Assembly: GCF_036588685.1 (NCBI RefSeq)
Contig: NC_086374.1
Coordinates: 10,726,001 to 10,790,000 of the forward strand
Length of the DNA: 64,000 nt
Direction of reading: 5' to 3'
Source of the DNA: Mytilus trossulus
Lineage: Eukaryota
In this document: one piece after another, positions 1 through 64,000 of the stretch
How positions within the stretch are numbered: position 1 is the stretch's first letter
How the letters are laid out: every line of letters begins with the position of its first letter
Program-made: the position numbers and the translations under genes
The notes under the pieces: model-generated
Databases searched by the model: none
What the model was told of the DNA's origin: nothing
The model's input: only the letters and a program-made list of their open reading frames with translations

Positions 1-831
1 AATGAAATTCACCAAAAAAGATTACTTCTTTAAATATGCCACATATTTTTGAACTATATATTTGCATAGCCAACTGCTCTTCTCAGTTCTAATTTCAATA
101 TTCGTGCATCTGATAGACTATATCCAAGTCAATTATTTTTTATTTAGAGTGTCTGACAATGATGAATCAAAATTGAATGTGTTAATAATATAATCTTTTC
201 CTGTAAGTTTTCATTATTTACTTTATTGCAAATTGATTTGGAAATCTACCAAGTTCTCATTATACCATAATTGCAAAGGATACTTTATTCAGAATCATAG
301 TAGATTTTTTTAAACTGAAAATGTACATTTTTCTTAGTTGTAGCTATTATCAGCAAACCCAAAAATATCAGGTCAGAACCTTGTAAAGTTTGTTATGAGG
401 TATGGAATTTGCTCCTTGTTGAAAGCGCACAGTGACCAATTTTAGATTTCGACATATTTCTACGTCATTTAGTCTCAGTGGATAGATACCACCTACCACA
501 TCTCTTTATAACATAAATATTGCTATTTTGGTATTAATCATGATAGTATTACACTCTGTCGACACTTATATAGTTTTGAAATGGACAAATACATGTGTTA
601 ATTTACTTTTCGTTTTACATCTCATAACTGCTTTTCACCAAATCTGTCAAATGATGACCGATATTTTAGTTTTAAGTATCACAACTTTTTTTTTTAAATG
701 AAAAAAACATTGGAATAAGCTATCAATTAATTGCAGTACTTATATGACTGTGTATTTTGAACTTCTAAGGGGAAAATAAATGCTAAGCACCATGGTAATT
801 AGGAAAATAAAATAAAAAAAACGACAAACAG

Positions 832-1136
832 TGTGGTCAATGACACTGCTGGTGCACGTTTCGACCACTTTGATGTTGACATGCATATCATTTAAATGGT
901 TATTTTTTTTTTATAAATTTCCTGTTTACAAAACTATGAATATTCCGAAAAACTAAGGATTTCTTAACAGTCACCCATGCATAGATTAACTTAGCCGTAA
1001 CCTTTTATAATTGGGGTCCTCAATGCTATTCAAATTTGTACTTGTTTGGCTTTATAACTATTTTGATATGAGTGCACTGATAAGTTTTATGTAGACGTCT
1101 GGCGTATTAAATTATAATCCTGGTACCTGATAACTA
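832..1136 (+). mobile_element. Decayed hammerhead retrozyme copy
   Basis: Colinear with 59145-59489. The hammerhead core is damaged (CTGATAAG...AGAC then GTCTGGCGT, with GAAACGCGC deleted). Confidence 0.75.
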
Positions 1137-4100
1137 TCTACAAAACAGAGTATTGATAACTATACTAACTGAGATTAACGAACCCCACCTAATACCAGGG
1201 GGGATCTCAGTTACCTTGTTAAGATTGATACATTAATTCATTGTTTGCGTATTTATCTTATGAGCATGCATATAGATCTATGATATAATGACCTATAATG
1301 GTTAACTTTACACATTGTGACTTAGATGAACAGTAAACCCATTGTCACTAATACTACATCTTTTTATTTCTAATTATAGTAGTATGGTTTTTATTACATT
1401 TGAGTATAAACAAATTACTTGAAAAAAGATTTTTTGTAGGACTCAACCTATCTGAAAATCTTGAATTGTACTAAGAAATAAATATGTCGTTGCTTTAAAA
1501 AAATGTTGTAAATATCGTGTTTTATATATGTGTTATAAGAAAAAATATCTATATCACGTTTATATGTGTTTTGGCTTTTGATATTGCTCTTTGATTAGGG
1601 ACTTTTCGGTTTCGAATTTCCCATGGAGTTCAGTTTTTTATGTTTTTACTTTTTATTTACGAATAATGTCTAAATGCAGTAAAATGCGGGAAACAGAAGC
1701 TCAATGGCATAAAAGTCAAATGTTATCTACAGGTTAATATCAATTTATACATATAGTTATAACAGAAGGTAAAATAGTCTATTCAATTGGAGATGCTTTT
1801 AATCGCCCTGATAATAAAACTACTAATGATAGTTATGTTGATACTAAAAGTAATACAGTACATGTATCTACATTCTGATGAAATTGACAGAAAAAAAGGT
1901 TCAATCGTTCGTTTAAAATCTGTCATACGTCGTCTGCGCTTCATGTGTGAAACAGATATTCCATAACAAACAAATTCGTGTTGGCGTCTGTGAGTTGACG
2001 AACGGATGATTTTCATTTCACCAAGGAAAGCATGAAACAAAATGCAAGCTCTGGAACATCTTATAAACTGGAAGAGGATGACGATCTTCGCATCATTGTG
2101 ACCTATTCCAACTAACTGCATAACATATTTTTATCTAAAGCAATTATGTTATGAGAATTGAAGGTGTATTGGAATTTGTACCTTGTTCTTAAAGAATCAT
2201 CAATTACAATATTTTCTCTAGAGAAACTAGAACCATGTCTACATGCTACTGGTAAAAAGACGGATGGAATCTCTACAATGTTCTATTATACTTTCTGTCA
2301 AGAGACAGAAACCTTACAACTGATGTGTTATCAATTGAAAATCTTCCATAACAAATATCTAACATTGACCGTATACTAGTGTAAACTGATTTCACTTCTT
2401 ACAGGATCATTAACCTACTATGAGACCTATCAAAGAAGTGTTTTGTACTCTTCATAGTGCATCAATTTCGCGGCAAATATTAGCTAAAGTCTTTACTATT
2501 ATTGATGTGATATCGTTTTCATAGTAAATATGTCCTTTAACAGATAGTATTATTTTTGGTTAGATTGTGTTCCTTACTAGTAGGTCCTGCGCAAAGCAAG
2601 AACAAATGTTGCTCTAGTCTTACCTGGAACTATACTCACTGTAAACAGCATATATACAAGATATATAATATATATATATAAAAAAAAAATCTTATTCAAG
2701 TGGAAAATATTGGGAACTATAGTTCCATTTCAGATAGGCACACGGAGGCAAAGTTTTTTCTTAAAAGAGTTTTAAATTTTAAAAGTGGTGAATGACAAAA
2801 CCGGTGTGAGTTAAGTAAAGGTCATTTACATTGTATTATGTCAAAAAGATCATGATTTAGTTTGAATCTGTCCAACATGGTGCTGTAATTGAAAAAAGGT
2901 AAATTATATCTTATTATTTGTCTACTGTTAGAAATTCCTTCTCCTTGTATATCGGCAGTCAAATTTTAATTTTCTTTCATTGTTTTTACCAACCACGATA
3001 GTATATTTTTTAAATTGTATTCTTACAACAAAATTCAAAGCATCACTAAATATATATATTCTTATCAAGTTATTTATATCTGCGGTCCTAAATCCTGTCG
3101 ATACCTATATTTTTGGTATCGCTCTAGATTAATTTTTAATCAGACTGTTTATGATGTCTTTGAGTTTACGTTTACTATATTGAATATGTCCTGATTGATA
3201 TCTAAGTCTTCGAATCATGTATAGTTATTAGTTATAATTGATCCTGAGCTAGTGTTAAGTTTTGTGAATACTCTTTGAATGTTAATACATGTACTTGTCT
3301 GTTGTCGTTGTGTTACTTGTGTTTTTTCTTTGTATCAATGGGAGGAACCAAGCTATTGTCAACTTAATTGACAGTTAGTTCATATTTTTTTTACGTTTAG
3401 CTTCTGCACCAATGTCATAGTATTGTGTACGATTTAGTGCTAGCAAACACATTTTAATCCCAACACATTCTGTATGCGCTTGTCATGATTTCTATCTAAA
3501 TAAGATCGTTGCACTATAGTGTATTTTGTCGTTTCGGGATCTGTAAAACTTACTATACGGCATCAAATTGTGTGAAAGTTGCTAACTTCTCTGTTATTTT
3601 TTTTTCTGGTGGATAGTTCTATTATATCGCATCTTTGCATTTTCATATTTACTAGAAAACTGAAAATATATTTATGTGTTATAATTTTGTGTAAGTAAAC
3701 TAAGACTTGCTTTATGGGAAATGGTCAGTTTATTCAGATAAATAAACAACTTTTGATTGTCAGCAATGCTACAGAATATGTTTTATTTTTATCATACGAT
3801 ACTAATTTCATTTCGAAATTAAATTGTTTTCTTTTTATAAAACCTTAATCAATAATCATTTACTTGCAACAAATGCAAAACCACGAAAAGAGTCACCTTG
3901 GTTTAATCTAATTTGTTAAATATGACCCACAAATATAAAAAGTATCTCAGCAATTAAAGACATACATTTTACCAAATTAGAGTTTCATGGATGGTAGGCA
4001 AATTGTTCGATTAACTGAATTCTGTATGTTACTGATAAGAAAATTATCAGATTTTGTACCGTTCTAAATAAAACGATATTGTATACGATTCGCAGTTTTT

Positions 4101-5965
4101 TTCAATGCTAGAAAAGTTTTGCTGGAATTGTTTTAAAGTTTTCTTAGGTATACCAAATATTTTTGATGTATAATGATGAAACAACTGAATTGTTAAGGTG
4201 AAAATCGAAATGACACATGAAAACGAAAGGCGTAACCAATAATTATATTTTAATCTTTAATTTTTGTTATCTTAAAGTCATATTTGGAAGCAAAAATAAT
4301 ATAGAATCGTGCACGGTGTGTTTTTGTTTTTCTTGGTCTGATAACAAATAAAACTTAATTCGACTGTATCTCAGTAAGTAATTTTCCACCATGCGAGGCA
4401 AATAAAGGCAACAGTAGTATACTGCTGTTCAAATATCATTTACTAGTAATCGATTGTGAGAAAACAAATCCGGTTTACACACCAAACCGAGGACAAGTCA
4501 TCAATTATTAGAGAAAACAACTACATAACAAAAACACTGAGGTGCAACAAAACAAAAACCCATACGATAATGCAACATACATAGAAACAAAGATAAATTC
4601 ATAGCATAGCTGACCTAAGCTTTATTTGACCGGGTTTTGTGTCACTTTGTAGTTGTATAGCTCGTCACATATTTACTACTTTGTTCTCGGTTTAAAAAAG
4701 GTATCGGGGGTCTAGTATTGCATTGATTTAATTGAAGATATTTGAAACCATAGGATATTACCACTGTAAGTTCATCCTTATTCTGTATATGCATTTGTAA
4801 AATAGATCCTCATGAACTTTTCTTATTATGATAAATTTATATTAACATTTTTTTATGTAAACTTAGTTCAGATGCTTCATATTTGCGAAGTCTTAGATTT
4901 GCATTTGAACGATTTACTTTGAATATATTTTTAAAAGGAGAAGCCTTATCGACTACACAACCCTTTCATAATTTAATAGCTTTATTCGTTATTTGCAATC
5001 ATCAAAGAGGAGGTCATAATTTCATTAAAATTTACAACTTAATTACTTTCAAATAGTCCTGTTTTTTATTTTTTACTTAAACACACCGTAGCATCAGGTC
5101 ATGATTTACGATTAAAAACAAATCGAAAAAAAAAACCCAGCATGTGCTAAGAAAATATCTTAAAAAAATAAACAAAAAAATAATACCAACCGTTTACAAT
5201 AAGTGAACTATAGGATCCTGCTCTGGGACAGCTATATTTTTGTAGTACATATAAATGTGACGGATTTATAAAACATGTTTTTGAACACTCATAACTATCC
5301 CCTCCAAAAAAAAACAAAAAAACAACCAAATAAATTTCAGATAAAACATGCAACAGTATTACATTTTATTTAACGTCAGAACAAATTATGCCAATGTTGA
5401 TTAATACTTGGTTGGTATAATATTTGATAAAAAAATCATTACAAAAGAGATGTTTATGAGATTATGGGAAAAGACCTCTAAACTGGAATCAACTAAATAA
5501 GGTACCGAACGTTTTGATTATGCTTGAAATTTAATATAAATGTACATTGTTCTTTTCTGTATTGACACTGATTAATATGTAGCCACCTCCCATGGTGTGA
5601 AGAATTGAAATGGCATACAATACTAATTTTTTTTAATCAACTTCCGCATTCAGGGGATACATACGGATCAGTCACGTTATTAGAAATTTATTTTCTTTCT
5701 TCCATGTAAAGTTATTGACGTTGAAATGTATATTAAGCTTACATTTTAAGAATATCTATTAGATTTATATTTCCGCCATGCTGTTTAATTTATAAAGTTC
5801 CATATCGATATTTTGATAATATGATTTATTTTTGCTTTTATTCAACTTGAAAATATAGGTGCTGCGACGATAAAGGAGAAGGTCCGGTAATGGCTGATTT
5901 TGGTCTCAAATTTCAAATTCAACTGACGAAAGGTTTTAGACACTTTTTAAACACTTAAACACTTA

Positions 5966-6290
5966 TCGGATATGTTCCTTACGTCGTCACTACAATCCCC
6001 TTCCCTTTCATGAATGTGACCTTCCGAATTAGACTATTTACCGGATTTGTTATCACAAAAGCAACACGACGGGTGCCACATGGGGATCAGGATCTTCCTA
6101 CCCTTCCGGAGCACCTGAGATCACCCCTAGTTTTTGGTGGGGTTCGTGATGTTTATTCTTTAGTTTTCTATGTTGTGTCATGTATACTATTGTTTGTCTG
6201 TTTGTCTTTTTCATTTTTAGCCGTGGCGTTGTCAGTTTGGTTTAGATTTATGAGTTTGACTGTCCCTTTACTATCTTTCGTCCCTCTTTT
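5966..6290 (+). mobile_element. 5'-truncated PLE family 1, 3' end
   Basis: Near-identical to 45927-46252 (TCGGATATGTTCCTTACG...CGTCCCTCTTT). It appears inserted in an older repeat (about 5857-6550) that has an internal inverted repeat at 6443-6465/6527-6549. Confidence 0.85.
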
Positions 6291-6773
6291 AAGTGTCTTT
6301 TTCAGTTGATGTAATTACCTTATGTGAAAATTTTGAACTGATGTATTTATTCAAAATGCTGCGATTCTAGCTTGAAGACAAATCTATCAAATATGTCCTA
6401 AAAAATGTTACTTTTCAGATGTTTTTTTTTGTGTCAAAAATGAAAGTAGCCGCATCCGTGTTCATCCTCAATCTTTATCAATGTCATGTATTATCATCAA
6501 ATACAATTTACATTTCAATATTAAGAATGAACACAGATGCGGCCACTTTTAGTTAGGGGGTGTGACTGAACTTACTGCTTTACATCTCTGAATCATATAT
6601 AACATTCAAATGTAGGTCGAAATAAAACAGGATTGATTTCGTTTATTGGTTGCTGAAGGTAAATGTTTTCAAAATAGTGGAAGTAAATGTTTTATAAAGG
6701 AGGTAAAAATGTACATCAATGAGGGTTGGTTTTTTATTAAGCTCTCAAACTATTTCTACTCTTTATTAAGCTC

Positions 6774-8210
6774 ATATGGCTTCATATATTTGATGTGAGA
6801 ATTGTGTTTCATAGGTGGAATAAAGAAAATTAAGTGTCATGTGTCTAATCTTCTTTTTATTCGTAAAATTGTAGTAATAATTTAGCTTCCTGTTAGATAT
6901 ATAGATAGTGATTGTTTTGTTCTGATTTGTTAGTATGCCTTTTTTTCTTTTTTTTTTTTTTTTTAAATCAAATCGATTGGAGATATTAAAACTAAGGTCT
7001 CTTAAGGTTCTTTTTTGTTTTATATATACACATGTTTCTTCCATATTGTACAAGAATATAAACAGGAATAATTATGCACTTTTAAAACCAGTGTCAATCA
7101 AGAAAACAAATTAACAATGCCATAATTGCATCGCTTGCAAACTGAATTTTTAATTTACCATCCGTCTGGCCAAATTTTGCTGTTTATTTCAATGCTCAAT
7201 AATGTGTACATTGTGTAGACAGCTGATCATTTTATAAACAATGATGTCTCAATTTACTGTTTAAGGTTTGTTTTCATTTTTACAAGACATGATGTGTTAA
7301 TAAAATTGCTGTACAAATATATAGGAAGTTGTTGTATGAGTGCCAATGAGACAACTCTCTATCCAAAGTAACAATTATATGTTGCTTTATTGCCGCATTA
7401 CGCAACTTTTAATAGCATTATGTTCCTCTATTCAAATACTTAAATGTACAAATAAAATAATAAGTGATCCGAAATTATTAGCTGTTTTGTACAGGTTATA
7501 AGCTATAATTTGTAGAATATGTCTGGGATAAAAGCATGTATAACTACGTAATTACTGACAACACGTCAAATATATTTTAGTCCACTGAACTCACGACTAG
7601 AAAAATTCCACTTGAAGTCGAGATTGAGCTGAAGATTGGTAATAATATATGGCAAATCTATCGCAGGGAAAGCTATTATTAATAACGTATATACATACAG
7701 AAACATGAGAAACCGACTTAGACATAAAAACTTTCAGATACAATCCGTGCTAATGTATAACAGTTTCATTTAAAAAAATTAACTGCAATAAACATCCTAC
7801 ATTTTTAAAACGGCATATAAAAACATATGTTACATTAACTGATGATGTAATTTAAATAAGTGCTTTGTATTTTACTTAATGGATGTTAATAGCATTTGTT
7901 GACATATTACTAGTATTTAATGTTCCTGGACGTATTACTTTTTTCGAAACCCTGCACTTGAGTATATTCAATATTGCATGTATATGGTATACTTTAAATG
8001 TTAACATTTTACAACGCAGTAAATGTCACTTTAAAGAGGAATCTTTATATGAAAAACATGCATACGATTTCATATGACATCTTTACCGACATTTTCAATA
8101 TAAACTTTTTCCGGGTTACTGATCAAAATTCCAATATATGGCTTCACATATTTGATGTGAGGATTGTGTTTCATAGGTGGAATAAAGAAAATTAAGTGTC
8201 ATGTGTCTAA
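6774..8210. repeat. 75-bp direct repeat pair (6774-6848 and 8136-8210)
   Basis: ATATGGCTTCAYATATTTGATGTGAGRATTGTG...GTGTCTAA, 2 mismatches. Confidence 0.9.
7270..8060. repeat. Segment duplicated in inverted orientation at about 38590-39430
   Basis: Shared blocks include AAAAATTCCACTTGAAGTCGAGATTGAGCTGAAGATTGGT and AATTTGTAGAATATGTCTGGGATAA, with reverse complements near 39057-39097 and 39166-39190. Confidence 0.85.
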
Positions 8211-8256
8211 ACCTTGAAGGAGATGAACTTTCGCGGTGCAACGATTTACCTCACAG

Positions 8257-8520
8257 TTATTAATGATGTTCTTTCGTTTAACCATCCAACTTTTCTAAAT
8301 TGGTCCCCTTAATAATTAATATATCCTCCAGAACGAGAAATTACGAAACAAGACAACAGACACGGATTCCTTTGCCTAATTGGCTTATACATCGAATTGG
8401 ACATGAGTGGTCAGTTCAGTGACACAATATATGACAAACTATACGATTTTAATTACTTAGTATGAAATTATCAATTTCCCCCTACTTAGTAGCTTTGTAT
8501 CAACTTCACTTGCGTCTAGA
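8257..8520 (+). pseudogene. Decayed PLE reverse transcriptase fragment
   Basis: Frameshifted translation resembling (Y)INDVLS...IYPPE...TTDT...IYDK..DFN...IINFP.LSS, colinear with the RT at 45339-45950. Confidence 0.7.
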
Positions 8521-9381
8521 AACACAAAATGACATTTGGATGGATAGTTGTCTCAATGGCACGCGTACCCCATCTTCTAATACCTTTATATACAAATCAC
8601 ATTACAAAAATGAAAGACAAGAACACAAAAATGTACCATAGCACAATACCATCATGACGGGATGTATAAGTCTAGATCTGTATACACTATGCAGATTTAT
8701 TCCCTAGAATAAACAAAAACGCCAAACACATACCAGATAGTAATACGATTAAAATTACACTTTTCTAGAATATTATCTACTAATGGCATTGAAATTAACG
8801 GATACCAGGAATGGTTCAAGTGCCCCATGTATTGTGCAATGAGTTATGATGTTCTCTGTTATAGCATTTTCCCCTGCACGCTACTGGGAAATAACGAAAT
8901 GTCTCAGACAGAGATAAACACTGTAAATTCATAAACTAATGTTTTTAATGCGACTGGGTGAATACTGCTTAAAGGAACTCGCATTCTGCAATCTGATACA
9001 TATATCTATATGCAGATTTCTCTTATACAACAATGATTGATCTCGATTTTTTGTTAATTTTCAAAAACTGCAACAACAAATGAACGCATCAATTTCTTAA
9101 TTTACAGCATTCGTATCATTATTAAATAATTAAGCTACCAAATATATTTAGTGTGGGCTAATATGATTTCTATTTCAGAATACTGTTTTTTTTATCACAG
9201 TAGTCATTTCCAGTTAAATATTGGTTATAAGATGTAAGTGATATTTAGCCTTTCATTTTGAATTTTCCTATTAGTTCGGTATTTTTTTAAATTTTACTTT
9301 TAATTAATGTAGGAGTCATAAATTTTGGCGAAATCTACAATATTTGACATTGTCTGAACTCCAATATTTATTATATGAGAC

Positions 9382-9810
9382 TTATACATTATTTTGTACC
9401 GTATGTAGTTCTGTTTGACCCTCAATATTAGGTCGTGTACCAACTGACTTGTCGATCATATTTGTATTGTTCTTCGTCGGTTTTTCTTCCAACACACATT
9501 GACATAGTTTTGTAATTAAAGGTGATCTTTTGATAATCGCCTGTTTAAATCCCTCATTTACAAATGCGTAGACGAATGGATTGACACAAGAATTAGCATA
9601 AGAGAGCGTGTGACCAAATAATTTAAAATAGTGCATTGCATCTGTTCTCGGGAAGTTAGGATCGAACTGTATCCAAAGTGCAATCAAATGTATGGGAAAC
9701 CAGCACAAAGCAAACAAGAATACTACTATAGCCACCATTCTCGTTACTCGTTTTTTACGTCGAAGTTGCCTTTCTTGTTTGTCATTTTTAATTGGTAGTG
9801 CAGCTTCGTT
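9382..9810 (-). CDS. GPCR coding exon 4 (ICL3-TM6-TM7-C tail)
   Basis: Acceptor TTTCAG|AAC; RKKRVTRMVAIVVFLFALCWFPIH...NPFVY...NNV then TAA. Confidence 0.93.
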   Translation of the reverse strand, partial: NEAALPIKNDKQERQLRRKKRVTRMVAIVVFLFALCWFPIHLIALWIQFDPNFPRTDAMHYFKLFGHTLSYANSCVNPFVYAFVNEGFKQAIIKRSPLITKLCQCVLEEKPTKNNTNMIDKSVGTRPNIEGQTELHTVQNNV

Positions 9811-12800
9811 CTGAAATGATAAAAATCTTTGTAAAGGCATAAATTTTATAACTACTTTGTGTACTTATCATCTTATATCAATATAACAAAACAACACACA
9901 AAGAGTGAGGCAGAAAAAAAATGAACTGTTGTATGTAATTTTGACAACCTATTAATATGGGTCCCTCTTAGGTCAACTGAACACCCAAATTCACAATTTT
10001 CAAAACATATTTTAATGTTAAAGAGGGGAATTCGGTGACCGACTTGTCTGAATTTCTTCGAAACAATAATCTGTCAAAACCTTGCAAAATTGAAGTGGTG
10101 TTGTCTCATATCTTCAAATTCTTCATTAACGGCGAAATTTACTTTGCACGTCTGATAATTAGCCAAGTTTATTTCTTTATTCGGATGAGGTAAACTCATG
10201 ATAAGTGTTTCTTATGAAAACGACAATAGCTACCAGCATTGTCAACTTGACATTTTGTGTATACTATTAGGTGAAGCCAAAGTTACACATCGATTACTTT
10301 AGTTCGTGGTATTCCTGGAGTTTTATTTGTTATAGAATTGGAACCGCTTGCATTTTACCAAGTTTTAAAAAAAAAGTGAAAGAAGCTGGCTTTTCTCCGT
10401 ATAAGATTTTTGTATTCTTCCATCTTGGGTAACTTCTATTAGTATTGATTTCAACCGATATTTGTGTCATTGTAAATTCACTGTCTATTCATTATTATAT
10501 AATGGTATATTTTAGTTATATTTGTAATGTCAATTTAAGCGTTTTAACAATTATGTGAAATTTCAAACCCTCGGGGGTCCATTATTTGGTGAATGTAAAT
10601 GCCTTCCATTTCTCTGCTTACTTATTGCTAAATGTAATCTACATTTGCATACATGTTTGTGTTATCATGGTTTCGATTATTTACCAACTGATGGTCCAGG
10701 ACATACAAAATGATTTAGAAATAATCAAAATAAATATAACTTAATGTTTGATGTTGATGAATTTCAATTGATTATTTTGTATTATTTCCTTCTTTTTTTC
10801 ATCTTACATAATAATAATTAGTAGCACTGACTTGATCTTTGAGAATATGAAATATATGTCCAAGTAATTTTATTATAGTTAATTAAATGAAAGTGGTTTT
10901 TTTTCTTAAACAAGTTTCACCAGAGAGAATATGCTATTCCCGATTGTGACTTACCAGCCGACGGTTGACTTGTTATGATACCATTAGAAAACCTGAAGTC
11001 ACCTTTCGCATTTGGTAACATGTATGCCCACTTAGCAAAAAAAGCAAGTCGACAAATCAGGTCTCACTACATTCAGATTCCGATCGATTATTACTTTTTT
11101 CTATCCGCTGTTTTGTCTTGATGTGAAGAATTATAATATTAGAACAATACTTTACAAAATCTTAATATGAGCCATTTAAAATGTATGGATAACGTATTAG
11201 TTTGTAACAAAAAAAATATTGCATATCCCTTTTTTTTATTTTCTTAGGATTTTTGGCATGATCACCAATGTACAATATACACATCAATGCTTCTTAATTT
11301 ACACCAAAACCTACGTACAACTCTTTTCTTACCTCGGGCTTTGCTCGTTTCATTTTATTTCCTTTCCACAGATGTTGCAAAATACAGCCATAACATATTG
11401 TTATAGCTGTCATTGGAATAAAAAACGTTGTCATGACAACTGCTAATGTAGTAGTCTTAATCCATTCTGGCCCGGGCCACTTGGGGACACAGTCTAAAAT
11501 GCCCTCATTTCCTGGACGCTCGACTACTGTTTGAAACAGGAAGAATGGTAGTGATATGCTGATTGACACTAAAAAATTAAGTAAAAGGAAAGTATTGTTA
11601 TAAGAAGAACTGTGATCATGTACACAAAGATAGGTACTCTTTTCACTACTGTATTGACCAAAGTATCTTGCAACGGAATATCACTAATCAAATACAAAAT
11701 CATAACCCCAAACACATCAAACGAATACATGACAGCTGTCATATATCTGACTTGGTACATACCGTTTCATATGTAGAAAATGATGGATTAAAGTTGGGTT
11801 TATTTCTATCTAAACCTTTCACTTGTATGACAGTAAATTAGAATTAATGAATGCATTTAAATTCTTTAAATTAGAACTTTTTTGTTATGTCAATCTTTCC
11901 TAATTCCATTAAACTGGTCGTTATTATTTTTTACCTATTCAAAGATTGTATCTCATCTGCAATTATATCACATATTTTTCTTTCGTTTCTATTAATGTAA
12001 ATATGATACTGTTATACGAGAAAAACAATATTTACAAAAATAAACAAAACTGCACACTTTTGCTATATTCCGACCAATACTTCAATACTTAGTGAATGGT
12101 GAAACTATTGCTACATACCTAACCATACATCAAAACAAATGATTAATGAAACTTTGGAAACATACGTGCTCATATACTTCAAGGCTTATGAATAATAAAT
12201 ATTTTGTCACACATCCATTTATAATTCAAGGCTAATCACAAATTAAACTTTGCCGAAATACCTTCTCATACTTCAAGGGTAATACATGATGAAAGTTTGG
12301 CTACAAACCTGCTTATACTGAAAGACTATATGGTAATTATACTTTTGCTACTCAACTACCCATACTTTAAGGCTAATGAAAGATGTAACATTTTCTACAT
12401 TTCTGTCCATACTGCATGATTGATAAATGATGCAATCTTGGCAACACACATTCAGTATTTAATACCAAACTAATAAATCAAACCTTGGCTACATACCTTA
12501 CCATACTCGTATCTAATAAATCAAACCTTGGCAATATACCTTCCCATACTCCTGGCTAATAAATCATACTTTGGCTACAAACCTTCCCATACTCCTGGCT
12601 AATAAATCATACTTTGGCTACAAACCTTTCCATACTCCTGGCTAATAAATCAAACCTTGACTACATACCTTTCCATACTCCTGGCTAGTTAATCAAACCT
12701 TGGCTATATACCTTTACATACTCCTGGCTAATAAAACAAATATTGGCTACATACCTTTCCATACTCCTGGCTAATAAATCAAACATTGGCTACATACCTT

Positions 12801-15800
12801 TCCATACTACTGGCTCAAAAATCCAACCTTGGCTACATACCTTTCCATACTCCTGGCTAATAAATTAAACCTTGGCTACATACCTTTCCATACTCCTGGC
12901 TAATAAATCAAACCTTGGCTACAAACCTTTCCATACTCCTGGCTAATAAACCAAGTCTTGGCTACATACCTTTCCATACTCCTGGCTAATAAATCAAACC
13001 TTGGCTACATACCTTTCCTTACTCCTGGCTTATAAATCAAACCTTGGCTTCATACTTTTCCATACTCCTGGCTAATAAAACAAACCTTGGGTACATACCT
13101 TTCCATACTCCTGGCTAAACCAAGTATTGGCTACATTCATTAGATATAGGAAGATGTGGTGTGAGTGCCAATGAGACAACTCTCCATCCAAATAATAATT
13201 TAAACAGTAAACCATTATAGGTTAAAGTACGGCCTTCAACACGGAGCCTTGGCTCACACCGAACAACAAGCTATAAAGGGCCCCAAAATTACTAGTGTAA
13301 AACCATTCAAACGGGAAAACCAACGGTCTAATCTATATAAACAAAACGAGAAATGAGAAACACGTATATATTACATAAACAAACGACAACTACTGTACAT
13401 CAGATTCCTGACTTAGGACAGGTGCAAACATTTGCAGCGGGATTTAACGTTTTAATGGATCCAAACCTTCTCCCTTTTTCTGAAACAATAGCATAACATC
13501 ACAACATAGAACAACATACGATAAAATATCGATTGGCAGACTTATGTTCATACTCCTTGCTAATAAATTTAAGATTTGCTACATACCTGCCCATACCCAA
13601 ATATGAATAAATGAAACATTGACCAGACCCCTGTCGATACTTTAAGGCTAGTGAAGAATGAAAAACGTTTGCCAGATACATGTATCTACCCATACCTTTA
13701 GTCTAATAAATGACGTAACTTTTGCTACATACCTGCCCATACTCCTAGGCTAATAAATGATGAAACTTTTGCTACGTACCTGCCCATACTCCTAGGCTAA
13801 TAAATGATGAAACTTTAGCAGATCTCCAGTTCATAGATCGTATTGGATTGACTATCGCATGGTATCTATCTATTGTCATGGCCGACAATGTTAAACAAGT
13901 TGCATGTAAAGGCACCTGTAAAATGTTTTAAAGTACATCATAGCCACAAAAATAACATTATTAAAAAAATCTTTTTGAATGGCTTAAGCTTGCGTCAACA
14001 ATTTTAGGTTTATAAATTACGACATGTATAAAATACATTACAAAAATACTGAACTAAGAGGAAAATTAAAAATGGAAAGTTTCTAATCAAATGACAAAAT
14101 CAAATGATAAAACACATAAAACGAATGGACAATAATTGTTATATTCCTGACTTGGTACAGACATTTTCAAAAAATGTAAACAATAGTGAATTGAACCTGG
14201 TTTGATAGCGATAAACCTCTCAATTGTATGACAGTCGCATCAAAATTCATTATATTTACAACAATGCGTGAACAAAAAAAACCATGATGATCGTAATAGG
14301 TAACATATTAAAACTTAATATTTTCAAATTATAAATATATATTTGCATGAACAAGATTTTATTTATTTTAAACAGCTACTGTTTGTCATTTGTTGTCGAC
14401 TGTAACTTTGCTATAATATTTGAACGTTTTCTGCCTGTACACAGGACAATTAATCTTGATTAGCCTTATGTTATAAAATGAACTCGATATCAAATACTTC
14501 ACTTATTTGATTCGATATAATTTCGACATCTTACTTAATGTAATGTCACTAAGAAGCACAGAAGGATGAGAGTGAAACCATTAGGATTCCTTTTATGTTA
14601 TATGTTCAGGAATGATATGTTTGATCGGATAGAAGTCTATTAGACGAAGTAGAAATAAATCCAACAAACCGATTTATCTTATTACACGTAATACTTAATA
14701 AATCAGAAGGGATTTGTGAGAGAAACAAATTAAAAAGTGAACATTCACACAATTTATATAATTACAAAGTCCTATTTTTGTCGCAGTAGAGTTGTCGTAG
14801 TAAGCGTGCCGTGGAAATAATATTTCTTGGATTTTATAAACATGAACATGTAGAATATTAATCATCTTTGCTGGAAAAAAAACCATGCTGATTGAAAAAA
14901 GCAAAACGACCACAACATACAAATAGTGTTCTTTATACGATGAAAAATAGTAAAATCTGTCAACTTTTATGTAATTAAATTTTTTTTTTTTAAAGTGTCG
15001 AAAAATTGAAAGGGAACTAGCTACGAGACATATACAAAAACTCCAATAATACATTTTTTTTGTTCCATCATTAATGAAAATGTAGAACTGAAATAATTTT
15101 TCGCTTTGAGCAGGCAGTTCAGTCATTTTTTTGTCAAAATAAGCTTAAAACCATTATGATCAATTATTCACTAGCAAGTGAACAATTTGACCTCATTGAA
15201 TCCGTATTGATTTGAAATTCAATGTGACCCCTTAGCCAAAGATGAATAACGCTTGAGTTATCCCTGTAAAGTTATTTAAAGGAAATGAATTTCAACATTG
15301 AAAGTGAAACAAATTTAAATAATTTTATTGACTGATTCGATCCACACAAATTAATTCGTATACAGGAAAAAAGATGAACATATATTTTCAATCTTTACTA
15401 TGAAACTAAACAGACCTATAAAAATCTAATTTCATGAGTTGCTAAATCTATTTATATCTATTTCTATGTAAATATCGCTGATATATTGACCGGGGTTGTT
15501 CAGGGGTCCACTTGATGGTTACTTAGAGGGCGTCTCGATGAAAACACATACGGAACGAAACTACAAATTATTGAGCTCATGACTTGAAAACTGTTTATTT
15601 AAGAGAAACAGTAGGTGGGATAAATTTTTATATTGTTATGAGTCGAATCGAAGAACATAAATTTGATAGCTAGTGCCCCTTAAATATAACCCAAATAGAC
15701 ATAAAAGGTAAATGTGAAGGTAGTAGGGATTCAACTACCAAAACTGTGTTAGGATAACCATTGACATTAAACATAACAGATTAAAAGATTTCTACTAACA

Positions 15801-18042
15801 AAAGCAAAAAATAAAAAAATGCCATGAAATGTTTTTGAAGATAACAGTAAATTTTACTAAGACACTAACAATATTTTTGTTTAAACTAGGCTGTTTCGCT
15901 CACCTGCAACTTAAACAATGGCAAAGATTTTGATAATACTGACTTATTTGTAGATCGAATTGAAGTTTATTGGGGGGGGGGGGGGGGCAATAGACGTGCT
16001 GATCTAAGTCGTGAATATATCTGAATTATTTGTACACTGCAAGACGAGTGTTTATAAATAGATGTTTTGACCTTGATCGAAGAAGTCGATTCAACAAACC
16101 TCGTTTGAAACTAACATAATGTTCAATAGTAGTGCATCTATTGTAATTTTGAAGCATATATGACGTGAAAATAAAACAAAAAGGCCGTTTTTTAACAACA
16201 ACTTAACAACAAATGTTAACGCCAAAACAAAGTGACGACTGCATATTAAACAGATATCATATTCCTTTTCATTTTCGACATTAAAGGAAGGAATACCATT
16301 TCAGCAGAGTTGTTGATTATTGCGAACATATTATCGTAAAAGTAATAGCGCTGTCACAACAGTTTATTAATTTTACCTTGGATGATTTGTAATGAATGTC
16401 GTCAATGCTTTACGACAATACAAAATCCGTTCGTGGTTATACAACTTTAATGTTTGTACTTTTGTGTGACCTTTAGTGACGACTCTGTATGATGCAAAAC
16501 GAAATCCTTTGATTTATATTCAGTTAACAGAAAAGAAAAACGATCAAAGGAACTCTTCAAATGATATAAATAACTTGATAATAGAATTACAATGTAATCA
16601 GAGATAAAAAAAACAAAAAAAAAAAAAACAAGAGTAACACCTAAACAGGGATCAATATAAAGATTGAAAAAGGTAGGAAGCCCAGAATTCACACAGAACA
16701 GTATCGTCACTCACCCATCCAGAGTGAAAAGACGTATTACAACATTTTCCTGGCTTTAAGTTTGGCAGTTAAGTTCCCGAACAAGGAAAGGACGTCAACT
16801 TAAAAGCCGCGATTAGGTGAACGGGTATAATATCTATTTATGAAGGAATACCTGCAATGTGTATATTTACAATATACAATTATGGCCCGCTGAGGAGTTG
16901 TCATGTCGAGTACGGGTTATTCAATGAGGGCTTTAGTCGGGGAGAATCAGTTACTCGGGTTGGCAATTTTGGGTAATCACCGACTCAATGGGTCATAATT
17001 GTTTTATTATACTGAACGAACAGTTTCAGTCTAAAGTACAATACAGATTGCCAAACACTTACGTTAAAAGCCTATTTTGGATCTATTGATATTTCGCGTA
17101 TCATACTATGTGCAACAAAGCTAGACTCTTTCTGTACTATATAGATGGCCCTTAAAAGGGCTGTTTACAAGAGAATAATCATGCCTGTAATATTTGTTCT
17201 ACCTATTCGGAATAACTTGAAAAGTTGAGGACACTCTTTAAAATCAACACACTTTAACATAATTAGGGTTAGTAGTTCCCAGTCAGGTTCAGCAACACGA
17301 ATATCACGATTAAGTAAGCAACATATACTCCATGACTGGGCGGATGCTAACATGATATCCTCAGTTCTGTGTAAGGTATATAATCCTTCCAACAACCTCT
17401 TTGCACTAAACATTTTTTTTAAATACCTATCTCATATACGATTTTCTACGGTCATTTTTTAAGAATGTTTATGTATTTAAAAAAAAAAAAATTCTAACGA
17501 TTGTGTACATATATAAGTTCGGGAAAAAGGAACTACATGTCATTTCGTTTAAAATACGAAGAAAGAAATTTTTTTACAAAGTTCAAGGGCTTTCAACCTA
17601 AAACGGGCTTTTCAAGATGAACCTAAGTTTATTGATTGATTTTTTTAAATATAAATATCTGACATATATCATATTTTATTGATTGATTTTTTTAACTATT
17701 AAAATATCTTACATATATCATATAAGTTGACAGTTTGCAGACCGCATCTCCTAGAATCCAGGTAGGTATAACTATATGAATCAATGTTGCAGGTACAACA
17801 AATATAATAAACATCAAATCAGCGATGGCAAGGTTAATGACGTATACGTTGGTTACAGAGCGTTCGCCGAATCGAAACAATATATAAAGTACAAGGCCGT
17901 TGCCAATGGCACCTGTAACTATAATCAGACTCCAAACTGAGCTGACCAGTACCACAGCTTCAATTGGTAACGGTTGTTGTATTTTAGAGTCATTTCCAGT
18001 TGTCATTAAGATGGTGCTTATATTCTCTGTAACAGTTTCCAT
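9382..18042 (-). CDS. Class A neuropeptide GPCR, kisspeptin receptor (KISS1R/GPR54)-like; join(17713-18042,13780-13915,11333-11568,9382-9810), 376 aa
   Basis: Four exons join in frame over GT-AG introns (330+136+236+429=1131 nt). Motifs: TM1 GAIGN, TM2 NLAIADL, ECL1 W-ILGDAVCK, TM3 HATCLTLSAMTIDRY, ECL2 Cys, TM6 CWFP, TM7 HTLSYANSCVNPFVY, and N-terminal N-glycosylation sequons NIS and NDS. The TM3 ATC motif and intron positions resemble KISS1R more than galanin/allatostatin-A receptors. Confidence 0.9.
11333..11568 (-). CDS. GPCR coding exon 3 (TM4-ECL2-TM5-ICL3), 236 nt
   Basis: Acceptor TTTTTTAG|TG; (V)SISISLPFFLFQ...DCVPKW...FFIPMTAITICY...AKPE; donor GAG|GTAAGA (phase 0). Confidence 0.92.
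11736..11833 (-). ncRNA. Degenerate type-P5 twister ribozyme (family B) in GPCR intron 2
   Basis: P5 CUGUCAUA/UAUGACAG, L1 AAGGU, UAAUCC, L4 UACCAAGU; P4 is partly broken. Confidence 0.5.
13141..13540 (-). mobile_element. Short non-coding interspersed element (family D): twister ribozyme followed by a shared 3' tail
   Basis: Interrupts the minisatellite. Ends in TTGTCTCATTGGCACTCACACCACATCTTCC, a tail also seen near 7320, 25930, 33455, 38060, 51261, 54417 and 60432. Confidence 0.8.
13400..13483 (-). ncRNA. Type-P5 twister ribozyme (family D)
   Basis: UCAGA-AAAA-GGGA-GAAGG-...-AAA-UCCC-GCU-[GCAAA UG UUUGC]-A-CCUG-UCCUAAGU-CAGG-AA-UCUGA: P5, P2, P3 and P4 all pair, and pseudoknot T1 is AGG:CCU. 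Predicted cut is between 13445 and 13444. Confidence 0.8.
13780..13915 (-). CDS. GPCR coding exon 2 (TM3-DRY-TM4), 136 nt; not in the ORF track
   Basis: Acceptor TTTTACAG|GTG; translates VPLHATCLTLSAMTIDRYHAIVNPIRSMNWRSAKVSSFISLGVWA; donor CAG|GTACGT (phase 1). Confidence 0.92.
14136..14234 (-). ncRNA. Degenerate type-P5 twister (family B) in GPCR intron 1
   Basis: UGUCAUA...GAGAGGU...AAACCAGGUUCAAUUCAC...GUCUG UACCAAGU CAGG A AUAUAACA. Confidence 0.55.
15011..15680. mobile_element. Non-autonomous DNA transposon, Kolobok-like
   Basis: Imperfect TIRs AGGGAACTAGCTA / TAGCTAGTGCCCCT with TTAA-like flanks (TGAA, TAAA). Confidence 0.55.
16876..17002. mobile_element. Decayed terminal hairpin of a hairpin-ended element
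   Basis: Arms ACAATTATGGCCC / GGGTCATAATTGT; centre GAGGGCTTTAGTCGGG. Confidence 0.55.
17713..18042 (-). CDS. GPCR coding exon 1 (N-terminus to start of TM3)
   Basis: METVTENIS...CKLSTYMIY, then donor TAT|GTAAGA (phase 0). An acceptor TTTAG lies 6 nt upstream of the ATG (18049-18050). Confidence 0.92.
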
Positions 18043-19099
18043 ATTGACCTAAACATATAATAAAGATAATTTATTCAGATTTGAATAAGACAAAGATATA
18101 TAGTAACACTTAAGTTTCCTTATTTTTTTGACAGAGATACATTCTGAGTTCTCATTATGAGTTTTCATATGTCTTGTCGTCATTATTTCCGTTTTTATTT
18201 ATTTTAGAATCTTGCACTTGAGCCAGACCTTTGATTTTATATGTTATTGTTTACTGACTGTACGTTGCCCTCTTAAGGTCTTTTGGTTAATCGTCGTAAG
18301 CTTACAACTAACAAAGACATTCCCAAAGTCTTTTCGTAAGCCACAAGATTTGCTAGTGAGAGCTAATTTATCCTGTTTTCCAGATTTTATCTTTGGTTTT
18401 CATGGATTTCATGGGCCAAATTAATGATGCACTTTTTCTTAGCCATTTGTTTAATGTCATTCGATTTCCTTTGGTGATGCTCGATAAGTTTTCGATGTGT
18501 TTACAAGATTCGAACATCATTAAGATATTGTGGAATTTCTTGTTCATTGACAGATTTCAAGAAATATAATTATGAAAGCTGTGTGTGTTTTGTGTACATT
18601 GAAAGGTATAATATTGGACATATATAAAAGTATAGGCAATCATTACTTTTCATGTGAAGTTGAATTTTTATGAATCATGTTATAAAGTATGATCGATACT
18701 GAATACGAAAATATATTAACAACAGCATTTGAAAGCTTGATAATTATTTATCGATTGTGATTTCAATTAAGAAGAAAACATAAAAATAAAGTGATTGAAT
18801 TTAATTTTCTCTCAAATGATAACCTCTCCAATTGAGCATACAAGGAATGTTATATCTTTTGTCCTATCATTTCCATAGAAATTATAGCAGTTTATTAGGA
18901 AAATTGCGTCAGAATAATACTCATGTCAGATCTACGTGGGCTACAATGTCTTGCAACAAATGTGCTCCCCTATTGTATCAATTTTGTTGACTAAAATAGT
19001 TATGTGTAATGACAAATATATGTTTGCATAAAATAAATGACGGGGAAAAACAAACCACATGTTTTCAGATATTTTATATAATTATTTTATTTCAAAAAA

Positions 19100-20562
19100 G
19101 AGAAACAAAAACAGACAAAATAATAGTACACCAGACATAACATAGAAAACTAAAGACTAAGCAACAAGATCCAACCAAAAACTAGGGATGATCTTATATG
19201 CTCTTGAAGGGTACTCAGATCCTGCCTCGCATGTGACACCCGTCATATTGCTCATGCTATCACAAAACGGGTAAATAGTCTTAATTCGGTAGGTCACATT
19301 TGTGAAAAGGGAATGGGATTGGCGTTAAGACATAAGGAACATTTCCGATAACATGTTTGTGATACAGATATCCATAACGGTCAACCATCTCGTGATGGCG
19401 TCTGTAAAATGTAAGTAGGGATGATTTTAACTTCACCATTTTGAACTCTTAAGTAATCGCGTCCTAGTGAACATCAAACCTCTATCAAGAAAATCATAAT
19501 AGGAAATACAGGACCTGGATATCGTATTAATTGGAAGATATATACTCCGCATGCAGGGGCTGGTGGTATATTTAAGAAATAATTCATGGAAGCCATAGAT
19601 TATTGGAAATTTACACATGGCCTGGGCCGTGATATTCGAATTTTATCCTGAGGGTTAGCGAGGGATAAAATTAACGAATATCACGGCCAAGGCCATGTGT
19701 AAATTTCCAATAATCTATGGCTTCCATAAATTATTTCGATTCTTATAGGACAAATATGATCATTACAAAAACTGAAGCGAGGGTGGGTAAAGCTGTGTGT
19801 GTGGCTGTTCCTTTTTACTCCCTGTTAAATAAAGCTCAAACATTCTAGTAAATCCGTTGCTTGCATGGATTAATTCGTGAACAACCGCTGAAATAAAAAT
19901 CTGTTTCATTCTCAAAACCAACAATTGTCATTTTGATTTACATGTTTTTCTCGTAAGCTACTGTCAAATCCAAAGTTGACATTTCGTAACTAAGGAGCCG
20001 CCATGTTGACTTGCTGAAATCAGTAAATATGCGAATAATGCAATAGAATAGAAAATCAAACGAAACCTACATTGATACTCAATTTTAATACAATAGTAAA
20101 CACCATTTCAATGGTAAACGTAACAGAAAACTTTCAACTCTAACGTTTTCATTTGTATGACGTCATGTTTTGAAATAACTAAAATGCGCCAAAAACATTT
20201 ATAGACTTTCGCGGAATTTTATGTTATTCTTATTTTGTTGGTTTCGCCGAGATCTTGTGCATTACTTCTTTTTATTAAGCATCTGAATAAGAATAAAAGT
20301 GATTTTGTCTTTTTTTTAATTGCAATTTTTAAAACAATAAAATCGGGAAAGGGTTTGCAAAAAGGTTTCAATACATGTGGATTTACGTGGGAAGTATATT
20401 GTAACAGCCATTATTAGGTACACCACGGAGTCTGCGCTAAGTATAGATATATCGAGAATTTTATCACAGTGTTGTTTACAAGCGAAAGAAGCACGTCATA
20501 TTAGAATGATACATAGAAATGGAAAGTTCAAACTCGGGAGGCTAAAATCATGTCTTTTGTCT
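19100..20562 (-). mobile_element. PLE family 1 3' fragment split by an insertion
   Basis: 20511-20562 encodes DKRHDFSLPSLNFPFL. 19100-19570 continues with PAPACGVY...ISYYDFLDRGL and the same 3' UTR as 45950-46250. Confidence 0.75.
19576..20507. mobile_element. Hairpin-ended non-autonomous element (Crypton-like)
   Basis: 162-bp near-perfect palindrome at 19576-19737. The adjacent ATTCTTATAGGAC is inverted relative to GTCATATTAGAAT at the far end. A relative lies at about 63340-63770. Confidence 0.75.
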
Positions 20563-20721
20563 TTAGACGTTTTTCAGTTTGTATGTTATGTTCCCGGACG
20601 TTTCGTCGGTTTTATCTCGTGTTTTGGGGCATTTTATGTTTTGTTTTATGATCTCAAACGTTGTACATATAATTTCCAACCCATGGTTAAGAAAATTATA
20701 ACAATTATTATAGCACTAATA

Positions 20722-21160
20722 CGGTACAGGCATTATCTTATGTAGAAAATGTTGGAGTAAACCTTGATTTATAGCTAGCTGAAATCGTCACTTGTATGAA
20801 AGTCGCATAAAACTCTAATATATTAATGACGATGTATAAACAAAACAAACATACATAATAGTAAGTTAAAAATGTCACAAATAGGGGTGCAGCAGTCAAC
20901 ATTGTGTTATAATCTTAAAACTATAAGAATCAACAAATATAACAACATTGAAAAGCAAAATTAATAGTGACAAAGCCAGTCAGCAAACACGACAGATAAC
21001 TACAAACATTTACATTAGCACTTTAACACAAAAATAGAATGTACAAGTACCGAGCAACTTCAAATGAATGATACCAAAAATAGACTAATCATTGTAAAGA
21101 AACGTTATTGAGATTAAACATCATCAGTACCTAGAATCTATACTTCAGGACCATCGTGTA
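20722..21160 (-). mobile_element. PLE family 2: ORF end plus 3' UTR containing a decayed family-B twister
   Basis: The reverse complement of 21101-21160 aligns to 56046-56105 (last codons of the PLE RT ORF). It runs on to ACUUUCAUACAAGUGA...UAGCUAUAAAUCAAGGUUUACUCCAAC...GCCUGUACC at 20722-20806. Confidence 0.7.
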
Positions 21161-23512
21161 TACATGGTCTCTTTCCATGAATTGTTTTTAGAAAAAAGGC
21201 GAGAGGTTTTGAATTTTCCTTGAAGCTTATTTCACATTTGTTGTAACTTTTAACTTTCAAATTTCTTAAAATTGAGATATTTCCTACTGACGTGACAATT
21301 TGAAGCAGATCAAGCTATCAATTTAAACCAAATAAAAGAATTGAAATCTTTTGAACACCTACAGAACGAACGGCATCAGGTGTGTTGATTGGGTAAACTT
21401 TTCCAAGTCTCATATTAAATATTGCTAAAGCACCATGTTAATCGAAAGAAAACTATTTGAAAGAAAAAAGTGTAATTTTTATGTCATTATCAGAAAAATG
21501 TGACTAGCTTCTTCCCTCATGGAAACACATTATAAACTTAAGCTTTTGTCCGTCCGTCCACTTTCATGTTACATATAATCTTGTTTAATTTCATAGCTCT
21601 TTATTTATCAGAATGTTTAAGCAAATAATAAAAAATAGTTTCGTTTTCGTAATTTTTTTTGAGTTATTGCCCTGCTTGTCTATCTTTATCCTTTTATAGT
21701 TTTAAAAACGGCTAGGTATAAAGTATGTTATTGCAAATACTGCAACAATTGGTTCGTGTGAATCATCAACAAAATGATAGCCGACTAAATTCTTTATTTG
21801 CTAAATATATATGACGGATATCGCTCAATCACTCAATGGAAAGTTTGTTTATAACTCGGCACGCTGATGTGCACATTAGTTTACATATATTCTTATTAAA
21901 GACTAGTTTAGCAAAATACGGAAGCGAATATCAATTGTATCATGAATTATCATTATCTTCTATTTTGTTCGTATATATTTTTTTTTCTTCAAAAACCTTC
22001 ATGCTGTGTCAACGTGACAAATTTTGCAGTTATTGTCAACTTATGATGAAAACAAAGTCTATAAAACAAATCCATAGCCGCAACCTACGATCCCAACTGT
22101 ATTATTACCCAAAATGTCAACATTAATATTAAATCTGTTGACAGAGGAATTGTCAAGACTATGAGTAGTGGTCAAAGTAAAATGTAGAGTTATTGGAAAT
22201 TCAACCAAAACTGCCGTTGGTATAAAAATAAGGCATAGATTATGTTTCATAATTTCCTGATGTACAATAAAATATCATATCATCCAATGATAATCCTAAA
22301 TGAACCTATTCCTTTTTGTTAGAGTATTCTTGTAGCTGATTATTTCTCTGTCTTATTTAAAACATACCTTATGTAAACATATAATCATTTGTTTTCTTTG
22401 CACGGATTTTAATTTCAAATGAATTTAAGACAGAATGAAACTTAGATATAGCTGATATAAGTCTATTTTGTATTACTTTTACAAGAATGGCTTGTATGGG
22501 TTCTTTTCTTTTCCAATAATACGTTTTCTAATTTAAAAGTATATCTTAATGATTTAATGAATTTCTCAATTAAATCTTAAAAAAAAACACAAAAAAAACA
22601 TATTATTGCTTTAAAATTATACCTTCCATTGAATTAATGAATTGCTTACCATGTACAAATATGTCTTTCTTCCGCTCACACAAAAATGAATAACTATGAC
22701 ACTGTCTCAACGTATCCTCACACACGGAAAGAAATAACTATCTCACTGCATCAACTTAAAACTTTTAACACTCCGTCAATGAATGTATCTAAAATCTTAA
22801 ACCAGTGTTCACATCGACAGTCATAAATGTAAGTATCATCCAATGCTTATCTAATCGATACATTGGTTTAATATATATTTACTACAGACTATTCCCAAGT
22901 CCTCTGCACTCTGTAGAAGACAAACTTGAAGTGAACAGCAGAAGCAGTTTACATAACGATTTACCAGAAACTTCAAATGCTTTTTGTTTAAGGCGAGATT
23001 AAGACAGTTATGAATATTAATATCCATTGCAAAACTATGACAGATATTAATGGCTTTTAGACTGTCGTGTGATATACATCCTGCCAACAATTATAATCAG
23101 AGTCTCATGTTGCATGTATTCACTGAATTTGAGTTTTAATAGTATATTTTCAATTAAATTTTTTTTTGCATTTAAATTAAAACATAAATAATAAGAACGA
23201 ATTCATCAACTACTTTCATTTTGACAACGACTTGTTTTGCAGTTATACTTTCAGAAGTTGGATTTGCAAGCATAGTTTATATTCTTGGATGACAAACAAC
23301 TCTTGAATTTTGAAACAAATACCTTTGAAAAACTGTCAAACTAGTATTATCTTTATATTTTTTAAATTTAAGAATAAAGAAATAATATTCGTAACTAATA
23401 AGACATGTTTCAGGCAAATCACATTCCAAAAGACAACAATCGTTTAAATCTTTAATTTGAGTTCCACCTCCAATATTATAGAATATATCTCACTGTTGAT
23501 AAAATTGATAAG

Positions 23513-23578
23513 AAGTTATCAAAGGTACCAGGATTAGTATTTTTAAAATACGCCAGACGCTCGTTTCGTCTACATACA
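23513..23578 (-). mobile_element. Retrozyme fragment with 3' half of a hammerhead
   Basis: Minus strand reads GTAGACGAAACGAGCGTCTGGCGT...CCTGGTACCTTTGATAAC. Confidence 0.65.
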
Positions 23579-24861
23579 AGTATACTTGCTTTATTCATAT
23601 ATAAAATGACGGAAAAGCGCAATGTTAGACTGGTTATTTTTAAATATGCAGTACTTGTAAAATAAATAAATGAACATTAATATAATTCTTACTTCATCGC
23701 CTAGGTAAAGTTTGCATTGTGAAATTTGAATCAGATGATATGCACTGAAAACCTTGTTTTCTCCTTAAAACATATTTGATGTATAACACCTAAATATTTG
23801 ACAGAAAAGTCCACCAGTTCTGTGGTGAGTGTTCAGTTTTATCCACTTTGATGTAATCCTCGTCTCGACCATTGTAATCTGTGTTTCACTGCTAATCGTA
23901 CTACAATGATTTTCTGTAGTGGATGCTTCGGATTATATAAAGTATGTTGGAAACATTATTGTTATTTCTGTTTTCCATGATATTTGCCGACATGGTTAGA
24001 AATTGACGTTTCAGACGTTTTAAAATCTCTTAGGAAATTGAGTAGTAAAAATAATTTTTTTAACATGGCAGTTTAAACTTCCTGATGAAAAGGCTGGTGC
24101 TGGTAATTTCTGTTCCCAACTGACTTTACCTTTGATTTTCTGCCCGAAAGCAATACATGACGTAAATTGTCTGGCAGCAGAACGATGAAATTCTTCCAGC
24201 TGAAAACGATTTTGGTCGGATTCAGTTTTTTGTTGCTCAGTTTTGGCAATATGCAATCGCCACAATCTTTCAATTTAAGTGTGTTTATGTATTCAAAAAA
24301 ATTTGTGACATAGAAAAAACAACATGTATGGGTTTCAAATCTGGCCACGAGAAATTCATTTTAGGCCAATAATCCAGTATGGCCAATCGTTTCAGGTGTG
24401 AAAGTTTTCAAATAAGAAAGAAGTATGAATAGCAAACTAATAAAGAATGATAATAATATTTACAAATTGTGGAACTTCGGACGATTTTTCGCATTCGATA
24501 TTCATGATTTTTGTCATAAATACATTTTCCTCCGTGGTAAATGAGGGTGGTAAAGGTTATTTTCGTGCAACGTGTTGTGCTTTTTTTCATGTGCAGCCGT
24601 GAAAATGGTTCTTTATTAAGCATGTTAAATGAAATTGGTAAAAAATATTAACGTGCAAGACATTTTCAAATTTTCGTTCATCGTGAAATTTCGCGTTCTT
24701 TCGTGCAGATACAACCCCCGTTTACGCCCCTAGTACATGAGTATATTCGTAAACAACTTTTCCCAAACACACAGACTATTCTCTAAATGTGTTATATTTT
24801 ACATGCATGCACATACAAGTTTGTTAAAATCTAAAAAACAAAACAAATACAGTTACCTACT

Positions 24862-27401
24862 CACTGGTATTAAAGAGATAATAGTAACTGCAATTACGAT
24901 TATCCCAATATGGCGACGGTAGATATAGGTAAAATCTTTACACTCGTTTTTCTTAAATGTAGCATGTATTTGTCAATAGTTACTCAGCTGCGAGGTTTAT
25001 CTATACCATTTCATCATATTTGAATCATAACGGTGCACTGGAATTGTCTAAGCGCTGTGAAAATATCCGTTGAAAAATTCGGGATGATAATCGTAACTCG
25101 GAAAAAAGATAATCGTAATTATGGTATCTAAAAATAAAAAAGATAATCGTAACTGGAAACTGTTTTATTGATATTAACACTAAAAACGTAAATCTGATAG
25201 CATATTATGAAATTATGGCGATGAATTATTTACGAAACGTACCAACATCTTATGACATTTCTTTTTATGCATATATAATAAATAGTTATTATGAAAACAG
25301 CTACATACTAGTATATCATAAAATTGGAAGGGTGCACAAGCTTCAAGAAATTTGGAAATGGGAAAACACGAACTTTGTTAATTTACAGAAATTTCCAAAC
25401 ACTAGGTATACCACAAAATATGTGAATGAGCGATGGAAATTATGATACATGACAATAATTGTCAAGCGACACGCATGTGTCACCTCATATCAGATTTCTG
25501 ATTAAGACAGTAAACAAAAATTAATTTATCCTGAAGTAAATAGTAAATATAGTTAATATTGTTTAGATTCATTTATTGCAGGCGGTTGGTTATATGTGCT
25601 ATTTCTGCCCCCGGGAAGCCACTGCTGATTTAATTCTAGAACATACCCTATTATGCCATAACGAAGTAGGAAAGATATTTAGTATTTGTCAAAAACCGTT
25701 TGACGAGAAATTAGTTGCTACAGTTTTCATGTCACTTCGATAATTTTTCATGGATGATATCACAACTTAAAAGTTATAATGAACAAGGGATAACTTTGAA
25801 AAATGTTTTACAGTGTCATTTCGGAGTCTTTTATAGCTGACTATGCGGTATGGGCTTTGTTCATTGTTGAAGACCGTACGGTGACCTATATTTGTTAATG
25901 ATGACTCCTGTCGGTCTCTTGTGGAAAGTTGTCTCATTGGCAAACATACCACATCTTCTTATTTATATTGGCTACTTCATGACTGTCACTGAAATTTCAG
26001 TATCTCAGATATAAACTATAAAAAACACAAATTTAATTTTGAATTATGATAATATGACATTCTTAAAACATTTAATGCTATATAAGACTAGAGAAAGATT
26101 GGCCCTATATGGGATTCTTTGTGTATTATGAAATTAAGTAACGTGGAGTTCATTGACAAACATGGATTTGTGTTCTTTTAAAGTTTGGCCAAAAGCCCGA
26201 AAATCAAGAAATAAAATTGATGTGGCTTTAAATTTTCTTACAAGAAATACTTATTCAAAGAATGACTGCAAAGTTGAGAATTGAATAACGCATATTCCGC
26301 AAAATAAGAAACAAACTTATTAAAAATTCATAAATACTCGGTATATGAAAAGTATGCTGCATACATATGCATGGAAGATATTGTAGAGAAAAATATTGAA
26401 GGTACTAAACAAGGAACATTTTTGTATTTGCATGCTTGCCATATAATTAGTACTTTTCTATTAAATATGGGGGGTGTGTCAGATATGAACACTAAATCCG
26501 ATAATGCAGTTTTATAGATTATCGTTGATTATCTCAACGAGATTGATTTTCTCGCTTGAGCTGGTACAGCGAAAGTGAGAAAAGCAATCGAGTTGAGATG
26601 ACCAATGAGAATCTGTTTATCGCTATTTTACCTATGACGAAGTTGTCAATTTCAATGTTAATTTCGTTAACAACGCCACGTGGCCTCCTTAGTTTCTAGC
26701 GATAATTTTTCCATCTCAAGCCAGAAGCATGATATAAAAATTAAATTATACAAAATAGCGATATATAAAGTTATTGACGGCAACTTTTGTTCATTTCGCA
26801 CAGAATTTTAGTATAAATGTGATATAAGAGGCAAACAACATATGACATATGAAAATGTGGTATACGTGACTTTCATTTTGAGCAATGAATTGAAAGGATT
26901 GCACTTTTGGAATATGGGATACAGCTTATCCATCCTTTTTCTCATCAAATAGAGATATAGAGATATATAGGTAAATTTATCCTAGATATTAACCTGTAAG
27001 TTTCTTCATTTATTTTGATATGCGTTAATGTCATCGTTAAACTGGGCATTTACATTTTTAACACTCAAAATACCATTGAAATGCTGAAAGACACATTTAT
27101 TATGTTTCAGTTACTATTATCCGATTAAGAAAATTACGATTATCAAAGAAGAAAAATACCATAGAGTTACGATTATCATCCCGAATTTTTCAACGGCTAT
27201 TTTCACAGCGCTTAGACAATTCCAGTGCACCGTTACGATTCAAATATGATGTAATGGTATAGATAATCCTTGCAGCTGAGTCACTATTGACAAAAGCATA
27301 CTACATGTATGAAAAATGAGTGTAAAGATTTTACCTATATCTACCGTCGCCATATTGGGATAATCGTAATTGCAGTTACCATTATCTCTTTAATACCAGT
27401 G
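24862..27401. mobile_element. Non-autonomous long-TIR DNA transposon with Transib/RAG-type termini
   Basis: About 240-bp TIRs (24862-25099 / 27164-27401) starting CACTGGT and ending ACCAGTG; perfect 5-bp TSD CTACT at 24857-24861 and 27402-27406. Confidence 0.85.
26516..26763. mobile_element. Hairpin-ended element nested in the TIR element
   Basis: Hairpin at 26516-26614. TATCGCTATTTT (26618-26629) is inverted relative to AAAATAGCGATA (26752-26763). An inverted copy lies at about 37740-37930. Confidence 0.75.
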
Positions 27402-27979
27402 CTACTGTTAGATTAAGTCTTTATGATTACAGAAGATGTATTTTTCAATATGTTTCACCCTATAACCTTATTTGACCAAATTTCTGACATTTTATAACAT
27501 GTTTTGACAGATTTTCACGACCAACCGGAAACTGTTATCCGTCTGTAACACCTTAAATCATAATCACTTATGGTATTGGATCTTTGAAAGAGGTTTACAT
27601 TGCAAAATAGTAAGTCGTGTTGTTGACCGTTAAGAAATTTCTAGTTCAGATTTAATCGTGTGTTTGTCATTTACCTTATACCACTCTTTAATCATCTAAA
27701 AAAATACCTACCTTACAGTTCATTTTATCTTCATTCGCCTTTAGTTCTTCCTCTAGTGTCCCCACTTATCAAATTACTGATTCTTGGCTTTATTCTTCTT
27801 TTTTTTAATTTTCTATCTCTATCTATCTAATGTTTGACGATTTTACTTATATAATATATACCAATATACAAGGCAATGACACAACACAAAAACAACCACA
27901 GGAAGAACCTAAATACATCTGAAGCGTAACACGCAGTTCAATATTACTGTCTGGTATGCCGGGAGACGCATGTTATATA

Positions 27980-28760
27980 TGCCTTTTTGTGCTTTTTTTA
28001 ACACATTTGTTTTGTTTTCATAATGATTAAGATTATAACACAATGTTGAGTGTTGCAACCCTTTCTTTGACATTTAACCTATTTCGTCTGCTTGTTTTGT
28101 TGACACATCGTTGTCAATATAGTAGTCTAGAATTTAATGCAACTGTCATACATAAAGGCAACAGTAGTATACCGCTGTTCGAAATTCATAAAACGATTGA
28201 TAAATACACAAATCAGGGTTACAAACTAAAACTAAGGGAAACGCATCAAATATAAGAGGAGAACTACAACACAACAGAAACACAACATTAAAATGTATCA
28301 TTCACAGAAGCGAACTATAATATATGGCCATTTTCATGACTTTGAATAGGACATTTTAAGAAAAAATTGGTGGGTGAAACCTGGTTTTGAGGCATAAAAA
28401 AACTCCCGCTTTTATAGCAATGTTAGATATAACATTACAATGACAACATAACATGTCAGGACTACACTACAAATGGGAGAACATATAGGACACAGAAAAA
28501 CATAAATAATAGCTAAAAAAAGGTTTAAGGTTTAATACGCCAGACGCGTGTTTACAAGTGAGAGGTTCAGCTACTTTAAAACGAGGTTAAATCCACAATA
28601 CATATCAAAATATACCAAGTATGGTGCATGTACCAAGTCAGGAATATGGAAGTTGTTATCCATTTGTTTGATATGTTTAAGCTTTTGATTTTTTCATTTC
28701 ATAATGGACTTTACGTTTTCAATTTTCCTTTGATTTTAGTATTATTGTGATTTACTTTTT
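27980..28760 (+). mobile_element. Family-B element split inside its twister by a minus-strand family-C element (about 28153-28552)
   Basis: CAACTGTCATAC (to about 28151) resumes as ACAAGTGAGAGG at about 28554. The insert matches 57823-58290. Confidence 0.65.
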
Positions 28761-28929
28761 ATGCTGCGTTCCAAGAGAAAATGAGTATTATTATTGTATA
28801 TGTATAAGCCGTTTTGTTTCTTTTGCAAATGTCTGATCTAAGAACCGTTAATAAAAAATCTGTAGAACCAAGTCTGATGATCATTTTGTACAGAGAAAAA
28901 AAGTGATATATTAAAGACTGTAGTGACAT

Positions 28930-29760
28930 GATTTCCGAATATGTATCAGATTAACAAAAAAAAAAGAAAATTAAACTTATAATAGTAAGTTTTTGTAATA
29001 ATAAATAACATTTCACCACGGTAGTAGTGTTAGGCAACTACATTTTAGAATATATAAAACATCACTCCTGATTTCCCTTGACACACTATTATTAAATAAT
29101 TATTTGGACGCTGCTGTAAAACATTGTTCGCTTTATATTACACTTTGTCAAACTTTAGTAGATGCTACCATGTAAATTGTATAAACAACCCGAGAGTGTT
29201 AAAACTGTTGTTGTGAGGGCCGTGGTGTAGTGGTTAGTGCATCGGACCACTAACACAACGGTTCCTGGTTCGATTCCCGTTCGGGATGAAAATTTCAGGA
29301 ACTCGATTTTCGGCTCTCCCTTGGCACCATTTGCGAGAATGGTGTTAAGGAAACGATGATAGTCCGTCGGAAGGGGACGATAAATAGTCTCGTGTTAAGA
29401 GAGAGCCATATCTCTTGCACGTTAAAGACACCCTTGTAGATTTCGAAAAAGAGCAGGCTAATGCCGCTACAAGGCAGCACTCGCACCCGCAAAGTGGAAA
29501 GGGATTAATATAAGTTGCAAAACTTGTTTCCCAAACCACTATAAATAAATTTGTTTAAACTAAAACTAACTGTTGATAAGACTGAGGCAAAATTTAAATC
29601 GCGAAAAGTTGTTAAATATAACCATTCAAAAACATGCTTAAATTTCTATGTCATGATGGATGGATTTTTCAACTTATGTAATAAAACCTCTTTAAATCTG
29701 AATTTGTCAGGAGTTGTTTTCGTTTTCTGTCCTAAAATTTTGATACTACGCTTTTAATTG
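28930..29760. repeat. Local direct duplication, second copy at about 31970-32430
   Basis: Shared TATATTACACTTTGTCAAACTTTAGTAGATGCTACCAT...ATAAACAACCCGAGAGTGTTAAAACTGTTG. Only the first copy carries the SINE. Confidence 0.85.
29211..29567 (+). mobile_element. tRNA-derived SINE with a Meta-domain-like core
   Basis: Pol III A box TGGTGTAGTGG and B box GGTTCGATTCC; core GTCCGTCGGAAGGGGACGATAAA...GCACGTTAAAGACACCC; AT-rich tail; TSD AACTGTTG at 29203-29210 and 29568-29575. Confidence 0.88.
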
Positions 29761-31319
29761 TCGACCAAGACACGATTCCTCCCCCAAGATTCTGGTACAG
29801 TTACTTGATTATTTTCATTTTTATCAAGCATCAATCGCTGATCTTAGAAGTTGAAACACATGCCTAAACATCTATTCAATATTTTTATATCTTTTCGTAG
29901 ACTGATCAAATGACATTATTCTTATTTACAATGTATTTTGTATAAAATCAAGACCATTCTCCAGTCTTTATTATGCTAGTGTCATATGGAAGATATTTTA
30001 ATGACAAAATCTATTGGAAGGATAATGAGCATACAAAGAAAAATCTTCCCTTTCTTTTTTAGACCATGACAGTATTTCATGATAAGCTGTTATTTTTATT
30101 GGTATCAAAATAATCATAGATTTCTCGGATAAAACAATTTTTATAGTGAACAAAGAATTATACGGCTGTCTTTATAGCTTTTGATACCATACAATCAATT
30201 TAAGGCAAAATGTCAACAATTCATTCCGCACTTCACTTTCAACAATAACAACTATAACATCATGAGAGGATCTCAAAGTGATGAGATTTGTAAGGTAACA
30301 AAATGTTTCAGTTTAATCCTTAGTGAGCATAGGTCAACGTTATTCGTGTTTTTCTGATGTATTCAAAATTCGATACTTTAATCTTTGGTAAATAAAGTTA
30401 ATTTGACAATTTTTTACTCTGGATCATGGAGTCACGTAGGGTTTAAATGATCTTGAATTAAGCAATATGTAAGACATGGTCTCTGCAGAATTCATATAGA
30501 ATGCTTTTGTCATTAACATCACAAATCTATCTGAAGTCATGAATCTTTAAAACAAAACTTTGAAAGATAAGTGTCAGATTTGATAAGAAAGTATTACCAA
30601 CACGTCGAGTGTGACTTTTACTATTGATTCAGTGGATGGAATTGTAAATATTTAACAATGCTATCGTCAGATACATTAGAAATATCAACACAATAATTTC
30701 CCCGGAGGAGTTGTATTTTCATGTTAGTGTTACAAGGATCTAAAGATTATCTCATCAACCAAATTTCTATTATAATACAGTTTAAATTTGACATCAGCTA
30801 TTTGTCCGAGTCACGCTTTGATGTGTTTCCCTAGAATTTAGTTTGTAACCCGGATTTGTTTTTCTTTAATCGATTTATGACTTTATGATCTGCATTATTT
30901 ATTTGACAGCGCATACCTCCTCATTCTTGAAGAACACAATATTTTATAATTATTTTCTTTCAATATGTCTTTACTAAATTGCCAAAGTAGTAGAAGCAGT
31001 TGTTATACATTTACATTTTTAGTGGCTATAAACTAACTGTGCACTAGTTGTTCTCAAACATTTAACGTTATCCGCGATTATGCAACGTAATAAAACATAG
31101 TTGCATAATTTCAAAAACAAATATGAACTATTGTGACAAGAGATATTTACCTTTAGAAACACGTTCAATTTCCCTCGCTCAAATAATAGTATGCACAATG
31201 ATCTGAAAATCAAAACAAATATTTTTAAAATATAACATACTTTACAAACATACACCTTAAAATCAAAGAGAACACTTATCAATGGTTTATATTTACGTAG
31301 TATGTTATCCACATTTAAA

Positions 31320-31462
31320 GAATGACTGTAATATTTTTTCTGTCTATGAAGAAATAACATAAAAAAATGCACACTGAATAACGCGCGTAGCAGGTTATTT
31401 AACCTTGTGCACCACATTTTTTATGTTATTTCGAATAGACAGGATATATATTACAGTCATTT
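31320..31462. mobile_element. Terminal hairpin of a hairpin-ended element
   Basis: Arms AATGACTGTAATAT...GAAATAACATAAAAAA / TTTTTTATGTTATTTC...ATATTACAGTCATT; centre CGCGCGTAGCAGG. Confidence 0.7.
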
Positions 31463-31524
31463 CTTATAATCTAATTTTAAATTCCATTTTAAACCGTAGA
31501 AAACCATGAAAAAAACGTTGATGA

Positions 31525-31729
31525 TTTCAAAACACTAAGGATTTTCTTATCCCAGGCGTAGACTACCTTAGCCGTATTGGCACAACTTTTTTGAAATTTG
31601 GATCCTCAATGCTCTTCAACTTTGTACTTGTTTGCCTTTATAATATTTTGATTTGAGCGTCACTGATGAGTTTTATGTAGACGAAACGCGCGTCTGGCGT
31701 ACTTAATTATAATCCTAGTACCTTTGATA
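31525..31729 (+). mobile_element. Partial hammerhead retrozyme copy
   Basis: Colinear with 59280-59485. Confidence 0.8.
31657..31700 (+). ncRNA. Minimal type I hammerhead ribozyme
   Basis: GCGUCA-CUGAUGA-GUUU(UAUGU)AGAC-GAAA-C(GCGC)GUC-UGGCGU. Stem I is GCGUCA/UGGCGU; cut after C31694. Confidence 0.88.
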
Positions 31730-32669
31730 TATTTTTTCATGCTGATTGATGATAATAGTTTTAGATGAATTTAGATATTAACCGCAAATGATAGCATAAT
31801 TGAAACCCAGTTTGTTGATTATTTTGTCCATTGGTTTCAAGTTTTTTGTCATTTGATTGTACCATGTGATAAGGGACTTACCGATTGCATTTTCCTCGGA
31901 GTTCGGTATTTTTGTGATTTTACTTTTTGTTTAAAGAAAAAAATTATAAATAAGAGTCTTTTTTAACATAATTATCGAATATGTATCAGATTAGCAAAAA
32001 GGGAAAATTTACTTATCGAAGTAACATTTTGTTATTATGATTGAAATTTTAACACGGTAATGAGTGTTTTGCAACTGCATGTTAAATTATATATAAATTC
32101 ACTCATTATTTCTCTTCACACACTAGCTTTACCAGTGAAATTATAAAAAAGTAATTATGCGAACGCTGCCGTTAAACATTGTTTGCCTTATATTACACTT
32201 TGTCAAACTTTAGTAGATGCTACCATTTAAAATGTATAAACAACCCGAGAGTGTTAAAACTGTTGATACGAACGAAGCAAAATTTTAATTGCGAAAAGTT
32301 GTCAAATGTAACCTTTCAAAAACATGCTTATATATATCATTGGTTTTATGTCATATGCAATAAAACTTCTTTAAATTTGAATGTGTCATAAGTTGTTTTC
32401 TATCGTAACAGTTTGGTACTACGCTTTAAATTTTCCCTACACTTCAATGAACGCTTATATGTTAGTAACTTACTCTGTGGCATTTAAACATTTTCCCGAC
32501 ACCTGATCAAAGACAGTGATTGGATGAGTTTACGGGTCATAACCTTTAACATCCCACTGAATAAATCACAATGTTATAAAGGGTTTTGAGGTTCGGACAA
32601 TTAAAAATCTCGATTGGATAAATCCGATAATCCCCTGGTACTATTGTAAAATCTTCATATATATAAGTA

Positions 32670-32990
32670 AACATGGATACTACCGAAATCAGTCTGCTTC
32701 ATACCTCGATTTTTTTTCTCTCGGTATTGACAAACAGACAGACGAATTAATCTAGAATAAATAACAAACGTCATGATTTGAACTTTTCAATTGTGAACTT
32801 CGCATTTCTAAGCAGTAATATATCCTCTGCTTCATCGTATGGCGTATTAGTTTATATGTAACGCTCGTGCATATACCAAATACTCGGACTTGGGATGGCA
32901 TACTTACACAACAACTGAGTTCTCAAGAAGACCGATTGAAATTGACACTACGTACGTTTTACAGTAACATTTACGATAGGAAGGCGTCTC
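32670..32990 (+). pseudogene. Decayed PLE RT fragment
   Basis: Frameshifted DTTE..SASYLD...NKRHDLNFSIVNFAFLSSNISSASSYGV. Confidence 0.7.
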
Positions 32991-34452
32991 AACGCACTAA
33001 CAACAATCATATTTAGCGGCCTTACATCTGTAGACATCAATATAGTCGTCTTGTCTGATATATTGACGATAATGTTATTACAGATTATGACATAATTTTT
33101 TGTGTACTTCATTTGTAGTTTATGTGATTCTCACAGTGTTTGTTTGTTACCTTTGATTGTCTCGTCCTTATCGATTTCCGTGATTTGAATATCGGTTAAC
33201 TACTATCGCCGTGATTTACACTTCAATAAAATACAAAAGCAGAGATCATTTCGTTCATAAACCGTAGAAAGGTTGTGTTTAGCTAGGTTGCAGTATGTCT
33301 TATTTGATTTTCGTTAATAAACTTTTGCATAAATCAATACTTTGGTGCTTCGTTTGATTTGTTTCCTATATTTTGTTATGTCTGGACCTATTTAAAGCTG
33401 ACCCTTCGGTATAAGTTGTGATTGTATAGTGACCTATAGCTTATAACATAGATATGTGGTATGAGTGCCATTGAGATAACTCTCCATCCAAGTTACAATT
33501 TTTAAAACTAAAACATTATAGGTCAAAGTACGGCCTTTAAAACAAAACCCTGGCTCACTCTACGTCCTACAATATCTCTTTATTATTTTATGTATAGTAT
33601 TATTATACGATTGCATTCATTTTGGAATTAAAAAAACGTTTTTATATTGCCATTGGCATGCTTAAAACAAGTATCCGCAAAGACCACACAAATATGAACA
33701 GATATAAATGTCAGCGTCAGCTATGCTCAACATATAATAAGAAGCCGAGTGTTGACGTCATGGAAAGACATATTTTGTACAAAACATAAGATACATGTAC
33801 ACTGAATATAATTTGACATGATTCAACAAAACAAACGAATAACATTTAAGAGCTACATAAATATAATTGCAATGTCCGTTTAATACTTTATTATTGAGAA
33901 TGATTGTATGGTATGATTGAAACATTGTCAGTTTCAATTGCAGTTCTGTCTATTTAAATAGTAGTTATAGATTCATTAGTTGTTGTTATAAATTGACTTT
34001 TTTGTGAAGTATGATACAATTAATAACTTTAACGAAAACAGACAAATTTTTCCACTCCAATCTAAATTCTTCTGAATTCAATTTTTACTTAAATTATATC
34101 TGTGTTATAAAAACTAAGTGACGTAAACAGGACCGACAGTTTTAAAAACACCTTCCATCGAAACAAATTAAAAATACCGAACTCCAAGGAAATTCAATAC
34201 GGAAATTCTTTGATAAAATGGCAAAATAAAATTAAATTATTATTACTTGAGGTCGTGTTGATTGTTTATTATATTGCATGCAATACTTAAAAGTACACAA
34301 AATATTGAAGCTGATTGCATGTATCTTTCGTATTTACTAAAGAATTTTGTATTGTTTTGTACATTTAGGGGGAAAAAACTGTAAACCGAGGAAAACATCC
34401 CTTCTCGAATGGCAAAATCAAAAAGCTCAAACACATCAATCGAATAGATAAC

Positions 34453-34520
34453 AACTGTCTTATTCCTGACTTGGTACAGGCATTTTCTTATGTAAACAAG
34501 TGGTGGATTGAATCTGGTTC
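34453..34520 (-). ncRNA. 3' half of a family-B twister
   Basis: UUCAAUCCACC...GCCUG UACCAAGU CAGG AAUAAGACAGUU; the 5' half is missing. Confidence 0.5.
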
Positions 34521-34964
34521 TATGGTTACAATACATTTTGAGTTTGAGTCTCCTCAGTGGGTCTAAATTGGTTGTTTTTGTTAGAAATAGGCGTAATTGA
34601 TAACTCGACCTCGTTGTATGGATCAATAAAAGAAATTAAGTTTTCGTTGTAAAGTCTATATCTCAGATACGATAAGCAATAGGTCTACTGAATTTTGTGT
34701 ATTGAATGACTGTAGGGTGAAAATGTCCAACTGGCAGGTGTCATCTCACCTTGGTCTTAATTCACAAAAATAAAACAGATCAAACAAAACTGACAACATT
34801 TAACAAATAAAAACGTCTTTTCCCATGATAATTAAGGATATTATTTCAGAAAAAAGTACCAGGTTTTTACATTTAATTTTTATGGCTGATTGAGTTGAAA
34901 AATATTGAAAACAACACGTTATTAATTTCTTGCGTCCTTAGAGTGGAACTGTTTGCTAGGGATA

Positions 34965-35300
34965 TGATTTTTTAAGTTAAAAAAAACTTAAATCACGATA
35001 GATATCAACTTTTAATGATAGTAAGAAACTTTGTTGTAAAACATACAAATTAATGTTTTTCTTCCTTTAATTGTCAATTTTAATGACTTGTCGAGACGCT
35101 GTAAGATTGTTTAATCGATTTAATTGGCATCTTTATACTATTTGATTAAGGATTCAGCGTTGTATTCAAGTAAAGATAATTAAGTGTGACATGCTGTACA
35201 TAATGTGCAGGTTTCATATAACTATCAATTTTGTTCACTTACTTTAACAATTGTAGTACTTACTTTTATACTTTACTTTTACACTTCTAGTACTTACTTT
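34965..35300. repeat. Local direct duplication, second copy at about 40545-40890
   Basis: Shared TCGAGACGCT.TAAGATT..TTAATCGATTTAATT.GCATCTTTATA and TTGTATTCAAGTA.AGATAATTAAGTGTGACATG; both copies lead into the 21-bp minisatellite. Confidence 0.85.
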
Positions 35301-36240
35301 TACACTTTACTTTTACACTTGTAGTACTTACTTTTATACTTGTAGTACTTACTTTTATACTTGTAGTTTTAACAATTGTCCTTGTAGTGTTGATTATTGC
35401 CCTTGTAGTACTTACTTTTCCTTTGTAGTACTAACTATTGTCCGTGTAGTTCTTACTGTTGCCCTGGTAATACTACTTATTTTCCTTGTAGCACTTTCTA
35501 TTGCACATGCAATAATAACTATTGCCCTTGAAGTACTTATTATTGCCCTTGTATACTCATTATTGCCTTTGAAGTAGTTGCTGTTGTCTATGTTATATTG
35601 ACTATTTCCCTTGTGGTACTTTCCATTAGACCTCAGTCATCATTTTTTATTTAAAAAATGTACACAATATTTCACTATTTTCTTCAAATTGCAAGCTTTG
35701 AACTATTGGACCTCGGTGAAACTATTTGACCGCAACCGTCATCATATTTCTCGAAATTTCAAATGCAGCTACGAGATTGGCTAATTTTGAGAATGCCGCG
35801 GGGGTTACAACGTAGAGTGTTACCTCTTGTTACTAGGGATAACGTAGCTTTACTTTTCAGAATATATATGAATGTAAACTTGACACAATATGATTGTATT
35901 TCTGCTCTTTATATTACGATAGTTGATTTATCCCCGACATTTATTTTCTGATATCTATTTCGGTATAATAAAACACTTGCTTACTGGATATTTGTGAAAT
36001 AGTCAGTTTATTGTCCCCTCGGATACAATATTTCCCCATGGCTACGCCTCAGGGCAATACTAGTTACACCACGGGGACATTAAACGGACTATTTCACTCT
36101 TATCCAGTCAATAAGTATACACTATTGCCCTTGTTGTACTTATGTTTGCCCCTGTAGAACATACTACTACCCTTGTAGAACACACTATTTCCCTTGCATA
36201 ACACATTATTTCCCTTGTAGAACATACTAATTCCCTTTTG
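35250..36240. repeat. 21-bp minisatellite interrupted by a hairpin-ended element
   Basis: Unit TTGTAGTACTTACTATTGCCC at 35250-35630 and 36115-36240. Confidence 0.85.
35640..36112. mobile_element. Hairpin-ended element (Crypton-like)
   Basis: Hairpin at 35983-36108 with centre GGCTACGCCTC; GATTGGCT motif inside. It splits the minisatellite; the left boundary is approximate. Confidence 0.65.
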
Positions 36241-36259
36241 GTGTTTACATATTGCAATA

Positions 36260-36557
36260 TATATTATTTGTTGCATAGCAATATAATATTTCACATAGAA
36301 AGTAACCAAAAGTTAGCGTGCAATAAATTCCAATATTGCACTAGTGTAATAAATCTTAAAATTCATGACATCATCAACGTCAAAATCTTAGTTTAAACCA
36401 ATTTTTACTTTCAAATATTATGTTGCTAAACAATAAAAGGGTTATTGAATGAATTTAGAAAAATATTATCCCTCGTAGAACATATATTGGACCTGCAAGC
36501 TCGTGCAATATAAAATTTTACTCGGGACAATATTCCCCAATATTCATGCAATAATCC
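36260..36557. mobile_element. Hairpin-ended element, inverted copy of 56200-56484
   Basis: Hairpin at 36439-36557; the body is the reverse complement of 56340-56480. Confidence 0.8.
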
Positions 36558-39490
36558 TGAATTATTATTTAGAAAGCTTATTGTTCGTTCTTTTTATGTA
36601 GAATGTTCGTCGATTATCAAGCGATTTTGTCGTTTAAGGTAACGACATTTTTTTTTATCAATTTAAACTGTATGTAATGTAGATCATTCTAGAAATTAAA
36701 AACATTAAACAGTTGACCAAAACCACACCATATGCATATAGGCATACATTTTCCTTTCTTTTATTTATCAGCGAATTATAGCTATGTCCAAAACAAACAA
36801 AAATCAACCAAAACACAAGCAATAGTATATAACATAATATACAACAAATTAAACACTGAAAAACACGAATCCCATCAAAAATCAGATATGTCTCCGCTGT
36901 CCCGGAAAAGGTAGCAGATTATTAGTGTAATTCGGTATATCCAATTTGAGTAAAAGAGGGATACATAGCCATCCTCAGTGAAACAGATATTCAATAAGGG
37001 CCGACCATTTTGTGATATCGTCCGTAAAGTTTTGAAGGGACTATGTTAGCTTTACTACTTAAATACTCTTATTCTTTGTAACAGATGTCTTTTTTATTGG
37101 TGATTTTGTATCACTTTACCACTCATAATTTTCTCTTTCCAATGCCTTTATGAATTACAACAATAATACTAGCGTATAATTGCATTCTATCAATATCTGT
37201 ATTTTTTTTAATTTTTAAAACATGTATATAATGCATTTAATTGAATAGAAAAATGTTCGTTGACAAAATTACGCATTATCATACAAAAAGAAATAAATAA
37301 AAAAACGAAAAGAGGGGCGAAAGATACCAGAGGGATATTCAAACTTATAGATATAAAAAAACTGACAAAATATGTTTTATTTCCAATAATTGCAGTAAAT
37401 GATTATTTCATTTAAGCACATATTTCATTACTATGATCGTGCTGTAATAATTCTAGTAATTTACTATAAGTATATGTTCAGTAGCTATATAATGCTATTA
37501 TCATACTGTAAAATTAACTAAATATTTCATCGTATATGATACATTTTATTATTCCTGCGGCGGTCACTGGTGGTTAACTGCGGTCACAAAAGATAATATA
37601 GCTAATCAAATACGGTTTGTATGTGTTTTGAACACCGCTGTACAACTGCTTATAGATTTGAAACGTAAACTTGTATCGTTATTTCACAAAAGTTGCCTCT
37701 GATCTTTCTTACTGATAATTTTCCTTTCTAGGTAGAGTAGATTGATATGTCAAATTATCACTAGAAACTTAGGGCACACGTGCCGTTGTCAATGAAATTA
37801 ACAACGTCGTCATTGGTAAAATAGCTATTAACAGATTATCGTTGGTCATCTCATTTCGAATGCTCTCTCACTTTTGCCGTACCGACTCAAGCGAGAAAAT
37901 CAATCTCGTTGAGGTGACCAACGATAATCTATACATTGTAACTACGAGTTAGATTAAGTATCTGGATAATGAGTTATTAACAGACAAAAAAGATTAAATG
38001 ACAAATAACAACAACAAAAATAACACAGAAATCAATCATTGATTTATATAAAAAAAAAAGGAAGTGGTTTGATTGCCAAAGAGACAGTGTCCCAACTTCG
38101 ACAAAATGACTTAGAATTAGAAGTTAGCAACTCTAGGTCGAAGAGGGCCTTGTTTTATGAGCAAAGCCAAAACCGCATATAAAGATGATACAAAAAATCA
38201 CCGAATTGACAGAATGAAAAGCAATTCAAACGAGAAAACAAGTTATATTAATGATTAAGCAATTCACTAAAAACACCTATAACAGACAACTCGAAACGAT
38301 AAACTCTGAATTAAATATGCATAATTTTTCTGAATTAAACATTTAAGCAAACCGGAAATTCTCAAAAATACATGTTAAAGAGGTGTTAAAGCACAGCGTA
38401 GAATCACTATGTAAAAATAAATTGGAAATGGCTTGACACATAAGATCGGCACTATCCACAAAACACAACTAATTAAACTACCACATACACAAGGTAGCAA
38501 TCTAAGGGAACTCGTAGAAGATGCAAGTTAGATTGAAGCCGATAAAAACTAATAAGTCAATCATGTTTACCAGAGATAAATGCTTAACCCTAGCATATTA
38601 TTAAATTGAACGCATATGTATGTTTTTTTCTTATAGAGTTTTCTTATTAAATGACATTTATTAAATTTTAATAGAATAACAAACATTTGTTGACCTTCAA
38701 AGTATACCATATATTTGTAAAATTGAATATTTAAATGGCAGGATTTTGACAAAAATACGTGCAGGAGAATTAGTTGATATTTCATCAAACGCTTTTACCA
38801 ACATGTATATAAGTAAACACAGTGCTAAGCATTTATCTTATTTTAATTATACCACCATTTTAGTTTAAATATAAAATGATATGACGTCCTAACATTTCAT
38901 GATGTCTATTAAGTTAATGATTCGAAAATGTAAGTGTTAAACATTAGCACAGATAACATCTGAGCGTTATTATGTCTAAGTAGGTTTCTCATGTTTCCGT
39001 TTGTATATACATTATATATAATATCTTTATCTGTGATTGCCTTACTATATGTTATGACCAATCTTCAGCTCAATCTCGACTTCAAGTGGAATTTTTTGAG
39101 TCATGAATTCAGTTGACTAAAATGTATGTGACGTGTTGTCCGTAATTACATAGTTCTTCATGCTATTATCCCAGACATATTCTACAAATTGTATCTTGTA
39201 AACTGTTCCACATTCTCCAAATTATAACTTGTAAACTGCACTAAACAGCTGATCATTTCGGATCACTGATTATTCTGTATATACATTTATGGTTTAACAT
39301 AGAGGAACATTATATGACGAAATACAAACATGAACAAAATCTGTCTTTTTAAGATGGCTAAAGAATGCTATTTTATGTTGCACATAAACTTTTTGAGGAT
39401 TTGTATCATAACATGTTTTGTAAATTTGAAAACAAATCTGTGAAAATAAATTGTCAAAGCAATTAGTGTGTATATAATTTGCGTTTATTA

Positions 39491-39660
39491 GCCAATATTG
39501 TTGAGTGGTCTAGCGTGCCAGGGATAATGTGAGGCGATTTGGTGTCACGATATATCAGTAGTATGATTTCGAATCTCAATCATGGAAGAACAAAAATTTG
39601 ATTCCGCAATTAACAGATCTAACATTGTTTGGCTGTTTATTAGACGAATTATATACAGAA
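39491..39660 (+). mobile_element. Decayed tRNA-head SINE-like relic
   Basis: A-box-like TTGTTGAGTGGTCTAG and B-box-like ATTTCGAATCT. Confidence 0.4.
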
Positions 39661-41291
39661 TGTGTTTTTAGCTTTGTATCACCATCAATAGTGATCTGAT
39701 GGATGAAAAGTGTCGTAGAGTTATCATTGGTTCCGACGTAAATGTAGTTGAATGTTATAGACGTGGATGCATTTGGCGATAAATGTTTGCACTATTATAA
39801 TGACTACGACTTCTTATTCTAATTTGGTGTTATTCAATTGATTCAGTAGTGAAAAAAAATGGAATAAGGAAGGGTTTTTGGCAAGCCTTATTGTTAAAAC
39901 ATTGGTCTTTTTGCTGGTTTCGCAATAAAACTTTTAAGCTAGAATTCCAGCGAAAATACAAATATACTGAGCACATGTGCAATCCAAAAATTAATTAAAG
40001 ATACAAGGCTTATATAGTGTATACACCAGACGGTTATAAGGATATCATCAGTAACACTCGATTCAAATTAATAATAAATTACAAAGGCAAAGCGGTCAGA
40101 AGTTGAAGACATTGCGAACTTAGAAACATATGCGCCATGCATATGAACCCAATGGGGTTAAATAAATGTCACCCATGAAACTAATGTATCAGTTAGATAC
40201 ACAGCTCGTTGTTTGGCAGACATTAAGTGATTCTTTCTTTGAATCACTTTCTATGTGAAGTTGACTTTGGAAGTAGGAATTCACTCAATTTCTACAAACA
40301 CCTAGAAAATAATTATTTCGTGTAGTATCAATGATCTCTAAGAATCAAATTTTCAACAAATTAAATAGATGAAAAAAATGCCAATTTTTCCAAAAATATC
40401 TACAGTTTTCTAGATTAAAAGAACACATGAATACCAGATAATGAAGAACAAACACTTCTCAAATAAGTAAACATTTCACATTTGAATTATGTGACTGTTC
40501 GGATAGACTTATTATAGTAAGATTGCAAGCTTTCGCTTTGGCTATAATTTTTTAAGTTTAAAACAATGGATATTAGTTTTGATTTGCAACTTTTAATGAT
40601 CGGAAAACGTGTTGTGAAACAGGACAATTATTTCTATTCTTCCTTTAATTATCCATTTTAATTACTGATCGAGACGCTTTAAGATTTCTTAATCGATTTA
40701 ATTAGCATCTTTATATTATTTGCATCAGCCTTGTATTCAAGTACAGATAATTAAGTGTGACATGATGTACACAATGTACAGGTTTATAATAACTAAGTAT
40801 TTTAACAGTTACTATTGCCTTTGTAGTACATACTTTTGACCTTATAATACTTATTATTGCGCTTTTTATCCTTACTAGTAGTACTTACTCCGTGCAAACG
40901 CATCGTTTAAGTTTTTTTCAGGGTGATTGGCTTGTGTTGTTTGTGCTTTTTTGTTTTATTGTGTTTTGTTTTTTTATTTTGTGATGTGTTTGTAAAATGA
41001 TTGTCCTATAGCATAAAAAAATACCCATTCATAATTTTAAAACCATTCGTTTTTCGTTAATTGTTTTACACAAATAAGGCTGTTAGTTTTCTCGTTTGAA
41101 TTGTTTTAGATTTTCATGATCATTTTGGGGCCTTTTATAGCTCACTATGCGGTATGAGCTCTGTTCATTGTTGAAGGCCGTACGGTGACCCATAGTTGTT
41201 AATTTATGTCATTTTGGTCTCTTATGGACAGTTGAAATCATGCCACATCTTCTTTTTTTTATTTTTATTTTTAAGATTATTTTAATACCTT

Positions 41292-41852
41292 GTATTATAC
41301 TGCAATCAGTTATTTTACTATACAGATAAAGCTATACGTATAAACGTTAGCTTTATACGTCAATGACCTCAACTAACCTATAAACCCCGCCTTCTTACCA
41401 GAACTACTGTATTTCATCAACAACGTCACGTCACAACCATGACAACGTGTAGTAACAATGGTCAAACTTTTATGAATTTAAACTTGTTATGTCTTTAAAT
41501 TGGTGATTTATATACCATTTTTATTAAATGTTATTAAGTTCATTATCTTTCTAATTCCTTAAAATGGCAATGTCTTACTGTCTGAACTACGGTCATAGGT
41601 AACTACCCCAAAAAGGTACCCAAAGAGTGAAAATCTAAACACTTTTTTTCAATATATGTTACATACATTTTTTTAATTTTAATTTTTTATTTTTTTCAGT
41701 ATAAAAACAATATACGTATAGTGTCTTGAAATATGAAATTTATTTGTATTCGGCACGAAACAGGGGAAATACTCGGTAGAACCTCGCATTTCCCCCGTTT
41801 CTAAGCCTCATACAAATAAATTTCATATTTCAAGACACTATACGTATATTGT
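41292..41852. mobile_element. Hairpin-ended element
   Basis: 146-bp hairpin at 41707-41852 with about 40-bp perfect outer arms and centre CTCGGTAGAACCTCG. CAGTATAA next to it is inverted relative to TTATACTG near 41295. Confidence 0.7.
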
Positions 41853-42109
41853 CTATATATAAATAAGCATGTTCTTTAGCTTGTCAACTTTATACTTCTA
41901 TTAAGTATGGTAATCCATTCGTTTGATGTGTTTGAATTTTCCCTCTTATGTTCTTGAGAGAGAAAACAAAAAAATGAATCTTTAACATTTAATCAATGAT
42001 ATACAACAAAATTGTCAATGTCATGTTTAGTATAGAGGGCATATGCTTTATAAAATAAATTCTATTGTTTTCCTTTATTTCATATACCCTAGCTATAGCC
42101 ATTTACTAT

Positions 42110-42457
42110 TTTTGTGTGCTTATTTTCTTTGTATCTATTTTTTTTTTAATTTTTATAGTGATTTAAAAGATATAACGTAATGTTGACTGTTGTACCCTAT
42201 TTTTAACATGTTTTCCTATTATGTCTTTTTGGGTTTGTCAATATACTGGAATTAAATGCGATAAGTGAGACGTTTAGCTAATTATCAAACCAGGTTTAAG
42301 TTACCCTTTTTTCATAAGAAAATGCCTGAACCAAGTCAGGAAAAATGACAGTTGGTATCCATTCGTATAATTGTTTGAGCTTTTGATTTTTGCCATTTGA
42401 TTAAGATTTTTCCGTTTCAAATTTTCTTCGGAGTTTTTTTTGTGATTTTACTCTTTA
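42110..42457 (+). mobile_element. Decayed family-B element with twister remnant (about 42265-42355)
   Basis: GTGAGACGTTTAGCTA...AAACCAGGTTTAA...GCCTG AACCAAGT CAGG A...ATGACAGTTG followed by the standard tail. Confidence 0.6.
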
Positions 42458-43912
42458 CTGACAAAATTTTACTACCATCCTATACACGACTTATTTATAA
42501 AACTCATTTCTAAGTGAAGTGATTTGCTTATTGACTGTATAACTGTATGGATGGCATTGTTGATGCACATTTAAAAACTATATTTGATTCTTGTCTTTAC
42601 TGTTGGTATATTGTTCATACAATAAAAAAAGTATAATTATTAAGTGTGGTTTTATTTTCATATCAAGAATTGTCAATATGACAGGTTTCTTGTTTTTGTC
42701 GGGATGCTTTTCAAAAAATATTTCTTCAGTTTCCAACTTTGCGGTCTGTATCATCTTTTGTGGTTCCTTTCTTTACAGTATAAGTGTTTGACCTGCCGTT
42801 TAATATGGATACTAACGTGTCTCAGGCATTATGTTTTATACACTTTCTACCTTATGAACCTTTGTGCATCCAGTTATTGGTTTTTACAAAGATATCACAC
42901 ATACTATTCAACTCTATCAGTTTCATAGTTTTAAGGAAAACTACGACTCAATGTTTAATTCTTGCCTGACAACAACTTTTTTTCCCAATATAAACCTAAA
43001 TAAAAATCTATTAAAAACCCAACATTATAGGGCTGTAATTATTCTGTAGCTCTAGTAACAGTCGTCTTTGACTTTTCGTCCAGAAATAAGAAATGGGAAA
43101 TAAAGACAAAAGAAATAATGAAAGTCTAAATAAACAAAGGTGTAGAAAAGAAATTGATATAACAAGATAAAAAACTATGCGTGTTGGTAGTCATAAATCT
43201 AGTAGAAGCAAAACTACAAACATACTGAACTCCGAAGAAAGTGATTCTATGTTCTCTGAATTAGCATTTACAATCTGTTTACATTTGTTGACAATGTTAC
43301 ATATTACCGGACTTGTTTCTGTCAATAAGATAATAACCTTTAATAACGACTTTTATGTTAAAATATGTCATTCTAAAGCGCTATATAATCACAGCTTATA
43401 CGGTAATAATATTGTTTTGACAAATGCTAGTTGAAAGAAATACAAAGAAATCTATTATAATGAAAGTAATCACCTTGATTAGCAGCGATATTCTCCTATG
43501 CAGAACATTATATGTGTATTTATGGCCAAAGAAACCTGAATTAATGGCATCGATAATGGAGAAATTACAAAATTTTTGACTATAGAACCCAATTATTTGA
43601 CAAGCAATGTGCATGAAATAAAGCTTCAAACACAACAACAAACAATAATTACAAAAAAAGACGGAATATGGTATGTATAAATCAGAAATTCGGCGATAGC
43701 CTGGTGTATCTAATTAACACAAAGATAATATGGTTTATGCCGAATGATAGATTTTAATAATTTAGTAGCAGTCTTATAGCAATTTGATATTATTTAATGG
43801 TAAAGAGTAATAAAAGCAGAATATTCAATTACATTTCATGAAATCTAAGTGTAAACATGAAGTAAAAAAACACTCTTTGATGCAAACACTACCTCGCTGT
43901 TAATTACCAGGG

Positions 43913-44194
43913 TTGCGTTCAATATCGTAGCGGCTACATATGGCTACGTACATTTATGACTATTTGTAACTAGCCTAGAGGCTAAATAGTACTAATAGCA
44001 TATAAGCTAGCTACTCGTTAAGTAGATAAAAATCTACGTAGCACTATATTGCGTTCAATATCGTAGCGGCTACATATGGCTAAGTACATTTATGACTATT
44101 TGTAACTAGCCTAGAGGCTACATAGTATTAATAGCATATAAGCTAGCTACTCGTTAAGTAGATAAAAATCTACGTAGCACTATATTGAACGCAA
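43913..44194. mobile_element. MITE duplicated in tandem (136-bp period)
   Basis: TIR TTGCGTTCAATAT / ATATTGAACGCAA; near-identical units start at 43913 and 44049. Confidence 0.85.
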
Positions 44195-45358
44195 GTAGGT
44201 AGACACTTCTATCGTATAGAAAACTTGTTATCATCCGAATACAAACATTTGACTGAATACATCAGCCGCTCGGAAACATAAATCATAATGTTTTATTGTG
44301 TCTAGTATCGACATATGACGTTATTGAAATATCTCTATCAAAATACAAACTCAAAAAAAGGGCAATTTAACGAAAACGTGCAAAATCTATTGTAAATTCA
44401 AAATGCTCAATGTTTATTTTAACATGTGCATATCAGAGGCTGTTCTATAGGAAAACAAAGTAAAACAAAACATCTACGACACCACGAATGTACTACAATT
44501 AAATGTTGTCAACAGTCATCAATAATGAATAATGCACCAAATACACATCAAACGTGTTAGAACAAATTCAAACTACATAAATGGATAAAGTTTAACAAAG
44601 TTTAGATAATCGCATTATAAAGACAGGTCCCAAGTACACACAGTACATCTATAAATTTGCTTTACATGCGTCATAAAGAAACTGCAAAGAAGGACCAGAT
44701 TTAAATAATATGTTATAGAGATAATAATTTTGCTCAAAATATAATGACATGAGAAATACACAATCACCGAACTCTGAAATGTAAGATTAGTTTGTTCCTT
44801 TTTCAGTTTAATAAAAAGAACAGACCGAACCAACTATTCGCCAAATGGCAGCATGTTCGTTTCTGTGTTGATTACACGTCAATTGATATCAAATCATCGA
44901 AAGCGATGATCAAATAACAGTGGCATGTAAATGAAATGATGATAGAATTACTGACCTACTATATTGGTAATTTAAATCAACTGTCACAATATATCTGTAA
45001 CCTGCCAAACAGTTTGTTCTAATACCACTCTGTCCATACAGCGATATGTAATGTCCGATTGAAAATCTTAGCATTGACCGTTTACATCATACAGATGTAC
45101 AATATTTTGTTGTATGTATTTAACCAAGAAAACAAGCAGTTGAAACACTGCAATTATAGTCTCTCTTAACTTTTTCTTAAACTCTTATACCTAGTTCAAT
45201 ATAAATTTGACAAGAACTTCCAATCAATTGAGTTCCAACTAAGGAAATTTATAATTTACATTTGATCTTGAACTATTATACTATTAGTTAGTACAATGTT
45301 TTCCCTTCACCACGTACAACAGTTATATGTAACTGATAGTGTATGTTAGGCGTCTCTG

Positions 45359-46252
45359 TAACTGTGCCCCTCTACTTGCCGACTTATTTCTTTATTATTA
45401 TGAGGCTGACTTCATGCAGGAACTACTTAGGAAGAAAGATAAGAAGTTAGCAATACCCTTTAACTTTACTTTCCGCTATATAGATGATGTTCTTTTACTA
45501 AATAATTCAAAATTTGGTATCTATGTGGAACGTATCGATCCCATTGAACTAAAGATACAGGATACTACAGATACAGTTAATTCGGCTTCATATCTTAACT
45601 TACATCTAGAAATTGACAATGAGGGTCGGTTGAAAACAAAACTTTACGACAAAAGAGATGATTTCAGCTTTCCAATTGTGCACTTTCCATTTCTAAGTAG
45701 CAACATTCCAGCAGCACCTGCATACGGGGTATATATCTCCCAATTGATACGATATTCCCGCGCTTGCATTTCCTATCATGATTTTCTTGATAGAGGTTTG
45801 CTGCTCACAATGACGCTATTAAACCAAGAGTTTCAAATGGGGCAGTTGAAATCATCCCTTCGTAGATTTTACGATCGCAATCACGAGTTGGTTGACCGTT
45901 ATGGAATAACCGTTTCACAAATGATATCGGATATGTTCCTTACGTCGTAACTACAATCCACTTCCCTTTCATGAATGTGACCTACCGAATTAAGACTATT
46001 TACCGGATTTGTTATCACATCAGCAACACGACGGGTGCCACATGTGGAGCAGGATCTGCTTACCCTTCCGGAGCACCTGAGATCACCCCTAGCTTTTGGT
46101 TGGGTTCGTGTTGTTTATTCTTTGGTTTTCTTTGTTGTGTCATGTGTACTTTTGTTTGTCTGTTTGTCTTTTTCACTTTTAGCCATAGCGTTGTCAGTTT
46201 GTTTTAGATTTATGAGTTTGACTGTCCCTTTGGTATCTTTCGTCCCTCTTTT
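45359..46252 (+). mobile_element. 5'-truncated Penelope-like retroelement (family 1): RT C-terminal half plus 3' UTR
   Basis: Open frame NCAPLLADLFL (motif B), FRYIDDVL (motif C), SYLNLHL, YDKRDDF, SNIPAAPAYGVYISQLIRY (thumb). The ORF stops at 45950 with no GIY-YIG domain following. Confidence 0.92.
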
Positions 46253-47394
46253 GTATCCATAATTGTAATGATATTCTAACAATGACATTTTGCAATTATG
46301 TGTAAAAAGTATATAGTTTATTCTTAATCGCATATGAAGTTCAAGTTTTTCTACGACCATGGCCATATATGAAAACTTCATCTAGATTTGTTACCAAGTC
46401 ATTATCTAAAAATGCAGGTATCTTCATATTTTTATCCGTTAATATTTAGCGGTTGGTTTTCTTTTGTTTCATTATACATTAAATACACGCATTAATTAAC
46501 GAAATTTTCACTCAGTATTTTACAAGGAGATATTATGAAGACACAAATAAACTGTGACGTGATTTCTAATGTGTTTGTTAATTTTAATTTGAATGATGTT
46601 GCCGCCGAATATAACACTCCCAAGTGTTACATATAATTATCTCAACACGTTTGATAAATAACATTCAAATAATTATCACTCATAGAAAGATAAAATAAAC
46701 GAAAAAGGTTGTCATTAAATTTAGAAAAAAATATGTTTTCAAAACAGAAAGAGACATTTTCGTGTATATGGTCGTCAACTCACACACATTTCTGTAAGTC
46801 TCGTTCCATTGTACTGTATATTTTACTTTAAAAAGAAATAAGCAGCTGGGTGATCGGACCCGATCAAGTCGGTCATTGTCATTTTGTGTACATGTAGAAA
46901 GCCGTAGGTATCGAATGAAATCCATCACATTTTGTATCTTCGGAGCATAAATGCCAATCATTGTCAAAATAAATTATTTTATATTTCTTATGATGGAAAA
47001 AAACGGCACATTAAAGTAACAGTTTCAGTAAAAAGTATGCGAAAACAGGGTTGATTGTTTTATTTATTGATCGATGTCAAATATGATTACTCAGTATAAA
47101 ATAAAAGTAAGAGTTCATGTTCGTTACACTGAATACAACAATAGATCAGTAGCATGAAACCAATAAACAGATGCAAATGCTGTTTTTCAACCATTACAAA
47201 CCCTGTACATATGGATAGATCTTTTTAAAGGTGACCCCATTTTTGCTTGTTTATATCTACATTTATATTTTATGATTTTTTCATAATTGCATCACTAAAT
47301 ATTTGGTTTTGCTCTTGTATTTACTTGAACTTATTGATACAACAAAGTTCATACATAAATAATTATCAAGTATATTTTTAAAAAAAATGATGAT

Positions 47395-47900
47395 GCAAAA
47401 TCTCTCACGACGAGGTGTAAATCAATATGATAGAGTGAAGTCAATCGCGTCGAGCACTTTTACTGTAAATGTGTAGATCTAGCAAAATCAAGTTGAGAAT
47501 TACATGTACATGATCTTGAAATAAAGTCTATCACGTCCAGAAGAAGTACATGTTCACAGTTTAACAAATGTTTTCAAGAAGAGAAGTCATTTGCATCATC
47601 CAGAAAAAAATCTTACGACGGTTAGTAATCTAGCAAAATCTTTCACGACGCGGGTTCATAATTTAGCAAAGTGTCTCACTACGATATGAACATGTCTAAC
47701 AAAACGTCTGACAACGAGATGTACATATCTTACAAAGTGTATGACGATAATATATAAACTTTTAGCATATATAGGGTCTTACTGTACGATGTACATAATC
47801 TAAAAACGTTTCTCACGTAGAATAGTTCATGTACATAATTAGACATAGTGTCTTACTACTAGATCAACACGTTTATAGCAAAGTGTCTCACGACAAGAAG
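47395..47900. repeat. Degenerate minisatellite, about 33-bp unit
   Basis: Units resembling CTAGCAAAATCTCTCACGACGAGATGTACATAA. Confidence 0.6.
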
Positions 47901-47939
47901 CTCGTGTTCATGGTTTTTTTAAAGCAGTACTGTTCTATA

Positions 47940-48520
47940 ATACCTTTGCATTCTTAACAAAAATTCAACATCAAGCTGAATATCCCAATACGTTAATAGT
48001 TGTAAGATTACAATGTTATTATTCCTAGTCCATGTTATGCAGCGAATTATAAACAGGAAAAGCACGAAGCAATTTCTTTTATTTATTATTCTAGAAATGC
48101 TACAAGCAGTCTGTAAAGTACCAATGACAGACATTTCCCTATCATTCAATATACAGTAGACATACATTTCCGTCTTGTTGTACATTAAGAATAACCATTG
48201 TTGTTTTCACTTCCATTAGCTTTTGTTTGAACAAGATCATATAGTCTGGATACGAAGCAGCTTATAGAATCGTTCTCTCATTATGTCATAAAGGTTTGTA
48301 GATTCTTATTTTGAAATATTAATGTGGGAATTAGAGTACTTTCAGAATCCCTTAGCAGTTGTCCCTTGGATAAGTATTAATAACCAATCTTCTGGTATTC
48401 CATTACAAAGTCTGTTTAAAACTAAATAAAATTTGAATTTAAGGACATTTTGGGTATACCCTAGTAATACAACATTGTGAAATACGTATTGTTTACTCAT
48501 GATATTGAATAATTAATCTC
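47940..48520 (-). pseudogene. Possible decayed L1/Tx1-type LINE ORF2 C-terminal fragment
   Basis: Stop-ridden minus-strand translations in the expected order: RLCNGIPEDWLLIL, ERFYKLL, then a zinc-knuckle-like DGNVCLL...CHWYF. Confidence 0.35.
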
Positions 48521-50589
48521 TTTTTAGCTTGCTAAGTTAGAGAAAAACATAAGCTAATGTCATCAGGTGGCGTCTTTTGTACTCATATAGTAAACTATTA
48601 TTTCATTACCCTATACTATGGTAAGGCCTCATCTAATCAATCGAGGTCCCTACTGTTCAGGTTATTGTACAAATTACAAGTCAAATATCGTTTCATTCGG
48701 CCTCCAGTTATATTTTACAACTAATAGTTCAGTGCTTTCAACTATCTCCGTTACTTCTATTAAGAAACTTATCGTAACCTTCATACAAAAAAACACACAC
48801 AGGAAACTAACTACATTGATTATTTATGGTGTAAAGGAATTGTGCATGTTTAAGAAACTTGAAGTTCACTTACGGTTCTACATCTTGTTGATACTTAATA
48901 TATTTTATTATTGCACACGGTAATGTTTTTCAACTAAAGATCCTAAACTTACAGTGTCATCGGAACGCTACTTCGCTTCATTGCCGTTACACCAATGTCA
49001 TTGGTTAAATGCAGCTGGGCGCTCGCCAAAAAAATAACAATTATGATTTGTCGTTTAATGCTGTAAAAATTATCAATATATCATATTTGCCTTTTTGTCA
49101 TTTGGTGTCTGGAGATATGTGATTCATTGAGGAAATGTCCCCAGTTTGTTGATCTTTCGGGTATATTGAAAAGTATAGAATCCTTCATCCTATGGACTAT
49201 TGAAGGAGACACATGGTGCTATAAGTGAGGTTATGTAAATTGATATCTTAAGAAAGACAAAAAAACACAGTAACTAAAATAAAGAGATCAAATAATAAAC
49301 CAAACGTTTACAGAACACTTAACACAAAAGTAAAGATTTAAGAAATAAAACCCACAAAACAAGTGATATAAGTAGTCCATGCTTCCTCCCTTCTTAACTA
49401 ATCTCTTTCTCCAAACAGATCACTATGTATTTTGTAATGTCCTCAAAGTAGCGGATAAAGGAGTATTTCTTTTATACAACAAACACAAAACAGCTTTACT
49501 TTTCTTGTTTCGTTTTTTTAATCCGAATGCAAAATACATATTTCTTTAAATTTTGTTTGCATTTTGTACCTTGTGAATTTTAACACAAATGCACATTGTA
49601 AAATCACAGTTTTTCTACGATAAAGTCCGTTTTTTTTAGAAACGCAAGACAAAATTCATGCAATTTTCAAACAATGGAATCAGCTGTTTTCTTGACGACT
49701 TTAAAGTAAAAACACGTTTTATTTCAAACTGTGCAGCTCTGAAATATGTCAAGTTTAAATCTTAATGATGAAATAGACTACTTGCCTGCAGCTTGCCTCT
49801 TAAACGTATTCAAACCAAATTTTGCAGAATTGATTAGATTTACTGTCGAAAATAATTTTCAAATTATAAATAGCTCCATTTAATTGCGAACAACTTATTA
49901 ATAATTGATGTATGCTCAATATATAAGATGTAATCGAAATAATGACATTTCACACATTACTAAGTCTGATTGTCTGCAAATGAAAAAAACTGTCAAACTA
50001 CAGCTTATTTTGATAAATGATATTCTACTACATTGGAGACATAGTATAAAACATCAGATTTGATAAAATATAAATCGTTGTATTATGTAATTGTTTTCCA
50101 AAAGATAAACAAAAGATCTGTATGTACGATAAGGGACCCAAATAAATAGTTTTAGATTTATATCGTGTAAATATGCTAAGTAAGGGTATTTTAAAGTATC
50201 GGCTATTGTATTATTCTGTTTCCAACCTTTCTGATTGTGAGATTGTTTAAAAGGAATATGTGCCAGTCATGTTTCAGTGATTTCTTAATTATTTTTACAA
50301 AAAGGGGATCTTTTCAACTATTTCAAAACGTTATACTACGACATATGCATATTGTGCAACTGCAGTCTTTAGTTTTTATTTTTATATCCACATTATAATG
50401 AATGCGACAAATTTTACATTCGTTACAAGATAATAAACGGTTGTGTTCCATTATTTATTTTGCAAATTCACATAGAGTGTTTACATATTCTTACCTGATC
50501 AATGACCATAAACGGACACTTAATTTGTGAGTCTATTCAAAAACACCTATCTGTAGATGGACTGGTATATGATTAGTAAACAGGTACGA

Positions 50590-51140
50590 GTGAAATAGAT
50601 CAAGTACTAGTAATAGGTTGCACCATTCCAGCACAGCGCCTACATGGTGGGTACTTTATTTATTCTCAGTTGTTACGACTTTCTGGGCTTGTTTTTTCCT
50701 ATCATGCTTTTTATTGACAGAGGGTTGCTGCTCACAAGAAAGCCATTGAACCATGTATTCCGAGTGTTGAAGTTCAAATAATCCCTTCGTAAGTTTTACG
50801 ACCGCCACTCGAAAAAAGTTAAATCACAAAAATACTGAACTCCGAGGAAAATTCTTAACGTAAAATGCCTAATCAAATGACAAAATTAAAGGATACAACA
50901 CTCAAACGAGTGGGCAACAATTGTTATATTCCTGAGTTGGAACAGGCCTTTTCAAATGTAGAAATTAGTGAATGGAACCTGGTTTTATAACACTAAACCT
51001 CTTTCGAAGTTGATCATCAGGATATATTTTTTTCAAAGATGACAACGAATATGTTTTAATTGTTGTAATATCGTCCCCCTTCATACGGTTGTTCCTCACT
51101 TTTACGTTAGCAACACGATCGGTGCCACATGTGGAGTATT
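50590..51140 (+). mobile_element. Decayed PLE family 1 3' fragment split by a minus-strand family-B element (about 50811-51003)
   Basis: IPAQ..AY..., DRGLLLTRKPLN, LRKFYDRH, then GCAACACGATCGGTGCCACATGTGGAG after the insert. Confidence 0.65.
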
Positions 51141-51455
51141 TTCTTAATTTAGCTTAACAAATTGTTCAGTTATACATATAAATATTTCCAATTTAGCCTT
51201 ATATAAATGTTTCCTTTCTCAATTTTAACGTATATATAAAAAAAAAAAAAAAAAAAAAAAGATGTGGTATGATTGCCAATGAGACAATTGAAGTCTGGAG
51301 CTGGCATGTCAATTAACTGCTAGTAGTCTGTTTTTATTTATGTATTATTGTTATTTTGTTTATTTTCTTTGGTTACATCTTCAGACATCAGACTCGGACT
51401 TCTCTTGAACTGAATTTTAAATGTGCGTATTGTTATGCGTTTTATTTTCTACATT

Positions 51456-51547
51456 GGCTAGAGGTAGAGCGGGAGGGTTGAGATCTCATAAACATGTTTA
51501 ACCCCGCCGCATTTTTTGCGCCTGTCCCTAGTCAGGAGCCTCTGGCT
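51456..51547 (+). ncRNA. Type-P5 twister ribozyme (family A, variant)
   Basis: Same fold as 51638-51728, with L4 UCCCUAGU and one P2 mismatch; predicted cut 51499/51500. Confidence 0.7.
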
Positions 51548-51637
51548 TTGTTAGTCTTGTATTATTTTGATTTTAGTTTCTTGTGTACAATTTGGTTTCT
51601 TGTGTACAATTTGGTTATTCTTTTACTTTTCTACATT

Positions 51638-51728
51638 GGCTAGAGGTATAGGGGGAGGGTTGAGATCTCATAAACATGTTTAACCCCGCCGCAATTTTGC
51701 GCCTGTCCCAAGTCAGGAGCCTCTGGCC
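51638..51728 (+). ncRNA. Type-P5 twister ribozyme (family A, intact)
   Basis: P5 GGCUAGAGGU/GCCUCUGGCC; P2 GGGG/CCCC; L1 GAGGG and U^AA; GCC; P3 GCAA/UUGC; P4 CCUG/CAGG with loop UCCCAAGU; T1 GGG:CCC; predicted cut 51681/51682. Confidence 0.85.
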
Positions 51729-52473
51729 TTTGTTAGTCTTGTATGATTTTAAATTTTAGTTTCTTGTGTATAATTCGGAGTTTAGTATGACGTCTATTAT
51801 CACTGTACTAGTATGCATATTTTTAGGGGCCAGCTGAAGGACACCTACGGGTGTGGGTATTCTCGCTACATTGAAGACCCATTGGTTGCCTTCGGCTGTT
51901 ATCTGCTCTATGGTCGGGTGGTTGTCGCTTTGACATATTCACCATTTCCTTTCTCAATTTTTTATGCACATTCATGACTCTGCAATATGTTGATACCTGT
52001 ATTTAGGCATTGCAAAGGGTCGTATTCTTATGACTATCTATGACTTCTTTACACCAAAACCATTGGATATTTGACGTGTAACGATTGATAAGTTATTCTT
52101 AGATGCATGAATTTTTTTTTTATTAATTATTTTTGGCTTTGAACGAGCTGATAGTAACTGCGATTAATCTGTACTTAGTGTCTTTTTGTTGTTGTACACG
52201 TGTATTCGTTAGATGTATTTCTATCCATCTTTGGATGTGTCCGCTTACATATTTAACCGAGTCAAATTATGTATGTGCCTGTCCAACGTAAAGAGTCTGC
52301 AATTCAGTAGTTGTTGTAAATTGCTGTTTAACAAATTTGTTTTTCTATCATTATTTTGTAACTAATTTTGTCCTCGTTTGAATTCTGTTATATAAACGTT
52401 TTTCTTTTAGATTTACCTATCGTTCTGTTTTTATTTGCTAAGCTAAATGAGAAACGATAATATAATAGAACAT

Positions 52474-53069
52474 AAAATTTAGAATGGAAATTGGGAATGT
52501 GTCAAAGAGACAACAATTCGACCATAGAAAAAACAACATCAGAAGGTCACCAACAGGTCGTCAATGTAGCGAGCAACTCCCGCATCCGGAGGCGTCCTTC
52601 AGCTGGCCCCTAAACAAATATATACTAGTTCAGTGATAATGAACGCCATACTAATTTTCAAATTGTACACAAGAAACTAAAATCAAAATAATACAAGACT
52701 AACAAAGCCAGAGGCTCTTGACTAGGGACAGGCGCAAAAATGCGGCGGGGTTACACATGTTTATGAGATCTCAACCCTCCCCCTCTACCTCTAGCCAATG
52801 TAGAAAATAAAACGCATAACAATACGCACATTTAAAATTCAGTTCAAGTGAAGTACGAGTCCGATGTCAAAAGATGTAGCAAAAGAGCAGATAACAGCCG
52901 ATAATGGACGTCATACTAAACTCCAAATTATACACAAGAAACTAAAATTTAAAATCATACAAGACTAACAAAGGCCAGAGGCTCTTGACTTGGGACAGGC
53001 ACAAAAATGCGGCGGGGTTAAACATGTTTAAGAGATCTCAACCCTCCCCCTATACCTCTAGCCAATGTA
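52474..53069 (-). mobile_element. Family-A element with two twister units (52706-52796 and 52973-53063)
   Basis: Reverse complement of the units in 51380-51960. Both twisters carry a P4 mismatch (CCUG/CAAG). Confidence 0.85.
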
Positions 53070-53410
53070 TGCATGTATTTAACAATAATGTTAAGTTTAC
53101 TTTCAATTTACAGTCATCATAATCAAGATTTATACCAATGAAACAATATCAAAGATCTAATAATAGTGTTATACTGGTAATTTGAGAATAGGTTTATTTA
53201 TTGAATCAATAAGTTTATCAATATCGTTTTTAAATTTCCGGGCATGGTAAATATCATCTGTTTTATCCCTTTTCAAAACTATATCAATTACCTATGGAAG
53301 AATGAGTAAAAATATTAATCTAATTCACGAAAACGCAATTCTAACGTTATAATATACCAGCCAAACATAGATTACATTCATTAAAATGCAAAACATCACA
53401 ACAGACCAGG

Positions 53411-53570
53411 GCACAGCGAACACGTTGTGATATATGCTCACCGTAAGGTGGTGCCAAAAAAACACCACCATAAAAAAACTAAGTTCCAGCACAGCGAAGA
53501 AGTAGTGATACATGTATATGATCACCGTAAGGTGGTGTTAAAGAAACACCACCATAAAAAGGTAAGTTCC
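53411..53570. repeat. About 78-bp tandem duplication, each unit with a GC-rich hairpin
   Basis: GCACAGCGAA...TCACCGTAAGGTGGTG-n9-CACCACCATAAAAA..TAAGTTCC, twice. Confidence 0.8.
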
Positions 53571-55869
53571 TTTGTTTAAAATTCGGCAGTATATTAAAAT
53601 AATTCGTGAATTATTCAATATTTGAAAAAGAATATACAACTGATATTCCAAAATCATATAACAAAAGCAAATCAAAAACAAGCAACGTAATGAGACATAA
53701 AAGTATACAATACTTTCAGGCCGACAACATATGTTGAGAGCAAGGATAAATAGTGAAACAGTGAACACTTGCGCATTAGCTAGCTATGTCAATGGAGAAA
53801 ACGTCATTATAAGACTTTTTTTATTGAAACGAGATTTTTACAAAATTATGGGAGAGACACTTTATTGACTCAGCTCTAATTTTCAGCTCTTGTCGGGAAT
53901 GAAAAGTGTAATTAACCATATAAGAAAACATATCATGCAATTACACATTAGATCTGGAAGCGAACATACGATCAAGTTGTTGTTGAACTACATGTTTAAA
54001 ATTACATATCGAAGGAAGCGATAAAGATTTAATGTTAAACCAATTTAAAGAGTTTGAATGTCCCTTTGGTATCTTTCGCATCATTTTAGGACTAAGCATG
54101 CACAGCTCTTTCCTAAATGTTAAATATGTTTGATTGACATAGTTCAAGTCATTGAATAAACAAGATTTTCCATTTTGATTAACTTCATTTCTTATACGTA
54201 CATTTTATTATACGTTTCTTTTTTCATTTATCGATACAAAACTTCAATTGATTGTATTTCAAAAGAAAGATATGTTAAACTCCATGTATTGCTGTTTAGT
54301 AATAAACTCTCTTGGTCCTACATCTTATGATTAATTAGAGGTTGGCATTACACAATAGCTTTCTTTTCTCACGGCATATGACGTCTTTAGATTAAATTCG
54401 TTTTATGTCAAAATAAGATGTGGTATGATTGCCAATGAGACAGCTCACCACCAGGGACCAAATGACGTAAAAGTTGGCAGCTCCTGTGCACTGATTGATA
54501 TTTGATCAAGTTTCATATTAATTATCTATTACATTCATTTGTTTGTAGTTTTAACTCGGGCTTTGAAAATTGTCGGTATTTGTAAGTATTTTTAGAAAAA
54601 TAATGTCTCTTTCTTAGATTGTATTAATCTGTGTACCAATACGATGAATCTAAGTCGTTTTCAACTGATTTTTACAGTTTGTTCTTATATTATACTTTTC
54701 CACCCCTCCTCACAAATTAGAGGAAAGCACTTACAAACATGATTTACTAGTATGTCGGTATTTTACTGTACACAATAGTCATGCCAATGTAAATGTATAT
54801 GCATTGGCTTCAAAATATTAAGTTTTAATAACTGGTATATTATAGCTGTGTAAATTCCTAAACTATTGTAAAAAAATATTTTTTTCTTTTCAAAAATAAA
54901 ACCAGTTTCCAATTTGGCAAACAATTAATTCAAGACCTGTTTTGGTATAGCTGAGCTTCCTTTGTTTACCAAGGATGTGTAGTACCACTTTAACCTAATT
55001 ATACTCTGAGAACACGACATCTAACCTAAGCATTGCTTCTTTTGTGTCATTTAGAAATCGTTAACCTGGCAGTGAATGAAATTAAACGAGGAACTTGAAA
55101 TTGGATTTCTATGATGCATCAATGCAAATTAATTTAATATCCTTTCTTTTTAAATCTTATATTAAAACTGTATTGAAACATGCCTTCTTTACAATGACAA
55201 GTTTTAGATTTTGATTTAAAGGTTGGCCTTGTACATTTAGAAAGAGAAAGACATTATTTCATTGTAAAATAATTGTGTTCTCCATCTCGGCGTTCTCGAC
55301 AAATCTATAATCCCCTGACATCGGTAGAATATTTAGAGATCAATTTTAGAATACACTTTGACATCCTTACTAAAACAAAAATATCATGCTTATAAAATCA
55401 AAAAGAAAATTAAGATTGTTGTGCTTGCCCAGTAAACTACGGAGCAAAGTTTTAGAGTGTAATAAAATTCGTATGTTTTGCTGTTCATTTTGTTTTCTTT
55501 TTAAACAAAAGATAATTTTTGTTGAGTTTCCTGTTGCTGAGTTTGTATTTGTTTGTTGTTTTATTTTACCACATGCCTTTTGTGTACTTTTTTTAATAAT
55601 AAGAACAATACAGCCATAGAGACAAGTTTGGTAAATACATTTATATAATTGAAATTGATTGTAGAGTTCAAATAAGGTAAAACTTATAGTCATATGAAAT
55701 TAATTTCAGCTACTATTAACGTATTGAAACTATTTAACCAATCTGGCATGTATACATAATTAAGCAGTGTGGTTATTTTTACCTTTTAGCTGCATCCATG
55801 ACGTATAATCAGAAAACAATAATTTGGGCAGTTGATTAGCTTTTGGAACATTTACCAAGTCGTTGTTAA

Positions 55870-56195
55870 TCAAGAGCTTGCAGTGCTACTCATCATTTGT
55901 AAAACGTCAGCAATGTCTCAGAAGAAAGTTGATGAACCAGGGGTATATTAAAGAAAGTCGCCTAGTTCTTCCTTTTTAAACAAGTTCATCAGAAGATTGC
56001 AAGACCTGGTTGATAACGATTCCGTCGTCACAATTTCACAAATAATACACGATGGTCTTCACGTACAGATTCTTATCACTGACGTTAATTATCATCTCAA
56101 TAATGTGTTATAGTATTATTTTCTTTTTCTTTGTAAGTTATTACTTTTACTGTTAATACTGGTCATATCAATTTGACATGACTTGGTACTTATAC
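55870..56195 (+). mobile_element. PLE family 2: RT thumb/ORF end plus start of 3' UTR
   Basis: SRACS/YSSFVKRQQCLRRKLMNQGYIKE.../KFIRRLQDLVD...ISQIIHDG aligns to SRACISYHDFLDR...LLNQ...FYDRNHELVD...VSQMISD of family 1. Confidence 0.75.
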
Positions 56196-56199
56196 TATA

Positions 56200-56484
56200 G
56201 GGTTATTGCATGAATATTGGGGAATATTGTCCCGAGTAGAATTTTATTTTGCACGAGCTTGCGAGTGCAATATATGTTGTACGAGGGACAATATTCCCCA
56301 ACATTCATGCAATAACCCTTTTATTGTATAGCAATATAATATTTAAAAGTAAAAATTGGTTTAAACTAGATTTTGACGTTGATGACGTCATGAAAGATTT
56401 ATTGCACTAGTGCAATATTTAAATTTATTGCACGCTAACTTTTGGTTGCTTTCTGTGGGAAATATTATATTGCTATACAATAAA
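56200..56484. mobile_element. Complete hairpin-ended element
   Basis: Hairpin at 56200-56318 (centre CGAGCTTGCGAG); perfect 21-bp inverted repeat at 56320-56340 / 56464-56484. Confidence 0.85.
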
Positions 56485-57616
56485 TTCAGTTATTGTGCTA
56501 TGGTAATTGTTGAATTATTGTCTTTCGTACTGCTAACGTGTTTTGTCTATATGTCTTTTTGTTTTTCTTTGTTGAAATATTTAGATATAAAAACATGGAT
56601 ATGAATGTCACTGAGACATGATCGTGTAATAATTTACCCATAACAAAATAACCCCGGTTTTAACATTAAAATGTCTCGTTAGCATATTTTGGTGTCGTAA
56701 CTTAAGGCTAGATTTTAAAATGTGATGTCTATACATTTCAGATTCCATTTCAGATTCTATTTCAGTATTAAGTTAATAAAATCACATCGGAAGAACTCTA
56801 TGTTTGATATAAACGTAATATGACAAAAAATTTAACTTTCAGGTCAGCAAGATGGATTTCAATTACTACATGAAGGCGTCTTTTCTTTTTTTTTATTGAT
56901 TCACCATGTGATTTTAATGGAATTGTCGTCTTCGATAGGTCTAGAAATTTTTCATTAAAAAAAGGTGTCAACACAAAGATTCGACATTATGTTTAGGTCG
57001 AAGCGTAAATTATTATCACTTCAGCAATGATCACAGAAGATTCAACCGTTAACTTCATCGACGTACCTATGTGTTGGTAAAATAGAGAGGAGTATTCTCC
57101 ATGTGTTGTTAGAACATAGACAGTTTTGTTTTACTAATCATAATCAGACATAATGCAATCCCTTTTGTTTTGAATCTAATTTTGAAATCATGTGTATACT
57201 ATTGTATGCAGGTTTATTTACTACCTTGATTTATCTTTTCTTGATTAATATATACGATTTGAACACCAGTAAAATACTGTGGTCTGAATCTCTAAAGATA
57301 TTTAGGCTAAAACTATAAAACTATTCCCACCGTTATTGAATTTAAAATCTTTCAGACTCAGAAGTAGAAATTGTTGGTAGTCTTTTGTATTCCTATGAGG
57401 ACCAATTTTCTCCTTCGACAGCAGACTATTGCTTGTATAGTTATTAATCACAAGTTGTTGCACAATTCAGTAGAGATTTGTCTAAATTCAATTTGATTGA
57501 AAAAATCAAATAACACCTATCGTTACTTTGAAGATAGTCTTGTTTCATATTTATACTGCGTAAATATACTCAAGAGACATAACGTTAACTAAAAATAATA
57601 CGTTTAGATGTAATTA

Positions 57617-57736
57617 TAGATTATAACATGCCCTTTTCCATATTTTTCTCGGTATCATCCCGAGGCTTTATCCGAAGGCTTTTATGGATTTAGGGATAAT
57701 ATCCAGGCCAATATTAAAAAGTCCTGTTATAATCTA
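57617..57736. mobile_element. Decayed terminal hairpin
   Basis: Arms TAGATTATAACA / TGTTATAATCTA; centre CGAGGCTTTATCCGAAGG. Confidence 0.55.
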
Positions 57737-58158
57737 CTTATCCCATATTTATGTTCTACAGAAAAGAAAAAAAAACCCGTTCAGTAATGAATATCAAATT
57801 AACCCAAACAAGTAATATCTAAATAAAGGCAACAGTAGTATACCGATGTACAAAACTCATAAATCGATAGACAAAAACACATCCGGGTAATAAACCAAAA
57901 CCGAGGGAAACGCATTAAATACAAGAAAATGACTCAAAATTAAAATGTATCACACACAGAAACGAACTAAGCATTAGACAAAATCCGATGCGAATAACAA
58001 ATAAAGCATCAAAACTAGATACATGAATTTGGGATAGAAAAGTACCATGCCACGTCTAAAAATTGTGAATTCACACTCAAATATAAGAGGTAACAAACGA
58101 CAAAAAAAACCCACAACGTTAAAATGTAACACACACAGAAACGAACTATAATATAACA

Positions 58159-58260
58159 ATGACCATATTCCTGACTTGGTACAGGAACTTTTTTTAAAGA
58201 AAAAAATGGTGGGTTGAACCTGGTTTTGTGGCATGCCAAACCTCCCTCTTTTAGGTCCAT
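58159..58260 (-). ncRNA. Type-P5 twister ribozyme (family C) within an element at about 57823-58290
   Basis: GACC..GAGG-GAGGU-U-UGGCAUGCCA-CA-AAACCAGGUU-C^AA-CCC-ACC-[U/A stem]-CCUG-UACCAAGU-CAGG-A..GGUC; T1 GGU:ACC, T2 AC:GU. Confidence 0.75.
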
Positions 58261-59057
58261 GTGAAATATAACATTAAAATGACAACACATTAGTACAGTC
58301 CCAATTTTCATAAAAAAAATTATTAAATATTGCATAAAATCTATTATAACATTTTCAATTATTTTTTTAATATGGTAATACACAAATGCGATTATTTGGC
58401 ATGACTCAAGCTGAATCGATAATATTAATATTATTATTGTAGAAAATATTAACTAGTGGTCATTGTATCAACATTCCCATTATTGTCAATAAAACAACCG
58501 TGATTCTTCGCCCATGTTTGCTGAGGACGCAATAACGTCACCTCATTTGGAATAGGGTCACAAACACAAATGACTATTTTTTGCCCGGGGGCAGCAATCA
58601 ACAGATATGTGATAATTTTTCATTATAAGGATATTTCAGATTCACAAACATAGTCTTAACGTATAGTTTCTGAGTACTGACATTGTTTATTGTCTAAATA
58701 ACATGTTATATTATTCTTTAATTTGTCCTAATAAATATTAGTTTTACTGTTTAGTCTGTTTTTTTCTGTTATATATCATCTGTATTTATTTATCTCGTAA
58801 TTGTGTTATTGTTTAATGACAATTTACTATGCCTTTTTGTGTTCTTTTTATAAATATGACGTAGCTCTGTACTTATACATTCTGCCATTATGTAATTGTA
58901 CAATTGTATCTTTTTGTTTTCTTGTCTTTCATTTTTGCTTTTTCTATATGCCTTTTTGTGCTTCTTTGTCTAATATTTGAATGCTTTTGTAGGGATTTTG
59001 GATCCTCAATGCTCTTCAACTTTGTACTTGTTTGGCTTTATAAAATTTTTGATATGC

Positions 59058-59101
59058 GCGTCACTGATGAGTCTTATGTTGACGAAACGCGCGTCTGGCG
59101 T
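59058..59101 (+). ncRNA. Minimal type I hammerhead ribozyme
   Basis: GCGUCA-CUGAUGA-GUC(UUAUGUU)GAC-GAAA-C(GCGC)GUC-UGGCGU. Confidence 0.88.
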
Positions 59102-59412
59102 ACTAAATTATAATCCTGGTGCTTTTGATAAATATTTACAACACTGGGTCGATGCCACTGCTGGTGAATGTATCGTCCCCGAGGATATCACTAGCCCAGT
59201 AGTGCGAACTTCGGTGTTGACATGAATTTCAATTATGTGGTCATTTTTATAAATTTCCTGTTTACAAACCTTTGATTTTTTCGAAAAACTAAGGATTTCC
59301 TTGTCACAGGAATGGATTACATTAGCCGTATTTGGCACAACTTTATGGAATTTTGGATTCTCAATGCTCTTCAATTTCGTACTTGTTTGGCTTTTTAAAT
59401 ATATTGATATAA

Positions 59413-59456
59413 GCGAAACTGAGGAGTCTTATGTAGACGAAACGCGCTTCTGGCGT
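59413..59456 (+). ncRNA. Mutated type I hammerhead
   Basis: CUGAGGA and GAAA are retained, but stem I (GCGAAA) and stem III (UUC) are disrupted. Confidence 0.65.
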
Positions 59457-59642
59457 ACTGAATAATAATCCTGGTACTTTTGATAACTAATTAGATTATT
59501 ACATATTGATGGAATGTGATGCAACTGTTATATAATCCATCTTTTGATTTCAAATGTTTGGCTTTGAGGGATCCTCGTGAAGGTGGTTTCAGAAAAGCGC
59601 CTCGGACGCAAGAAATTAGTAAACGTGTTGTTTTCAATATAT

Positions 59643-59842
59643 TATACAAGTTAGAGGTTTAGCTAGCTATAACACCAGGTTTAATGCACTATTTTTTATG
59701 TAAGAAAATGCCTGTATCAATTCAGGAATATGACAGTTGTTTAAATTCGTTTGATGTGTTTAAGCTTCTGATTTTGCCATTTGATTAGACACTTTCCGTT
59801 TTGAATTTCCGCGGAGTTCATTTTTTTGTGAATTTACTTTTT
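59643..59842 (+). mobile_element. Family-B 3' part with a decayed twister
   Basis: GAGGU-U-UAGCUAGCUA-UAACACCAGGUU-UAA...GCCUG UAUCAAUU CAGG A AUAUGACAGUUG. Its 5' P5 strand CAACUGUUAUA is displaced to 59522 by an insert. Confidence 0.65.
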
Positions 59843-60999
59843 TTATTAATAGTTACCTTTGTACAATTATGGTTTGATAAAGCTATCACTATCTTTATGT
59901 TGGTTCTTACTTTAACCCGATTCTACATTTGATTTATATGAACCAGTTTTAGATATGCAAGTTCTATTTCTGCAAACAAAGTGTCTTTGCATTTGAAAAT
60001 CTCTTTGAAGTTTCACGCCCAACACTCTAAAATTTTCAAACGGATACCACTTAAATTATTCGTACATTTACCGAGAAAGTAGATCCGTAGAGTACATTTC
60101 TACATCGTTTCAGGAGAGCAAAACTAATGATATAGACAACATTGATTGATAAGAGCAAAGTTGTTTGAACCAGTGTCGGGAATATTTATTTGATTGGTCA
60201 AGGTGTCATAACAAGATAGGCAACAGTAATTATATATCTGAAAATCATCTAAGAATACAAGTATGTTGGTGAATAACCATCTGCAAAATGAATATTTAGT
60301 GAGGAATTTTTTAGTCAAAGTAAATTGGAGGGTTGTTTCAAATTAATAATTGTCAATACGATATAATGAAAATATCTTAGTTAAGAAAAGTGTTGCAAAC
60401 ATCCTTTTACAAACTATGAATTGGATGGAAAGTTGTCTTATCGGCACTCATACCACATCTTCTTATGCTTATAATATTTGCGCATTTCTTCTTTTCATTA
60501 GCACCATAATCTTGAAATCAAACTTAGGATATCTGAATACGTGCTCCCGATAAAACTATGTTTTACATTATCTCAGATATAAGCATGTGTTTGAACACCA
60601 ATTGGTACCGTGACCCTCGTCTTAATATTTTTGTAAGTCTCAGGGCTCTCACAAATATCACAGTACTGAAACAATGTACTTAACATTATATCTATACATA
60701 ATTCAAAGCCCTCCATTACAAATCCATGCATGCAGAAACACTATAAATGTTTGAACAATAGTCGAGCCTTCAACAGCCTGTTGTCTGACGACAAAAATGA
60801 GTAACAAATATAATACACACGTTTTAATATTATAGTCGAATTGATTCTGACAGCGTCACAAGAGGAACAATACAAATACCAAAAGTCATCAAGATATTAC
60901 CAGCAAATATTAGAGCATGTAAAGCCTAAAAGGACAAGAAATATAGTCGAATCTGGACAATCAATACAATCTTAATTTCAAATTATTTAACACAATAGG

Positions 61000-61535
61000 G
61001 CCTTAAGATACCATAGGGACAGTCAAACTCATAGAATGAAAATAAACTGACAACGACATGGCTGGAAAAGAAAATACAAACAAACAAATAACAGTACACA
61101 AGACATACCATAGAAAACTGAAGACTAAGAAACACGAAGCCGACCACAAACTTGGGGTGATAATAAGTGCTCCGGGAGGGTAAGTTGATCCTGCTCGACA
61201 TTTGTCGTGTTACTCTTGTTATTACAAAGCCGGTTAATAGTCTAATTCGGTAGGACACATTCGTAAACAGGGAACGGGACAGTCACTGTAGTTACGATAT
61301 AAGGAACATATTCGATATCATATATGAAACGGTTATACTACAACGGCCAACCAACTAGTGATGGTATCCGCTCATAGTTTTGAACTCTTGGTTTAATAGC
61401 TTCTTTGTGAGCAGCAACAGAAATCATGATAGGAAATACAGTCCCGGGAATATCGTATTAATTGGAAGTTATATACTCCGTTTGCAGGCGCTGCTGAAAT
61501 GTTGCTACATAGAAATAGAAAGTTTACAATGTAAT
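61000..61535 (-). mobile_element. Decayed PLE family 1 3' fragment
   Basis: Reverse complement of about 45675-46245 (IVNFLFL.SNISAAPANGV...RYFP and the 3' UTR). Confidence 0.8.
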
Positions 61536-63339
61536 TGGGAATCTGCAATTATCTATATTGTCTTAAAGTTTTGTTTTTAACCGAACCTCATTGTGAATTT
61601 CTAGATGTTAGTGAAGATTTGAGGCAGATTTAACTCTATTTGTTGTATCTTTACGTCATTTCTGGAATCATGTCTGTCACCGGAAAACATCGTACATTTC
61701 GCACGCCTTAATGACGGCATTTACCAGATAGAAGGCACGTCTTTATCCCTTCTCTTTTAAAAGTTTCCATCACTTTCTCCATAGCCATTCTGTAGGTTCG
61801 TATAGAAATAATTTATGTTCTATAAGTAGGTAATCTTGATACCCATACGACTGAGGGAGGGTGACCATCTTATTAGATTTTAATTTCAAAAATATTTTGT
61901 GCAGTGTTCTCAATATATGTTAAAACTGACGATGCCTACATTTTGGTCACTTGGGATTAGAAGTAGCATGTCAGATTCGGCTAACAACTGTATCCTGGAA
62001 CTGCCGTATAAGCAGAACCCTTTATCTTATGATTAAAAGAAAAATACGCCAACATTTTACAATATCTAAACTTTTTAATTGGTAGACTATGAAAATAAGA
62101 TAGATAAGTATTTAAGACAAAAGAAAATGCATTTATATGAACTGATGCTAGACGTGTTGAACTAGTAAATAAGAGACACTTCCGGTTTTCGAAATAGTCA
62201 AACAAGATAATGTATTGATAGTGACAGTGCGATCGAAATCATGTCCCAATTTAACGTAAGTTATCTAAAATAGATACTTGAATTAATATTTGTATTCTAA
62301 TTAGAACTGGATTTATTAGGTCGATTTACAACTATAAATATTCCTTAAACTAGGATCAAATATCTATTTACGGCTATAGGTTTATTGTTTTTATGTGTTC
62401 GTTGTTTCGAAATCATATAATTCTTTGTATGTGCCATCATTGAAATATGTTGATAATCCATTCTATCTTGAATTCAAATAAACTGTATGCACCTTTGTAT
62501 TATTGTATTTATAGATTACAATCTGTTATTTTTTTTAGATAAAAAAATCTCAAAACAAATATATAATTGTTTCAGTCAGTGGTGCAATGCCGTTACAATA
62601 TAATTTACAACTTGAAACAAGCAGCGTTATTGGCAATAACAACCAGCAATTTATTTTTTATTAACCTTTATATATCATACATAGGAAGGAAAGACATCGG
62701 ATAACTGAGAATACACTATTGTAATAAAGGATAACTACTAAATAAAAATGACGTACTTGGTATTCATCCCAGTATAATCTTTTGACATCCGAATAAAACT
62801 ACACTTCTATAAATGGTGATTAATCGTCAATAACAGCACAATGCACGGCCCATCAACTCATGCTATTGTTATATATTGACCATTAAAGCAAAGAACAATC
62901 ATGAGTGTTGGACAATTCATTTATTGTTGTTTAAGACACTTGACCTATCTTTCGTGTATCATCTATTATTGCCGCCTTCATTCTATTATTTATTATGTTT
63001 AAACAGTTTGATGTCATGGCTAGACGTGTCAGTGTTGAATTCATTCAAACTCAAACGATGCTTTCTATAGAATTAGAATAAGGTAATATTCTGCACTGTT
63101 TTAACCCCTTTTGTATCTTTTTGTCATCCTGGTGTAATCATTAACAGTTCCCCGGAAATATTATTTAATACTAAACAGGCATGCTTGTTTTTTGCCATTG
63201 TATACCATCGTCTTGCGCCAAGATGGACAACCTTTTTACTTGTTTACAACCTTGTACATTTGTCAGTGGTTGCTATTTAAGAAATAATTTATGCAAGCTA
63301 TACTTTATTGTAGTTTTAACATGGTTAGGCATCATCTTC

Positions 63340-63770
63340 GTGATTAATTTTGCCCGAGCGATAGCGATATTGATATGCATCAATTATTTCGATTCTGATT
63401 AGGACATTTAAGGTAGTTTCTATGTTCGAAATGTACAAGTGTAGGGCGTTTGGGTAGGCTCTACCAAGAACCTTGGTGAAAATTTTCAGATGGAGGATTA
63501 TTGAACAGCCAGCATGAACGGTTGTCGTATCTAGGTCAAATGTGTCACATTCGAATCGCAACACGGTACAGTCATAATAATGAATTCGTAACAATTTGTG
63601 CATCATTTATGACTTTTGAAGAGTTTTAAGTTAATGAAATATATTAAATGCATGCCAATTTGATACAATTTATTTTTATGCAGTTGTCAATATACGCATG
63701 TGCAAACAAATTTTATTGGATTTAGAGCTTGGGTTTATTAACAAAGCGAAAGAAGCACATCATATTAGAA
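63340..63770. mobile_element. Relative of the 19576-20507 element with most of the hairpin deleted
   Basis: CGAGCGATAGCGA centre, ATTATTTCGATTCTGATTAGGAC, and terminal AAGCGAAAGAAGCACATCATATTAGAAT. Confidence 0.6.
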
Positions 63771-64000
63771 TTGTCTACATACTACATCTCCAAATCTTAG
63801 TATTGATATTGTTATTTTTTTTATATTATAATGGTCATTCACGTTAGAGATCATTGAATTAAACCAACACCTACGTCGTTGATTTTGCCTTAGCTTGTTA
63901 TCCTGTTTGATTCGACAGTAACTAACGAGTCTCTGGAAGTCTTACAAAATAAGCAAGACCAATAGATATCTGGATTTATTTATATGTATGTTGGTCATGT

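Follow-up and report, generated by a model that had tools for sequence, protein, structure and literature searches.

A donor-bearing minisatellite across an exon-intron boundary in a KISS1R-like receptor gene of the mussel Mytilus trossulus

Minisatellites that span an exon-intron boundary and repeat its splice donor are known from a few human genes. The closest described system is the 37-bp VNTR of F7 IVS7. In the account of Borensztajn et al. (2006, PMC1557585), the donor furthest upstream is the sole one used. Minigenes with 1-6 or 8-12 monomers spliced identically, and downstream copies raised to a consensus value of 91 still failed to compete. Other human cases are cited in the same paper. 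Intron 2 of the interferon-inducible gene 6-16 (IFI6) holds 25 pseudo-sites, and the CBS IVS13 minisatellite has 15-20 monomers; in both, two proximal pseudo-sites are used besides the authentic donor. In LAMIN B2 and PDGF, no pseudo-sites are reported as used.

Intronic donors and repeats can also matter in other ways. In human cells, heat shock switches on latent 5' splice sites located behind in-frame stops (Nevo et al. 2012, PMC3510495). Splicing can also be altered by tandem repeats that sit on exon-intron boundaries (De Grassi and Ciccarelli 2009, PMC2812944).

An array of the F7 type is found in Mytilus trossulus. It lies in a window of 64,000 nt (assembly GCF_036588685.1, contig NC_086374.1, positions 10,726,001 to 10,790,000), and all coordinates count from the first letter of that stretch. 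Features are listed in Table 1, in which, as in the text, a slash marks a splice site. As in F7 IVS7, the first monomer spans the exon-intron boundary, and sense copies arranged head-to-tail repeat the donor down the intron (PMC1557585). The F7 unit has 4 exon and 33 intron nt, whereas the mussel unit has 37 and 10. F7 carries 5-9 identical copies; the mussel array has 29, of at least three age classes and with periods of 47 and 43. Unlike F7, it holds an inserted repeat, 8 of its 29 donors are dead, and its host is a mollusc. Splicing of F7 was tested in minigenes. Its size is similar to that of the donor-bearing arrays of 6-16 and CBS.

Like the latent human sites, the mussel copies are intronic donors that lead to a premature stop when used, but the human sites are scattered chance sites and the mussel sites are copies of a true donor (PMC3510495). 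The cases in PMC2812944 lie in primate segmental duplications and create introns or protein repeats, neither of which is seen in the mussel. None of the papers listed by a literature search that took in few subscription journals deals, by title and opening of the abstract, with an array of this kind in Mytilus. Judged by its letters, the array is a further case of the boundary-spanning donor minisatellite.

Table 1. Coding exons, repeat units and related features, in the order of transcription of the host gene.
Feature	Position	Strand	Description
Coding exon 1	17713..18042	-	KISS1R-like rhodopsin-family GPCR
Exon-1 donor unit	17675..17723	-	49 nt: 11 exon + 38 intron nt; TAT/GTAAGA
Copy of exon-1 donor unit	17628..17674	-	47-nt tandem copy; weaker donor TAT/GTCAGA, exon-end equivalent 17664
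Coding exon 2	13780..13915	-	TM3, DRY motif, TM4 start; authentic donor CAG/GTACGT at 13780/13779
Unit A0 (source)	13770..13816	-	Exon-2 end (37 nt) plus intron start (10 nt)
In-frame TAG	13772..13774	-	Codon 158; met whenever a downstream donor is used
Unit A1	13723..13769	-	Youngest copy, 46/47 identical to A0; donor CAG/GTATGT at 13733
Units A2-A4	13577..13722	-	Old units
Unit A5	13534..13576	-	Of the 43-nt kind; probably truncated by the insertion
Dispersed repeat	13141..13543		High-copy, about 400 nt, interrupting the array; end near 13543 approximate
Units Y1-Y16	12444..13131	-	16 homogenised 43-nt units
Units B1-B8	12061..12439	-	8 old units of 47-49 nt; GT kept in 4/8
Coding exon 3	11333..11568	-	Acceptor 11569/11568; donor without duplication
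Coding exon 4	9382..9810	-	TM6-TM7, C-tail, stop

The host gene lies on the minus strand and has four coding exons; every intron is GT-AG. The spliced protein is identical to M. trossulus XP_063419743.1 (P0046) at 376/376 residues, which fixes the exon-2 boundary. Pfam 7tm_1 is above its cut-off in 4/4 exons, and exon 1 finds its best solved-structure match in the KiSS-1 receptor (E=1.6e-14). In RefSeq the protein is labelled 'galanin receptor type 1-like'. In a midpoint-rooted tree of 29 of 78 proteins, automatically labelled and without vertebrate galanin receptors, it clusters with proteins labelled GPR54/KISS1R, separate from arthropod allatostatin-A receptors (split 100/100). By its sequence the gene encodes a KISS1R/GPR54-like, putatively kisspeptin-type, receptor. 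The tree places it among at least three Mytilus paralogues.

Isoform P0045 begins MVNMETV, and in the window AG/GTCAAT sits right before the ATG, so an upstream exon is implied. The first-pass annotation called the array's host 'intron 2'; the number is right for the coding region but would be wrong for the whole gene.

Downstream of the junction unit at the exon-2 boundary stand 29 copies: a near-perfect one, 12 that are old or degenerate, and 16 homogenised 43-nt units behind the inserted repeat. GT is present in 21 of the 29 and AG/GTATGT in 12, and the exact string GGAGTATGGAAAG/GTATGT occurs 6 times. Among the old units, A2 and A3 have lost GT, and A4 (44 nt) retains CAG/GTATGT at 13587. 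AAG/GTATGT is read in nine of the units Y1-Y16. Of 13 occurrences of the motif AGGTATGT in the window, 12 fall inside the array; shuffles hold 2.26 +/- 1.54, and 0/100 reach 13. Each of the 8 old units without gaps shares 28-36/47 positions with the nearest copy, whereas 0/62,053 background positions reach 27. Mean pairwise identity is 88.4% among the 14 inner 43-nt units and 58.4% among these 8 ungapped 47-nt units. An old 47-nt layer, a younger homogenised 43-nt layer, many intact donors and a unit made of the exon-2 end plus its donor had been proposed from the letters, and all hold. The proposed register of 38 exon and 9 intron nt differs from the present 37 + 10 within the ambiguity of tandem phase.

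Evidence for the origin of the repeat is provided by the codons that it copies. They encode the start of TM4, and their conservation extends to 14 of the 15 relatives aligned; P0002, which differs, is a partial model without exon 2. Because this stretch is conserved across bivalve relatives, the exon is the ancestral partner.

A transposon-borne or genome-wide satellite that merely resembles the exon end, or else an assembly artefact, is scarcely credible. Non-autonomous elements of bivalves often carry tandem arrays, and a high-copy repeat does sit inside this one. Summed contig depth reaches about 1e6 on this repeat, while the exons have 10-40. However, the unit encodes conserved codons, it has no match in the window outside the exon-2 intron, and depth over 13623-13788 is single-copy in both DNA runs (18.2 and 15.8). 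The units differ from one another, and old units also occur in a related organism, D. There, a contig piece from run X16, with ends placed by inference, covers 13543-13721 with 14 listed differences. As far as the sequences go, the old units are common to both organisms. Conserved codons, single-copy depth over 13623-13788 and shared old units largely refute the satellite and the artefact.

The inserted repeat is flanked by ATGAA on both sides. A target-site duplication is not claimed, because this pairing leaves a unit 6 nt short. The last 10 or so nt of A5 may belong to the insert.

These sample comparisons cover the stretch 13125-18100 in two DNA and two RNA runs, out of 24 runs listed, 6 of them RNA and each of these with a share of 0.08-0.09. 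The two RNA runs, X19 and X20, have depth on dispersed repeats only and zero on coding exons 1 and 2, and are uninformative on splicing. Some other searches returned little. A scan of metagenomes with the exon-2 frame, covering 42/64 parts, gave at least one locus, of 46% identity and not an orthologue. A 20-nt unit pattern had 0 matches in genome contigs and 0 in viral contigs, which is expected for an animal intron and uninformative. Rfam gave 0 matches at E<=0.1 on 11300-14100.

The end of exon 2 and its donor were copied in tandem into the intron, 29 times in all; the copies probably drift without function, and splicing is probably held at the first donor, with a minor leak at most. Copying would likely proceed by slippage or unequal crossing-over. 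An initial 47-nt duplication, tolerated perhaps through its position within the intron, would have expanded and aged. A 43-nt derivative would later have expanded in mid-array, and the dispersed repeat would have been inserted. A1 may be the product of a recent re-duplication of the junction unit in the same 47-nt register. Splicing likely stays at the first donor, and any leak product would be destroyed as a premature-stop message.

First-donor priority is likely in the mussel gene, by analogy with the F7 minigene experiments in mammals and in view of annotated proteins. The 7 full-length orthologue proteins, which come from 5 Mytilus species, all read AKVSSFISLGVWA/VSISISL, as when the first donor is used; they are models, in which NMD-degraded forms would be missed. 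A truncated form of about 157 aa is absent among 13 listed cluster members (sequences inspected for 9 of the 13).

Donor strength was counted as plain matches to the nine-position consensus CAG/GTAAGT. The real donor and that of A1 each match at 8/9, which bears out the earlier statement that the nearest copy, 47 nt from 13780, fits the consensus equally well. Only A1 and A4, 2 of the 29 copies, tie the real donor. On its letters, with an equal match at so short a distance, A1 is the most plausible competitor. The fold of 13660-13860 is no better than that of shuffles (z=+0.83; 166/200 fold equally well), which indicates no protective structure there.

Read-through past the real donor gives W-A-G-T-stop for the three downstream positions translated. 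Since the TAG lies upstream of every copy, any downstream donor yields this stop, within TM4 as had been claimed.

If A1, and perhaps A4, were to take more than 5% of splicing without being selected to do so, with the distal block uninvolved, the exon would be 47 nt longer, translation would end at this stop, and less receptor would be made from haplotypes with A1. Such a leak is unlikely, though it deserves some weight. A1 shares the upstream 37 nt of the real donor as well as its match count. Its use would place the stop 275 nt before the last exon junction, a distance that satisfies the mammalian 50-55-nt rule for NMD. The use of proximal pseudo-sites in 6-16 and CBS points the same way (cited in PMC1557585). 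A1 also seems absent from organism D in run X16; it would then be young, and selection may not yet have acted on it. On the other side stand the uncompetitive F7 copies (PMC1557585) and the 0/13 count of truncated forms. A1 seems present in a second individual as well, where a contig from X2 runs 30 nt into the duplicated unit before it ends, which suggests that A1 is tolerated and counts against a leak. Both calls on A1 come from contig ends and bin depth; short-read contigs cannot count copies.

Whether the copied donors have been kept can be judged from how they decay. In the old layer, 8 of 12 units were compared with A1, and A4, A5, B6 and B8 were excluded for indels. Donor positions had changed at 21/72 (29.2%) and other positions at 91/304 (29.9%; Fisher p=1.0); for GT alone the counts were 6/16 and 106/360 (p=0.58). 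Over all 12 old units, GT was lost in 7 and intact in 5, against 49% expected (p=0.77), or intact in 5/11 if A5, whose donor was maybe lost to the insertion, is left out. This test is weak: with 12 old units that share ancestry, the number of intact GTs would be notable at >=10 or <=2 only (p about 0.02 each). In the young layer, 14 of 16 units were used, with the edge units Y1 and Y16 excluded. Donor positions had changed at 7/126 and others at 30/476 (p=1.0). GT was kept in 15/16, and the chance of 15/15 under neutral decay is 0.15; there may be mild donor retention in the young units. At this low power, donor positions show neither retention nor purging when compared with the remainder of the unit. 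As they decay as fast as the surrounding DNA, the array is likely a harmless repeat and not a control switch.

The first-pass annotation had suggested U1 decoys, or else an NMD switch, with an effect that scales with the number of copies. A regulatory device of this kind, kept by selection and possibly opened by heat, is quite improbable. It would fit the young units' GT retention, the stop that awaits every downstream donor, and the heat-opened latent donors of human cells (PMC3510495). The CBS 31-bp VNTR is listed as associated with homocysteine level (PMC1395315), and some human tandem repeats alter splicing with their length (PMC10078293). Donor-like sites (>=7/9) are also about ten times denser in the array, with 14 in 1725 nt against 48 in 62,100 elsewhere on the same strand, but copying of one donor accounts for that density and selection is not needed. 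Equal decay in both layers leaves the decoy or switch idea without support. The donors of the expanded block are weaker than the real one: they match at 5-7/9, lie 681-1283 nt downstream of it and sit behind the 400-nt insertion. Scaling with copy number likewise finds no support, as deleting or adding F7 monomers left donor choice unchanged (PMC1557585).

Alternately, each unit might supply a micro-exon, either TTTATTAG/CCAGGAGTATGGAAAG/GT, which is 16 nt long and shifts the frame, or CAG/GAGTATGGAAAG/GT, which is 12 nt long and keeps it. The 12-nt form would add GVWK in TM4. AG and GT are both present in most young units, and 10/18 positions before the TAG are pyrimidines, against 11-15 at the three real acceptors. 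However, a further AG precedes the site, by 12 nt for the TAG and by 2 nt for the CAG, whereas at real acceptors the distance is more than 38 nt in two of three and 14 nt in the third. The same AG also stands inside the real exon, and the insert is found in 0/7 orthologue proteins. Micro-exons are very improbable; their acceptor context is weak, and recursive splicing was set aside on the same ground.

A further observation stands against the harmless-repeat reading. Two of the three donors of the gene have been duplicated, that of exon 2 more than once. The exon-1 duplication lies outside the coordinates of the first-pass annotation; its copy donor, if used, would give a stop at codon 117. 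At a background of 28/2418 duplicated positions, the chance is 2.3% for one of the other two donors and 5.7% for one of the other five junctions, both reckoned post hoc. A second donor duplication in the gene is unlikely by background and counts against a plainly neutral reading. It is conceivable, though the chance is slim, both that donors are hot spots which re-seed copies of themselves of about 48 nt and that the young copies are heat-opened, haplotype-dependent premature-stop switches that tune the receptor of this intertidal mussel.

As most likely read, the array is one more boundary-spanning minisatellite and carries little weight. Because its source unit is fixed by protein coding and its copies are of three ages, it offers a natural test of selection on spare donors, and neither keeping nor removal is detectable here. 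The array, whose nearest copy equals the real donor at a distance of 47 nt, is also a clean place to examine the first-donor rule in a mollusc. If the hot-spot and switch reading were true, an intronic length polymorphism would determine the dosage of a reproduction-type neuropeptide receptor during heat stress, in a group of mussel species that is farmed and hybridises.

The end of coding exon 2 and the donor that follows it recur as an array in the next intron, just as the first-pass annotation had described. The source unit, A0, is followed by 29 copies; 21 of them keep the GT and 12 read AG|GTATGT. Ungapped scanning and alignment widen the two arrays reported by TRF to 30 units, running from 13816 to 12061. 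After the nearest copy, A1, come A2-A4 (old), A5 (43-nt type), an insertion of about 400 nt, Y1-Y16 (43 nt) and B1-B8 (old). Eight ungapped weak units match A1 at 28-36 of 47 positions, and since none of 62,053 background positions reaches even 27, these units are real. The window holds 13 occurrences of the motif AGGTATGT (shuffles, 2.26 +/- 1.54).

Positions of the receptor gene, its donor units and tandem repeats in the window
Feature	Position	Strand	Description
Coding exon 1	18042-17713	-	
Coding exon 2	13915-13780	-	
Coding exon 3	11568-11333	-	
Coding exon 4	9810-9382	-	
A0	13816-13770	-	37 nt of exon end plus 10 nt of intron start
A1	13769-13723	-	46/47 identical to A0
TRF 47-nt array	13699-13816		2.5 copies
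TRF 43-nt array	12470-13118		15.1 copies
Exon-1 donor unit	17723-17675	-	49 nt
Copy of exon-1 donor unit	17674-17628	-	47 nt; weaker donor TAT|GTCAGA, with GTCAGA for GTAAGA
Degenerate 21-nt tandem arrays	35239-35627, 36119-36237		higher periods 34, 55 and 125 nt; unrelated to the donor array
Tandem duplication	43913-44187		2 copies of 136 nt, 97% matches

The host gene encodes a receptor of 376 aa, with GT-AG introns throughout. The spliced protein is identical at 376/376 positions to P0046 (Mytilus trossulus XP_063419743.1), and each of the four coding exons exceeds the Pfam 7tm_1 cut-off. A midpoint-rooted tree was built from 29 of 78 retrieved proteins and included no vertebrate galanin receptors; in it the product groups with GPR54/KISS1R-labelled receptors, and arthropod allatostatin-A receptors are separate (split 100/100). 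Directly before the ATG stands AG|GTCAAT (18043-18050, minus strand), which fits isoform P0045, starting MVNMETV. An upstream exon, implied by this isoform and the AG, would supply its alternative ATG, so the array intron would be intron 2 of the coding region only.

Codon 112 (13910-13912, minus strand), at the start of TM3, is Pro (YVPLHAT) in this receptor and in all 7 Mytilus orthologue proteins seen; its equivalent is Thr in 14/14 other aligned relatives possessing that exon. Two M. galloprovincialis models, P0002 (VDI33189.1) and P0054 (VDI33188.1), have unrelated residues in place of coding exon 2 and part of exon 3, likely through a gene-prediction or assembly problem around the array intron.

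The copied codons encode the beginning of TM4 (KVSSFISLGVWA). The matching segment, tryptophan included, is found in 14 of 15 aligned relatives (bivalves and a sea urchin); the fifteenth is a partial model without coding exon 2. The repeat thus arose from the exon, and a foreign satellite or an artefact is scarcely credible. Old units carry changes missing from the exon: T at -14 in 7/8, and no G at -12 in 8/8, which would give Glu for Gly. The 43-nt consensus resembles the present exon end more than it resembles the old consensus (alignment scores 61 and 55), and a 3-nt deletion is common to it and A4. Mean pairwise identity is 58.4% in the old 47-nt layer and 88.4% in the 43-nt layer, which agrees with the earlier description of an old and a younger, homogenised layer. 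These patterns suggest three or more episodes. The 47-nt units would have expanded first and a 43-nt form later, and the junction unit would have been duplicated again recently, in the same 47-nt register.

Public sequencing runs bear on the age of the parts. The insertion (13141-13543) has 11 further blastn matches in the window, and its contig depths sum to about 1e6, compared with 10-40 for exons. It is therefore a dispersed repeat; its edge at 13141 is sharp in public contigs. In run X16 (organism D), a contig piece of depth 23.8 shows at least 14 differences from the window among those listed (13577-13689). Its ends, from its distance column, are 13543 and 13721; another piece of equal depth stops at 13777. 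Bin 13623-13788 has depth 15.8, where 111 of 166 bases covered would predict 15.9. These ends and this depth suggest that the related organism has the old units and seems to lack both A1 and the insertion. Run X2 (organism B) is about 99% like the window; one of its contigs stops at 13787, which is 30 nt into the unit that is duplicated. A break there would be expected with A1 present and an assembly built on 31-letter words; heterozygosity could be an alternative cause.

The donor consensus is CAG|GTAAGT, and A0 and A1 each match it at 8/9 positions, so the nearest copy does equal the real donor, as first proposed. Among the copies, only A1 and A4 do so. Any downstream donor retains the TAG at 13774-13772 and gives the predicted stop, at codon 158; for A1 the stop precedes the last junction by 275 nt. 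A donor that matches just as well and lies 47 nt away could leak without selection, and two pseudo-sites are used in human 6-16 and CBS (as cited in the available part of PMC1557585); for A1 such a leak is unlikely. The first donor is used in 7/7 full-length orthologue proteins from 5 Mytilus species (annotation models). Two RNA runs have zero depth over coding exons 1 and 2, so they have no bearing on splicing, and the junction region folds no better than shuffles (z=+0.83). At +4 (13776, minus strand) the real donor has C (GTACGT); A1, the 43-nt consensus and 6/8 old units carry T. This reflects either a T-to-C change in the real donor that postdates A1 or the loss of a CpG from the copies. 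Next to this base is the end, at 13777, of the X16 piece.

The first-pass annotation also proposed that the copies could act as U1 decoys or an NMD switch scaling with copy number. Selection for such a role should leave donor positions more intact than other parts of the unit; in harmful copies they should be less intact. In 8 of the 12 old units (four were left out for indels), positions -3 to +6 are changed at 21/72, against 91/304 elsewhere (p=1.0), and the GT is intact in 5/12, against 49% expected (p=0.77). In 14 of the 16 young units, edge units being left out, the figures are 7/126 and 30/476 (p=1.0). Donor positions are neither better nor worse preserved, in a weak test: of 12, only at least 10 or at most 2 intact GTs would stand out, and units share ancestry. 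The GT is kept by 15/16 young units, which favours a switch, and 15/15 has probability 0.15 under neutral decay. The homogenised block's donors match at only 5-7 of 9 positions and lie 681-1283 nt from the real donor, which argues against scaling with copy number. A kept switch is thus improbable. Units could serve as micro-exons on paper, with a poor acceptor context, and the chance of this is very slight.

Copies of about 48 nt occur at two of the three coding donors of the gene, the other being that of exon 1. One X2 contig crosses the exon-1 duplication with 5 differences and 1 gap. A comparable downstream copy occurs at 28/2418 other window positions; at that rate, the probability that one of the two other donors has such a copy is 2.3%, and for one of the five other junctions it is 5.7%. 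This duplication counts against a neutral reading, but being post hoc is only suggestive. Also against it are the latent donors behind stops that heat shock opens in human cells and the CBS VNTR listed as linked to homocysteine level (available parts of PMC3510495 and PMC1395315, respectively).

Arrays of this kind are already known. According to the available part of PMC1557585, the first monomer of the human F7 IVS7 37-bp VNTR straddles the exon-intron boundary, and the mussel array is built alike, with the same structural features. There, the most upstream site alone is used unless upstream sites are mutated, when copies become functional; copies improved up to consensus value 91 still failed to compete, and splicing was unchanged with 1-6 or 8-12 monomers. 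Related tandem-repeat literature, available in part, includes PMC2812944 and PMC10078293. The donor array is real and of the F7 IVS7 type, and it is probably a neutral by-product, with the receptor gene probably spliced at its first donor.

Follow-up and report, generated by a model that had tools for sequence, protein, structure and literature searches.

Organisation of the module at 51638-51728

The DNA analysed here is a continuous stretch of 64 kb (the window). At 51638-51728 on its plus strand lies a module of about 90 bases in which all the core elements of a twister, in type-P5 order, can be read from the sequence. Counted with its homologues, the module is present 15 times in the 64 kb, and the genome contains thousands of copies at the least. 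An earlier reading of the window, made from the letters only (the sequence-only reading), had proposed a type-P5 twister at this site. Its reading of the letters matched the sequence, and the proposed architecture was borne out in the order of the elements, the core letters, the helices and the pseudoknots. The elements, all on the plus strand and all read from the sequence, are as follows.

51638..51728 (+), intact family A module; Rfam Twister-P5 23.4 bits, model R1 (described below) 77.6 bits
51638-47 with 51719-28 (+), P5, 10 bp including 2 G.U pairs
between P5 and P2' (+), junction AUA
51651-54 (+), P2' GGGG
51655 and 51656 (+), catalytic-position G51655 and A51656, before T1'
51657-59 (+), T1' GGG
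between T1' and U^AA (+), linker of 21 nt
51661-70 (+), palindrome 1
51671-82 (+), palindrome 2
U51681/A51682, then A51683 (+), predicted cut, from the N^AA motif
51684-87 (+), P2 CCCC
G51688 and C51689 with G51712 and U51713 (+), T2
51690-701 (+), P3 hairpin
51702-05 with 51714-17 (+), P4 CCUG/CAGG, followed by A and then P5'
51706-13 (+), L4 UCCCAAGU

RNAfold predicted P5, P3 and P4 of the plus strand unaided (z -2.4), and the minus strand of the module folded no better than shuffles. The minimum-energy fold of the plus strand was -36.8 kcal/mol and contained an alternative helix, in which T1' and its neighbours pair with the cut site and P2. The nested twister helices came to -31.6 to -32.4 kcal/mol, pseudoknots not counted. 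Since the competing fold is lower in energy, the pseudoknots would have to supply the difference.

Copies and families in the window and in the genome

We built a covariance model (R1) from 15 copies. At E below 1e-4 it detected 15 modules in the window, a density of about one every 4.3 kb. Besides the intact module described above they are as follows, all detected with R1.

51457..51547 (+), family A copy, 182 nt upstream of the intact module in partial tandem; P2' changed to GCGG, L4 to UCCCUAGU
52706..52795 (-), family A copy on the inverted arm; L4 and P4' mutated
52973..53062 (-), family A copy on the inverted arm, 267 nt from the 52706 copy; P4' CAAG, P3 mutated
13400..13483 (-), intact family D module, 82.7 bits; the D tail spans about 13300-13544
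58159..58260 (-), family B module, 75.3 bits; no Rfam match on a B copy
11735..11834 (-), family C module, old and diverged; P5 CUGUCAUA/UAUGACAG
14134..14236 (-), family C module
59638..59737 (+), decayed C-type copy, 59.4 bits
50920..51017 (-), decayed C-type copy, 56.1 bits
42255..42352 (+), decayed C-type copy, 47.5 bits
28546..28653 (+), decayed C-type copy, 45.7 bits
34454..34549 (-), decayed C-type copy, 42.8 bits
28324..28421 (-), decayed B-type copy in repeat D20, 40.5 bits
20704..20803 (-), decayed C-type copy with L4 destroyed, 27.2 bits

The intact D module has P5 UCAGA/UCUGA, P2 GGGA:UCCC, T1 AGG:CCU and an A^AA cut motif. The B module at 58159..58260 (-) has T1 GGU:ACC, T2 of A:U plus C:G, and a P2 of 2 pairs only. 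The T1 types and P5 sequences that the sequence-only reading had assigned to the families were all as stated. The four family A copies that it listed are indeed present, but three of the four are mutated in P2', L4 or P4. It had also treated B and C as equally good twisters; this is not supported, only 2 of the 4 P2 pairs being formed in them.

The very high copy number that had been anticipated was evident both in the window and in the genome (1.3 Gb), where candidates ran into the thousands. The genomic counts come from a first look at candidates and are all lower bounds: at least 410 candidates for family A (92-100% identical), at least 1131 for family D (97-98%), at least 2582 for family B (91-94%) and at least 4790 for family C (about 85%).

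A further family, E, was newly seen at three loci, L051:1998-2084 (+), L005:2855-2941 (+) and L019:463-607 (-). It combines an A-like core with its own P5 (CAGGU/GCCUG) and its own P3, followed by D-like downstream sequence, a layout suggestive of recombination between the lineages of A and D. In the window, the spacer between the two inverted family A tails contains the decayed 3' half of one family E module, at 52269-52330 (+).

Detection by descriptor and by Rfam models

We searched with a strict descriptor requiring P2 and P4 of at least 3 bp each, GANNN with NNN pairing to L4, N^AA, an L4 of the form U NNN AAG Y, and a T2 in which RC is present and its R pairs with the last letter of L4. 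The 64 kb window contained two sites only, 51638-51728 (+) and 13407-13474 (-). Shuffled windows gave 0.3 matches each on average, and these were weak, AT-rich and without P3 and P5. Among 300 kb of other loci from the same genome, the descriptor found families A, D and E many times, together with 3 AT-rich minimal chance matches. Only A, D and E passed; in these the core letters (N^AA, GA before T1, U NNN AAG Y in L4 and RC after P2) are present and P2 and P4 are 4 bp each, whereas B and C fail with their crippled P2.

The sequence-only reading had looked to a match with the Rfam twister-P5 model, and here the outcome was negative. With Rfam at the gathering threshold, no match, including no hammerhead, was obtained in the whole 64 kb window. 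When 126 nt around the family A module were searched, Twister-P5 (RF02684) matched 51651-51717 over the full model (positions 1-58) with 23.4 bits and E 0.0026, which falls short of the gathering score of 37.6 bits. The inserted P3 and the atypical linker plausibly explain much of this shortfall. Single D and B copies gave no twister match even at E 10, and a search of 1.9 kb returned a chance snoRNA match only. Genome-wide, RF02684 gave three matches of 23-25 bits, none of which was family A.

The best of the three (24.9 bits), at L002:1501-1640, has a differing sequence, GCCGGUCCCAAGCCCGG-AUAAA-GGAG-GAGAG, which is reminiscent of a Schistosoma-like type-P1 twister in its 3' half and is directly joined to the 3' half of a D module.

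We also scanned metagenome data with the P4-L4 motif. The majority of the 120 loci obtained were chance matches; two were near-identical A copies (L147 and L208), and 2-3 were decayed relatives. The relatives are so few that cross-species covariation is not obtainable from them. Twister-like modules were seen in metagenome contigs at L187:63-140, L186:1706-1795 and L094:4499-4586. The L187 module looks like type P1 (A^AA-CUCC-GCC...CCUG-UCCCAAGU-CAGG-AUAAA), and the L186 module has T1 GGU:ACC together with GCC.

Paired changes between families

Since the families are homologous, the letters that they have in common prove little by themselves, and it is the differences between families that matter. 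We therefore compared the paired elements across a set of 15 copies from five families.

Family A: T1 GGG:CCC, T2 G.U plus C:G, P2 GGGG:CCCC
Family E: T1 GGG:CCC, T2 G.U plus C:G, P2 GGGG:CCCC
Family D: T1 AGG:CCU, T2 G.U plus C:G, P2 GGGA:UCCC
Family B: T1 GGU:ACC, T2 A:U plus C:G, P2 2 pairs only
Family C: T1 GGU:ACC, T2 A:U plus C:G, P2 2 pairs only

T1 was paired in 95.6% of cases, with two-sided changes at 2 of its 3 pairs (GC/AU at one and GC/UA at another). Its covariation score was 0.294 as against 0.148 in shuffles, and none of 500 shuffles reached 0.294. When the T1 partners were slid by 1-3 columns, pairing fell to 56% or less. Because T1 changes on both sides in three combinations, common descent alone is insufficient to account for it. 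In P2, families A and E differ from D by a compensatory change (GGGG:CCCC to GGGA:UCCC), and one family A copy has AGGG:CCCU. Seven copies have A:U as the outer pair, and 6 have G:C. Of the four P2 pairs, B and C form the two outer ones and not the inner two.

P5, P3 and T2 were read per family and not counted by column, as MAFFT cannot align stems that have no common sequence. P5 was represented by five unrelated sequences of 5-10 bp and P3 by four different hairpins, and unconstrained folds of each family put P5 and P3 at the same positions. Invariant columns in the 15 copies of the five families were the A preceding P2', the A of the GA motif, both A's that follow the cut, and U and AAGU of L4; the core letters as a whole, with the RC after P2, were invariant or nearly so. 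Variants within a family are mostly decay in dead copies and hence give no evidence of selection. The paired changes that the sequence-only reading had described between families thus hold for T1, T2, P3, P5 and the outer P2 pairs, and do not hold for P2 as a whole in B and C. The fold is very probably a genuine twister fold on which selection has acted in the A, D and E master copies.

Carrier elements

Copies of A, B and D have a fixed common 3' end and variable 5' ends, with the module on the sense strand. Four long A copies (L010, L024, L027 and L014) retain upstream homology over 1.4 to more than 1.8 kb, across a reverse transcriptase (RT) frame with motifs B and C; in L010, L024 and L027 the homology extends at least 1.8 kb upstream and spans such a frame. 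In L056, L042, L057 and L043 the D tail is likewise continuous with such a frame. The RT frames of A and D are 68% identical over 255 residues, and each stops after the RT, with no endonuclease following. As the frames end at the RT upstream of the module, its place is in the 3' untranslated region: the RT stop codon precedes it by about 320 nt in A and 640 nt in D, and the 3' end of the element follows after 240-330 nt.

With Pfam, nothing matched the frames at E 0.01, and at E 10 only RVT_1 appeared, weakly (E 0.026). The nearest Atlas clusters of the frames were HTH_animal/RVT_1, commonest in Mollusca. A related RT frame, in L009, has 34% identity (E 4e-13) with the one that precedes an A tail, and carries a DKA motif (PADKAPNNIVFV; PADKA). 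The motif was thus seen on a 34%-identical relative, the DNA compared for A and D covering other parts of the element. DKA, in place of the DKG of Penelope, is diagnostic of Naiads (Craig et al. 2021, PMC8557442), and Naiads dominate bivalve genomes and are reported without canonical hammerheads (PMC8557442). Reading frames near C copies in the window gave no family match.

The A copies around the module at 51638-51728 belong to a complex insertion of two 5'-truncated A tails placed tail to tail.

51366..53069 (strand not assigned), complex insertion with arms 51366-51961 and 52474-53069

The arms are 80-99% complementary, each contains an internal partial tandem, and they are separated by a spacer of 512 nt. 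Such an arrangement fits the insertions of Penelope-like elements (PLEs), for which 5' truncation, partial tandems and adjacent inverted truncated copies are described (PMC8557442). Of the two origins suggested for the repeats in the sequence-only reading, terminal repeats of PLEs gained support from this tandem-plus-inverted insertion and from the contiguity of A and D with RT frames at several independent loci. By their sequence, the carriers are 5'-truncated tails of Penelope-like, Naiad-type RT elements, the N-terminal GIY-YIG and CxC that define Naiads being expected upstream of the DNA compared, and the thousands of interspersed copies would mostly be dead, 5'-truncated element tails. 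A SINE with a common core domain (PMC4758252) was also considered as a carrier and dropped; the repeats are without a tRNA-like head and continue upstream into RT frames.

A motif of about 40 nt at the end of the D elements (..TTGTCTCATTGGCA..CCACATCTTC..) recurs alone in the window at 1327, 8541, 25922 and 60426 (+) and at 7319, 13144, 33444, 51252 and 54408 (-), which suggests further families with the same tail. An RT fragment with motifs B and C, belonging to the superfamily of the carriers, lies at 45333-45947 (+) with no R1 module downstream.

Palindromes in place of P1

The canonical P1 is absent from the module, as the linker of 21-24 nt forms no hairpin abutting both GANNN and N^AA. 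In its place every family has a first palindrome, perfect and of 8-10 nt.

Family A, first palindrome UGAGAUCUCA
Family D, first palindrome UGGAUCCA, variant UGGGCCCA
Family E, first palindrome GGGAUCCC
Family B, first palindrome UGGCAUGCCA
Family C, first palindrome UAGCUAGCUA or UAGCGCUA

A second palindrome in A, D and E reaches up to or across the cut site, and overall the palindromes measure 8-12 nt. Changes in them are compensatory and include the central pair, as in the change from GGAUCC to GGGCCC within D. The central letters would have no need to pair if they lay in a hairpin loop; that they covary nonetheless points to a duplex between two strands, and so suggests that two RNAs pair. 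Homodimers were predicted to be 5-17 kcal/mol more stable than two monomers. Two precedents are relevant here: the hammerheads of PLEs, which have a palindromic loop or stub, cleave as dimers and are slow even then (PMC6765202), and a twister without P1, in which weak cleavage survives (PMC8501958).

RNA reads at the predicted cut sites

Four raw RNA-seq runs with the same species label were mapped to L042:1300-2500, a stretch with one intact D module, its predicted cut at 1600/1601, and one A module, with the predicted cut at 2147/2148. Reads were accepted at 90% likeness or more, and were thus drawn from all members of the families. Depth at the D and A cut sites was 70-570x in both strand classes and ran smoothly, without a dip. 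The active cleavage proposed in the sequence-only reading was not seen: in the four runs no pile of read starts or ends reached a fifth of the depth at either predicted site, and the sole position with such a pile was L042 2382. Nor did the four runs contain reads with back-joints at the D or A cut site. A frequent back-joint from 2188 to 1650 in L042 could be read as a circle; this was rejected, as the reads come from family E, in which an A module is followed by the D downstream part.

The unbroken depth across both sites indicates that most of the RNA containing the module is uncut, which argues against a fast, monomeric ribozyme. Efficient in vivo cleavage of single copies is not supported. 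Cleavage in below about a fifth of the molecules, only in dimers or tandems, or limited to certain tissues, is compatible with the reads.

Interpretation and alternatives

We consider, at a probability of roughly 0.55, that a permuted type-P5 twister fold is kept by selection in the 3' untranslated region of Naiad-type PLEs and cuts itself mainly as a dimer. Catalysis is what we infer from the letters and the fold; bulk RNA shows none. Self-cleavage would fall between U51681 and A51682, with G51655 and A51682 in the roles known from other twisters, and the module would take the place that hammerheads have in other PLEs. Activity would be expected mainly when two modules pair, be it in two RNAs or as both copies of a partial tandem, as P1 is replaced by two palindromes that covary to the centre. 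Single copies inside host transcripts would remain largely uncut.

A chance resemblance, or ordinary hairpins of a conserved SINE or retroelement core domain, has in its favour the Rfam scores below threshold, the 0.3 chance matches per window given by the descriptor and the homology of all the families, by which common letters may be plainly inherited. We regard this as very improbable, because the chance matches are AT-rich and minimal, whereas in the module P3 and P5 stand exactly where twisters allow optional stems, the linker (21 nt) is close to the P1 hairpin of the model (20 nt), and the long-range T1 pairs are altered on both sides in three combinations. An alternative with a real, if smaller, chance of being right is that the fold descends from a ribozyme and is kept for a non-catalytic role, as a handle for the RT or as a palindromic site of dimer linkage, with little or no cleavage. 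It accords with RNA reads that bear no cleavage signature, with the absence of P1 and the greater stability of the competing fold, with the predicted stability of palindrome dimers, and with the spread of B and C to thousands of copies despite a crippled P2. However, the letters that stay constant across the five families are the catalytic and tertiary-contact letters of twisters, which a handle or a dimer site does not need, and the T1 and T2 pseudoknots are likewise needless for a protein handle or a dimer site. For these reasons we hold it to be unlikely, although not remotely so.

The other origin put forward in the sequence-only reading was a twister retrozyme, i.e. a non-autonomous tandem repeat whose transcripts are cut at each module into monomers that are circularised and copied back. 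Two partial tandems in the window, with spacings of 182 and 267 nt, speak for it, as does the position of the cut, which in this permutation lies mid-ribozyme so that one cut parts its halves. Yet 28 of 29 further family A loci have a single module, the copies are 5'-truncated tails of RT-encoding elements, and the reads hold no back-joints at the cut sites, the one from 2188 to 1650 being due to family E reads. The retrozyme reading is thus not supported, and we judge it improbable.

Our preferred reading of a permuted twister kept in Naiad-type PLEs can be carried further. Naiads may never have lost a ribozyme, a dimer-only permuted twister standing where the hammerhead stands elsewhere; it would cut unit-length RNA from partial-tandem transcripts or from paired RNAs, so that the ends carry the ribozyme halves, and P5, P2 and T1 would hold these ends together for ligation or template jumping. 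We offer this extension as a speculation, more probably wrong than right by a wide measure. If it were true, the origin of the pseudo-LTRs of PLEs would be explained, and a self-cleaving ribozyme of some class would be required for PLE retrotransposition.

Comparison with known systems

The closest known fold is the type-P5 twister (Rfam RF02684, clan CL00120; Roth et al. 2014 as cited in PMC10085705). The module resembles it in the order of elements, in P2, P4 and the optional P3 and P5, in T1 and T2, and in N^AA, GA before T1 and the 8-nt L4 (U NNN AAG Y); the distance from GANNN to N^AA is 21 nt here and 20 nt in the type-P5 model. It differs in having two palindromes for the P1 hairpin, a P3 that costs score in the type-P5 Rfam model, a score below gathering, and a cleavage that is predicted only. 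Its host is an animal retroelement, as against a bacterium for the type-P5 twister. The P5 permutation of the twister is otherwise known mostly from bacteria, and the module would be an abundant animal example of it.

Hammerheads are present in the pseudo-LTRs of PLEs (Cervera and de la Pena 2014; Lunse et al. 2017; reviewed in PMC6765202). Like them, the module is a small ribozyme motif of the self-cleaving kind, placed close to a PLE's 3' end or terminal repeat, with tandem and inverted insertions and with a palindrome for the closing stem that implies action as a dimer, cleavage of single copies being slow or undetectable. Unlike them, it is of the twister class, and its carriers belong to the Naiad clade, from which canonical hammerheads were reported absent (PMC8557442).

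T-variant twisters lie at the 5' end of Perere-3/RTE retrotransposons of Schistosoma mansoni (PMC8501958; PMC7761336). They too join a twister core to a non-LTR retrotransposon, with weak or absent P1 and a very high copy number. However, the T-variant is of type P1 and is cut just upstream at the 5' end of the element, so that the whole ribozyme remains in the copy, whereas here the fold is permuted and lies in the 3' untranslated region, where a cut would split both the ribozyme and the element RNA. Animal retrozymes form tandem arrays of 170-400 nt that give abundant circular RNAs (PMC7229834). The module has in common with them an abundant non-coding repeat with a self-cleaving motif, RT supplied in trans, and short tandems in the window; it departs from them in that single truncated tails make up most of the copies, and in that the RNA reads gave no circle junctions.

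We found no paper linking twisters to PLEs; the links in the literature examined are to RTE-type elements (PMC8501958, PMC7761336). The module would be the first twister tied to a PLE, and it is a candidate for a twister that acts as a dimer. The mechanism of PLE retrotransposition is poorly understood, and the lack of hammerheads in Naiads was taken by Craig et al. 2021 (PMC8557442) as a hint that ribozymes may be dispensable for, or parasitic on, PLEs. That conclusion would be turned round by a twister fold that is conserved and covaries at the corresponding position. If sister clades have ribozymes of two unrelated classes at one and the same site, this would speak for a part of self-cleavage in PLE retrotransposition. 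It is sobering in this respect that the RNA reads are without efficient cutting of the many embedded copies.

Other features of the window

Satellites of 43-nt and 47-nt units occur at 12090-13242 and 13570-13835, on both sides of the D tail (13300-13544). Two arrays 5 kb apart, at 35265-36240 and 40800-40885, repeat with a period of 21 nt (TTGTAGTACTTAC...-like units). A rhodopsin-type G-protein-coupled receptor (Pfam 7tm_1, E 2e-17) is represented by its C-terminal half in the open frame at 9382-9840 (-), probably an exon of a host gene.
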